Both the position numbers and the translations under genes were made by a program. This document shows positions 1 through 30,922 of a stretch of DNA of 30,922 nucleotides, piece after piece. The stretch spans positions 1-30,922 of the forward strand of contig JBHLRS010000036.1 of NCBI GenBank assembly GCA_048882325.1, given 5' to 3'. Numbering within the stretch: position 1 is the first letter of the stretch; each line of letters starts with the position of its first letter. The DNA comes from Candidatus Thorarchaeota archaeon (lineage in GTDB: Archaea; Asgardarchaeota; Thorarchaeia; Thorarchaeales; Thorarchaeaceae). Under the pieces are notes generated by a model. That model was given only the letters and a program-made list of their open reading frames with translations. It did no database searches and was not told the origin of the DNA.

Positions 1-2070
1 GGAGGAAAGAGTGACACTCCTGAGGTGAGAGAGAGGACAACCAATTTAGTCAAGACTATACTCGAGAAAATTCCAGCGGACTATTCACCAAATCATGATA
101 TTGATCTTATACTCGAAGTCACTGGTTGGGGACAGAAGTGGCGTCACGAATTATATGTGAAAGCTTCTGGTCTGAAAGAGAGTGCACTTTCACTTCGAGA
201 TGAGTTATTGCGAGAACACCCCTCAGAAGTCCCTGAAACTACTGTACTAAAAATGGGACTTGAAAACATATTGGGTCAGGTAGAATATACAAAAGGTCGT
301 TTAACGGATGCTGTAGTTCCATTGTCTAGCTGGGCATCGATTGCTTCTGCAATTTCTGAACGGTTCTGCAAGCCCGTCCATGATCTAAAGGGTTTGAGAT
401 ATGCTCATGAAATTCGAATGGCTATGCTTGATGAACTTGAGCGAGAATTCAATATTCCCACAACTTTGGAGGATTATGAAGCACGAATGGGTCGCGTTGT
501 GACTACGAAAGCAGCAGAGATTCTGACATCTGATTCGGATAATGCACTTGAAACGATCTCAAGCTTCCTTCGTGTAGATGTTGACGATATAAGAGCACAA
601 CTTCGGAGGAAAGGAATCAGTGACCCTTCAATCATTGGTCCTGGTCTTCGGGCATTGACCGAGGAAATTGTTTCTGAAACATCCCAACCAGAAGTCAGTA
701 AGGAAGAACTCGAGATGCTTGAGCGGTCATTGAGAACCCTTGAGAAGATGGAAAAGACACTCAATGGACCTGTAAAGGGAATGCTTCGCTCAAGAGGTCT
801 CAGAGCCGCTGAGCTAGACAAAATCAATGTTGAGATGTTTGCCAAAGACCGCTCGAAACTTGTTGGCATTGAGGTCGAGGTTCTTGAGGCACTGAAGAAG
901 AAGATGAGAGTTCCCCCTCCAGATGAGGTGGAACGTCTTCTAAAGACGCGAGAACAGGTGCAAAGTGGAGCTCTGAGTAATCTTGGTATCTCCTCTGCTC
1001 GTGACTTCAGTCAACAACGAGCTGAGGAAGAAACAGTACTCAGCTTGCGTCTTGACATCATCTGGCACTTTACAATTGGGATTCTGACTAACCTGACTAG
1101 AGTTGTTGAGTCATATATACGATCGAAGCAGGATCTGTTGAGAATAAAGGCTCTCCTCAAGAGCATCTACGAAGACACCGATATGGTTTTGCAATTCCTA
1201 CGAGAAGAAATTCTGATTGACCTTGCATCAATGAGGATCTATGAGATGAAGGTTCTCTATCCTGAGCTAGATGCAAAAACAATCTGCACTTGGATGCATG
1301 CTCGTTTCTCAAGTAAAGACATGACAGCTGCCAGTAAAGACCTTGAAACTTCGACAAGTCCAGTTTTCGAAGGGATTGTCGATAGACCTCTGAATATGTC
1401 AAGCTTGGAGTTTGACAATTATGCAATTGCTTTTGATATCATGCAGCGATTTCTGAAGCAGGAACGTCTGGAGAAGCTCGCAAAGGAAGAGTTTGCATTT
1501 GAAACCAAGCAGAAGGAGAAGCGGAGAATCGAGGAGAAGAAAGAGGGCATCGATGTCCTGATGTATCTTCATAACAAAGCTCGTACCGTTTTCCGTGCAA
1601 TTAATCGCGTTGGCATAAAGGGCCTTGAATGGACTCCTAATGACACAACCAAATGTGCCAACTTGCTAGCTTACTACATCAAGATCAATCGTGGACGAAA
1701 GATTTGCACTGCTTGTGGTTCAGTTCCGATGGATGCGAAGTGCAAGCAGCATGGCGGCAATTTTATGAAAGATGCTTCAGATATGGACAATCTTTCTGTA
1801 TTCATCATGAGAAGTCTCTTTGAAATCAAAGAAGGATTGATAGGCGAGGGTCGCGGCGTCGAACCCATGTCTTGGGACAAAGCCAAGTCGACGGTTGAAC
1901 GAGAGATTGGAATTCTCAAGAGAAAGGGTAAGCTGACCTCAAAGACAAACTTGAAGGAACTTATGCCTGGAGAGATCAATTATGTCGTAGGTCCCGCAAT
2001 GTGTGCAATTGTAGGGAAATACTTCAATGAGTCTCTCGGTTACGCGGCTCGTAGAGCTGACATCGCATAA
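1..2070 (+). CDS. Large helical/coiled-coil hypothetical protein (5'-truncated by window edge) with C-terminal CxxC-x8-CxxH putative zinc finger
   Basis: Frame is open from base 1 (GGKSDTPEV...), so GTG at 25 is probably internal. Charged helical composition; CTACGSVPMDAKCKQHG near the C-terminus. No family recognised. Confidence 0.8.
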   Translation, partial: GGKSDTPEVRERTTNLVKTILEKIPADYSPNHDIDLILEVTGWGQKWRHELYVKASGLKESALSLRDELLREHPSEVPETTVLKMGLENILGQVEYTKGRLTDAVVPLSSWASIASAISERFCKPVHDLKGLRYAHEIRMAMLDELEREFNIPTTLEDYEARMGRVVTTKAAEILTSDSDNALETISSFLRVDVDDIRAQLRRKGISDPSIIGPGLRALTEEIVSETSQPEVSKEELEMLERSLRTLEKMEKTLNGPVKGMLRSRGLRAAELDKINVEMFAKDRSKLVGIEVEVLEALKKKMRVPPPDEVERLLKTREQVQSGALSNLGISSARDFSQQRAEEETVLSLRLDIIWHFTIGILTNLTRVVESYIRSKQDLLRIKALLKSIYEDTDMVLQFLREEILIDLASMRIYEMKVLYPELDAKTICTWMHARFSSKDMTAASKDLETSTSPVFEGIVDRPLNMSSLEFDNYAIAFDIMQRFLKQERLEKLAKEEFAFETKQKEKRRIEEKKEGIDVLMYLHNKARTVFRAINRVGIKGLEWTPNDTTKCANLLAYYIKINRGRKICTACGSVPMDAKCKQHGGNFMKDASDMDNLSVFIMRSLFEIKEGLIGEGRGVEPMSWDKAKSTVEREIGILKRKGKLTSKTNLKELMPGEINYVVGPAMCAIVGKYFNESLGYAARRADIA

Positions 2071-2075
2071 AGTCC

Positions 2076-2396
2076 TCAATCATCTACAACATTTTGGGAA
2101 ATCCAATTAAGATAATCCTGAGACCCCCACTTGATTGGTAGGACTACATACTCAGGTACATCATAGGGATGTTCATTCTTTATTGCGTTCCATAGCACTT
2201 CAACCCATTGAGATTCCGTCTTCATAACCAAGAGAGCTTCATCGTCAGTGACAATGTCACCCTTCCAATGATAAATACTGGTTACCTTAGGAATAATGTT
2301 GACGCAGGCGCAGACTTTCTTCTCGACTAAAAAACGTGCCAGAGCCTCGCTCTTCTCAACTGGACACGTAGTAAGTGCTACGACATACTCTTGCAT
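2076..2396 (-). CDS. cutA: Divalent-cation tolerance protein CutA
   Basis: 106 aa with CutA motifs ACVNIIP..SIYHWKG, E.LLVMKT, HPYDVPE, YLNWI. Confidence 0.95.
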   Translation of the reverse strand: MQEYVVALTTCPVEKSEALARFLVEKKVCACVNIIPKVTSIYHWKGDIVTDDEALLVMKTESQWVEVLWNAIKNEHPYDVPEYVVLPIKWGSQDYLNWISQNVVDD

Positions 2397-2497
2397 GACC
2401 TATTAATCACCATCTTGCCATATAGCGACTTCTGTTGGTCTTTCATAAAGCGAAGGTCATTTATACCCACTCAAAAGCTCGGGGGCTCGGTGATTCC

Positions 2498-3895
2498 GTG
2501 AGAAAATTCAAGCCAATAGGAGTAATGCCTGCACTCGTCACTCCCTTCACTCGCGATGGGGACATCAGTGAGGAAGGTTACAAGCAGGTCATTGACTATA
2601 CAATTGAAAATGGTGCCACGGGAGTAGTTACTCTTGGAACCACCGGAGAATTCTCCTATCTACGAACAGAAGAACGCAAGAAGATGCTGAAACTAACTCT
2701 GGAGTATGTTGATGGAAGAGTTCCAATTATAGCTGGAACAGGACAGCATAGCACTCGCGCTACAGTAGACCTCACAAAATATGCTGCAGATCTTGGATGC
2801 GATGCAGCGCTGGTGATATCTCCTTATTATCTCCGACCATCTGACAAAGGATACTATGAACATTATGCGACTGTCTCGAGAAAAGCTGACCTCCCAGTCT
2901 TGATGTACAATATTCCTCAATGCACCCTCGGAGTCCTTAATTCTAATATCGTCGAGGACTTGGCTGAGCTTGACAACATCATTGGTATCAAGGATAGTAG
3001 TGGAAGTGTTCCGTACATTCTCGAACTGATTCAGAAGCTCAAAGGTAAGATGGAAGTCATAATTGGGGCAGACGAGTGTTTCTTGTCAGCAGTTGTAGCA
3101 GGTTCAAAAGCGGCGATAATGGCTTCAGCTAACGTCATTCCTCACCTCTGGCTTGAAATAATGAGGTTGGCTCAAAGTGGAAAGATAGAGGAAGCCGCTG
3201 AGCTTCAACAGACCACTCAGACCTTTGCTCGAATGGTTTTAAAATATGGAGCAGCTCCTCCTGTGAAAGCCGCTCTTAGAATGTTGGGTGTCAAGGCTGG
3301 TCGTTCCAGGATGCCTTTGGATAGCGGAGGAACACTCACCCCTGAGATAAAAGAAGAGATTCGTATTGAACTTGAGAGAATGGGTCTGATTGAGAATATT
3401 GACCACGAAACCGTTCAGAAGGACATTCATATTCTTGAATTTTTGAAGGAGCAAGGTGTAGCTATCCGTGAAACTGCAGAGATTCAATCCAGCTTCGCAG
3501 CTAATGATACGGTATCAGCAGGCATCGTTGTAGGTCGAAAGAATGGTCCTTTGGGTCATGCCTTTGTCCAGTTACTGACAATGCCAAAAAATGGTCATGA
3601 AGCATTGACAGTTATCCTTGAGCCGAACCTACCTGTCAAACCAAGTAGCCTAATGCTCCCTATAAGGAAGATCCAATCAATGCGTCAAGCTTCTCTCTTC
3701 TATGGCCCTATACAATCAGGAGCTGCTAAAGCCATCGCAGCATTCTTGGAGGCTGGAAAGATTCCCAAGAACTCCTTGACCGATGATGTGACAATCCTTG
3801 CACTGGATATTGATTTGAATGCAAGAGACCGCCGTGAGCTCACGACAGCAGCACAACAAGCTGTTGAAAGTGCACTTGCGGGAATATGGGGGTGA
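2498..3895 (+). CDS. DapA/NAL-family class I aldolase fused to C-terminal Fae-like domain (paralog 1)
   Basis: PALVTPF, GTTGEF, PYY, YNIP, GIKDSSG (Schiff-base Lys). The C-terminal ~140 aa carry the Fae-type segments ILEPNLPVKP and RQA..FYGP.QSG.AKA. Start moved to GTG 2498, preceded by a GGTGA SD. Confidence 0.88.
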   Translation: MRKFKPIGVMPALVTPFTRDGDISEEGYKQVIDYTIENGATGVVTLGTTGEFSYLRTEERKKMLKLTLEYVDGRVPIIAGTGQHSTRATVDLTKYAADLGCDAALVISPYYLRPSDKGYYEHYATVSRKADLPVLMYNIPQCTLGVLNSNIVEDLAELDNIIGIKDSSGSVPYILELIQKLKGKMEVIIGADECFLSAVVAGSKAAIMASANVIPHLWLEIMRLAQSGKIEEAAELQQTTQTFARMVLKYGAAPPVKAALRMLGVKAGRSRMPLDSGGTLTPEIKEEIRIELERMGLIENIDHETVQKDIHILEFLKEQGVAIRETAEIQSSFAANDTVSAGIVVGRKNGPLGHAFVQLLTMPKNGHEALTVILEPNLPVKPSSLMLPIRKIQSMRQASLFYGPIQSGAAKAIAAFLEAGKIPKNSLTDDVTILALDIDLNARDRRELTTAAQQAVESALAGIWG

Positions 3896-3900
3896 ACAAA

Positions 3901-5376
3901 ATGCCAAAGAAATATCGCTTCAAAGGTGTGTACCCCGCGCTGGTCACACCTTTCAATGAGAATGGTGTAAATGAAAAACAGTATCGGGGTCTAATTGAAC
4001 ACACCATCAAACTTGGAGCCACTGGAATAGTTCCATGCGGAACGACGGGTGAGTTCACAAGCATGAGGTTTGAAGAGAAGGTTGATGCAATCCGTATTGC
4101 GTGTGAGGTCGCAAAAGGTCGAGTTCCTGTCTTGGCTGGAACTGGAGCTGCATATACTGGTGATGTTGTTAAGTTAACCCGAAGAGCGGCTGAATTGGGT
4201 GCAGCAGGCGCACTTGTGGTGTCACCGTATTTTCTTAAACCATCGGACAAGGAGATCTATGAGCACTTTGAGAAGGTCGCAAACAACAGTGACATACCAA
4301 TCTTTGTCTATAACATTCCTCAAGTAACAGGAGTCCCATTACACTGGACACTCATTGATGGACTCCGAGAGATTGATGGCATCATAGGTCTTAAAGACTC
4401 CAGTGGCGATTTGATCAATCTAACCACCATTCTTGTGAGAAAACCCGAAAACTTTCAGGTAGTTGTGGGTCATGATGAGGTAGCACTCCCAGCCCTCGCT
4501 TCAGGCTGCGATGGGGCAATCCTAGCCAGTGCCAATGTTTTTCCTGACCGTTATCTCAAAATGCAGACAGCTCTTGCTACGGGGGACCTGAAGGAAGCTC
4601 TCATTATTCAGCGAAGTATTCAGAAGATAGTTCGTATCTTTGTTAATCATGGTGGAGGATTAGCTGTCAAGGCTGCTCTAAATATGATGGGCGTTCCTGT
4701 TGGGTCAGCAAGACCACCCCTAGAGATTGGTGATGCATTAGGCTATGATATGTATGACGAGATTCGAACTTGTCTTGAAGACCTTCAGATGATTCCTCGT
4801 GGTATTGTCACTTTCAAGATGGGAGACCGGTCCATTGAGTCAGAGGCTTATCCAAAAGCAGTGGGTATGGTCCCTGATGTCATTGAGGATTTGACACTAC
4901 TTCATGGTGAAGCACTCTTTGGTGGTGGAAGTGACGTTGCCCATGTTGATTTGATTCTAGGGTTGCGTGATGGTCCCATGAGTGTGGCTCTAAAGAATGC
5001 TGGAAAAATCACTGAGAACACTCATCCATCCAATATTATCAAGGATTTGGAGCTAGCAACAGTCTTTGCTCCTACTGTTACAATAACTTCAGAGAAACAC
5101 AAGGCAATGGTTTATGACGTAGCACAGAGAGCAGTTGCTGATGCAGTTCGAAGGACAATCACAGACACAATCATTCCCGAGGAACTTGTACCGGATTTGG
5201 TGATTGCAGCGAATGTTTTCGTTCACCCAAATGCTGTTAATCCAACACGCGTTCACATCAACAACTTCATTGCAGTGCGACACGCCATCCGTAGAGCTTT
5301 AGAAGGCCGTCAGAGTGTGGAGGAGATTGTTGCTAGAAAGGATTCTGCAAGACATCCATTCGCTTACAATCCCTAA
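3901..5376 (+). CDS. DapA/NAL-family class I aldolase fused to C-terminal Fae-like domain (paralog 2)
   Basis: PALVTPF, GTTGEF, YNIP, GLKDSSG. C-terminus has Fae motifs GEALFGGG..VAHVDLILG, AQRAVADAV, VFVHPNA, AIRRALEG and terminal HPF. ATG 3901 is preceded by a GGGGTGA SD that contains the upstream stop codon. Confidence 0.9.
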   Translation: MPKKYRFKGVYPALVTPFNENGVNEKQYRGLIEHTIKLGATGIVPCGTTGEFTSMRFEEKVDAIRIACEVAKGRVPVLAGTGAAYTGDVVKLTRRAAELGAAGALVVSPYFLKPSDKEIYEHFEKVANNSDIPIFVYNIPQVTGVPLHWTLIDGLREIDGIIGLKDSSGDLINLTTILVRKPENFQVVVGHDEVALPALASGCDGAILASANVFPDRYLKMQTALATGDLKEALIIQRSIQKIVRIFVNHGGGLAVKAALNMMGVPVGSARPPLEIGDALGYDMYDEIRTCLEDLQMIPRGIVTFKMGDRSIESEAYPKAVGMVPDVIEDLTLLHGEALFGGGSDVAHVDLILGLRDGPMSVALKNAGKITENTHPSNIIKDLELATVFAPTVTITSEKHKAMVYDVAQRAVADAVRRTITDTIIPEELVPDLVIAANVFVHPNAVNPTRVHINNFIAVRHAIRRALEGRQSVEEIVARKDSARHPFAYNP

Positions 5377-5733
5377 TTGACCTGCCTTCACTTCATGCAG
5401 ATTGGTGGCGATGTAACCTCTTGAGATTTCAAGTGGAAATCATCATTGTCATTCCTACGTTACACTTTGTCTTGTTTCCTGATGAAGAAATCGATGTCTG
5501 GCCATTTGTTAAGACGATAAAATCGCTGATGTACTTGTGAAACTGGTGCCTGTAGCTCTTCTTAGAACCTCAAACTATTCCGTTGAGAAACCGCATTCTA
5601 GTTGAATCTCACGCTGTTAGAACGTATTGGTCTAGTGGGTTCTCCTATATATAGTGGAAAAGCAATCATACTCCTAAGTCTTGCATCCCTCTTAGACTGT
5701 CGCACCACCACGCATCCGTCGGAGTTACTTGCA

Positions 5734-5898
5734 ATGGCTGAAACCTACGTCATCCCAATGGGCGACATTCCTTCTCGCAAGTTGAGAAAGACCGTTAAGG
5801 TCTTCATTAAGGGAAAGGATGTTTCTCTGTACGATGATGGTGGGCAACAATACGGAGTCACTCTTGAAAAGAATCGACTCGTCTTGAAGACTGGTTAA
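5734..5898 (+). CDS. Small (54 aa) hypothetical protein
   Basis: ATG 5734 with GGAG about 10 nt upstream; protein-like sequence MAETYVIPMGDIPSRKLRKTVKVFIKG...LVLKTG. The extension back to 5602 looks non-coding. Confidence 0.6.
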   Translation: MAETYVIPMGDIPSRKLRKTVKVFIKGKDVSLYDDGGQQYGVTLEKNRLVLKTG

Positions 5899-5994
5899 TA
5901 ATCAGCTTCACCATGCCCTAGGGTGTCCTACTCTCTTTACGAGGCGAATAGTAGGTTTCAGCCTAAATCCGATGACTACTTCTTGAAAATACGA

Positions 5995-6072
5995 TGTGGC
6001 AAATCTCAGCTTGCTCTTGGCTCGTCATCGCCGAAGCTCAGCCAGGGGTAACCGCCTCACCGAATTGCCACA
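5995..6072 (-). ncRNA. Box C/D 2'-O-methylation guide sRNA
   Basis: Minus strand reads UGUGGCAAUUCG-GUGAGGC(C)-GGUUACCCCUGG-CUGA(D')-GCUUCGGCG-AUGACGA(C')-GCCAAGAGCAAG-CUGA(D)-GAUUUGCCACA. It has an 8-bp terminal stem, two perfect CUGA boxes, two 12-nt guides, a cUUCGg-capped internal K-turn and a terminal K-turn. Confidence 0.85.
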
Positions 6073-6092
6073 AGATGATATCAGATAGCTTT

Positions 6093-6100
6093 CCTATAAG
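6093..6100 (-). promoter_or_regulatory. Putative TATA box for the C/D sRNA
   Basis: CTTATAGG on the minus strand about 23-27 nt upstream of the sRNA 5' end, the expected archaeal TATA spacing. Confidence 0.45.
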
Positions 6101-6178
6101 TTGTACGAATCTGGAAGACGGTAAATCAGGAACCTTCATAGGATGGCATCGATGTGAATTTCTCAGGAGCAATGACAA

Positions 6179-7306
6179 ATGGATAAGTCCCGTATGTTGT
6201 CCCTTCTCAAAGACCTCTTAGCTGCCAACTCGCAGAATCCTCCTGGATATGAAGCTGACGTGGCAAAGGTCCTTCAAGATCATCTGGAATCTTTTGGCAT
6301 TGCATGCACCTCAGTTGGTCCAGCAAAGCGTCCCAATCTGATCTTTTCCAGCCACGACGGTCAGAAAGGTGACATCATTATGCACGGTCATATGGACACA
6401 GTTCCTGTAGGTCCAACAAAGGATTGGACCCATGACCCATTCGCTTCAGAAATTGTTAATGGCCGACTCTACGGAAGAGGCGCTTGCGATATGAAAGGTC
6501 CTATCGCCGCTCTTGTTGAGACCCTAATTCTCTATACTGAGGAGCGACATGCAAAGCCTCTTGTTGTACTCACAACATCAGATGAAGAGAGTGGTTGCTC
6601 TGGGGCTGAAGAGGTTGCTGCCAGCGGACTCCTCAACGGAATCCGTTATGGTGTTTGTGCAGAACCAACAGGTCTACAAGTTCTTGTTGGAGAGAAAGGG
6701 ATGTTCTGGTCTAAGGTCGTTGCAAAAGGAAAGTCTGCTCATGGTTCGCGACCGGAGGAAGGAATCAACGCAATTCAAGATTGTATAGATGCAATCAATA
6801 TTATCAAGGAGGAGGAGTTCTCGTATGAACCTGATGACCTACTTGGTGAGCCCACATTGAACATCGGGATGATTGAAGGTGGTATCAAAATTAATGTGGT
6901 TCCCGACCATTGTGAAGCTCAGCTTGACATGCGTATTGTGATGGGTCAAGATCCTGACTCTCTCTTGAAAGCGATGAATGGCCGACTAGAACACGCAGGA
7001 CTATCTGATAGAGTCAAGGTTGAATATGTGCATGGCCAACCAGCAGTTCTGACACCCACTGATTCTGAGATTGTGAAATTAGCTCAATCTACAGTGGAAC
7101 GAGAAACAGGAACCAGACCTACTTTGGGCACAGCTACATATGGAACAGATTGTTCAGTATTGCAACCCAAAGTTGGTATTCAACATGTAATCTGTGGACC
7201 AGGTTCGATAGAACAAGCTCATCAGCCTGATGAATACATTTCAATTGATGAGTTGCATAAATCTGTGAGTATCTATCTAAAGATTGCACGCTATTTTGGC
7301 GGCTGA
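6179..7306 (+). CDS. M20 family metallo-hydrolase (ArgE/DapE-like deacylase)
   Basis: HGHMDTVP, GRGACDMKG, SDEE, AEPT, HGSRPEEG, GGIKINVVPD, AHQPDE motifs. Confidence 0.93.
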   Translation: MDKSRMLSLLKDLLAANSQNPPGYEADVAKVLQDHLESFGIACTSVGPAKRPNLIFSSHDGQKGDIIMHGHMDTVPVGPTKDWTHDPFASEIVNGRLYGRGACDMKGPIAALVETLILYTEERHAKPLVVLTTSDEESGCSGAEEVAASGLLNGIRYGVCAEPTGLQVLVGEKGMFWSKVVAKGKSAHGSRPEEGINAIQDCIDAINIIKEEEFSYEPDDLLGEPTLNIGMIEGGIKINVVPDHCEAQLDMRIVMGQDPDSLLKAMNGRLEHAGLSDRVKVEYVHGQPAVLTPTDSEIVKLAQSTVERETGTRPTLGTATYGTDCSVLQPKVGIQHVICGPGSIEQAHQPDEYISIDELHKSVSIYLKIARYFGG

Positions 7307-7402
7307 TTACTGAATGTTATCATCAGGAATAACCTTAAAGTTCCCATTGTACGAGGAACAAGATACTGATGTGTTAATCAGACATCAGAGGGGCGTCCTA
7401 GA

Positions 7403-7927
7403 ATGCAACCAACAGAGATTATCGGTCAAATCGTTGATCTTCTAATGAGCCCAATTTTTCTTTTTGCCTTAGCAATGATCATTGTCGTTGGAGCTGTGAG
7501 ATATGCATCTAGATCAAAATCTCCATCGTCCATTTCTGCTCTAAGACAGATGCGCCGTATGACCTCTGAACTTGATAAAGGAAAAGACCTTTCCGATCCT
7601 AGTGTAGCAACACGTCAAGAAATTATCACAAAGAAATTCAACTCCCAGATGCAGGAATTAGGTCTCGAACCTGCTTCAGACAGTGGTTACGTCCCTGTAT
7701 CTCATACCCCCCTCGCACGGTACCTAAAGGACCGAGGAGTTGAAGATGATACTGTTGGTGCTATACTCGCCGGTCTCATGGAAGAAGAGAGTGAGGTTGA
7801 GGTCAGAGCAATCATAAATGCTGCTGCAGAAACACCCGGTGTTGACCTTACTGGTGAGGAACTTGAGAAAGCTCAGGAACTGGCAGTTAGCGAGTGGAAT
7901 AACCTACGTCGTACAAGAGAAGCATAG
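7403..7927 (+). CDS. Hypothetical protein with single N-terminal transmembrane helix
   Basis: Hydrophobic PIFLFALAMIIVVGAV followed by basic residues and an acidic helical domain; GAGGGG SD; 11 nt from alaX. Confidence 0.8.
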   Translation: MQPTEIIGQIVDLLMSPIFLFALAMIIVVGAVRYASRSKSPSSISALRQMRRMTSELDKGKDLSDPSVATRQEIITKKFNSQMQELGLEPASDSGYVPVSHTPLARYLKDRGVEDDTVGAILAGLMEEESEVEVRAIINAAAETPGVDLTGEELEKAQELAVSEWNNLRRTREA

Positions 7928-7938
7928 AAGGGTCTAAC

Positions 7939-8661
7939 ATGACAGAACTTCTTCATATGAGAGATAACTATCTTAGAGAGTTTGATGCAGTAGTCGAGGT
8001 AGCAGGTGAAGACTTTGTTGTGCTCGACAGAACAGCTTTCTATCCTGAAGGTGGAGGGCAATCCACTGACCATGGTGTGCTATCAGATAGCACAAGGACA
8101 GTCAATGTTCTGGAGGTCCGGAAAGTCGAAGGTCAGATTCGACACAGGCTTGATGGACAACCTTTCAATGTGGGATCAAAAATACACGGCAAGATTGATT
8201 GGGAGCGACGATACGAAAATATGCGTTTTCACACATGCCAACATGTACTCTCAAGATATCTACAACTTCAATATAATGTAGAAACAAAAGGGAACAATAT
8301 TACTCCCGGGAAGAGTCGAGCAGACTATACCCCTCTAGAATCATTTGATGATGCTATGAAACGAGTAGTGGAAGTAGGAGTCAACGAAATTCTGGATATG
8401 AATCTCGAAGTCGAGATCAAATTCATGCCCCGTGCTGATGCGATTGCATTTCTAAAGGAACGTGATTATCAGACTAGGTATCTTGAGATGGTTCCTGAGT
8501 CCGTGCAGAATTTTAGGGTTTTGATAATTGGTGATTATGATGCAGCATCTTGTGCAGGCACTCACGTCAAGAATACGAGTGAGATTGGACACATTCAGAT
8601 TGGAAAGTCCAAGAATGTTGGAGCCGGAGTTCGCCGTATATATTTCAAACTCACCGAGTAG
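7939..8661 (+). CDS. alaXM: Alanyl-tRNA trans-editing protein AlaX-M
   Basis: LDRTAFYPEGGGQ..D.G, HTCQH (HxxxH) and CAGTH (CxxxH) Zn ligands; 240 aa. Confidence 0.93.
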   Translation: MTELLHMRDNYLREFDAVVEVAGEDFVVLDRTAFYPEGGGQSTDHGVLSDSTRTVNVLEVRKVEGQIRHRLDGQPFNVGSKIHGKIDWERRYENMRFHTCQHVLSRYLQLQYNVETKGNNITPGKSRADYTPLESFDDAMKRVVEVGVNEILDMNLEVEIKFMPRADAIAFLKERDYQTRYLEMVPESVQNFRVLIIGDYDAASCAGTHVKNTSEIGHIQIGKSKNVGAGVRRIYFKLTE

Positions 8662-8728
8662 TACCATTATACTTCACTGCCAACAGTTTTATGCGCCATA
8701 GTGCTGAGTAGAGATAGTGAGACTCACT

Positions 8729-10024
8729 ATGAAGGCACTCGTGCTAACAGCCGGGGAAGGTCAACGCCTGCGTCCCCTAACAACGAATCGATCAAAGTCT
8801 ATGCTGATGATTGCTGGACGACCCGTCCTTCAATACATAATTGACAGTCTTATTGAAAATGAGATTCGCGACATTGTCATTGTCGTAGGTCATGGCCGTG
8901 AAGAGCTTATTGATCACTTTCAGATGGGTGGAGATCAGGGTGTACGAATTCGTTACATGATTCAGCATAAACAGGAGGGTGCAGAACATGCCATCCTTAC
9001 CGCAAAAGAAGAGTTGGAGGGAGAGGACAGGTTTCTGCTTGTTAATGGTGATGTTCTCGTTGAACCTGAGATGGTACGAAGAACTCTGGCCAATCATCAG
9101 ACTCTAGGTAGTGATGTCACGATGCTAGTTACACTAGTATCGAATCCTGAGCAATTTGGTACTGTGAAAATTGGACCTAATGGTGTCGTCGAAAAGTTAG
9201 TTGAGAAAGGCGGACCAGATAGATACGTGAGTAACTATGCTGTGGCTGGAGTGTCTGTTTTCAGTACGAAGGTTCTGCCTTTGCTAGAGAAGCATGGTGC
9301 AATGGAACTAGCATTTGAGGAATTTATCCAGAATGGAGGACAGGTATCTGCCACTGTCTGGGAAAAGGAATGGGCTGAATTTACTTGGCCTTGGGATATT
9401 CTTAATGCCAATAGAATAGTCATGGACCGATTGCTAAAAGGGAAGGGAAGTTTCATTGCTGAATCTGCTGAATTACATCCAAGTGTGGTCATCGAAGGCT
9501 CAGTCTACATTGATGAAGGAAGTATCATCCGTCCCAACACAACGCTACGTGGTCCGATATTCATTGGTAAGAATGTGTATGTTGGTAACAACTCCTTGAT
9601 CCGTGATTACAGCACGCTTTGTGATGGAGTCAGGATTGGATATGCAGTTGAAATGAGGAATAGCATGGTGTTTGAACGTGTTAATGTAGGGAGAATGACC
9701 TATCTTGCTGATTCAATCATTGGCGCTGATACTTGCATCGAAGCTGGTGCACAATTGTGGAATTGGCGTCCGGGAAGTGAACCACTCTATCTCAAACAAG
9801 AGAAGGAAGAAGTGCAGATTCCTCTTCGAAAGTTTGGAGCCATAGTAGGAGACAATGTGGTCATCGGTGTTAATGCATCAATATATCCTGCCACAAGGAT
9901 TGGAGAAGATAGTATGATTTCTGCTGGATGCGTTGTACAGGAGGACATTCCTCCCCAGAGTCTTGTTTCTCTAAAACAGAAATTAGAAATCATCAAGAGA
10001 AAAGACCTGAAAGGTAGTGACTAA
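8729..10024 (+). CDS. Archaeal GlmU-like sugar-phosphate nucleotidyltransferase with left-handed beta-helix
   Basis: MKALVLTAGEGQRLRPLT..RSK, NGD, WPWDILNAN, hexapeptide repeats, RKFGAIVGDNV. ATG at 8729 preferred. Confidence 0.9.
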   Translation: MKALVLTAGEGQRLRPLTTNRSKSMLMIAGRPVLQYIIDSLIENEIRDIVIVVGHGREELIDHFQMGGDQGVRIRYMIQHKQEGAEHAILTAKEELEGEDRFLLVNGDVLVEPEMVRRTLANHQTLGSDVTMLVTLVSNPEQFGTVKIGPNGVVEKLVEKGGPDRYVSNYAVAGVSVFSTKVLPLLEKHGAMELAFEEFIQNGGQVSATVWEKEWAEFTWPWDILNANRIVMDRLLKGKGSFIAESAELHPSVVIEGSVYIDEGSIIRPNTTLRGPIFIGKNVYVGNNSLIRDYSTLCDGVRIGYAVEMRNSMVFERVNVGRMTYLADSIIGADTCIEAGAQLWNWRPGSEPLYLKQEKEEVQIPLRKFGAIVGDNVVIGVNASIYPATRIGEDSMISAGCVVQEDIPPQSLVSLKQKLEIIKRKDLKGSD

Positions 10025-10683
10025 TCCTCTTTCATTTCGAACTCTCCTATCATAATCTCATCTGCATACACATATGTAACGTTGTTTCGTTCAAGCAATT
10101 TGATATCAGGGTTCTCCATACTCTTGGGCAACATGAATTTGTAACCCTGGATTGTTACAGTCCGTTCTCTTACATTGTTGACAATTGCCACATCATGATT
10201 CATAGAGATTGGATTTGGAGGTTTCGAAGGAATAAGATGAAGCTCTGAGAGAAGCGCATCTAGATGTTGAAGCTCAATCTCAGTCAGCTCTACTCTTATT
10301 GATGCATATCCAAGGTATCGGTCTTTTCCATGTAGTATCATGTGGTCCTCATACTTTCCAGCGAATAATCTCTCCACAGCTAAGAACGGACCGAGTCCGC
10401 GAGATATAGAGTCCATATCTGTTTTGAGTTCACTTGTCTTCCCTCTCTTCTGCGATGGATGACTTAGCTCGTGAGAAATCAGACCTATAACGCATGCTTC
10501 GGGCCACGCTTTGACTTCATTATTTATCCTGATTGAAATGCTACCAACCACATCGTCCCATTCAATTTGTGCAAAACTTGAGGTCTTACCCCATGAAACC
10601 GATACACTAGCTTGCTGAAGTTCAGGATATACTGAAACGATGAGCCTTTCTGTCAGACTAAGAATGTTAAGAGATGTGGTCAA
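10021..10683 (-). CDS. Hypothetical protein with HExxH zincin-like motif
   Basis: IGLISHELSH followed by ELKTD..SISRG, a possible third-ligand Glu helix. Confidence 0.7.
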   Translation of the reverse strand: MTTSLNILSLTERLIVSVYPELQQASVSVSWGKTSSFAQIEWDDVVGSISIRINNEVKAWPEACVIGLISHELSHPSQKRGKTSELKTDMDSISRGLGPFLAVERLFAGKYEDHMILHGKDRYLGYASIRVELTEIELQHLDALLSELHLIPSKPPNPISMNHDVAIVNNVRERTVTIQGYKFMLPKSMENPDIKLLERNNVTYVYADEIMIGEFEMKED

Positions 10684-10797
10684 TCCATAAATTACCCCAG
10701 TTTCTTCTTAGAGAAAACCAACAAATGAGCATCTTTAAAAGTCAAACCCAAGTTTTCGGCGTGAACCTAGTAACAGGTATCTAGGAGAGTAATTACT

Positions 10798-11685
10798 ATC
10801 AGCCGTAAGAAGTGGGGTAAATCAGCCGCTAAAACCGAGAGAATAGTCCGAGATGCAATTCCCAAACCAGAAGCTCAATCAGGAATAGAGGAGTATCTTC
10901 AGAAGGCAAAATCTGTGACATGTTATGATCTTGCCAATCGGTTCAATATCAGGATGAGTATCGCCCGTAAGATCCTAAGAGATAAGGAAGTAGAGGGAGT
11001 AATAGTCCCTTACATACGAGAGGGTGGATTTGTTGTATATACAACTCCTTCAGAATTAGAGAAGCGAGAACGCGGCGCCCCTATAATGGTAGCTGATGCC
11101 CTAGAAGAGATTGCATCAAACGTTCCAAAAGAACCGGTCATCACTGAGGAAATGGATATTGCTCTTGCAGCTGCATCCAATCCTGATGTTGTAAAGCCAA
11201 GTAAGCTTGCTCGTAAACGTAGAGAGGCTGGTGAGAAGAAGGAGCGTAAGGATACAAGACCTGAGGTCATTGTTGAGCCACTAGAACCTATTGAACCTCA
11301 ACCTGCCCCAGTAATGGAAATTGAGGAAAAGCCCAAGAAGAAGGCAGCTCCCAAGAAGAAGTCTGAGAAGAAGAAAGCAGCTCCCAAGAAGACAACCAAG
11401 AAGAAGACTGAGGAGAAGAAAGCAGCTCCTAAGAAGACAACCAAGAAGAAGACTGAGGAGAAGAAAGCAGCTCCCAAGAAGACAACCAAGAAGAAGTCTG
11501 AGGAGGAGAAAGCAGCTCCTAAGAAGACAACCAAGAAGAAGTCTGAGGAGGAGAAAGCAGCTCCTAAGAAGACAACCAAGAAGAAGTCTGAGGAGGAGAA
11601 GGCGGCTCCCAAGAAGACCACGAAGAAGAAGACTGAAGAGAAGAAAGCAGCTCCCAAGAAAAAGGCTTCAAAGAAGAAAGATTGA
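10798..11685 (+). CDS. rps25e: 30S ribosomal protein eS25 with long Lys/Ala/Pro-rich C-terminal extension; apparent non-canonical (ATC/ATT) start
   Basis: The in-frame sequence upstream of 10915 reads SRKKWGKS...YLQKAKSVTCYDLANRFNIRMSIARKILRD...GVI...FVVYT, matching eS25 (KKKWSK...ITP..VSERLKI..SLAR.AL..L...G.I...IYT). There is an in-frame TAA at 10771 and no ATG/GTG/TTG before the KKW motif; AGGAG SD at 10783-10787. Confidence 0.85.
   Translation: MSRKKWGKSAAKTERIVRDAIPKPEAQSGIEEYLQKAKSVTCYDLANRFNIRMSIARKILRDKEVEGVIVPYIREGGFVVYTTPSELEKRERGAPIMVADALEEIASNVPKEPVITEEMDIALAAASNPDVVKPSKLARKRREAGEKKERKDTRPEVIVEPLEPIEPQPAPVMEIEEKPKKKAAPKKKSEKKKAAPKKTTKKKTEEKKAAPKKTTKKKTEEKKAAPKKTTKKKSEEEKAAPKKTTKKKSEEEKAAPKKTTKKKSEEEKAAPKKTTKKKTEEKKAAPKKKASKKKD
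11335..11682 (+). repeat. Coding 45-bp tandem repeat (xxKAAPKKTTKKK[T/S]E); 8 KAAPKK units, 6 complete
   Basis: Near-identical units ...aaagcagctcc(c/t)aagaagacaaccaagaagaag(a/t)ctgag... are directly visible. Confidence 0.95.
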
Positions 11686-11778
11686 TTCTTGTCAAGACAA
11701 AAACACGCTTCCCAATCTGCATCATAAAATGAGTTTGGACATGCTTCAATGTAAATAGAACAAGAAAGATAGTTTTGT

Positions 11779-11820
11779 CTCGCACTCTTTACCAAAGACT
11801 CGAAGAGCCTCGAGTGCGAG
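11779..11820. terminator. Inverted repeat between convergent genes (possible terminator or structured 3' end)
   Basis: CTCGCACTC (11779-11787) and GAGTGCGAG (11812-11820) form a perfect 9-bp stem. Confidence 0.35.
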
Positions 11821-11849
11821 CCAAATCGGATATTATGGATAAACCCGGT

Positions 11850-12434
11850 CTACTTCAAAGCAGCAATCTGTTTGTCAACGTCCTCAAGTTGAGTGTCAAG
11901 TTCAGATTCTTTGGTCTTATACTCATCTTCAGGAATGTACCCTCGCATGTAATCAAAGCGTAGGTCAGTCAGTTGAGCTTTCAATCTGTCTTTTTGCTGC
12001 AGCAAGAAATCCAACTGATCGTTACCCGCAGCTGGTGCAGTATCAGCCGCAGCAGGTTCTGGAGCGGGTTCTACAGCTGGTTCAGGTGTAGTTTCAGCAA
12101 CTGGTTCTGGGGTAGGTTCAGGCACAGCCTCTGGGGCTGGCGCTGGCGGAACCTCCGGCGCGGGCGCCGGTTCAGGAGTTGCTGCCGGTGCCGGAGTGTC
12201 AACTTTTGGGGCTTCTGTCTTGACGCTCTCCATCTTCTCCATATTTTTCCGCAGTGTATCAATCTGATTGGCTATCTCCGTGAAGCTGTCATTGATCGTT
12301 TGGTTGATTGACATCTTCATCTTGGCGAAGTTTTCTGCCAAGTTGTCTGCAAGCCTCTTTGTCTCCGCAACATTCTCGGCGAAGCCTTCAATTTCTTTGA
12401 GTTTTTCCATTATACCTTCCAAATCAAAGGACAT
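11850..12434 (-). CDS. Coiled-coil + Pro/Ala/Glu linker + C-terminal SHOCT-like domain protein
   Basis: N-terminal heptads, PAPEPA-type linker, and LTDLRFDYMRGYIPEDEYKTKESEL (SHOCT-like L..L....G.I.EEEY..K); GGTGA SD. Confidence 0.8.
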   Translation of the reverse strand: MSFDLEGIMEKLKEIEGFAENVAETKRLADNLAENFAKMKMSINQTINDSFTEIANQIDTLRKNMEKMESVKTEAPKVDTPAPAATPEPAPAPEVPPAPAPEAVPEPTPEPVAETTPEPAVEPAPEPAAADTAPAAGNDQLDFLLQQKDRLKAQLTDLRFDYMRGYIPEDEYKTKESELDTQLEDVDKQIAALK

Positions 12435-12525
12435 AGTTAGTCACCTATAGGGCGGCTGTTAACAATGACAAACTCTTGATTGGTTCTTAACCTTTGCCTT
12501 GACGGATATGCGAAAAGTATACATT

Positions 12526-13377
12526 TTATGCTACTTTTGCCTCTGCCTTGCCCTCTAATATTGCTCTTCTAATGATTTGAATGAGTCTATCTCTGTACGA
12601 GATATCAATAGCAACAAGCTCATAGGTTGGTATCCCAAGTATCTGTCCGACCCGTTCAGGAGTAAGAGCTGTCGGTAGGTCCTGTTTGTTAGCTATACCA
12701 ATCACCTTCGCATCAGGCACCTCATCTTTTACAAGGGTCACCAACTTCTTGCTTCTCAAGACATTCTCAAGAGTACTATCGGTTACGATAATTACAACCT
12801 GGGCATTCGCAATCATCTTTGCCCAAAGTATACTGAATCGCGACTGACCTGCCAAGTCCCAGAGGACAATGTTTGCGTTCTCAACCTCTTCTGGTAGCTT
12901 CTTTATCGATACACCAATGGTTGGGTCATGAACAAGTGGTAGGGTTTCTCCACGAAGTAGATGAAGGGTAGTTGTCTTACCAACTCCTGCAAAACCAAGA
13001 ATTGCTACCTTTACCATTGTGACTGCAATCTCATCGACCTTTTCATCAAATCCATCAAGAGGTTGATTTGCTTGTGCGAGGTTTGCATAGTCTCTCATGA
13101 ATGAATCAACTAGCTGATCCATTTTTTCTTCGATTTGTGTTGAGTCATCGGCTTTGTCTGCAACGAACATGAAAGTGAAGTTCTCCCTCTGTGCGAAGAA
13201 GATTCGTGATATAGCCACGTTCATGAACTCCGTTTTGTTCTCAAGATCGACAGTTCTCAGATAGTTTGTGAGATTGATCAGAAACTCAACCAAGTCCGTC
13301 TTCGACTCGCTCTTGGCATAATCCTTGGAATAAAGCATGTTGCCTTGTTCACCAAGCACATAGACGCTTCTGATCAT
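12526..13377 (-). CDS. Longin-domain + Arf-like small GTPase fusion
   Basis: N-terminus MIRSVYVLGEQGNMLYSKDY resembles AP-sigma/SRX longin domains. G1 GFAGVGKTT, switch I PTIG, G3 WDLAGQSRF..LW, G4 NKQD. Confidence 0.92.
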   Translation of the reverse strand: MIRSVYVLGEQGNMLYSKDYAKSESKTDLVEFLINLTNYLRTVDLENKTEFMNVAISRIFFAQRENFTFMFVADKADDSTQIEEKMDQLVDSFMRDYANLAQANQPLDGFDEKVDEIAVTMVKVAILGFAGVGKTTTLHLLRGETLPLVHDPTIGVSIKKLPEEVENANIVLWDLAGQSRFSILWAKMIANAQVVIIVTDSTLENVLRSKKLVTLVKDEVPDAKVIGIANKQDLPTALTPERVGQILGIPTYELVAIDISYRDRLIQIIRRAILEGKAEAKVA

Positions 13378-14483
13378 TCGGGTTCACCACAGTTCTGAAT
13401 CAAGAGTTCAAGATGCCTGCGTGCAACTTGAGCTGTTATTTCTTTTTCTGATACCTTCTTCTTAATTCTTGGCAATACATATTCAGGAATGAATGACTCT
13501 ATTCTGGGGTTTGTGAGAAGGGCCCAGATGTCTTCCTCCTCGAATCGGACAACTACCTTCTCAGCCTCAAGTGACCAAAGCACCTTCTTTACGATAGACT
13601 CAGGAAGTGCTGTCTTCAATGAAATTTCTGATGCAGAGAGTGGTTCGGGTCGCAAGGCATCAAGAACCATGTAATTTAGGCTGTCTGCTAGAAGCTTGGA
13701 GATCTTCTCTCTGTCCTCAAGAATGGGGGAATTTGGATCACTAACTGGTAAGGTCGGATTATATCCCTTGTTCGGAGGGGGTGGCGAGAAGAAGGTTGTG
13801 ACAAACTCTTTGTACCTATCAGAGATAGCCGGGAGTGTATGACTGGCTTTCTTAACTGATTCGACAGGAGGAGCACGATAGCCAAAGATATCCTTCACAA
13901 GAAACACCATTTCTGATGCCTTTCCAACTAGCTCAACTTTCACAACACCTGAGTTCATCAAAGGTGCCATTGCTTCACGAAGGTCTACTTCATCCTGAAC
14001 TTGGTTCTTCAACCAAATTGAGAGCTTTGCGGCCTTCTCCACACCTTCGGATTGCATTCTTTCTAAGAGAAGTGCTGAGGATGGTGTTAGAAATATCTGA
14101 GCAAGTTTTTGTTCTTCACTTGTCTTCTCCAAGATACTTCCTGCTTTGACGATCTCTTCAAGGTTCACTGCATCTGCATCCTCACCCATGAGAGCTAAAA
14201 TGAGTCGTCCGGAACCTGCAAGACCTTCCTGAGCGAGGTCGAAATCCTCCTCTGCTCTGAGGATCGTACAGACCATCCATTTTGGATATTGGGGCGTACT
14301 GAAGATAGCTATTCTTAACCCTTCTATTTCTGCGAGACTAAGATTCTCCTTGTCCTCTTTCTGCTGCTCATAGAATATCAGGTTCAGAACCTTCTCATTG
14401 AGTGTTAGTGTAGAGGGGTACCTCTGCTTGACAAGGAACCCTTGAAAGTCATCAAGATGAACCACAAATGTTGCTTCTGGCAT
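13374..14483 (-). CDS. Longin/uDENN-like N-terminal domain + winged-helix protein
   Basis: Start moved to ATG 14483 (GAGGG SD). FVVHLDDFQGFLVKQRYP resembles the uDENN/longin F-D-x3-G-x5-YP start. C-terminal LSASEISLKTALPESIVKKVLWSLEAEKVV is wHTH-like. ATGA overlap with the GTPase gene. Confidence 0.72.
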   Translation of the reverse strand: MPEATFVVHLDDFQGFLVKQRYPSTLTLNEKVLNLIFYEQQKEDKENLSLAEIEGLRIAIFSTPQYPKWMVCTILRAEEDFDLAQEGLAGSGRLILALMGEDADAVNLEEIVKAGSILEKTSEEQKLAQIFLTPSSALLLERMQSEGVEKAAKLSIWLKNQVQDEVDLREAMAPLMNSGVVKVELVGKASEMVFLVKDIFGYRAPPVESVKKASHTLPAISDRYKEFVTTFFSPPPPNKGYNPTLPVSDPNSPILEDREKISKLLADSLNYMVLDALRPEPLSASEISLKTALPESIVKKVLWSLEAEKVVVRFEEEDIWALLTNPRIESFIPEYVLPRIKKKVSEKEITAQVARRHLELLIQNCGEPE

Positions 14484-14612
14484 GTGCCGTCCCTCTTGGA
14501 GGTTGTAATTTTGACATAAATGTTTGACCCTCATGTATGCCATTGTGCAAATGCGTTTCTTTCGTCCCAAATAACAATTATGAACTGAAATTGTGATGCT
14601 ATTGAACTCTGC

Positions 14613-14914
14613 CTATTGCATTAGAATCAGAATTATGACCAATGCAATCGTGGCACCCATACCTAATCACGTTACATAACCTAAATTCGGGAATTCATGA
14701 TTGGAGGTTGTAGGGGTTGTGGGAGTTGTCGAATTCAGTTCTTCTACAACCGTCACAGTCGCATTGTCATAGTTTCTACCAAAAACCGCCTCTGCATTAG
14801 ACAGTCCTGTCCCGCAAGAAAAAATTCTTGGTTATTAATCTGAGAATGATCAGCAAACTGAAGTGGAACTAATAATAACGAGATTAAAGTGGCGAGTACC
14901 ACTACTCTGTTCAC
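14613..14914 (-). pseudogene. Remnant of a secreted, membrane-anchored surface protein
   Basis: GTG 14914 starts a signal-peptide-like MNRVVVLATLISLLLVPLQFA. A different frame gives RNYDNATVTVVEELNSTTPTTPTTSN...GYVT*LGMGATIALVIILILMQ*, i.e. a Thr/Pro linker and TM anchor with an internal TGA at 14669-14667. Confidence 0.55.
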
Positions 14915-15000
14915 TTGACATTCATCCCTCTTACAATTATTCTTCCTAATTTTCATTCTTAGTTTTTTTATAATGCAAAGATTTGTGGACGCTTCTAGTA

Positions 15001-15366
15001 CTAATCATGATTCTTTCCACTTTCTTCTAGATGAAGCAAACACAGAATATCTCCGTTGGGATTTAGAATCCAGCAATCATCACATACCACCAACTTGCAC
15101 TCGACACATGTTCCAACATGTTGATTGAAGGTCGCCAGCTGATTCAACTCTGCTCCGACACCATGTTCTTTGCAAAAGCCCTGTCCGCATTGAGAACACA
15201 CAACCTGTTGGTGTCTGTCACAGATACTACAAGTCTTCGTGGCTCGAAAATCTAGATTGGATTCTTTCTCAAACTCTGAGCACGAGGCATTCCTACAAGG
15301 ACCAACACCCTTGTATTTGCCACACTGCTGACACATAGGTAGCAGAAATGGGTCTTCTCTTGACAT
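15001..15366 (-). CDS. Multi-zinc-finger protein (B-box/AN1-like)
   Basis: CQQC...C....C; CSIC..H....CSQCGQGFCKEH; CVEC...VCDDC.........CLLH. Start ATG 15366 preferred. Confidence 0.8.
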   Translation of the reverse strand: MSREDPFLLPMCQQCGKYKGVGPCRNASCSEFEKESNLDFRATKTCSICDRHQQVVCSQCGQGFCKEHGVGAELNQLATFNQHVGTCVECKLVVCDDCWILNPNGDILCLLHLEESGKNHD

Positions 15367-15477
15367 TTTCATCTTCCACGAAACCTGCAATCAATGCTAA
15401 GGCGCGTTCAAAACTGTTATCGGTTATCCATAAGAAAGTATGAAAAGCATTCCCATGACTTCAACATAGGAATCACG

Positions 15478-17811
15478 ATGGACCTTGATCGCTGGAACCT
15501 CATTGTACCCTCAACCGCTACGAGGAGACTCCAGTTGGCAGGCGGCCAGCCAATGGAACAGGCAGTCCCAGAGGACTACGTGGTGGCTGGAATGGTTCTT
15601 CGTGCAATTGAGCAACGAGATGGCAGGGAACTTGAGTTCATACTGAAGAGTTATTTGCCAATTGCTATCGTAGATTCTCCCTTCGAAAATCGGAGCTATT
15701 TAGTAGAATTTCTCGGTCTAACTAGTGAAACTATAATACGTCATCAAAGGTTTGACACTGCCGCTCTACTAGAAGAACTGGAGTCCAGTTCTGACACAGA
15801 GACACTCTTGAAGTGTGTAAAGACCGCACGCGAGTTGGTGGCTTCACTCAGAATTACTGACCGCTCAACGCTTATCGGATTGATGAGTGGACTCATAGCT
15901 AGAGGAATTGCACAAGTTCTTGATCGACCCCTGAGGAACCAAATTGAGAATTACGAAGTCATACTCTCTGGCTTGTTGAAACAGAAGGAATTTCAAGAAT
16001 CCATCGAGGCTCTACAGGAAACTGCTGTAACGCTGAGCACTATCGAAGATACTGTCACTCATTTGATTGATCTTACAACTAGTAAAGTTGAGTCAACCGT
16101 AGAGCATACCGAAACTGAATCTGCTCCTGTTCTCTCACGTCTGGAATTACGAATAGAATCCTTGCAGAAACAAATCGAAAGTCTTGAATCCGAATTAGCT
16201 AAGCTCAAAGTGTCTTCTTCCTCCTCAAAACAAGCTCGAATCTCCGAATTAAGCAAGACCCTAACAGCCAGAAAAGCTGCACTTGAGCGTGATGAGGAGA
16301 GGAGAGACCACATTCTCTCAAATATCCGTGGAGCATCGAGAGACCTCCTTGTCGAAAGAGACAACCTAAGTGCTGAATTTCAGGCAGCATCAAAGACGAT
16401 CTACGACCAACTCTCTTCAATTATCGATATGTCTGTGCCTTTAACCACTGAAAGTAGTGGCGACAAGGGTGCACTCGTTCTATTGCCTTTCTTTATCACG
16501 GGATTCTCAAAGAAGGGACAACTTCGGATTGAGATATACCCAATTTCACAACTGATTACCAATGGTGAGAAAGTAAGTCGAAGGCGAGACTTCGTTGATG
16601 GTTTCACAAGTCCTTCGAGAACAATCGATGCATTAGCAGAATTGTTACGTGAGAGAGCAAATAATGATGTGACCTTTAGGAAAATCATCCGTGACGCATC
16701 TGAGCATTCAAACCTTCTTGGAGTGAAAGAGGCAAGAGAACTGATCCTTGATGGGGCTAAATCATTGCTTGGAGATGGTCTAGTGAAGCAACCACTAGTT
16801 CATGAATTGGAAGAAATCCTAAGTGGAATCCCCGAGGTCAAGAAAAAGAAGGGAGTAAGACGTCAAGTAACACCTCTTGTGGTTGATGGTTCACTCTCAC
16901 GTGTGAGGTTTCACATCCAAGATGAAGCGGGACGTCCAGTCGAAGGGGCTGAACTAGAGCTTGGAGCTATTTCTGCAAAGTCTGATTTCAAAGGAACCAT
17001 TGTTGTTTCAATACCTGTGAGTAGCTATGAGGGTGTTGTTAGAGCTCCGGGTTACATTGACAAACCTGTTGAGTTCACCCTTACATCGACAAGTGATGCT
17101 GCAATCCCAATCATGCTCAATTCTCTGTCCCACGAGGAACAGATTGCTGCGAAATTGGATGTATTAGTTGATAGATCGCGTAGACTAGACAAGATCCGTG
17201 AACGACTCTGGGAGGCTTTTGAAACTCAAGGGAGTACACTGCTTGGAATACCAGCATATCGAACAGCTCTTGTTGAGCTACTGTCAGAGCTTGGTTATGA
17301 GCCCGAATCATGGATCGCTGAGGCTAAGAAGAAATCGGGAATGGTGAAGCGGCTACTCAAGAGAGATGACCGTACTGATGGTCTACGGCGCGACATTTTG
17401 AGGATGGCTGAAGACTCGAAGAAGTTTGGTGGAATCATGTTGTTCTCTGAACTTCTTGTTCGTTTAGATGACTCAGGTTGGGGGACCCACGCAGATGAGA
17501 TTGAGGACATCATTGAGGCCATGACGAAGGAGGGTCTCATACAGGGTCTTTCCACTATAGAAGGTGGGGCACTTCTCGTGGAATTTGTCCCTGTAGCACT
17601 TACCAATGACCCGCAGGAAATTCTAAGTCTGGCCGCAACAGAGGATGGACGTCTAAGTATAGAAGACGCTGTCGTAGGGTTGGGTTGGACTGAAGAGCGA
17701 GTTAGAAATGCTCTTGAGCTATTGGTGAAGAATGGTGTTGCAAAGGAACAGAGAAGCTACTCCAAAAGCACCCAATATTGGTTCCCGGGTTTGAGAGGGG
17801 GAAAGAATTAA
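15478..17811 (+). CDS. Coiled-coil / beta-sandwich protein with C-terminal ESCRT-II Vps22/36 (EAP30) domain
   Basis: C-terminal GGIMLFSELL...DEIEDIIEAM...VEFVPVALTND...ILSLA...G.LS.......LGWTEERVRNALELLVKNG......YWFPGL follows Snf8/Vps22. Long heptad region LELRIESLQKQIESLESEL. VRFHIQDEAGRPVEGAELEL...G resembles a carboxypeptidase-regulatory/transthyretin-like domain. Confidence 0.85.
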   Translation: MDLDRWNLIVPSTATRRLQLAGGQPMEQAVPEDYVVAGMVLRAIEQRDGRELEFILKSYLPIAIVDSPFENRSYLVEFLGLTSETIIRHQRFDTAALLEELESSSDTETLLKCVKTARELVASLRITDRSTLIGLMSGLIARGIAQVLDRPLRNQIENYEVILSGLLKQKEFQESIEALQETAVTLSTIEDTVTHLIDLTTSKVESTVEHTETESAPVLSRLELRIESLQKQIESLESELAKLKVSSSSSKQARISELSKTLTARKAALERDEERRDHILSNIRGASRDLLVERDNLSAEFQAASKTIYDQLSSIIDMSVPLTTESSGDKGALVLLPFFITGFSKKGQLRIEIYPISQLITNGEKVSRRRDFVDGFTSPSRTIDALAELLRERANNDVTFRKIIRDASEHSNLLGVKEARELILDGAKSLLGDGLVKQPLVHELEEILSGIPEVKKKKGVRRQVTPLVVDGSLSRVRFHIQDEAGRPVEGAELELGAISAKSDFKGTIVVSIPVSSYEGVVRAPGYIDKPVEFTLTSTSDAAIPIMLNSLSHEEQIAAKLDVLVDRSRRLDKIRERLWEAFETQGSTLLGIPAYRTALVELLSELGYEPESWIAEAKKKSGMVKRLLKRDDRTDGLRRDILRMAEDSKKFGGIMLFSELLVRLDDSGWGTHADEIEDIIEAMTKEGLIQGLSTIEGGALLVEFVPVALTNDPQEILSLAATEDGRLSIEDAVVGLGWTEERVRNALELLVKNGVAKEQRSYSKSTQYWFPGLRGGKN

Positions 17812-17854
17812 GTCATGTAATCCATCTAATGTGGCAATCAACGAGGTTCGAAGA

Positions 17855-18628
17855 ATGAATCGTTTGTCGCATATGATGTTCGGCTTCTCACTCTTTGTTG
17901 GACTATATTCATTGCTTTACGCATTCAGTATATGGTACACAGGAGGAGGCGCGATACTTGAATTCGTGGAATATTACTTCATCGGTGGAATCATTGCGAG
18001 TGTGGTATGCGTGCCAATTCTGTACTACAAAGCACCTCATAAAGAGATGAAAGCGCGAACTTCAAGCAATAGAAGTGCTGCTGGAGCATTGTTCTTTGTT
18101 ACATTTTGCTTAGGCTCTCTTGTTGGTACTATTGTCTATCAGTGGTACACTGGAGTCACGGTCATTGGCAACATCTCCATCTTTGTTGGAGCACTCTTGG
18201 TTGTTGCAGGTGCGTTAATGCCCGATTGGGATATTCCTTTCCTCGGAATTTCCAGACACCGAAACATCATCTTCCATTCAGTTGTTCTCCCGCTATTAGC
18301 GGTACTTCTGACTATGATCAATGTATCAATTAGGACTGGAAACCCATTTCTTGAGGCTGGGGCAGAAGCAGAATACTATCTTACAGCACTTGTCCTTCTT
18401 GGATATGCTTCTCACCTATACCTTGACATCTTCCCAAGTGATGCCAATCCTCTAGAAATTTTATGGATTGCCGCTGATCCGTTTCACAAAGCGCCAACTG
18501 GTCTAAAACCTCTGGGCCCTATCAAAATAAGTCCGAAAAACGCTCGAAACTTTCTTGTCACCAATGCAACTATTCTAGTAATTGTTGCAATATTCCTGTT
18601 TGCAGGTTATTTTGGAAATCTATTATGA
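17855..18628 (+). CDS. Membrane-bound metal-dependent hydrolase (YdjM-like)
   Basis: MNRLSH, GALMPDWD, HRNIIFHS, GYASHLYLD motifs; multiple TM helices. Confidence 0.85.
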   Translation: MNRLSHMMFGFSLFVGLYSLLYAFSIWYTGGGAILEFVEYYFIGGIIASVVCVPILYYKAPHKEMKARTSSNRSAAGALFFVTFCLGSLVGTIVYQWYTGVTVIGNISIFVGALLVVAGALMPDWDIPFLGISRHRNIIFHSVVLPLLAVLLTMINVSIRTGNPFLEAGAEAEYYLTALVLLGYASHLYLDIFPSDANPLEILWIAADPFHKAPTGLKPLGPIKISPKNARNFLVTNATILVIVAIFLFAGYFGNLL

Positions 18629-18661
18629 AAAATCAGGTGACAAGACCATTGGATGACATGT

Positions 18662-18973
18662 CTACCAGTCATCATCATCATCATCGAATCCAAAGTCATC
18701 CTCGTCATCATCTTCGGATTCTCTTTCCGGTGGTAGGTCGCTGAAATCATCATCCTCGTCGTCATCCTCAAACAAGAATGTTTCAGGATCTACATCATCG
18801 AACTCATCTTGGTCTTCCTCATCGCGCTTCATTGGCTTCTCCCTCTTTGCTTTAGGAAGAGACATGCAAACATTGTCAATGGGGTCGAACCATTCACATT
18901 CTGGACAGCACTCGCCTTTCGTAGTGCAAGTTATGAATGCTCCACATTTCTTGCAACACTTCAGTTCAGACAC
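18662..18973 (-). CDS. Small Cys-rich protein with Asp-rich acidic tail
   Basis: CCKKCGAFITC...ECCPEC...C followed by about 50 aa that are D/E-rich and end DDDDDDW. Confidence 0.75.
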   Translation of the reverse strand: MSELKCCKKCGAFITCTTKGECCPECEWFDPIDNVCMSLPKAKREKPMKRDEEDQDEFDDVDPETFLFEDDDEDDDFSDLPPERESEDDDEDDFGFDDDDDDW

Positions 18974-19116
18974 GATGAATGCACCTAGGTGCTGTTTCTA
19001 CTATACGATTCGTCAAATTTCCCAAATAAACTTCTCCGTGCTGCCCTATACTGTGTTTGACCTCAAAGAATACACTTTTTCCAGTCAAAGTTATATGACA
19101 GTCTAAGACGGACCTA

Positions 19117-20868
19117 TTGGAGCTGTTTCGATTGGATGATTTGGAGCTGGAAATCCGTAAGATTGTACTCGATAACGCGGTCAAGTACGAAGGAAAACCA
19201 ACTGTAAAATCAGTAATGAGTGCTCTTCTTGGATCGAGGGCTGACCTTCGTTCTCGAGCAGGTGATGTCAAGATAATTACACAGAAACTTGTTGCTGAAA
19301 TCTCCAAAATGCCGTTGGAGGACCAAATCGCAGAGTTGAAACAGATTGCTCCAGAACTTCTTGAGACTCCCGAAGTTGTTGAACCAACAGAGGAGAAAGA
19401 GCCGCCTGAATTACCTAATGTGGATAACTGGTCAAAGGTTGTAATGAGACTCGCCCCATTCCCATCAGGTCCGCTTCATGTTGGGAATGCAAGGATGGTC
19501 ATTCTCAACGATTACTATGTCAAACGATATGATGGTGAACTCATCCTCGTTTTTGACGACACTATTGGTTCAGCAGAGAAGATTGTTGAGCCTGAGGCTT
19601 TTGACCTGATTCCAGAGGGTTTAGAGTATCTTGATGTCAAATGGCATAAGACAGTATACAAGTCAGATAGACTAGATCTATTCTACAAGTACGCAGTTGA
19701 TTTGATAAAACGCAATGAAGCGTATGTGTGCAACTGCGATGCGAATGTCTGGCGTACTGAACACAAGGTCAAGGGAATCCCTTGCGCATGTCGTCATCTG
19801 AGTGTAGAGGATAACCTCTCTCGGTGGGAGAAGATGCTTGATGGCACATATCCTGAAAGGTCAGCAGCTGTTCGAATTAAGACTGGAATGAACGATCCTG
19901 ATCCTGCTATGCGTGATCATGTGATTCTTCGAATCTCAGAAACTGAGCACCCTCGAGTTGGAACCAAGTATCGAGTCTGGCCGCTATTGGAGTATTCTTG
20001 GGGTATTGACGACCATGAGCTAGGCATTTCCCACATTGTCCGTGGAAAGGATCTTGTAAAGGAAGGCAAGATTGAGCAACACATCTGGACAATCTATGGT
20101 TGGCAACAACCAGAGCTACTATATTATGGTCGGCTAAAGTTTGAGGATGCCACACTGAGCAAGAGCAAATCAAGCAAGGAGGTTCGAGATGGAACCTATA
20201 CAGGTTGGGATGATCCCCGAACTTGGAGTCTCCAGTCTCTCGACAGAAGAGGAATCGATCCTCAAGCACTAAGAAAAGTGATGCTAGACCTAGGTCTTAG
20301 CATTGTTGACATCTCAATCTCCATGAAGTCTGTATATTCAGAGAATCGTAAGCTTAGAGATGCTGAAACTCCTCGTGCGTTCTTTGTCCGAGACCCCGTC
20401 TGGATCGAAGCAGATGGAATTCCAGCCGACCTCACGGTCGCTAAAGTACCGGTACATCCAGACTTTCCTGACCAAGGGATTCGAGAGATACCTCTTGGTG
20501 TTAGTGATGGGAAAGCTGTAGTTGGAATATCTAAACATGATTTCAAGAAGATGAAGAAGGGGCGTCTTTTCCGTCTGAAGGACTTGGCTAACTTCACGCT
20601 TGAGAAGACGAAACCAGTGGTTGTCACATTGCATAGTGTTAAAGTTGATGAGGTGCGGAATGTTGGAGGTCCTATCATCCACTGGATTCCAAAGGAAGGT
20701 AGTGTGCCAGTAGACCTCACACTAATCGATGGCACTATAGCAGAAGGTTTTGCTGAACCCGAGATAAGGAATTTCTCATCTGGCACCTTTGTCCAGTTCG
20801 AGCGTGTTGGTTTTGTAGAGATAAATGAAGTTAGCGACACGATACAAGCTGCTTTTGCCCATAAGTGA
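19117..20868 (+). CDS. gltX: Glutamate--tRNA ligase (archaeal type)
   Basis: RLAPFPSGPLHVGN (HIGH), FDDT, CxC..CxC Zn motif, ISHIVRGKD, LSKSK, WDDPR, QFERVGF. Confidence 0.97.
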   Translation: MELFRLDDLELEIRKIVLDNAVKYEGKPTVKSVMSALLGSRADLRSRAGDVKIITQKLVAEISKMPLEDQIAELKQIAPELLETPEVVEPTEEKEPPELPNVDNWSKVVMRLAPFPSGPLHVGNARMVILNDYYVKRYDGELILVFDDTIGSAEKIVEPEAFDLIPEGLEYLDVKWHKTVYKSDRLDLFYKYAVDLIKRNEAYVCNCDANVWRTEHKVKGIPCACRHLSVEDNLSRWEKMLDGTYPERSAAVRIKTGMNDPDPAMRDHVILRISETEHPRVGTKYRVWPLLEYSWGIDDHELGISHIVRGKDLVKEGKIEQHIWTIYGWQQPELLYYGRLKFEDATLSKSKSSKEVRDGTYTGWDDPRTWSLQSLDRRGIDPQALRKVMLDLGLSIVDISISMKSVYSENRKLRDAETPRAFFVRDPVWIEADGIPADLTVAKVPVHPDFPDQGIREIPLGVSDGKAVVGISKHDFKKMKKGRLFRLKDLANFTLEKTKPVVVTLHSVKVDEVRNVGGPIIHWIPKEGSVPVDLTLIDGTIAEGFAEPEIRNFSSGTFVQFERVGFVEINEVSDTIQAAFAHK

Positions 20869-20932
20869 GTGAAATATCAGCGGCCAAAGAGGCCTTATAC
20901 GTTACAGTGTTCAGTTAGAATAGTGGTTCGTC

Positions 20933-21676
20933 ATGGCGAAGAAAAAATCGAAAAAGCCATCGCTTTCGCCCTCAATGTTCAAATTGACGGGTACCGATGC
21001 AAAGATGAAAGTTGTTAGCAAAAAGAAGAAGCTTTACTACTTTGGAACAAAGATAACACCTGAGAAGGCAAAGAAGCTAGCTGAATCAAAAGGGACCGAC
21101 TTCCTTGATTTCTCTGCTAGTGAAACGAAAGTTGGTAAACCTTCTCTCAAGTATGACTTCTATTGTATATACGAGGCTCTGCTCAATGTAAAATTCCTTC
21201 GCGTCAGACCTCATGAGATTGGCGTGACTGAGCAGGTGAAAGGAGTACTTGTTGGGAAAGAAGCTTACACTCCAAAGAAGAAAGGTAGTTTCCACTCATT
21301 TGAGGTCGATATGGTTGAACTCTTTGAAATTAAGGGAACAGATGGTATGATTCTTGATGGAAAGACTGGAGGTCCCGCAAATGCATACGAGCCCTTGTTG
21401 AAGGGATCGGGAAAGAAGTCTGCTAGTTCAGCTTGGATCAAGAAAAGCAAGATCTCATCTGGGAAATTTAACAGCATTGAGAAGGTCATCAAGGTTGTTA
21501 CAAAGATGGCTGGGAAGAAACCTTCTGGTTCAAAACGCGTAGTATCACACTCATTGGAGTTCAAGAAACTAGATGGATTTTACGTCCCTGTCTATTATGT
21601 CAAGATGCTAGCTGGAAATAACGAAGCCACACTCAAGATAAATGCAGTTAATGGAAGTCTTTCAAAAGCAGTTTAG
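20933..21676 (+). CDS. Lys-rich hypothetical protein
   Basis: 247-aa very basic ORF; apparent internal duplication (…ILDGKTG / …INAVNG; LKYDFY / FYVPVY). Confidence 0.8.
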   Translation: MAKKKSKKPSLSPSMFKLTGTDAKMKVVSKKKKLYYFGTKITPEKAKKLAESKGTDFLDFSASETKVGKPSLKYDFYCIYEALLNVKFLRVRPHEIGVTEQVKGVLVGKEAYTPKKKGSFHSFEVDMVELFEIKGTDGMILDGKTGGPANAYEPLLKGSGKKSASSAWIKKSKISSGKFNSIEKVIKVVTKMAGKKPSGSKRVVSHSLEFKKLDGFYVPVYYVKMLAGNNEATLKINAVNGSLSKAV

Positions 21677-21682
21677 AGCATC

Positions 21683-23269
21683 TCACTCAGTCTTCTGTGG
21701 AGGAGGTCCATATCCTCCTCCTCCAGGAGTTTCGATCCGAACTTTGGTTCCCTTTGGTGCCACGATTGTGGTTTTAGCTTCTAATGGAAATGCCTTGTCT
21801 TCATAGGTCAATGTGTTTCGCCCACTTTTTCCAGGTTCACCTCCATTGAGACCCCATGGTTGAGAATGCCTTCGTTCAGACTGAATCGAAATGGTTGATA
21901 TGTCAGCGAGCATCTCTATCTCTCTGATAATGCCATCTCCACCCTTCCAACGACCCTTTCCTCCAGAGTTTCTTCTAATGGAATATCTGTGAATCCTGAG
22001 TGGATATTCAGTTTCTAGAGATTCAACAGGTGTATTCAATGTGTTCGTCATGTGTGTGTGAATTCCACTAACACCCGGATTTCCTTTCGATGCTCCTGAA
22101 CCTCCACCAATGGTTTCGTAAAATGAGAATGAATTTCCAGAGCGATAATCAATACCTCCTATTGTGAGGTTGTTCATCGTTCCTTGACTCGCAGCTGGAA
22201 CGAGATCGGGGAATACATTAGCTAGTGCTCCCAGCGTGACATCCACAATTCTCTGAGAGGTTTCAACATTCCCTGCAGACACTGCTGCTGGATATTTAGG
22301 ATTTAACAGAGACCCTTCAGGGACTCTAACATCAATTACTCTCCAACAGCCTTCATTCACTGGTATACCTTTACCAAGTAGTGTGATGAAGACATAGTAG
22401 ACCGACGATAGTGTCGATGCAAGTGGACAATTGACATTCCCAATGACCTGCTCTGAGGTTCCTTCGAAGTCAACTACTGCTCCTGTTTTTGTTATCTCCA
22501 AACTGATTGAGATAGGAATTTCCCATTGACCTGCTCCATCACTATCAAGATAATCAGTGAAGCTTGTTTTTGCACCAGCATTTTGGATGAGGTTTTTCCT
22601 CATCATCATTGCAGAATAGTCACGTAGCTCATTGAAGGTCCTCTTCAGAGTTGGCCAACCATATTTCCTCTGAACTTCTTCGAGTCTTCTCATTCCGACA
22701 TGATTTGCTGCAACTTGCGCTGACAGGTCTCCCAATCGTTCGTCTGGTGTTAGTGTACTTGAGAGAACATCTGTGATTGAATCTTCATGGAGCGCACTGT
22801 TTCTAACAACTATTCTAGGTTTGATCGTTATACCTTCTTCATGAATAGTTGTCGATAATCCTGGCATCGAACCAGGACTAATACCACCAATGTCTGCATG
22901 ATGCGCTCGGTTAGCTGTGAATGCTACCCTCTCTCCTTCAAAAAAGATAGGTGACACCATGGTCAAATCTGGAAGGTGTGATCCTCCTGAATACGGGTCA
23001 TTCACAAGTGCCATCGATCCTGCAACCAGTTTGCTTCCTAGACCCTCAATACATGATTTCACAGACAAAGGCATTGCACCAAGATGAACAGGAATGTCCT
23101 TAGATTGTGCAACCAGTCTTCCCTCTGCATCAAACAGTGCACAACTACAGTCTCGTCTTTCTTTAATGTTCGGACTAAATGCTGTTCTTCGTAGTGCCTG
23201 ACTCATTTCTCTTGCACTGGATATGAGAGCGTTCTTAATGACTTCAAATCTGATTGGATCTTCAATCAT
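21683..23269 (-). CDS. Hydantoinase B / 5-oxoprolinase subunit
   Basis: EM...LRRTAFSPNIKERRDCSCA, IPVHLG, NDPYSGGSHLPD, HHADIGG, TPGGGGYG. ATG 23269 overlaps the upstream stop (TAATG). Confidence 0.95.
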   Translation of the reverse strand: MIEDPIRFEVIKNALISSAREMSQALRRTAFSPNIKERRDCSCALFDAEGRLVAQSKDIPVHLGAMPLSVKSCIEGLGSKLVAGSMALVNDPYSGGSHLPDLTMVSPIFFEGERVAFTANRAHHADIGGISPGSMPGLSTTIHEEGITIKPRIVVRNSALHEDSITDVLSSTLTPDERLGDLSAQVAANHVGMRRLEEVQRKYGWPTLKRTFNELRDYSAMMMRKNLIQNAGAKTSFTDYLDSDGAGQWEIPISISLEITKTGAVVDFEGTSEQVIGNVNCPLASTLSSVYYVFITLLGKGIPVNEGCWRVIDVRVPEGSLLNPKYPAAVSAGNVETSQRIVDVTLGALANVFPDLVPAASQGTMNNLTIGGIDYRSGNSFSFYETIGGGSGASKGNPGVSGIHTHMTNTLNTPVESLETEYPLRIHRYSIRRNSGGKGRWKGGDGIIREIEMLADISTISIQSERRHSQPWGLNGGEPGKSGRNTLTYEDKAFPLEAKTTIVAPKGTKVRIETPGGGGYGPPPQKTE

Positions 23270-25305
23270 TACATTTCCCTCCTTATCCAAAGCACTCCGT
23301 CCATCTCCTGAATCGACTTCCATCCCGGACTCACGTATATCGTGGTATCCATCTGCTCAATGACTGCTGGTCCATAGACCGTCTGTCCTCTTGCGAGGTC
23401 CCAACGATAATATACATCTGCAGTAGTTCTCGTTCCGTCACCCAAGAGGACCTGTCTTTCGCTGATTGGTTCAGCCAACGTTTCAACTGAATGAACAAGA
23501 GGTGTGAATTGACTAGAGCCCGACTCAGCAACCACTCTGGCAGTGACCCACTCCACCTGCCTACCACTCATCGCATATCCGAATGCTTCTTGATGATTCA
23601 ATTCGAAATCCTGAACTGACTTCTCAACAATCTTCTTTTTTCTGTCAGGGAGATTGATGGTCAGTTCATGTGATTGTCCAACATATCTCATGTCGATTTT
23701 CCATTTCGTTCTTATTGTCTTCTTGTTCACTCCTTGCTGAACAAGTTGTTCTGATGCCTCCTCTGTTAGTTCTGACAAAGTTGCTAGAAGACTGGCCCTG
23801 TTCTCACTAACCGCTGAACTGAGGACCGTTCTCATCAAATCCACACGAAGGTCTGTACACACTAGACCAAGAGCCGATGTGATTCCAGGATGCGGAGGAA
23901 TTAGAATCTCTCCTATTTCAAGTGCTTCTGCGATATCACTAGCTTGTGTTGGTCCTGCCCCACCAAAAGGAACTAAAATGAAACTTCTAGGGTCGAATCC
24001 TCTCTCTATTGTGACCTCCCGAATTGCCTGAACCATATTAGCAGTTGAGATCCTGATAATTCCCAATGCTGTTTCATCCATGGAGAGTCCTAGTTCCGAA
24101 GACAGTTTGACTACCGCATCTTTGGCTCGATCCAAGTCTAAACGTACTTTCCCGCCCAAGAAGTAGTCCTGATTCAGACGACCAAGGACAAGATTGGCAT
24201 CTGTAACAGTGGCATCTCTACCACCATTTGGATACGAGGCAGGTCCAGGTGACGCACCCGCACTCTGTGGACCAACATGAAGAACTCCAGCTTTGTCAAT
24301 CCATGCAATACTGCCTCCACCTGCACCAATGGTCTTAACATCTACAGATGGCATTCTGAGCGGTAATCCCCCCACTTCATTGTCGGATCGCACAACAACG
24401 TCTCCGATTATGGCGCTAATATCGCAACTGGTTCCTCCCATATCCAAGGTGATTGCCTTAGATACGCCTTGGTGTTTAGCAACCTCCCAACCCCCTATCG
24501 CACCCCCAGCAAGACCAGAAATTGCTAGACCAATGGTTTTACCTTGAGTTCTCGATGCGAGCATAGTCCCCCCGTTTGATTGCATAATAGTCAGTTTACT
24601 GTTGGGACATAGAGTAGTGAATGACGAGTCCAGACGTTTCAGATATCCCGCAACTAAGGGTCCCAAGTATGCCTCAAGTACTGTAGTTGATGTTCGTTCG
24701 AACTCTCTAAATTCAGGTAATACATCGAATGACGCAACGCTGTAGAAGTTTAGATATGATTCGAGGGCTTGGAGAAGTCGTTTCTCATGCAGTTCATTTC
24801 GGAAAGAAAAGAGCAGGGAAATAGCAACTGAATCTGGCTTTCGGTTGATTACTTCTGATGTCAAACGTTCAATGGTATTGTCCTCGAGTTCAATGATAAC
24901 ATTCCCATCTGAATCTAGACGCTCTTTAACTCCTATCCTATTCTCTCTCATAACTAGAGGTTCAGCTCTACTTGCATCTAGACTGTAGATATCATCTCGA
25001 TTCTGCCTACCAATCTCTAGAACATCCTCGAGACCTTCAGTTGTGAGGAGAACGACTTTCGCACCTTTCCTCTCTAACATTGCATTAGTGGCTACAGTGG
25101 TTCCATGGACAACAAGACCAATTTCTCTACGATCAATGTTGTGCATACTAAGAATATCATTCACACCAGTAGAAACCGCTTCATCCTGAGCCCACGGAGT
25201 TGACTGCACTTTGTGTACATACTGCTCCCCAGATTCTGTATCAACAAGAATCACATCAGTGAAAGTACCACCTACATCAACTCCGATAATTCTCATCTTA
25301 AACAT
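23269..25305 (-). CDS. Hydantoinase A / 5-oxoprolinase ATP-binding subunit
   Basis: GVDVGGTFTD, HGTTVATNA, EFERTSTT, DMGGTSCD, IGAGGGSIA, FGGAGP, RYVGQSHEL. Confidence 0.95.
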   Translation of the reverse strand: MFKMRIIGVDVGGTFTDVILVDTESGEQYVHKVQSTPWAQDEAVSTGVNDILSMHNIDRREIGLVVHGTTVATNAMLERKGAKVVLLTTEGLEDVLEIGRQNRDDIYSLDASRAEPLVMRENRIGVKERLDSDGNVIIELEDNTIERLTSEVINRKPDSVAISLLFSFRNELHEKRLLQALESYLNFYSVASFDVLPEFREFERTSTTVLEAYLGPLVAGYLKRLDSSFTTLCPNSKLTIMQSNGGTMLASRTQGKTIGLAISGLAGGAIGGWEVAKHQGVSKAITLDMGGTSCDISAIIGDVVVRSDNEVGGLPLRMPSVDVKTIGAGGGSIAWIDKAGVLHVGPQSAGASPGPASYPNGGRDATVTDANLVLGRLNQDYFLGGKVRLDLDRAKDAVVKLSSELGLSMDETALGIIRISTANMVQAIREVTIERGFDPRSFILVPFGGAGPTQASDIAEALEIGEILIPPHPGITSALGLVCTDLRVDLMRTVLSSAVSENRASLLATLSELTEEASEQLVQQGVNKKTIRTKWKIDMRYVGQSHELTINLPDRKKKIVEKSVQDFELNHQEAFGYAMSGRQVEWVTARVVAESGSSQFTPLVHSVETLAEPISERQVLLGDGTRTTADVYYRWDLARGQTVYGPAVIEQMDTTIYVSPGWKSIQEMDGVLWIRREM

Positions 25306-25401
25306 TAGTTGGCATATCGACCTAAAATATGAACGCTTGGGATGGTTGTATTCTCCTGAATCCTTATATCGAAAGGATTACCCAAACAGGTGGTCACACC
25401 A

Positions 25402-26874
25402 ATGAGCGCCAATACCACATCCTCGCGAATACTAGTAGTCCTTCTAGTTGTGTCGTTCCTTTCAATCCCGTCATTTCCTGTCCCAGATGTACAAGTGGTG
25501 AATACTGCAGTACCTGCAGTAGGAGAACCACCCAGCATAATACTGATGATAGGTGATGGTATGGGTTTTAACCATGTGGAGTTCGCTCGCTTAGTGGAGG
25601 TTGGAGAACTTGGGTCTCTCAACATGCAGGACTCTGACTGGAATGCAACGGCGAATACTCTGAACGCTGATGGTGCGGTGACAGATTCAGCTGCTGCTGC
25701 GACTGCACTAGCTACAGGTGTCAAAACCACTAATGGGCGTGTTGGTCAGAATCCCGCACAAACACCACTTGAAACAATCCTCGAGTATGCTCAAACTCAG
25801 AACAAGTCAACGGGCGTAGTGTCCACCTGCCGCATCATTGATGCAACACCTGCGAGCTTCATGGTTCATACAAATAGCCGTTACAACTACGTTGACATAG
25901 CGCAACAGATCGTCTTTGATTCTAATGTTGATGTTCTTCTTGGTGGTGGTTTGGATTATTTCGATACTAGTCTGATTTCCACCATGATTTCTAATGGTTA
26001 TGCAGTTGTGTACAATAGGACAGGACTATCAAACATTTCATCTGGAAAAGTGTTCGGACTCTTCAATGGAGTCCACATGGACTACGAGTATGATCGTGAT
26101 TACAGTGTACAACCTTCAATCGCGGAGATGACCAATAAATCACTTGACCTACTCTCACAAGACCCCGATGGGTTCTTCCTCATGGTTGAGGGCGGCCAAA
26201 TCGATCTAGCAGCTCATGCTGAGGATCAGGTGCGAAACGCATTGGAAACGATTGCTTTCGATGAAGCTGTTGATGTTGCAAAGGACTATGTAAAGAAAAA
26301 CAACAACACTATACTCATTGTAACAGCTGATCATGAAACAGAAGGCCTCGTTGTTCTGAGTCATGATCTAAGTCCAGAACTACCAGCTGATCTTGGATCT
26401 GAAGCGGCGAAACGAACTCTTCGAGCAGAACGTGCAAACAATGTTACTATTGATTGGACCGCAACGTATCATACCACATGGCCAGTTCCAGTCTACGCAT
26501 TTGGAGCGGCATTTGCCTATGTGGATGAAGACCTTACTATTGACAACACTGACATTTACAAGCTCATGAAGGACTTCTATCTGGGAAATCCACTCAACGA
26601 AACTGTTTCTGCCACAACCACGACTACAACCACTACAACAACTACAACCACCAATACTTCCAGTACAACTGGAACGACCGGTACAACGGATTCATCAAGC
26701 ACTACGGAAACATCAACCACATCTAACACCACAGAAACCACTGGGTCAACAACAAGTCCCACTAGTCCCACAAGCCCGTCCGGTATCCCTCTGAACTCAA
26801 CTGTGCTATTCGCAATATCAATTGGATCAGCTTTTGTCATTCTGGTAGTTCTTATTCTCATAAGGCGCAGATAG
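25402..26874 (+). CDS. phoA: Secreted, C-terminally anchored alkaline phosphatase (PhoA family)
   Basis: Signal/TM N-terminus; IGDGMG, VTDSAAAATA (catalytic Ser), DATPA, VEGGQID.AAH, TADHET; Thr/Ser linker, TM helix and RRR tail. Confidence 0.92.
   Translation: MSANTTSSRILVVLLVVSFLSIPSFPVPDVQVVNTAVPAVGEPPSIILMIGDGMGFNHVEFARLVEVGELGSLNMQDSDWNATANTLNADGAVTDSAAAATALATGVKTTNGRVGQNPAQTPLETILEYAQTQNKSTGVVSTCRIIDATPASFMVHTNSRYNYVDIAQQIVFDSNVDVLLGGGLDYFDTSLISTMISNGYAVVYNRTGLSNISSGKVFGLFNGVHMDYEYDRDYSVQPSIAEMTNKSLDLLSQDPDGFFLMVEGGQIDLAAHAEDQVRNALETIAFDEAVDVAKDYVKKNNNTILIVTADHETEGLVVLSHDLSPELPADLGSEAAKRTLRAERANNVTIDWTATYHTTWPVPVYAFGAAFAYVDEDLTIDNTDIYKLMKDFYLGNPLNETVSATTTTTTTTTTTTTNTSSTTGTTGTTDSSSTTETSTTSNTTETTGSTTSPTSPTSPSGIPLNSTVLFAISIGSAFVILVVLILIRRR
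26614..26781 (+). repeat. Low-complexity Thr/Ser/Pro linker (ACN-rich)
   Basis: Poly-Thr run followed by TSSTTGTT...TSPTSPTSPS. Confidence 0.85.
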
Positions 26875-26937
26875 CAGCTGTGTTGGTCGACCACTTGACT
26901 AAGTTCATAAGTATAGGCAATTGGCCGTATCTGTCAG

Positions 26938-28137
26938 GTGGCTGCATTGGCAAAAGCTGAGTATACGTCAGTTCTTCTCCGATTTGGAGAGTTGGGAATC
27001 AAGTCCCACCAGACTAGACGCCGAATGACAAACCTCCTGATAGGACATATCGAGTCTTCGTTGCGAGAGAACGATGTTCCTTTTGAAAAAGTCCACTCAG
27101 TCTATGGCCGCATCTACATTGACACAAAACATGCAGTCAAGGCCGCCGAGGTTGCTGCCAAGGTCTTTGGCATAGTTTCAACATCTCCAGTAGTAGAAAC
27201 CACAGCGGACCTAGATGATATTCTCAACGCCGGCGAAGAGCTTGTAAGAGCAGAGTTCCGAAAGGGACTGTCGTTTGCTGTGGGTGCGCGGAGGATTGGT
27301 GAACATCCTTTCTCCAGTCAAGATGTCCGAGAGCGTCTTGGCGAGAGGATTCTGGAGGGTATTCCTGAGCTCGATCTCAAGGTGGACCTCTCGAACCCAG
27401 ATCAGTCAATCTACGCAGAAGTCAGAAATGGAAAAGCACACCTGTTCACTCAGACAATCAAGGGTGTCGGAGGAATGCCAACCGGGTCTCAAGGCAAGGT
27501 TGTATGTGCCATCTCCACAGGACTCGATTCTCCTATTGCTGCGTACAAAGTCATGAAACGTGGTTGTATCCCTGTCTTCTTGCATCTTGACAACACACCC
27601 CATGCAGATGAGAACTGCTCTGAGATTGCAGTGAAGCAAGCTGAGCTCTTAGCCAAGTATATCCATGGATTTGAAGTGAAGCTATACATAGTACCTCACG
27701 CTCCAGACATTGAAGAGGCACAACAACATGCCCCAAAGAAAATGACCTGCCTTTTTTGTAAGCGAAACATGCTACGCATTGCACGAGAGATTGCGATTCA
27801 AGAGGATGCACACGCGATTGTTACTGGAGAAATCATTGGGGAACAAGCCTCTCAAACCACGGCCAACCTCCGGGTCATCGAACAAGCAGTGACCGATTTC
27901 CCAATCTTGAGACCACTTGCTGGAGAAGACAAGGTGGACATAGAGCACTTGGCTCAAGAGATTGGAACCTATGATTTTGCAATGGAAGGCGCATCTTGTT
28001 GCACTCTGAATCCGAAATATCCTGAGGTCCGAGCTGACCCGGTTGAAATTGCCTCATGCGAGGAGTCAATGGATTTCGACATTCTGATAGAAGAGCTCAA
28101 GAACGCGCAAATCATTGTCCTTCGGGAGGGCAAATAA
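26938..28137 (+). CDS. thiI: tRNA 4-thiouridine synthase ThiI (archaeal, no rhodanese domain)
   Basis: RFGELGIKS, THUMP region, G.GGMP.GSQGK, PP-loop STGLDSP, CLFCKR, TGE.IGEQASQT, RPL, C-terminal SCC. Confidence 0.93.
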   Translation: MAALAKAEYTSVLLRFGELGIKSHQTRRRMTNLLIGHIESSLRENDVPFEKVHSVYGRIYIDTKHAVKAAEVAAKVFGIVSTSPVVETTADLDDILNAGEELVRAEFRKGLSFAVGARRIGEHPFSSQDVRERLGERILEGIPELDLKVDLSNPDQSIYAEVRNGKAHLFTQTIKGVGGMPTGSQGKVVCAISTGLDSPIAAYKVMKRGCIPVFLHLDNTPHADENCSEIAVKQAELLAKYIHGFEVKLYIVPHAPDIEEAQQHAPKKMTCLFCKRNMLRIAREIAIQEDAHAIVTGEIIGEQASQTTANLRVIEQAVTDFPILRPLAGEDKVDIEHLAQEIGTYDFAMEGASCCTLNPKYPEVRADPVEIASCEESMDFDILIEELKNAQIIVLREGK

Positions 28138-28307
28138 CAAGTCGGCCTATAAACGCCCTATTCTTTCTAAAACCGTTTAGAAATCCCGATATTCGACCTT
28201 AACTTACTGGAGAAACCCTTTCCGATAATACAAAGTTCTTAAAGAAATTTGGTCCTGAAAAGGGTGTATAATGGCTGCGATTTGCAGTTAGAGGTGTAAA
28301 AGAGGTC

Positions 28308-28535
28308 TTGCCACGATCAAGAAAAGAACGCATCATCCCAGTAGCCCCCGTCGACAGACTCATTCGAAAAGCAGGAGCAGGGCGAGTGAGTGACAAAGGC
28401 GCAGAACGCTTGGCACAGATTCTTGAGGAGGTCGGAGAAGATCTCGCAAGAAGAGCCTTTCAGATTACAGAACACACAGGCAGGAAGACTATTACTGACA
28501 AGGATATTGACCTAGCTTACAAGCAATGGAAATGA
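28308..28535 (+). CDS. Archaeal histone (HMf family)
   Basis: IPVAPVDRLIRKAGAGRVS...HTGRKTITDKDIDLA histone-fold signature; TTG start with GAGGT SD. Confidence 0.95.
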   Translation: MPRSRKERIIPVAPVDRLIRKAGAGRVSDKGAERLAQILEEVGEDLARRAFQITEHTGRKTITDKDIDLAYKQWK

Positions 28536-28614
28536 TGATTTTCACCAAAGCGTGTAGGTTTTCAAGGCGGCGCCTGTACATTCTTGTGTCAGATTACTTG
28601 TGTAGGGGATAGTT

Positions 28615-29307
28615 ATGCCAAAGAGAGTTGAAACTGTTGAGGACATGACAGTACTACTCTCACTACACGATATTTCACCTGTGTATGAGGATGACATTGT
28701 AACCACCTACGACCTTCTCGTCGATCTTGGAATAGACAGTTTCACATTACTCGTGACGCCCTTTTTTGGTCTCAAGAAGACAAACAAGATTTCTGAGAGT
28801 AATCTCTTCACAGGATTTCTAAAGTCACTTGATCTCGAGATTGCAATGCATGGGTATTCCCACTTCTCAAAGTCCGGTTCTCTTAACGAGTTCAATGGTA
28901 TGACTCAACAGAAGATAGCATCACGACTGAAAGATGGAATTTCTATTCTCACCAAAGGATTTGGTATGAAACCAACAGGATTTGTTTCACCCCGCTGGGA
29001 ATCTCCTCAGAAGGTGGTCAAAGCAGCAAAGGAAGTTGGTCTTAGCTATTGTGTAAGTGGAAACAACATCCATAGACATGCTGATGATACAATCTTCGAT
29101 ACCAGTGAACGGGTCGTGAGTGAAGGACAACGAGTCCTCAATTTGGAATCCTCGATGATAGAGATTGAACTTGGGGGGTCTCTACAAGTTGGAATACATC
29201 CCCTTGATCATCGAAAAAACAATCTCTTCGAATTACTAGAAGACCTCAAGGACCGACTGGAATACAAATTCATGGGCTATAGTGATTATCTTGAATTTGT
29301 TCCTTAA
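28615..29307 (+). CDS. Polysaccharide deacetylase-like protein (DUF2334/NodB-like)
   Basis: LHDISP, EIAMHGYSH, GFVSPRW, IHP motifs. Confidence 0.85.
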   Translation: MPKRVETVEDMTVLLSLHDISPVYEDDIVTTYDLLVDLGIDSFTLLVTPFFGLKKTNKISESNLFTGFLKSLDLEIAMHGYSHFSKSGSLNEFNGMTQQKIASRLKDGISILTKGFGMKPTGFVSPRWESPQKVVKAAKEVGLSYCVSGNNIHRHADDTIFDTSERVVSEGQRVLNLESSMIEIELGGSLQVGIHPLDHRKNNLFELLEDLKDRLEYKFMGYSDYLEFVP

Positions 29308-29481
29308 TTCGCCCCTTTCGAAAAAACGTCAATGCTGCTCTCAAACAGAATGTAGTTCCTCCCGAACAAACTCAAATACTCGTGATATCACAATCTCAGT
29401 TGCTTGATGTCCATACTGAAAAGAATGCAGACGCGCACTTAGGATGGACTTTGGTCGACAGATTAAGAGGAGGATGTCCTC

Positions 29482-30922
29482 GTGAGGAAAAACAGTCTCA
29501 TAGGCATTTTAGTTGTAGTTCTATTTCTATTCCCACTATTGAATACGTCAACTGACTATAGTCCTGCGACAACAGTCAGTAATCCATACCTGCCGCAGGC
29601 GCCAAACGCTGACAGTCCGTTTGCAGTTAGTGCTGATCGGAGCACAGGTAATGGTCCTGCACTTCCGGTGACCATCAGTGGACAAATCTCTAACGTTGGC
29701 CAGGGAACTCTATCCTTTGACTCCTCCTCCTCTGGAATTGGTTCTGTAATGTTGACTGATGGATGGACTGGCTCTAACCTTCAAGCACAGATTGACTCTC
29801 TTACTTGGACAGCTGAAGATGTTCTTCAGAATGGAAACCTGAATGATTATCATAATGAGCTGTTTGTCGTCACTCCTGTCACGACTGAAAACGATGATAC
29901 CGTTCAAGTTCCTGATGATTGGACCATAGTGAAAAATGTTGTTGACTATGACTCTCTTCATCCTCAACATGGGATGTATGAGATAGACAGTGATATAAAT
30001 GGGAATGGAGGCACTCGAGGTATTTACGTCGTGGTAGATGGTACCTCAGTTTATAACTACAATCCCAATGATGAGATGTATATTAGCCAAATGGTATCAA
30101 TGCCCTACAGAGAAATCTATTCTGCAACTGTGTCCTTTGAGTATAACATCCTGTCAACTTCCTATCTGGATAATGTGTTTCACCTTTTCATTAGACTCGG
30201 AGGAAGAATTGAGAGATTCCCCGTATTTCAAACAGGGGCTACAACTGGCACTTGGCTTTCTGCAAGTGTGCCCATTTCCGCCTCACTTTTTGATGATCCC
30301 TCTGCAAAAGCACTGCTATTTGATATCGGTATTGCTACTGATTATAGTGGAGTATTGGGTGTGGCTTCGCGTGAGTATGCCTACATTGACAATATTCGAG
30401 TTGACTTCAATGTGCGACCATTCCCTGAACAGATTGATTTGAAAGCAAATGGAACCCTAGTCTGGGGCTCAACAACACATAGTGTTTACCCATATGTCCC
30501 AGATGATGACAACAGAGATTGCTATGATGATAGCGGATCAGGGCTTGATCTTGATGGATATTCTGGTAATGCAGTTCTTGATACTGGTATCTACTCTTCA
30601 GGATATCTTACAGGAACCTCATTTGAAACAGGTTTACAATTTCCACTTGATATTCCGCAAGGTGCCATTATTACTTCAGCTTACCTGGAGGTTGAAGCCG
30701 CATCTAGTTCCAGTCCTTTTCTCCTTGGGATGCGCGTTCATGTTGCTGATGAGGATAATGTGACACCTTTTACTACAGGAGGACATCTAGAAGCGCTCTA
30801 CAACTGGGTTGAAACCAGCGTAGACTGGAGCCTCAACTCATGGATAGTAGGAGTTGATACTCGTTATAGATCGCCCGAGATTGGTCCACTCGTACAAAAT
30901 GTTGTAAGTAGACCCGGATGGT
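29482..30922 (+). CDS. Large secreted cell-surface protein (3'-truncated; absent from ORF track)
   Basis: GAGGAGG SD and GTG 29482; signal peptide MRKNSLIGILVVVLFLFPLL; 480 stop-free codons to the window end; beta-rich with GLQFPLDIPQGAIITSAYL and SPEIGPLVQNVVSRPGW segments. Confidence 0.9.
   Translation, partial: MRKNSLIGILVVVLFLFPLLNTSTDYSPATTVSNPYLPQAPNADSPFAVSADRSTGNGPALPVTISGQISNVGQGTLSFDSSSSGIGSVMLTDGWTGSNLQAQIDSLTWTAEDVLQNGNLNDYHNELFVVTPVTTENDDTVQVPDDWTIVKNVVDYDSLHPQHGMYEIDSDINGNGGTRGIYVVVDGTSVYNYNPNDEMYISQMVSMPYREIYSATVSFEYNILSTSYLDNVFHLFIRLGGRIERFPVFQTGATTGTWLSASVPISASLFDDPSAKALLFDIGIATDYSGVLGVASREYAYIDNIRVDFNVRPFPEQIDLKANGTLVWGSTTHSVYPYVPDDDNRDCYDDSGSGLDLDGYSGNAVLDTGIYSSGYLTGTSFETGLQFPLDIPQGAIITSAYLEVEAASSSSPFLLGMRVHVADEDNVTPFTTGGHLEALYNWVETSVDWSLNSWIVGVDTRYRSPEIGPLVQNVVSRPGW

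Follow-up and report, generated by a model that had tools for sequence, protein, structure and literature searches.

Two adjacent genes in a Thorarchaeota genome, each fusing a pyruvate-aldolase domain of the DHDPS family to a Fae domain, may together join pyruvate to the one-carbon unit of methylene-H4MPT, giving 4-hydroxy-2-oxobutanoate (HOB) and from it homoserine. We put the probability of this reading at about one half, and we infer the substrate, product, direction and channelling from the domain architecture, the residue pattern, the distribution of the fusion, its gene contexts and a predicted interface. The fusion is widespread in Asgard archaea and Bathyarchaeia, occurring in 153 of 301 sampled genomes of the former and 57 of 201 of the latter, and our literature searches found no paper on a DHDPS-Fae fusion.

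The window analysed is a stretch of 30,922 nucleotides from a Candidatus Thorarchaeota archaeon. The pair occupies two open reading frames on the same strand (2498-3895 and 3901-5376, the second with an alternative start at 3886), and both encode fusion proteins that match PF00701 and PF08714. The features of the region, in window coordinates, are these:

2460-2494, plus strand: putative expression signals of gene 1 as read from the sequence, a TTTATA box-like hexamer (2460-2465) and a Shine-Dalgarno-like GGTGAT (2489-2494)
2498-3895, plus strand: gene 1, 465 aa from GTG 2498, a class I aldolase domain derived from DapA, followed by a degenerate Fae-like domain that is truncated
2516-3322, plus strand: gene 1 aldolase (DHDPS-family) domain, PF00701 E 7e-76, with GTTGE, YNIP and KDSSG (Schiff-base Lys) kept and Cys at the Arg138 position
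3515-3880, plus strand: gene 1 Fae-like half-domain, PF08714 profile positions 14-135 of 159, supported by the motif table and the model interface residues
3886-3900, plus strand: gene junction, with the gene 1 stop TGA (3893-3895), a Shine-Dalgarno-like GGGGTGA and the alternative gene 2 ATG at 3886
3901-5376, plus strand: gene 2, of 491 aa (start ATG 3901) or 496 aa (start 3886), an aldolase plus a Fae domain with catalytic-type N- and C-terminal motifs
3919-4725, plus strand: gene 2 aldolase (DHDPS-family) domain, PF00701 E 3.5e-72, aligned to solved DHDPS structures, with Val at the Arg138 position
4906-5361, plus strand: gene 2 Fae domain, PF08714 positions 2-158 of 159, supported by alignment to Fae 1Y5Y and the motif table
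6179-7306, plus strand: M20 ArgE/DapE-family deacylase, TIGR01910 241 bits (cut-off 217.6), supported by neighbourhood clustering

Gene 1 most likely begins at GTG 2498, the start given in the preliminary description, because the GGTGAT and TTTATA elements lie upstream of it and the orthologues begin there too. For gene 2 the most likely start is ATG 3901, since the resulting 491 residues match the length of its homologues and GGGGTGA lies upstream at 3889-3895, within the 3' end of gene 1. The alternative ATG at 3886 would produce a 10-nt overlap with gene 1. Whichever start applies, the two genes are tightly coupled, as had been claimed at first sight of the region. Two genes whose conservation is confined to Thorarchaeota lie upstream of the pair, with products of about 815 and 870 aa that have no Pfam match. 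The M20 deacylase recurs near the fusion in Thorarchaeota (family f1) and in family f12, and its link to the fusion is uncertain.

The aldolase domain and the DapA annotation

Databases label both genes as the lysine enzyme DapA, and much of the aldolase domain conforms to that label. PF00701 is matched at 253 bits by gene 1 and 241 bits by gene 2, and both proteins carry GTTGE, YNIP and KDSSG, together with the Schiff-base lysine and Tyr133. Across 115 aligned fusions, Lys161 and Tyr133 are kept in every case and the Thr44 position is always Thr or Ser. The fusions thus share with DapA/DHDPS the fold, the Schiff-base Lys161, Tyr133 and the GTTGE threonine. The best PDB matches are all DHDPS enzymes (E about 1e-47), and these likenesses point clearly to DapA as the evolutionary source of the domain.

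The active site departs from DapA at one telling position. Arg138 of DHDPS, the residue that binds aspartate semialdehyde through its carboxylate, is replaced by a Cys (gene 1) or a Val (gene 2) in our alignment, and none of the 115 aligned fusions has arginine there (Cys in 81, Val in 16, Leu in 7, Ala in 6, Thr in 5). Because the arginine that binds aspartate semialdehyde has been lost, the aldolase is expected to take an uncharged small aldehyde as its acceptor. The fusions further differ from DapA in carrying a G[HWY]DE motif in place of GDD and an additional Fae domain.

Could the pair nonetheless encode genuine DapA enzymes (4-hydroxy-tetrahydrodipicolinate synthase) serving lysine synthesis, as annotated? 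Both proteins pass the TIGR00674 dapA equivalog cut-off of 206.15 by a small margin (224.7 bits for gene 1, 230.7 for gene 2), which also counts against the anabolic homoserine reading; that model gives no weight to Arg138. The structural matches just described favour the annotation as well, and the genome carries asd. Against it stand the absence of Arg138 from all 115 relatives, the conservation of the Fae fusion across two phyla, and neighbours that are homoserine and threonine genes (hom, thrB, thrC) rather than dap genes. Moreover, no TIGR00036 match to dapB was found in the pair's own genome, which is 93% complete and, being incomplete, cannot prove absence. The preliminary description had taken the missing arginine after YNxP as an argument against a lysine role, and this argument is strengthened by the relatives and by the failure to detect dapB. 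With Arg138 absent and dapB not found, the true DapA reading was rejected, and we hold it to be extremely improbable.

One further DHDPS-family gene, which is KdgD-like, is present in the same genome. We considered whether the change of Tyr107 to Phe marks an aldolase dimer of which only half is active, and dropped the idea; single-copy forms of the fusion also vary between PYY, PFY and PYF.

Fae motifs divided between two paralogues

The C-termini of both proteins match the Fae profile PF08714 (97.8 bits for gene 1, 102.5 for gene 2, gathering score 27), in keeping with the original assignment. Both miss the more stringent TIGR03126 cut-off of 118.05, gene 1 at 87.0 bits and gene 2, at 117.4, by only 0.6. 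Their motifs explain much about the pair. The Fae domain of gene 1 has no GEAL...AHxD segment and is missing its last 25 or so residues (NVFVHP...ARHPF), and it retains the middle motif GHEAL.VILEPNLPVKP and YGPxQ. That of gene 2 is full length and keeps GEAL, VAHVDL and ARHPF; its middle motif is degenerate, with a four-residue deletion. Single-copy relatives, whose Fae domains are near-canonical (193-205 bits), hold all three motifs (GEAL...AHxD, EPN...VKP and RHPF), whereas the pair holds the full set only jointly. Among 31 conserved Fae positions, gene 2 alone keeps 18, gene 1 alone keeps 4 and the two share 6, with 3 kept in neither protein, so that the two proteins jointly retain 28, a count too small to be significant alone. 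The Fae histidine is kept in 107 of the 115 aligned fusions, the 8 exceptions being gene-1 types, and conservation points to a probable catalytic role for this histidine and for the Fae aspartate.

The same complementary losses recur in the gene 1 and gene 2 orthologues of families f1, f8 and f21. In the tree, the gene-1 orthologues of these families form one clade (SH-aLRT 100) and the gene-2 orthologues another (SH-aLRT 98), from which we read the two genes of this lineage as an old tandem duplicate. The region had been described as an equal pair of full aldolase-Fae fusions. Both genes do carry aldolase and Fae matches, and that part stands; gene 1 has an incomplete Fae domain, and motifs and tree replace the equal pair with an ancient one whose Fae domains are partly degenerate in complementary ways.

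A model of the two Fae domains in complex scored an ipSAE of 0.88, whereas the best of three controls scored 0.00; 58 of 80 solved complexes and 2 of 110 mismatched pairs reach this mark. The model, which covers one interface, may pass only through its likeness to the solved Fae homopentamer 1Y5Y. Contacts agreed between runs to at least 88%, with a partner pLDDT of at least 88. The modelled gene 1-gene 2 interface consists of exactly the retained motifs, and because the model sets these face to face it hints at a single composite Fae site in each heteromer.

On the proposed mechanism, genes 1 and 2 would encode the two subunits of a single bifunctional enzyme, and each subunit would contribute a DapA-derived class I pyruvate aldolase that works through a lysine Schiff base. 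The C-terminal Fae domains would interconvert methylene-H4MPT and H4MPT plus formaldehyde at a split site formed at the gene 2-gene 1 interface, to which gene 2 would give GEAL, AHxD and ARHPF and gene 1 EPN...VKP and YGPxQ. The net reaction would be pyruvate + methylene-H4MPT + H2O <-> HOB + H4MPT. HOB is not known to occur as a natural intermediate, and the joining of pyruvate and a C1 unit to HOB has so far been described only for engineered pathways.

It might be argued instead that the aldolase uses a different aldehyde or substrate, and that the Fae-like domains bind a pterin or serve a regulatory or structural purpose with no part for formaldehyde. The Fae domains of Thorarchaeota are indeed divergent, at about 100 bits compared with about 240 for canonical Asgard Fae-Hps; both miss the TIGR03126 cut-off, and that of gene 1 is clearly degenerate. 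That said, the Fae domains of the single-copy relatives are near-canonical, 28 of the 31 positions survive in the pair, and the retained motifs meet at the interface in the model. An H4MPT pathway also appears to be at hand wherever it was sought: mch (PF02289) is present at 417 bits in the pair's own genome and in all five of the other diverse carriers examined, as the link to H4MPT first proposed would lead one to expect. We therefore regard a formaldehyde-free role as improbable. The only Fae domains in the genome are those of the pair.

Gene context and the direction of the reaction

An indication of the product comes from the genes that accompany the fusion, and from those that do not. 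Of the 153 sampled Asgard genomes that carry the fusion, 23 have homoserine dehydrogenase (hom, PF00742), as do 92 of the 148 in which the fusion is absent; the corresponding counts for Bathyarchaeia are 16 of 57 and 109 of 144. The fusion is thus anticorrelated with homoserine dehydrogenase in two phyla, in counts that ignore kinship among genomes that are not independent, so that the anticorrelation rests on few evolutionary events. The 23 Asgard and 16 Bathyarchaeia genomes in which the two co-occur run counter to an anabolic role.

Individual loci tell a similar story. In the Bathyarchaeia genome G334, the fusion is followed by thrB (NF002288, 298 bits, cut-off 194) and then thrC (TIGR00260, 376 bits, cut-off 167), the latter two overlapping by 4 nt, and the genome has no match to hom. 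A gap of 26 bp separates hom from the fusion in G466; G438 has a fusion disrupted by three stop codons and a frameshift, with hom immediately upstream. Of 20 fusion-bearing Bathyarchaeia genomes without hom, 7 still have a bona fide thrB. The C4 product first suggested, 4-hydroxy-2-oxobutanoate, which is homoserine's keto acid, fits the anticorrelation, the operon and the adjoining hom genes. In the anabolic role that we favour, HOB would be transaminated to L-homoserine and so feed threonine synthesis in organisms without homoserine dehydrogenase.

The pair's own genome gives a partial picture. Search of it found no hom; it has a threonine synthase (NF006050, 439 bits, cut-off 303) and an aspartate kinase-asd operon. 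No homoserine kinase was recognisable (the best GHMP-type thrB match reaches 24 bits, and a single apgM-like gene falls below the ThrB2 cut-off), so the chain to threonine is incomplete there. Nor was an aminotransferase for HOB identified.

The fusion also has a recurrent neighbour, c4, a conserved unannotated TIM-barrel gene that lies immediately upstream of it in 56 of 83 loci and, in Asgard families without the fusion, heads an operon of c4, an aminotransferase, hom and AOR. It has at least 8000 homologues, and the 120 examined among the matches listed are all unnamed or 'hypothetical protein'. In a structural model the TIM barrel is preceded by a helical domain at the N terminus, and no specific family is matched: a Foldseek search of the PDB gave a best E of 7.5e-4 (TM 0.33), VIA a Z of about 12 to many unrelated barrels, and the atlas TM values of 0.42-0.45 to MTHFR, U32 and glutamate-synthase barrels. 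In the pair's own genome c4 has an ECF S-component and a rubrerythrin as neighbours, which is uninformative. A role for c4 as the missing homoserine kinase is unsupported; it is an unspecific TIM barrel, and G334 has both thrB and c4. A second partner, c1, aligns with c4 in hhalign at 21% probability (E 0.001, collinear over 254 columns), and the two are possibly homologous.

These contexts bear on direction. The preliminary description had allowed for either release or fixation of formaldehyde, and its release version would make the pair a catabolic lyase, cleaving HOB (derived from homoserine or from the c4 reaction) to pyruvate and formaldehyde, which Fae would capture as methylene-H4MPT. 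Fae-Hps is a precedent for this logic, and the frequent adjacency of c4, the lack of a recognisable homoserine kinase in the pair's own genome and the order c4-aminotransferase-hom-AOR in fusion-less Asgard genomes, which matches a route from X through HOB, homoserine and aspartate semialdehyde to aspartate, all agree with it. AOR enzymes normally oxidise aldehydes, and Fae and AOR usually run in the aldehyde-consuming direction. The fusion-thrB-thrC operon in a genome without a hom match is, however, a biosynthetic arrangement. Nor does cleavage explain the Bathyarchaeia that have the fusion, have no biosynthetic hom and in 7 of 20 cases keep thrB, and no source of HOB or homoserine was identified. 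The context thus favours transfer of C1 units from methylene-H4MPT into homoserine and threonine over their release, and we judge the catabolic direction unlikely.

Hydroxymethylation of another 2-oxo acid, for example 2-oxoisovalerate to ketopantoate, or 2-oxobutanoate, would make the fusion a substitute for PanB, its class I aldolase and Fae doing what PanB does with methylene-THF. A Schiff-base/enamine enzyme could carry out such chemistry, and the model of c1 resembles PanB, among class II aldolases. PanB (3-methyl-2-oxobutanoate hydroxymethyltransferase) itself catalyses a reaction of the same net type, placing the hydroxymethyl of a methylene-pterin on C3 of a 2-oxo acid; it is an unrelated metal-dependent barrel with neither Schiff base nor Fae, and panB coexists with the fusion. 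The gene is present in the pair's own genome and shows no anticorrelation with the fusion, occurring in 9 of 20 Bathyarchaeia genomes with it and 3 of 20 without, in 8 of 12 and 6 of 8 Asgard genomes, and thus in 17 of 32 and 9 of 28 over both samples. DHDPS-family enzymes as a rule use pyruvate, and the specific contexts are hom, thrB and thrC, not genes of CoA biosynthesis. Replacement of PanB was rejected on the presence and distribution of panB, and the wider reading has only a slim chance of being correct.

Related systems and significance

One of the systems nearest to the proposed anabolic enzyme is the archaeal bifunctional Fae-Hps (5,6,7,8-tetrahydromethanopterin hydro-lyase/3-hexulose-6-phosphate synthase), in which Fae is likewise fused to a formaldehyde carbon-carbon aldolase in H4MPT-using archaea, and presumably by the same logic, coupling of the aldolase to the C1 carrier would keep free formaldehyde low. 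The two differ in arrangement and in chemistry. Fae is C-terminal in the fusions and N-terminal in Fae-Hps; the aldolase of the fusions is a class I DHDPS-family barrel that would act on a 2-oxo acid, whereas Hps belongs to the OMP-decarboxylase family and uses ribulose 5-phosphate. The Fae-Hps model NF009833 scores 72 bits with gene 1 and 91 with gene 2 (cut-off 274), and through the Fae part only. A Fae site apparently split between two paralogous subunits further sets the Thorarchaeota lineage apart from Fae-Hps. Thorarchaeota genomes have the pair and not Fae-Hps; several other Asgard families carry both.

HOB aldolases of the synthetic homoserine cycle, such as RhmA and YfaU, are enzymes with other roles whose side activities are used in engineered E. 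coli on free formaldehyde, whereas the fusion would be a natural enzyme specialised for this reaction and linked to methylene-H4MPT. The cycle is the subject of two reviews (PMC8879981, PMC7918591). Its chemistry is the same as that proposed for the fusions, in that pyruvate and formaldehyde are joined to HOB and a transamination then yields homoserine.

A broader and more tentative proposal, to which we give somewhat less than even odds, is that in many Asgard archaea and Bathyarchaeia homoserine, and through it threonine, comes from pyruvate and a C1 unit of the Wood-Ljungdahl methyl branch instead of from aspartate. A dedicated aldolase-Fae enzyme would do this together with the unannotated and very highly conserved c4 or c1 TIM barrel, the Thorarchaeota-type form being an obligate heteromer with its Fae site split between paralogues. 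The split site, as modelled, would show cleanly how, in nature, the parts of an active site at an interface can be shared out between paralogues after duplication, and the c4 barrel now has a testable metabolic neighbourhood.

If the HOB reading is true, the pair would be the natural counterpart of the engineered homoserine cycle's aldolase step, a dedicated enzyme joining pyruvate to a carrier-bound formaldehyde unit, and an off-the-shelf component for synthetic C1 assimilation. Reconstructions of Asgard metabolism would change, since the DapA label would have led to lysine biosynthesis being wrongly inferred and threonine biosynthesis being read as incomplete. The fusion would then give C1 units a new way into amino acids in two groups of sediment archaea that are among the most abundant.

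A tandem pair of aldolase-Fae genes

Two adjacent genes on the same strand of the window each encode a DHDPS-family aldolase domain followed by a Fae domain, as the preliminary description had read them, and a Pfam scan matched both domain families in both products. The pair and its neighbours are laid out as follows.

Features of the window
1-2070, and upstream in loci L057-L061: two large proteins of about 815 and 870 aa, no Pfam match
2076-2396, opposite strand: CutA1 gene, separating the large-protein genes from the pair
2498-3895, same strand as gene 2: gene 1, PF00701 (DHDPS, 253 bits), then PF08714 (Fae, 98 bits)
3901(3886)-5376, same strand as gene 1: gene 2, PF00701 (241 bits), then PF08714 (102 bits)
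6179-7306, two genes downstream of the pair: M20 ArgE/DapE-family deacylase
12526-13377, (-): N-terminally extended Arf/Roc-type small GTPase
15394-17811, (+): 805-aa protein whose C-terminal region is EAP30/Vps36-like (ESCRT-II)
21683-25305, (-): hydantoinase/oxoprolinase A and B subunit pair, overlapping ORFs

Judging by the sequence around it, the start of gene 1 is most likely the GTG at 2498, where it had been placed before; GGTGAT precedes it by 3 nt, and TTTATA is found at 2460-2465. Gene 2 most likely begins at the ATG at 3901, preceded by a GGGGTGA that shares bases with the gene 1 stop codon (3893-3895). The two genes are then spaced by 5 nt, while an alternative ATG at 3886 would give a 10-nt overlap. 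The window belongs to a Thorarchaeota-type Asgard archaeon, and among the neighbours the small GTPase and the EAP30/Vps36-like protein are eukaryote-signature genes of a kind usual in Asgard archaea. Conservation of the two large proteins upstream of the pair is seen in genomes of the same family (f1, here called Thor), and the M20 deacylase family recurs near such fusions in Thor and in family f12.

The aldolase-Fae fusion family is widespread and unstudied, and literature searches found no paper on this architecture. The closest homologues of the pair come from Thorarchaeota and Promethearchaeota MAGs, and the fusion occurs in 153 of 301 sampled Asgard genomes. Within Thor it is present in 72 of 76 genomes, practically always as a tandem pair; tandem pairs are also found in families f8 and f21. 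Seven further families (f9, f12, f13, f16, f18, f24 and f27) carry a single-copy fusion with a near-canonical Fae domain (193-205 bits), accompanied in f9, f12 and f13 by a canonical Fae-Hps, which was not found in Thor genomes. When one genome per species was scanned, 493 relatives came up; the best 80 are mostly from Bathyarchaeia, plus one Theionarchaea genome. Among sampled Bathyarchaeia, 57 of 201 genomes have the fusion, three of them as tandem pairs. The co-occurrence with mch that had been suggested as a check was found in the genome to which the window belongs and in 5/5 diverse carriers.

Both proteins score slightly above the equivalog cut-off of TIGR00674, which explains the database label '4-hydroxy-tetrahydrodipicolinate synthase' and speaks in favour of a true DapA. 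Against this stand the active-site residues and the genomic setting. GTTGE, YNIP and KDSSG are all retained in both aldolase domains, and the absence of the DHDPS arginine, Arg138 in E. coli, holds up on alignment, the position being Cys in gene 1 and Val in gene 2. An alignment of 115 such fusions, drawn from Asgard archaea and Bathyarchaeia, shows no exception to Lys161 or Tyr133 and has C, V, L, A or T at position 138, never R. The residue following Gly186 is His, Trp or Tyr in 111 of the 115, the remaining four having A, F or C, so that a G[HWY]DE motif stands where DHDPS has GDD. No dapB was detected in the 3.6-Mb, 93% complete genome of the window, where the only other DHDPS-family gene is KdgD-like. 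It is thus very improbable that either gene is a true DapA.

The Fae site of the pair

The Fae domains of genes 1 and 2 are the only ones in this genome. The preliminary description had treated the two genes as equal, full fusions, which does not stand, as the Fae match of gene 1 is incomplete and covers only profile positions 14-135 of 159. Eight tandem pairs from families f1, f8 and f21 were compared, and the same complementary pattern of Fae motifs appeared in all eight. Gene 1 types are without the N-terminal GEAL...AHxDL and the C-terminal NVFVHP...ARHPF, and retain GHEAL.VILEPNLxV[KR]P and YGPxQ. Gene 2 types retain the N- and C-terminal motifs, and their middle motif is degenerate, with a deletion of 4-6 residues and YGPAQ changed to YDVAQ or similar. 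A count of 31 Fae positions, chosen for showing no variation across 30 canonical Asgard Fae-Hps proteins and for being shared by single-copy fusions, gave 18 kept by gene 2 alone, 4 by gene 1 alone, 6 by both and 3 by neither, a complementary loss that is suggestive, though on small numbers.

In a maximum-likelihood tree all gene 1 copies form one clade (SH-aLRT 100) and all gene 2 copies another (SH-aLRT 98), the latter nested among single-copy forms. The tree indicates that a single duplication took place long ago and that the pair has been retained ever since in the same gene order.

When the two Fae domains were modelled as a complex, the ipSAE was 0.88, whereas the best of 3 controls gave 0.00; 58 of 80 solved complexes attained that mark, as did 2 of 110 mismatched pairs. 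Contacts agreed to at least 88% between runs, and partner pLDDT was at least 88. Gene 2 contributes HGEAL, the VAHVD His and Asp, and ARHPF to the modelled interface, and gene 1 contributes E.LT.ILEPNLPVK and YGP.Q, coinciding exactly with the motifs that each gene has retained. That said, the high score may stem from resemblance to 1Y5Y, the solved Fae homopentamer; what the model shows is that a Fae-like interface is feasible for the pair. Taken with the motifs, the model suggests that genes 1 and 2 make up an old heteromer with the Fae site split between its subunits.

The solved relative of Fae is a homopentamer, and DHDPS relatives are dimers or tetramers. Single-copy fusions (e.g. L042:8582-10087 from Ca. 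Atabeyarchaeum) therefore combine domains of mismatched symmetry, which, speculatively, could force large assemblies; on an equally speculative note, a split-site heteromer in Thor would abolish the mismatch.

Barrel proteins upstream of the fusion

The gene directly upstream of the fusion encodes one or other of two barrel proteins that lack annotation, c4 or c1, and we take this conserved partner to belong to the fusion system. Examples of both, and of a second setting of c4, are listed here.

Loci carrying c4 or c1
L072:7807-9087 (C18:40806-42086 of the window's own genome): c4, a copy unlinked to the gene pair
L046:7237-8523; L155:5133-6494: c4, further examples
L042:6421-7359; L052:7340-8287; L156:9769-10716: c1
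L158-L161, e.g. L159:6304-11759: c4-aminotransferase-hom-AOR operon

The c4 protein is about 428 aa long (range 426-446 aa) and matches neither Pfam nor NCBIfam families; Asgard and Bathyarchaeia versions share 62-79% identity. Its homologues number at least 8000, and among the matches listed (120) all are unnamed or 'hypothetical protein'. It is the fusion's immediate neighbour at 56 of 83 loci, an arrangement spanning Bathyarchaeia and, among Asgard archaea, Promethearchaeota loci and families f9, f24 and f27, and among Bathyarchaeia it is present in 21 of 57 genomes with the fusion versus 2 of 144 without. Its model combines an N-terminal helical domain with a TIM barrel and fits no specific family in structure comparisons. 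In other lineages c1 (about 312 aa, no family assigned) substitutes for c4 directly upstream of the fusion; it is the neighbour at 9 of those 83 loci and is also the gene upstream of the fusion in Asgard families f12, f13, f18, f8 and f21. The c1 model is a TIM barrel whose nearest matches are class II aldolases (E about 7e-8, TM about 0.5), and hhalign gives a weak but collinear alignment with c4 (E 0.001).

In Asgard families f5, f22 and f25, which have neither the fusion nor Fae, c4 shares a contig with homoserine dehydrogenase (hom) in 23 genomes, at 1.4-8 kb as measured from domain-hit coordinates. The four loci read there hold an operon of c4, a class I aminotransferase, hom and an aldehyde:ferredoxin oxidoreductase (AOR), an order that fits a linear route through 4-hydroxy-2-oxobutanoate (HOB), homoserine, aspartate semialdehyde and aspartate. 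Thus c4 pairs either with the fusion or with hom and an aminotransferase, an alternation expected if both routes meet at a HOB/homoserine node.

Homoserine and the proposed role of the fusion

A genome search found no hom in the window's own genome, which has threonine synthase and an aspartate kinase-asd operon. Over 301 Asgard genomes, hom is present in 23 of 153 with the fusion versus 92 of 148 without, and over 201 Bathyarchaeia in 16 of 57 versus 109 of 144 (raw counts, uncorrected for relatedness). In fusion-rich families it is found in only 3 of 112 genomes (f1 3/76, f12 0/19, f13 0/3, f27 0/11, f21 0/3); family f9 is mixed, with 29 genomes having the fusion only, 19 hom only, 16 both and 4 neither.

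Individual Bathyarchaeia loci bear on the same link. In G334, which has no hom match, an operon runs fusion, thrB, thrC, both thr genes exceeding their equivalog cut-offs and the fusion occupying the position often held by hom. In G466, 26 bp separate the fusion from a bona fide hom. In G438 an intact hom stands directly upstream of a broken fusion (L154:7702-9196, on contig C8) with a frameshift and three in-frame stop codons, which may be a displacement caught in progress or a MAG assembly error. A bona fide thrB is kept in 7 of 20 Bathyarchaeia genomes having the fusion without hom.

Replacement of PanB by the fusion was also tested and rejected: panB is present in the window's own genome and, over the Asgard and Bathyarchaeia genomes sampled, shows no anticorrelation with the fusion.

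From the domains, residues, distribution and gene contexts observed, we infer substrates, a direction and channelling. The Fae site would release formaldehyde from methylene-H4MPT, or capture it; the class I aldolase domain would form a pyruvate enamine on Lys161 and add it to formaldehyde, giving HOB, which transamination would convert to homoserine. Weighing against a homoserine supply are the lack of a recognisable homoserine kinase in the window's own genome and the coexistence of hom and the fusion in 23 Asgard and 16 Bathyarchaeia genomes. That the fusion runs in the catabolic direction seems unlikely, and action on another 2-oxo acid, or a role outside formaldehyde chemistry, is in each case a rather distant prospect. 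The earlier interpretation was largely on target, and is refined here by the split-site heteromer, the conserved barrel partner and a probable anabolic role, with a probability of about one half, in which the fusion would supply homoserine.

Follow-up and report, generated by a model that had tools for sequence, protein, structure and literature searches.

Introduction

To our knowledge, every Fae described so far is a homo-oligomer built from one kind of subunit. Its coenzyme site reportedly lies in the cleft between adjacent subunits, where His22 is said to act as the acid catalyst. In the Methylorubrum extorquens enzyme (1Y5Y, 1Y60), a stand-alone homopentamer, every subunit contributes both faces of the cleft. 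Archaeal Fae-Hps (NF009833), the form present in most other Asgard families, joins a complete Fae in one chain to a C-terminal Hps, so that Fae is fused to an enzyme making or using free formaldehyde, which is passed on unreleased. Among further Asgard proteins annotated as DapA (L036-L045, L052-L055, P0121 and P0122) we find a third arrangement, a single aldolase-Fae fusion in which one gene carries every Fae motif. Our literature searches found no paper on a DapA-Fae fusion.

The aldolase partner of these fusions belongs to the DHDPS/NAL superfamily, which includes DapA and the 2-keto-3-deoxy-acid aldolases YagE and YjhH (2V8Z, 3N2X). Arg138 of DapA (E. coli numbering) serves in aspartate semialdehyde binding. 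Pairs of paralogues that complement each other at a common active site or interface are known elsewhere, in the deoxyhypusine synthase of trypanosomatids and the Vma3/Vma11 ring of the V-ATPase; in both, a homo-oligomer was duplicated and only the hetero-oligomer works.

Here we describe two neighbouring genes, A and B, both on the + strand of a contig from a Thorarchaeota (Asgard) archaeon; the window analysed is a stretch of 30,922 nucleotides. Each gene encodes a DHDPS-family Schiff-base aldolase at the N-terminus followed by a Fae domain, whereas in Fae-Hps the partner enzyme stands at the C-terminus. The two Fae domains have the fold of the M. extorquens enzyme, whose motifs are present in A and B combined, but its two faces are split here over two aldolase-fused paralogues, which means that there would be no five-fold ring of identical sites. 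The intact single fusion shares the two-domain layout of A and B at 40-50% identity, with its motifs undivided. We propose that A and B together build one Fae site.

Results

Two adjacent genes with separate translation signals

The open reading frames of A and B span 2435-3895 (open from TTG 2435) and 3886-5376 (open from ATG 3886), and residue numbers below count from 2435 for A (P0001) and from 3886 for B (P0002). Based on the lengths of homologues, the true starts are likely to be GTG 2498 for A and ATG 3901 for B (Table 1). A Shine-Dalgarno-like GGTGAT lies 4 nt upstream of GTG 2498, and the Shine-Dalgarno sequence of B is embedded in the end of A, whose product ends in ..IWG before the stop codon at 3893-3895. 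We reject a joining of A and B by read-through or frameshift, as the two genes do not share a frame and B starts from a Shine-Dalgarno sequence and ATG of its own.

Table 1. Coordinates of genes A and B, their domains and the motifs discussed in the text.
Feature	Positions	Strand	Remarks
Gene A, aldolase-Fae fusion	2498-3895	+	465 aa from GTG 2498; homologues 456-465 aa
A, DHDPS-family class I aldolase domain	2516-3322	+	GTTGEF 2636-2653; SPYY 2819-2830; YNIPQC 2906-2923 (Cys at Arg138 position); Schiff-base Lys in GIKDSS 2984-3001
A, degenerate His-loop counterpart SFAANDTVSAGIVVG	3491-3535	+	Neither His nor Asp
A, Fae domain, shortened, fold kept	3515-3880	+	Pfam profile positions 14-135 only
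A, kept PNLPVKP loop	3623-3643	+	By phmmer; touches B residues 340-344 in model
A, kept MRQASLFYGPIQ	3680-3715	+	Start of long helix; C-terminal half of helix touches B in model
Shine-Dalgarno of B, GGGGGTGA	3888-3895	+	Within last codons of A including TGA stop; 5 nt before ATG 3901; direct sequence read
Gene B, aldolase-Fae fusion	3901-5376	+	491 aa from ATG 3901; homologues mostly 491-492 aa
B, DHDPS-family aldolase domain	3919-4725	+	GTTGEF 4039-4056; SPYF 4222-4233; YNIPQV 4309-4326 (Val at Arg138 position); Lys in GLKDSS 4387-4404
B, full-length Fae domain	4906-5361	+	Pfam profile positions 2-158
B, kept His loop GEALFGGGSDVAHVDLILG (GEAL..AHVDL)	4906-4962	+	His353 codon 4942-4944, His22 equivalent; Asp355, Asp24 equivalent
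B, IIKDLELATVF	5035-5067	+	Deletion site of 4-6 residues replacing PNLPxKP
B, KHKAMVYDVAQ, degenerate RQA..FGPAQ counterpart	5095-5127	+	Ala-Gln alone kept
B, kept VFVHP strand motif	5215-5229	+
B, kept ARHPF of C-terminal arm	5347-5361	+	Arm residues 476-485 touch A in model

Both Fae domains score above the PF08714 gathering cut-off of 27 bits (A, 97.8 bits; B, 102.5 bits). The NCBIfam equivalog domain model for Fae (TIGR03126, cut-off 118.05) is missed by both, by B narrowly (117.4) and by A with 87.0, and the Fae-Hps model (NF009833, cut-off 274 bits) gives 72.1 and 91.0 with the Fae part alone covered. AlphaFold2 models of the domains (pLDDT 93.0 for A and 88.8 for B) find their sole strong Foldseek matches in 1Y5Y/1Y60, with E-values of 2e-13 and 3e-16. 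The best match of A is 1Y5Y (TM-score 0.82, rmsd 1.6 Å) and that of B is 1Y5Y/1Y60 (target-normalised TM-score 0.77-0.81); over both domains, TM-scores to these structures are 0.72-0.82 when query-normalised and 0.77-0.81 when target-normalised.

The Fae motifs are divided between A and B

Both proteins were compared residue by residue with the solved M. extorquens Fae (1Y5Y) using phmmer, and all coordinates were verified by translation. A first-pass annotation, made from the sequence of this locus, had described the two Fae domains as complementary halves, A keeping PNLPxKP and RQA..F.GP.Q and having lost the His loop, the FIH strand motif and the C-terminal HPF arm. What A was said to keep is there in the alignment. 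Within the A family P397 is invariant and N398 nearly so, and R417, Q418 and A419 vary little or not at all over three families. The losses of the His loop and of the arm also hold: A reads AANDTVSAGIVVG at the His-loop position, with Ser361 and Gly363 as the His22 and Asp24 equivalents, and the protein ends ~27 residues early. The FIH motif, replaced by DIDL (3806-3817) in this A protein, requires a correction, since its loss is confined to Thorarchaeota, and (F/I)xHP persists in the A-type proteins from two other families.

The converse description of B, which was to keep the GEAL strand with the catalytic His, VFVHP and HPF and to lack PNLPxKP and RQA..FGP, agrees with the alignment throughout. 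In place of PNLPxKP this B protein has a 4-residue gap relative to 1Y5Y. His353 and Asp355 are each kept in at least 90% of the B family, and H490 and P491 are invariant. The Gln aligned with Gln88 is kept in A as well as in B. In one B lineage (P0110, L063) Arg replaces the catalytic His and HPF has become HPS, and the A protein of that lineage has PRHAS for MRQAS; Fae catalysis is thus not maintained everywhere.

The pair recurs as a unit, and its single-gene counterpart excludes it

The reciprocal motif pattern, which is far beyond chance, extends over more than 100 sequence clusters of three Asgard families, with 53 representatives each for A and B. Fae matches occur in 75 of the 81 Thorarchaeota-family genomes, 68 of which have two. 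In 66 of these 68, A lies immediately upstream of B on the same strand, and the remaining 2 have the genes split over contig ends, in accord with the expectation that the genes co-occur. Six of the 7 single-match genomes have their match at a contig end or in a truncated frame; the seventh (G194) fell outside that check. No A or B match in the Thorarchaeota family stands alone beyond doubt. The A-then-B layout is also found in two more families (L046-L048) and on further contigs.

Homologues seen singly are solely of the intact single-fusion type: other Asgard genomes have one fusion with all Fae motifs intact, and among the genomes searched the intact single fusion and the A/B pair were never found together. 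In a tree of the aldolase domain, A and B are each monophyletic (98/95 and 97/95, respectively) with all three families in each clade, which indicates that a single old duplication lies behind them.

Conservation mirrors the two faces of a modelled A:B interface

We modelled A residues 335-486 with B residues 318-496, alongside 3 controls. The A:B complex reached an ipSAE of 0.69 (0.69, 0.67 and 0.82 in three runs), and the best of the controls 0.00. Of 80 solved complexes 58 come up to this mark, as do 2 of 110 mismatched pairs, a calibration that is rough here because our alignments differ from those behind it. Contacts agree between runs by at least 85%, with a partner pLDDT of at least 73. 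In every run A 369-404, which includes PNLPVK, and A 432-452 are placed against the face that B has kept, namely residues 335-344 (HGEAL), His353, Asp355, 393-399, 441/443 and the arm at 476-485. The model thus sets the PNLPVKP face of A against the His loop, FVHP strand and C-terminal arm of B, as the idea of complementary halves would predict. The result may reflect a remembered interface of the solved homopentamer 1Y5Y; it speaks for likeness to that interface, not for binding between these copies.

The retained residues were expected to partition by interface face, and they do so. With the faces defined by contacts in the complex model, not by crystal contacts of 1Y60, B shares with the single-fusion consensus an identity of 0.48 on face 1 and 0.20 on face 2, and A one of 0.21 and 0.48, respectively; outside both faces it is 0.50 for B and 0.24 for A. 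Entropy within Thorarchaeota gives the mirror image: for A the values are 1.62 (face 1), 0.96 (face 2) and 1.20 (elsewhere), and for B they are 0.72, 1.37 and 0.86. Within both clades, conservation is thus highest on the kept face and variability highest on the one opposite, whereas in canonical Fae and the single fusions both faces are alike in entropy. This conservation pattern argues against homomeric interfaces. There are 52 core Fae columns, defined by conservation both in 27 canonical Fae-Hps and in 14 intact single fusions. Of these, A and B combined keep 45: 10 occur in the two alike, 23 are confined to B and 12 to A, and the other 7 are kept in neither (Fisher odds ratio 0.25, p=0.04).

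The aldolase domains are probably misnamed

The aldolase domains match the PF00701 (DHDPS) profile with 253 bits (A) and 241 bits (B), and the PDB sequences that match them best are those of DHDPS enzymes (E=6e-54) and of YagE (E=1e-41). Equivalents of Lys161 (Schiff base), Tyr133 and Thr44 are present in both (GIKDSS/GLKDSS, YNIPQ and GTTGEF), in common with the DHDPS/NAL aldolases, and the trans-acting Tyr107 is conserved in A but replaced by Phe in B. Both also pass the DapA cut-off (TIGR00674, 206.15) with 224.7 and 230.7. The Arg138 of DapA is replaced in A by Cys (YNIPQCT) and in B by Val (YNIPQVT), and none of the most frequent motif variants listed for A, B or the single fusions has an Arg here. 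DapB_C was not found in the genome itself, which is 93% complete, and the control search was positive in 11 of 14 reference genomes. With neither Arg138 nor DapB found, we reject the reading of A or B as a true DapA, and for the same reasons the database name ‘4-hydroxy-tetrahydrodipicolinate synthase’ is doubtful and probably wrong for both. The third DHDPS-family gene of the genome (C17) has the motifs GNTGEF/GVKYA, which we take to be KdgD-like and unlike DapA.

In one genus, neither the Schiff-base Lys nor GTTGE remains in the aldolase of B, where the motifs read GLSDASG and ASLGEF, and the His loop of B is intact. To judge by these motifs, the aldolase half of B is degenerating there by a Lys to Ser change, an observation that is new here. 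A dead aldolase beside an intact His loop is what would be expected if the essential job of B were to supply a Fae half-site in a complex with A.

Metabolic setting

The Fae domains of A and B are the only ones in their genome, in which neither a Fae-Hps fusion nor Hps was found. Mch is present, which indicates that this genome uses H4MPT. ThrC was found in the genome and Hom was not; across the Thorarchaeota family, Hom occurs in 2 of 43 genomes. A general rule that aldolase-Fae replaces homoserine dehydrogenase fails, as Hom and the fusion both occur in families f9 (17/40), f16 (4/5) and f8 (1/1). The link between aldolase-Fae and the absence of Hom is only partial.

Discussion

We propose that A and B form an obligate heteromer with one composite Fae site, a product of duplication and complementary loss. 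Given the modelled interface, the partition of conserved faces and the co-occurrence of the genes, all of which support the earlier suggestion of a single site at the A/B interface, we regard this reading as probable. The ancestor would have been one aldolase-Fae fusion whose site for H4MPT and formaldehyde lay in the cleft between neighbouring subunits, and the surviving intact single fusion is likely to be both this ancestral form and the functional equivalent of the pair. Tandem duplication would have been followed by the loss of one side of the cleft in each copy. B would have kept the catalytic side, with the GEAL strand, His353 and Asp355, the PTVTI strand, VFVHP and the C-terminal arm, and A the complementing side, with helix α1, the PNLPVKP loop and the MRQAS..YGPxQ helix start. 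Only where the two kept faces meet would a functional Fae site then be possible, which would make the heteromer, translated from one tightly coupled transcript, obligatory.

The variable, unused faces fit an open A:B Fae unit better than a closed ring. Since a five-membered ring cannot close from alternating A and B, the assembly must differ from that of known Fae. The first-pass annotation had further suggested that a composite site could resolve a symmetry clash between pentameric Fae and the DapA barrels. This argument is not needed: other Asgard archaea join a complete Fae to this very aldolase, and many archaea join one to Hps, so that complete Fae is evidently compatible with such partners. 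Deoxyhypusine synthase and Vma3/Vma11 resemble the A/B case in their complementary loss, whereas their folds and chemistry are unrelated; the A/B case is so far a computational prediction.

Could B be a working Fae alone, whether homomeric or monomeric, and bind H4MPT despite lacking the PNLPxKP loop, with the Fae domain of A a decaying remnant or spacer? B is the better preserved of the two, by its identity outside the faces and by its near approach to the NCBIfam cut-off, and a weakened site might suffice given that the Fae reaction is also spontaneous (PMC8879981). However, the kept face of A is not a decaying one. It is the most conserved part of A, and P397, N398, R417, Q418 and A419 are held across three families. 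A homomer of B would moreover place the conserved face 1 against the most variable face of B itself, which bears the deletion. We therefore consider B acting alone unlikely. The paired Fae domains might instead form a heteromer that does not activate formaldehyde and that serves the aldolases as a pterin-binding, regulatory or assembly module. Such a role, which we think quite unlikely, would fit the lineage whose B has lost the catalytic His, the 7 core columns lost in A and B alike and the failure of both domains to reach the equivalog cut-off. It would not readily fit the retention of His353, Asp355 and the HPF arm in nearly all B proteins, even in the genus with a dead B aldolase, nor the fact that an H4MPT-using genome has no other Fae domains.

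That A and B are independent homo-oligomers with different new functions or ligands, linked only by a shared pathway, appears highly improbable to us. Both aldolase domains in the window keep their core catalytic residues and could act alone, but separate enzymes would not account for a mirror-image conservation of just those two faces that the model brings together, for the strict tandem order with overlapping translation signals, for the mutual exclusion of the pair and the intact single fusion, or for the dead B aldolase of one genus.

For the heteromer that we favour, we propose that formaldehyde would be exchanged between its two kinds of site, with methylene-H4MPT in the Fae site and a pyruvate-enamine in the aldolase site, where 4-hydroxy-2-oxobutanoate would be formed or cleaved. 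As in Fae-Hps, formaldehyde would be handed over unreleased. Shuttling formaldehyde and making or cleaving this compound is the most likely role of the whole enzyme; we infer the aldol reaction, as we do the composite catalysis and the stoichiometry of the pair. In a more specific form, which we put forward only tentatively, A would be a working pyruvate aldolase that lends a lid to the Fae site, and B would be the working Fae half with the catalytic His, its own aldolase half becoming a scaffold. The obligate hetero-oligomer might then convert methylene-H4MPT and pyruvate to 4-hydroxy-2-oxobutanoate and feed homoserine and threonine synthesis in archaea without homoserine dehydrogenase. We know of this route to homoserine so far from engineered pathways only.

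A Fae site divided between paralogues would be an unusually clean case of duplication and complementary loss giving rise to an obligate heteromer, and the survival of the intact single-gene ancestor in sister lineages allows a direct comparison. These data also flag hundreds of ‘4-hydroxy-tetrahydrodipicolinate synthase’ database entries as probably misnamed. To characterise the aldolase-Fae enzyme of Thorarchaeota, A and B should be expressed jointly.

Organization of genes A and B

Genes A and B, two adjacent aldolase-Fae fusions, each join an N-terminal DHDPS-family (Schiff-base aldolase) domain to a C-terminal domain of formaldehyde-activating enzyme (Fae; profile cut-off, 27 bits), and both are publicly annotated as 4-hydroxy-tetrahydrodipicolinate synthase. 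The window comes from a Thorarchaeota-type Asgard genome: its best protein matches are named Thorarchaeota or Promethearchaeota, and an Arf-like GTPase and a Vps22/36 domain are encoded nearby. The longest reading frames are too long for both genes (excess 2435-2497 in A, 3886-3900 in B). Judged by the sizes of their homologues (A, 456-465 aa; B, 491 aa) and by the sequence itself, including Shine-Dalgarno sequences, the likely starts are GTG 2498 and ATG 3901; residue numbers here count from the ORF starts. The Shine-Dalgarno sequence of B, GGGGGTGA, lies within the last codons of A, 5 nt upstream of the ATG, an arrangement typical of coupled translation.

Coordinates of features in the window and in comparison loci (L), and on other contigs of the same genome (C17, C18)
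Feature	Location	Strand	Remarks
CutA1	window 2076-2396	-	
A ORF	window 2435-3895	+	DHDPS-family 253 bits; Fae 97.8 bits
A Tyr107-equivalent motif	window 2819-2830		SPYY
A C-terminus	window 3878-3892		AGIWG
B ORF	window 3886-5376	+	DHDPS-family 241 bits; Fae 102.5 bits
B Tyr107-equivalent motif	window 4222-4233		SPYF
B catalytic His codon	window 4942-4944		
ArgE/DapE-family M20 deacylase	window 6179-7306	+	
Divergent A/B pair, same synteny	L063:1975-4976		protein P0110 and upstream partner
Lys-less B genes	L049:3787-5232; L051:4049-5524		
~323-aa protein (P0243-like)	L048:2316-3284		also L038-L041, L046, L055
~440-aa protein (P0244-like)	L037:2237-3556		also L036, L043-L045, L052, L053
Homologue of ~440-aa protein	C18:40815-42083		68% identical
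Other DHDPS-family gene	C17:44897-45748		GNTGEF/GVKYA
Semialdehyde-dehydrogenase-family gene	C17:41646-42161		

Fae motifs divided between two proteins

The first-pass annotation had described the two Fae domains as complementary halves, and phmmer alignment to the solved M. extorquens Fae (1Y5Y), over Fae residues 17-129 only for A and 8-168 for B, bears out this reciprocal retention and loss; all motif coordinates were confirmed by translation. A retains PNLPVKP and MRQASLFYGPIQ, has AANDTVSAGIVVG at the GEAL..AHIDL position and DIDL at the FIH position, and ends about 27 residues early, without the HPF arm. B retains GEALFGGGSDVAHVDLILG, VFVHP and ARHPF, with a four-residue gap and unrelated residues at the PNLPxKP position and KHKAMVYDVAQ at that of RQA..FGPAQ. 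Two points of the description are refined: A and B both have a Gln aligned with Gln88, and FIH/FVHP is missing from A in Thorarchaeota but not beyond.

Of the active-site and ligand-binding positions that UniProt reportedly lists for Fae (His22, Asp24, Leu53, Lys71, Thr73, Gln88), the equivalents of His22, Asp24 and Thr73 are present in B and absent in A. The Lys71 position is Ile in A and Thr in B (within a retained PTVTI strand), as it is in single fusions, the one-gene aldolase-Fae proteins of other Asgard families. All A-type proteins, in all three families with such pairs, share a conserved terminal Trp just past the truncation point, (I/A)W followed by 1-7 residues; a new C-terminal feature of A seems to have taken the place of the arm.

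AlphaFold2 models of the Fae domains are confident (pLDDT 93.0 for A, 88.8 for B), with 1Y5Y/1Y60 as their sole strong structural matches. The arm of B has low confidence when modelled alone, which would fit an arm that, according to a 2005 Fae abstract, is reportedly ordered only upon coenzyme binding.

The modelled A:B interface

A complex model of A 335-486 with B 318-496 (a 62-row alignment for each) gave an ipSAE of 0.69 (runs 0.69, 0.67 and 0.82; best control 0.00), passing a mark that 58 of 80 solved complexes and 2 of 110 mismatched pairs reach, counts that are rough here, with our own alignments in use. Contacts agree between the runs to at least 85%, and partner pLDDT is at least 73. 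This pass may reflect memory of the solved Fae homopentamer interface, and we read the model as indicating which Fae surfaces would meet, not as proof that A binds B. In every run, helix alpha-1, the PNLPVK loop and residues 432-439 of the long helix of A touch B, where the HGEAL strand, His353, Asp355, the 393-399 strand, 441/443 before FVHP and the arm (476-485) are contacted. The retained motifs of A oppose those of B, and Thr392, the Leu53 equivalent of A, is set against Asp355.

With faces defined by this model, the retained residues split by interface face, as the complementary-halves reading had anticipated, and entropy mirrors identity, with faces 1 and 2 reversed between A and B. Unlike A and B, canonical Fae (0.51, 0.64) and single fusions (1.08, 1.20) have similar entropy on both faces. 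A or B keeps 45 of the 52 columns that are conserved in canonical Fae as well as in single fusions (both, 10; B only, 23; A only, 12; neither, 7; odds ratio 0.25, p=0.04).

Identity to the single-fusion consensus and entropy among Thorarchaeota sequences (face 1, B's contact columns; face 2, A's contact columns)
Columns	Identity A	Identity B	Entropy A	Entropy B
Face 1	0.21	0.48	1.62	0.72
Face 2	0.48	0.20	0.96	1.37
Elsewhere	0.24	0.50	1.20	0.86

A five-membered ring cannot be completed by A and B in alternation. The unused faces are highly variable, suggesting an A:B Fae unit that is open; such a unit, we infer, would fit a two-fold aldolase dimer. A symmetry clash between Fae and aldolase, once offered as a motive for the split, is not required, since elsewhere both this aldolase and Hps, the partner in archaeal Fae-Hps fusions, are joined to intact Fae domains.

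Linkage and origin

That the two genes co-occur is upheld across the window's family. Fae matches were found in 75 of 81 genomes, 68 of them with two; in 66 of these both matches are on a single contig and a single strand, some 1.4-1.5 kb from each other, the truncated-profile match (A) upstream, and in the remaining two they lie on separate contigs, at contig ends. Of the seven single matches, six lie in truncated frames or at the end of a contig, and the other is in genome G194. Two more contigs, taken from the protein database, have the order CutA1, A, B, M20 deacylase. It is conserved on other Thorarchaeota contigs (L063, L064 and L049-L051), and the single fusions in L040 and L055 likewise have an M20 homologue downstream.

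When 201 genomes from the phylum were scanned with the Fae profile, three kinds of gene emerged: Fae-Hps (ORFs of ~400 aa, ~240 bits), single ORFs of ~500 aa with a strong full-length match (~190 bits), and the two weak adjacent matches of the window's family. Every Fae motif is intact in the ~500-aa genes, which are single aldolase-Fae fusions (14 of 20 fetched loci). The window's family and two further families (L046-L048) have A and B in tandem, A first; in no genome of the scan or of the fetched loci do a single fusion and a pair coexist. In a maximum-likelihood tree of the aldolase domain, the A (98/95) and B (97/95) clades are separate and each holds all three families, indicating that A and B derive from one old duplication. 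P0121 and P0122, the two remotest 'B' matches of the protein search, are both intact single fusions, and no A-type gene was found near P0121 in the ~900 bases up to the contig end.

Two distinct conserved proteins of ~323 and ~440 aa, without Pfam or NCBIfam family, are encoded upstream of single fusions and of two non-Thorarchaeota A/B pairs, mostly directly, with two 323-aa copies 1-2 kb off; they may be pathway partners of the fusions. The 440-aa protein has a homologue in the window's genome.

Probable specialization and decay

GTTGEF, YNIPQ and the Schiff-base Lys are present in both aldolase halves. The database name is nevertheless unlikely and A and B are probably not DapA, because Cys (in A) or Val (in B) stands in place of Arg138 and a search of the window's 93%-complete genome found no DapB. 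The only other DHDPS-family gene of this genome, near a semialdehyde-dehydrogenase-family gene, has motifs that we take to be KdgD-like.

Tyr107 of DHDPS reaches into the neighbour's active site. Its equivalent is Tyr in 14/14 single fusions and 48/53 A sequences, and Phe in every listed B motif variant, at least 49/53 B sequences. In one genus (L049, L051, P0105, P0108), B has ASLGEF for GTTGE and GLSDASG, in which Ser replaces the catalytic Lys, with a perfect Fae His loop. The aldolase half of B is degenerating, which is new here, and the Phe and Ser replacements, the latter with the His loop intact, point to specialization both ways, A as the better aldolase and B as the better Fae. That a dead aldolase domain is retained in B suggests a structural role in a complex. 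Conversely, the Fae site seems to be decaying in one lineage, in which B (P0110) has Arg for the catalytic His (AARVNV) and HPS for HPF, and the upstream A has PRHAS for MRQAS.

Functional implications

Our literature search found no paper on an aldolase-Fae fusion; in the pair, an enzyme fold and site that are already known would take on a split, heteromeric form that is undescribed. Homoserine dehydrogenase was not found in the window's 93%-complete genome, which has ThrC, and occurs in 2 of 43 genomes of the family. Its replacement by aldolase-Fae is a lead and not a rule, since several other families have both the dehydrogenase and a fusion. Neither a further Fae nor Hps was found in the window's genome; Mch is present, so this genome uses H4MPT. 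By analogy with Fae-Hps, we propose that the fusion most likely transfers formaldehyde between methylene-H4MPT and a pyruvate-enamine, making or cleaving 4-hydroxy-2-oxobutanoate.

Follow-up and report, generated by a model that had tools for sequence, protein, structure and literature searches.

The window analysed here is a stretch of 30,922 nucleotides from a Thorarchaeota metagenome-assembled genome (MAG), and between positions 5995 and 6072 of its minus strand lies an unannotated element with the layout of a box C/D guide sRNA. The locus raises the questions of whether this element is a gene, which nucleotides its two guides would select for methylation, and whether it is an Asgard counterpart of a eukaryotic snoRNA, as the original prediction proposed on the basis of a target shared with snR38/SNORD1. 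Our analysis indicates that the region very probably encodes an independently transcribed archaeal box C/D sRNA of ∼75 nt that guides methylation of the large subunit (LSU) rRNA nucleotides equivalent to E. coli G2446 and C2510; we infer its transcription, its assembly into an RNP and the two methylations.

Architecture of the minus-strand RNA

Read from the sequence, the minus strand of 5995-6072 contains a complete archaeal box C/D sRNA, 78 nt long with its full terminal stem. In this stem UGUGGCAA (6072-6065) pairs with UUGCCACA (6002-5995) over 8 bp; inside it lie a U-U mismatch and then the pairs U6063-A6004 and C6062-G6005 (UC with GA). Box C (6060-6054) and box D (CUGA, 6009-6006) are closed by this 8+2 bp stem as in a C/D kink-turn. 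The canonical box C is RUGAUGA, and the variant found here, GUGAGGC, is off consensus in its 3′ half. It had been suggested that pairing compensates for the variant C box: the C7-G pair is indeed present here, although some orthologs lack it.

The interior of the RNA is occupied, in order, by the 12-nt D′ guide GGUUACCCCUGG (6053-6042; predicted target LSU G2446, E. coli numbering), box D′ (CUGA, 6041-6038), the 9-nt D′-C′ spacer GCUUCGGCG (6037-6029), box C′ (AUGACGA, 6028-6022) and the 12-nt D guide GCCAAGAGCAAG (6021-6010; predicted target LSU C2510, E. coli numbering). Both internal boxes are thus present, the guides measure exactly 12 nt each, and this spacing is kept in the orthologs. 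Across orthologs boxes D′ and D each read CUGA or CCGA (box D is UUGA in one tandem paralog) and box C′ reads AUGACGA or AUGAAGA. The spacer folds as a GC-UUCG-GC mini-hairpin holding a cUUCGg loop, a feature singled out in the original prediction; the loop is present here but restricted to part of the genus.

The flanks carry candidate transcription signals on the same strand. A promoter-like region (6091-6104), ACAAC followed by the TATA-like TTATAGGAA, lies ∼25 nt upstream of the 5′ strand of the stem, with the TATA-like CTTATAGG itself at 6100-6093, again about 25 nt from the stem. A T-rich tract directly after the stem (5985-5990) is a likely archaeal termination signal, at which the transcript would end. 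The box coordinates, the two 12-nt guides, the terminal stem and the TATA-like element were all found where they had been predicted.

Distribution and genomic setting

When the four-box layout was searched for with a relaxed regular expression, the 3.6-Mb genome gave only 6 matches, 2 of them with a terminal stem of at least 5 bp. The only other stem-closed match (box C ATGAGGA, D′ TTGA, C′ CTGATGA, D CTGA, 6-bp stem TGACCC/GGGTCA) lies outside the window at G000:C31:24097 on the plus strand and is possibly another C/D sRNA.

BLAST recovered the element from most genomes of the genus. A covariance model (R1) was built from an alignment (A1) of 25 sequences, comprising 21 orthologs and 4 paralogs; it scored this RNA at 102 bits over 5991-6076 and detected it, with both guides kept, in 24 of 26 sampled genomes of the Thorarchaeota family (f1) and in the one sister-family genome (1/1). 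A strict dual-guide pattern had matches in 69 of the 400 Asgard genomes searched, whereas its reversal, used as a control, gave about 12 hits; by family, matches were obtained in 44 of 85 genomes of the Thorarchaeota family, in 1/1 of the sister family and in 17 of the 22 genomes of family f22, whose sample consisted of one genus with genomes of 1.4-5.9 Mb. Conservation across Asgard genomes, which had been proposed as a check, was borne out in that the RNA is kept across genera and in f22. Matches of R1 in families f12 and f21 were rejected as orthologs, being different C/D sRNAs whose guides are unrelated.

The ACAAC plus TATA-like motif (ACAACTTATAGGA, ACAACTTTTAGGA or related TTTCATAAGG forms) occurs at the same distance in nearly all orthologs, and T-rich runs follow the stem on its 3′ side, likewise in nearly all. 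The sRNA gene is antisense between two plus-strand genes, upstream of an M20 peptidase in several genera, and must therefore have its own transcription unit.

The MAG is 93% complete and comprises 89 contigs and 3.6 Mb. It encodes all of the expected partner proteins: the genes for fibrillarin (289 bits) and Nop5 (228 bits) are neighbours on contig C46, and the L7Ae family is represented by two genes. There is no LSU or SSU rRNA gene in the MAG's own assembly, and targets were therefore read from the rRNAs of congeneric genomes.

Several other features of the surroundings were recorded. Several congeners carry a second C/D sRNA in tandem ∼128 nt downstream, with its own promoter copy (L017:1165-1250, L019:1658-1743 and L027:1628-1713 on the plus strand; L020:633-718 on the minus strand). 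The tandem sRNA keeps the G2446 guide, replaced by another guide in one genome, and has a differing D guide, CACGGUGAGCAG, for which no convincing target was found; a near-identical D guide, (A/U)CGGUGAGCAG, is combined with other D′ guides in sRNAs elsewhere in related genomes (L165-L168). No tandem copy was found in the assembled part of the window's genome. Just 3′ of the sRNA, positions 5900-5975 of the minus strand form a block conserved across the genus with a nearly invariant GGCTGAAACC and a stretch of GAGAGAGTAGGACACCC; the block overlaps a weak Rfam match to DUF805b at 5925-5965 (14.6 bits, below threshold), and RNAalifold returned no supported structure for it. Elsewhere in the window, the plus strand of 3886-5376 encodes a 496-aa protein in which a DHDPS-family (dihydrodipicolinate synthase-like) domain is fused to a formaldehyde-activating enzyme (Fae) domain.

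The D′ guide and LSU G2446

Each of the four 23S rRNAs from the same genus reads ACCCCAGGGGUAACAGAG on the 5′ side of the peptidyl-transferase loop, and in every one of them the D′ guide formed an uninterrupted run of 11 Watson-Crick pairs with CCAGGGGUAAC. The sole unpaired position of the 12 is the first guide base, adjoining box C, which faces an A. When D′ guides were shuffled and compared with LSU and SSU rRNA, 3 of 2000 reached an 11-nt run; the guide core GUUACCCCUG is nearly invariant in the orthologs. Counting five from box D′ leads to the second G after the A, the equivalent of E. coli G2446, as numbered from the standard A2451 after alignment with the E. coli sequence shown by Dennis et al.

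This is the site that had been proposed for the D′ guide, from an rRNA segment with one mismatch. The accompanying question, whether the 2448-equivalent base is a G, can be answered in the affirmative, as the segment reads CCAGGGGUAACA in the four same-genus 23S rRNAs. The alternative 16S target was not upheld, the best SSU match having 8 Watson-Crick pairs, 3 G-U pairs and 1 mismatch, and nothing convincing was found among tRNAs in a survey that is incomplete, aragorn having found only 14. The pairing, read on congeneric rRNAs in place of the organism's own unassembled one, supports the prediction that the D′ guide directs methylation of the G2446 equivalent.

The rRNA genes that were compared showed some peculiarities of their own. 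Some Asgard 23S genes carry insertions, presumably introns, within or adjoining the peptidyl-transferase segment (L150 in G114, ∼1157-1190; L149 in G083, ∼1159; L004 in G030, ∼4144-4250), and the one in G114 starts right after the C2452 equivalent, exactly where pairing with the D′ guide ends. On contig C205 of congener G017 the LSU and SSU genes (L005, L029) are ∼70 kb apart and so unlinked, and the SSU gene of one congener spans 2.3 kb, which suggests an intron.

The D guide, LSU C2510 and covariation with rRNA

The D guide was left unassigned in the original prediction. Its invariant core CCAAGAGC is complementary to the Thorarchaeota-specific GCUCUUGG in helix 90 of 23S rRNA, at a site 64 nt downstream of the D′ target with no length difference relative to E. 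coli, and C2510 stands opposite the fifth guide base from box D. The duplex is modest in this genome, with 8 Watson-Crick pairs, one terminal G-U pair at each end and two mismatches, at positions 2 and 3; in congeners with assembled rRNA the guide ends in CAGG, which brings the count to 9 Watson-Crick and 2 G-U pairs with a single mismatch. By itself a run of 8 nt is not significant for this guide (416 of 2000 shuffles reached the same), and support for the assignment therefore comes from covariation. Genome-wide, exact complements of the D guide amounted to ∼35 ten-base matches, which is chance level; these lie in apparently ordinary coding regions, except for the sRNA gene's own complementary strand.

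At rRNA positions 2444, 2448 and 2515 the Thorarchaeota family departs from the other lineages in the comparison, and the guides match. On the D′ side, the Thorarchaeota rRNA has CAGGGGUAAC with guide GUUACCCCUG, and the f22 rRNA has CGGGGAUAAC with guide GUUAUCCCCG. On the D side, GCUCUUGG in Thorarchaeota goes with CCAAGAGC, and families f2 and f22, which have GCUCUUCC, carry GAAGAGC. Only the Thorarchaeota family has UUGG in helix 90; UUCC or a similar sequence stands there in the remaining Asgard rRNAs that were examined and in the archaea of Dennis et al. 2015 (PMC4644070). Guide changes matching the rRNA were thus seen at 2444 and 2448 in f22, and at 2515 in f2 and f22.

Individual genomes illustrate the pattern. 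In the sister family (G019) the rRNA reads UCGGCUCUUCCUU and the guide AAGAAGAGCAGG in the same register, with an exchange of C-G for G-C at 2515. The f22 copies carry the guides GUUAUCCCCG and GAAGAGCCGU, and an f22 rRNA (G128) reads CCGGGGAUAAC and GUCGUCUCUUCC; a further f22 "rRNA" match, in G199, was left out as bacterial-looking and probably a contaminant of the MAG. The G2446 guide is also kept in a third family, f5, where it is combined with other second guides. Both guides track the rRNA at 2444, 2448 and 2515, which is the behaviour of true guide-target pairs, and the D guide can be assigned to LSU C2510 as its predicted target.

Alternative explanations

Box motifs are short, and three ORFs of 42-75 codons overlap the element (5994-6221 and 5923-6051 on the plus strand, 6038-6178 on the minus strand), so one could ask whether box-like motifs arose by chance in a spacer, or in part of a small ORF, where there is no RNA gene. 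The pattern of variation is of another kind. Guide cores and boxes are invariant or nearly so across A1: all 25 sequences of the alignment share the UGA core of box C (the Thorarchaeota copies vary at box positions 5-7, as N-R-C), and box D always keeps its GA. The GC/GC closing pairs of the spacer are kept in 25 of 25, whereas the loop between them varies in sequence and in length, with insertions of 1 and 5 nt. The terminal stem shows compensatory changes, as in column pair 14/80, which is A-U in 10 sequences and G-C in 5. Fixed boxes and guides, a varying loop and compensatory stem changes fit an RNA and not overlapping short ORFs. Together with the promoter on the minus strand, the covariation of the guides with rRNA and the count of two stem-closed four-box matches in the whole genome, they already contradict an origin by chance or in an ORF, to which we give hardly any credence. 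The reading as a box C/D sRNA is supported by the conservation, by the promoter, by covariation in the stem and by the partner proteins that the genome encodes, and we regard 5995-6072 (minus strand) as confirmed to be a real, previously unannotated box C/D sRNA gene.

A narrower doubt concerns the division of labour within a genuine box C/D sRNA, in which the D′ arm alone would guide methylation and the D arm would serve as a chaperone or address another RNA. The two mismatches at positions 2-3, adjoining box D, in this genome point that way, as does the commonness by chance of an 8-nt run, and the tRNA survey was an incomplete one (aragorn, 14 tRNAs). Moreover, the A-G mismatch at position 3 is conserved: an A opposite G2508, adjoining the predicted target, persists in almost all Thorarchaeota copies, so that methylation by the D arm could be inefficient, or its role that of a chaperone alone. 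Against this, in three Asgard families the core of the D guide follows the helix-90 sequence of its own lineage. Counted from box D, the f22 D guide (G128) is paired at 2, 3 and 5-10 and has one mismatch, at 4, and the same C is the published predicted target of Methanopyrus kandleri sR7 and Ignicoccus hospitalis sR473. Guidance by the D′ arm only is accordingly an improbable reading in our judgement, and an RNA with two methylation guides is the one adopted below.

Proposed function and significance

By the established mechanism of the family, the dual-guide RNA would be bound by L7Ae at the terminal C/D kink-turn and at the internal C′/D′ motif, after which a Nop5 dimer and two copies of fibrillarin would assemble on it. 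Each 12-nt guide would then pair with nascent 23S rRNA, and fibrillarin would transfer a methyl group from SAM to the 2′-OH of the nucleotide opposite the fifth guide base upstream of D′ or D, the D′ guide selecting the G2446 equivalent and the D guide the C2510 equivalent. The two target sites, 64 nt apart, lie on two strands that enter the domain V central loop at the peptidyl-transferase centre. The RNA may for this reason hold the strands together during folding, and a bridging or chaperone role in rRNA folding is plausible.

In the literature library that was searched, no paper combined "Asgard archaea" with box C/D sRNAs, and Asgard guide-RNA repertoires thus appear to be uncatalogued. 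The gene described here adds a well-supported C/D guide, and leaves the understanding of how such RNAs work unchanged. Its interest is that a mesophilic Asgard lineage would keep guides for two riboses of the peptidyl-transferase centre that are also methylated in eukaryotes, and it offers a testable prediction for work on Asgard ribosomes, namely Gm at the G2446 equivalent and Cm at the C2510 equivalent.

Relation to known archaeal and eukaryotic guide RNAs

Predicted guides for the same nucleotides have been published for other archaea, in alignment numbering. Methanopyrus kandleri sR7 was predicted to target 23S C2784 with its D guide and 23S G2720 with its D′ guide, I. hospitalis sR414 to target G2720 and C2772, I. 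hospitalis sR473 to target C2784, and Methanococcus maripaludis sR101 to target G2720 (PMC4644070). The conversions given in the same source (2880 = E. coli 2606, 2830 = 2556; PMC4644070) amount to an offset of 274, from which G2720 is G2446 and C2784 is C2510. Thus sR414 (D guide) and sR101 (D′ guide) share the predicted target of the D′ guide described here, and sR473 that of its D guide. The arrangement of sR414 is different, as its G2446 guide is paired with a C2498 guide, a combination also present in one Asgard genome of family f5 (G149). N. equitans sR03 and T. tenax sR140 have similar guides and were not counted, the published table assigning neither to G2720; our own register for T. 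tenax sR140 falls on G2445.

The closest parallel is M. kandleri sR7, likewise a dual guide, for the same two nucleotides, in the same D′/D order and with the same pairing register; the register that we parsed from the MKAsR7 sequence agrees with the published targets. The dual-guide type itself is therefore already known. The two RNAs differ in several respects. The host of sR7 is a hyperthermophilic methanogen, and both guides of sR7 fit the standard forms of the rRNA, CCGGGGAUAAC and GGCUCUCC. The C box of sR7, AUGACGA, departs less from the consensus than the GUGAGGC found here, and its D box is the variant CGGA. Stems and spacers are without evident similarity, the likeness being established for boxes and guides only. 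The main text of the M. kandleri RNA-seq paper (PMC3695527) does not mention sR7. Archaeal guides and guide pairings have been described as fast-evolving (PMC7994747), which makes the same guide pair in a distant euryarchaeon unusual.

Among eukaryotes, Arabidopsis Gm2805 (snoR38Y), yeast Gm2815 (snR38), human Gm4362 (snR38A/B/C) and Dictyostelium Gm3148 have been equated (PMC8817022). The D′ guide described here shares with snR38, SNORD1A-C and plant snoR38 (RF00213) the target column G2446, the second G of (C)AGGG(A/G)UAAC in LSU domain V, and the guide of the Rfam snoR38 consensus stands in the same register to its D′ box. The human snR38A/B/C of that compilation are RNAs that we take to be SNORD1. 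At gathering thresholds Rfam gave no match in the whole window. The permissive matches over the RNA itself were all to C/D families (snoR38, 20.7 bits; snoPyro_CD, 15.8 bits; sR19); the snoR38 score compares with the 45 bits of RF00213 and had an E value of 1 in a 500-nt search, and the identities aligned to RF00213 are boxes and guide only. Of the proposal of an Asgard counterpart to a eukaryotic snoRNA, the function at the same site stands; the Rfam score is below threshold, and since sR7, sR414 and sR101 target the same G, the G2446 guide is not Asgard-specific. The link with snR38 is one of common target position, and not of demonstrated descent.

The second site can be followed in the same way. 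Human Cm4426 (4456 in the new numbering), guided by SNORD49A/B, lies 64 nt after Gm4362, and Dictyostelium Cm3212 lies 64 nt after Gm3148, the spacing that separates G2446 from C2510. Judged by this constant spacing and numbering offset, the human Cm4426/SNORD49 site would be C2510. It is conceivable, although we consider it unlikely, that the dual guide for G2446 and C2510 is a single vertically inherited family that predates the split between Methanopyrus-type Euryarchaeota and Asgard archaea, with arms ancestral to snR38/SNORD1 and SNORD49. Its members, in a genome survey of Asgard archaea only, would be M. kandleri sR7, the Thorarchaeota RNA and that of the second Asgard family, and if such descent were true this would be one of few guide RNAs traceable across the transition from archaeon to eukaryote. 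Eukaryotes use a separate snoRNA for each of the two sites, usually intronic and single-guide, whereas in Thorarchaeota one dual-guide RNA would serve both.
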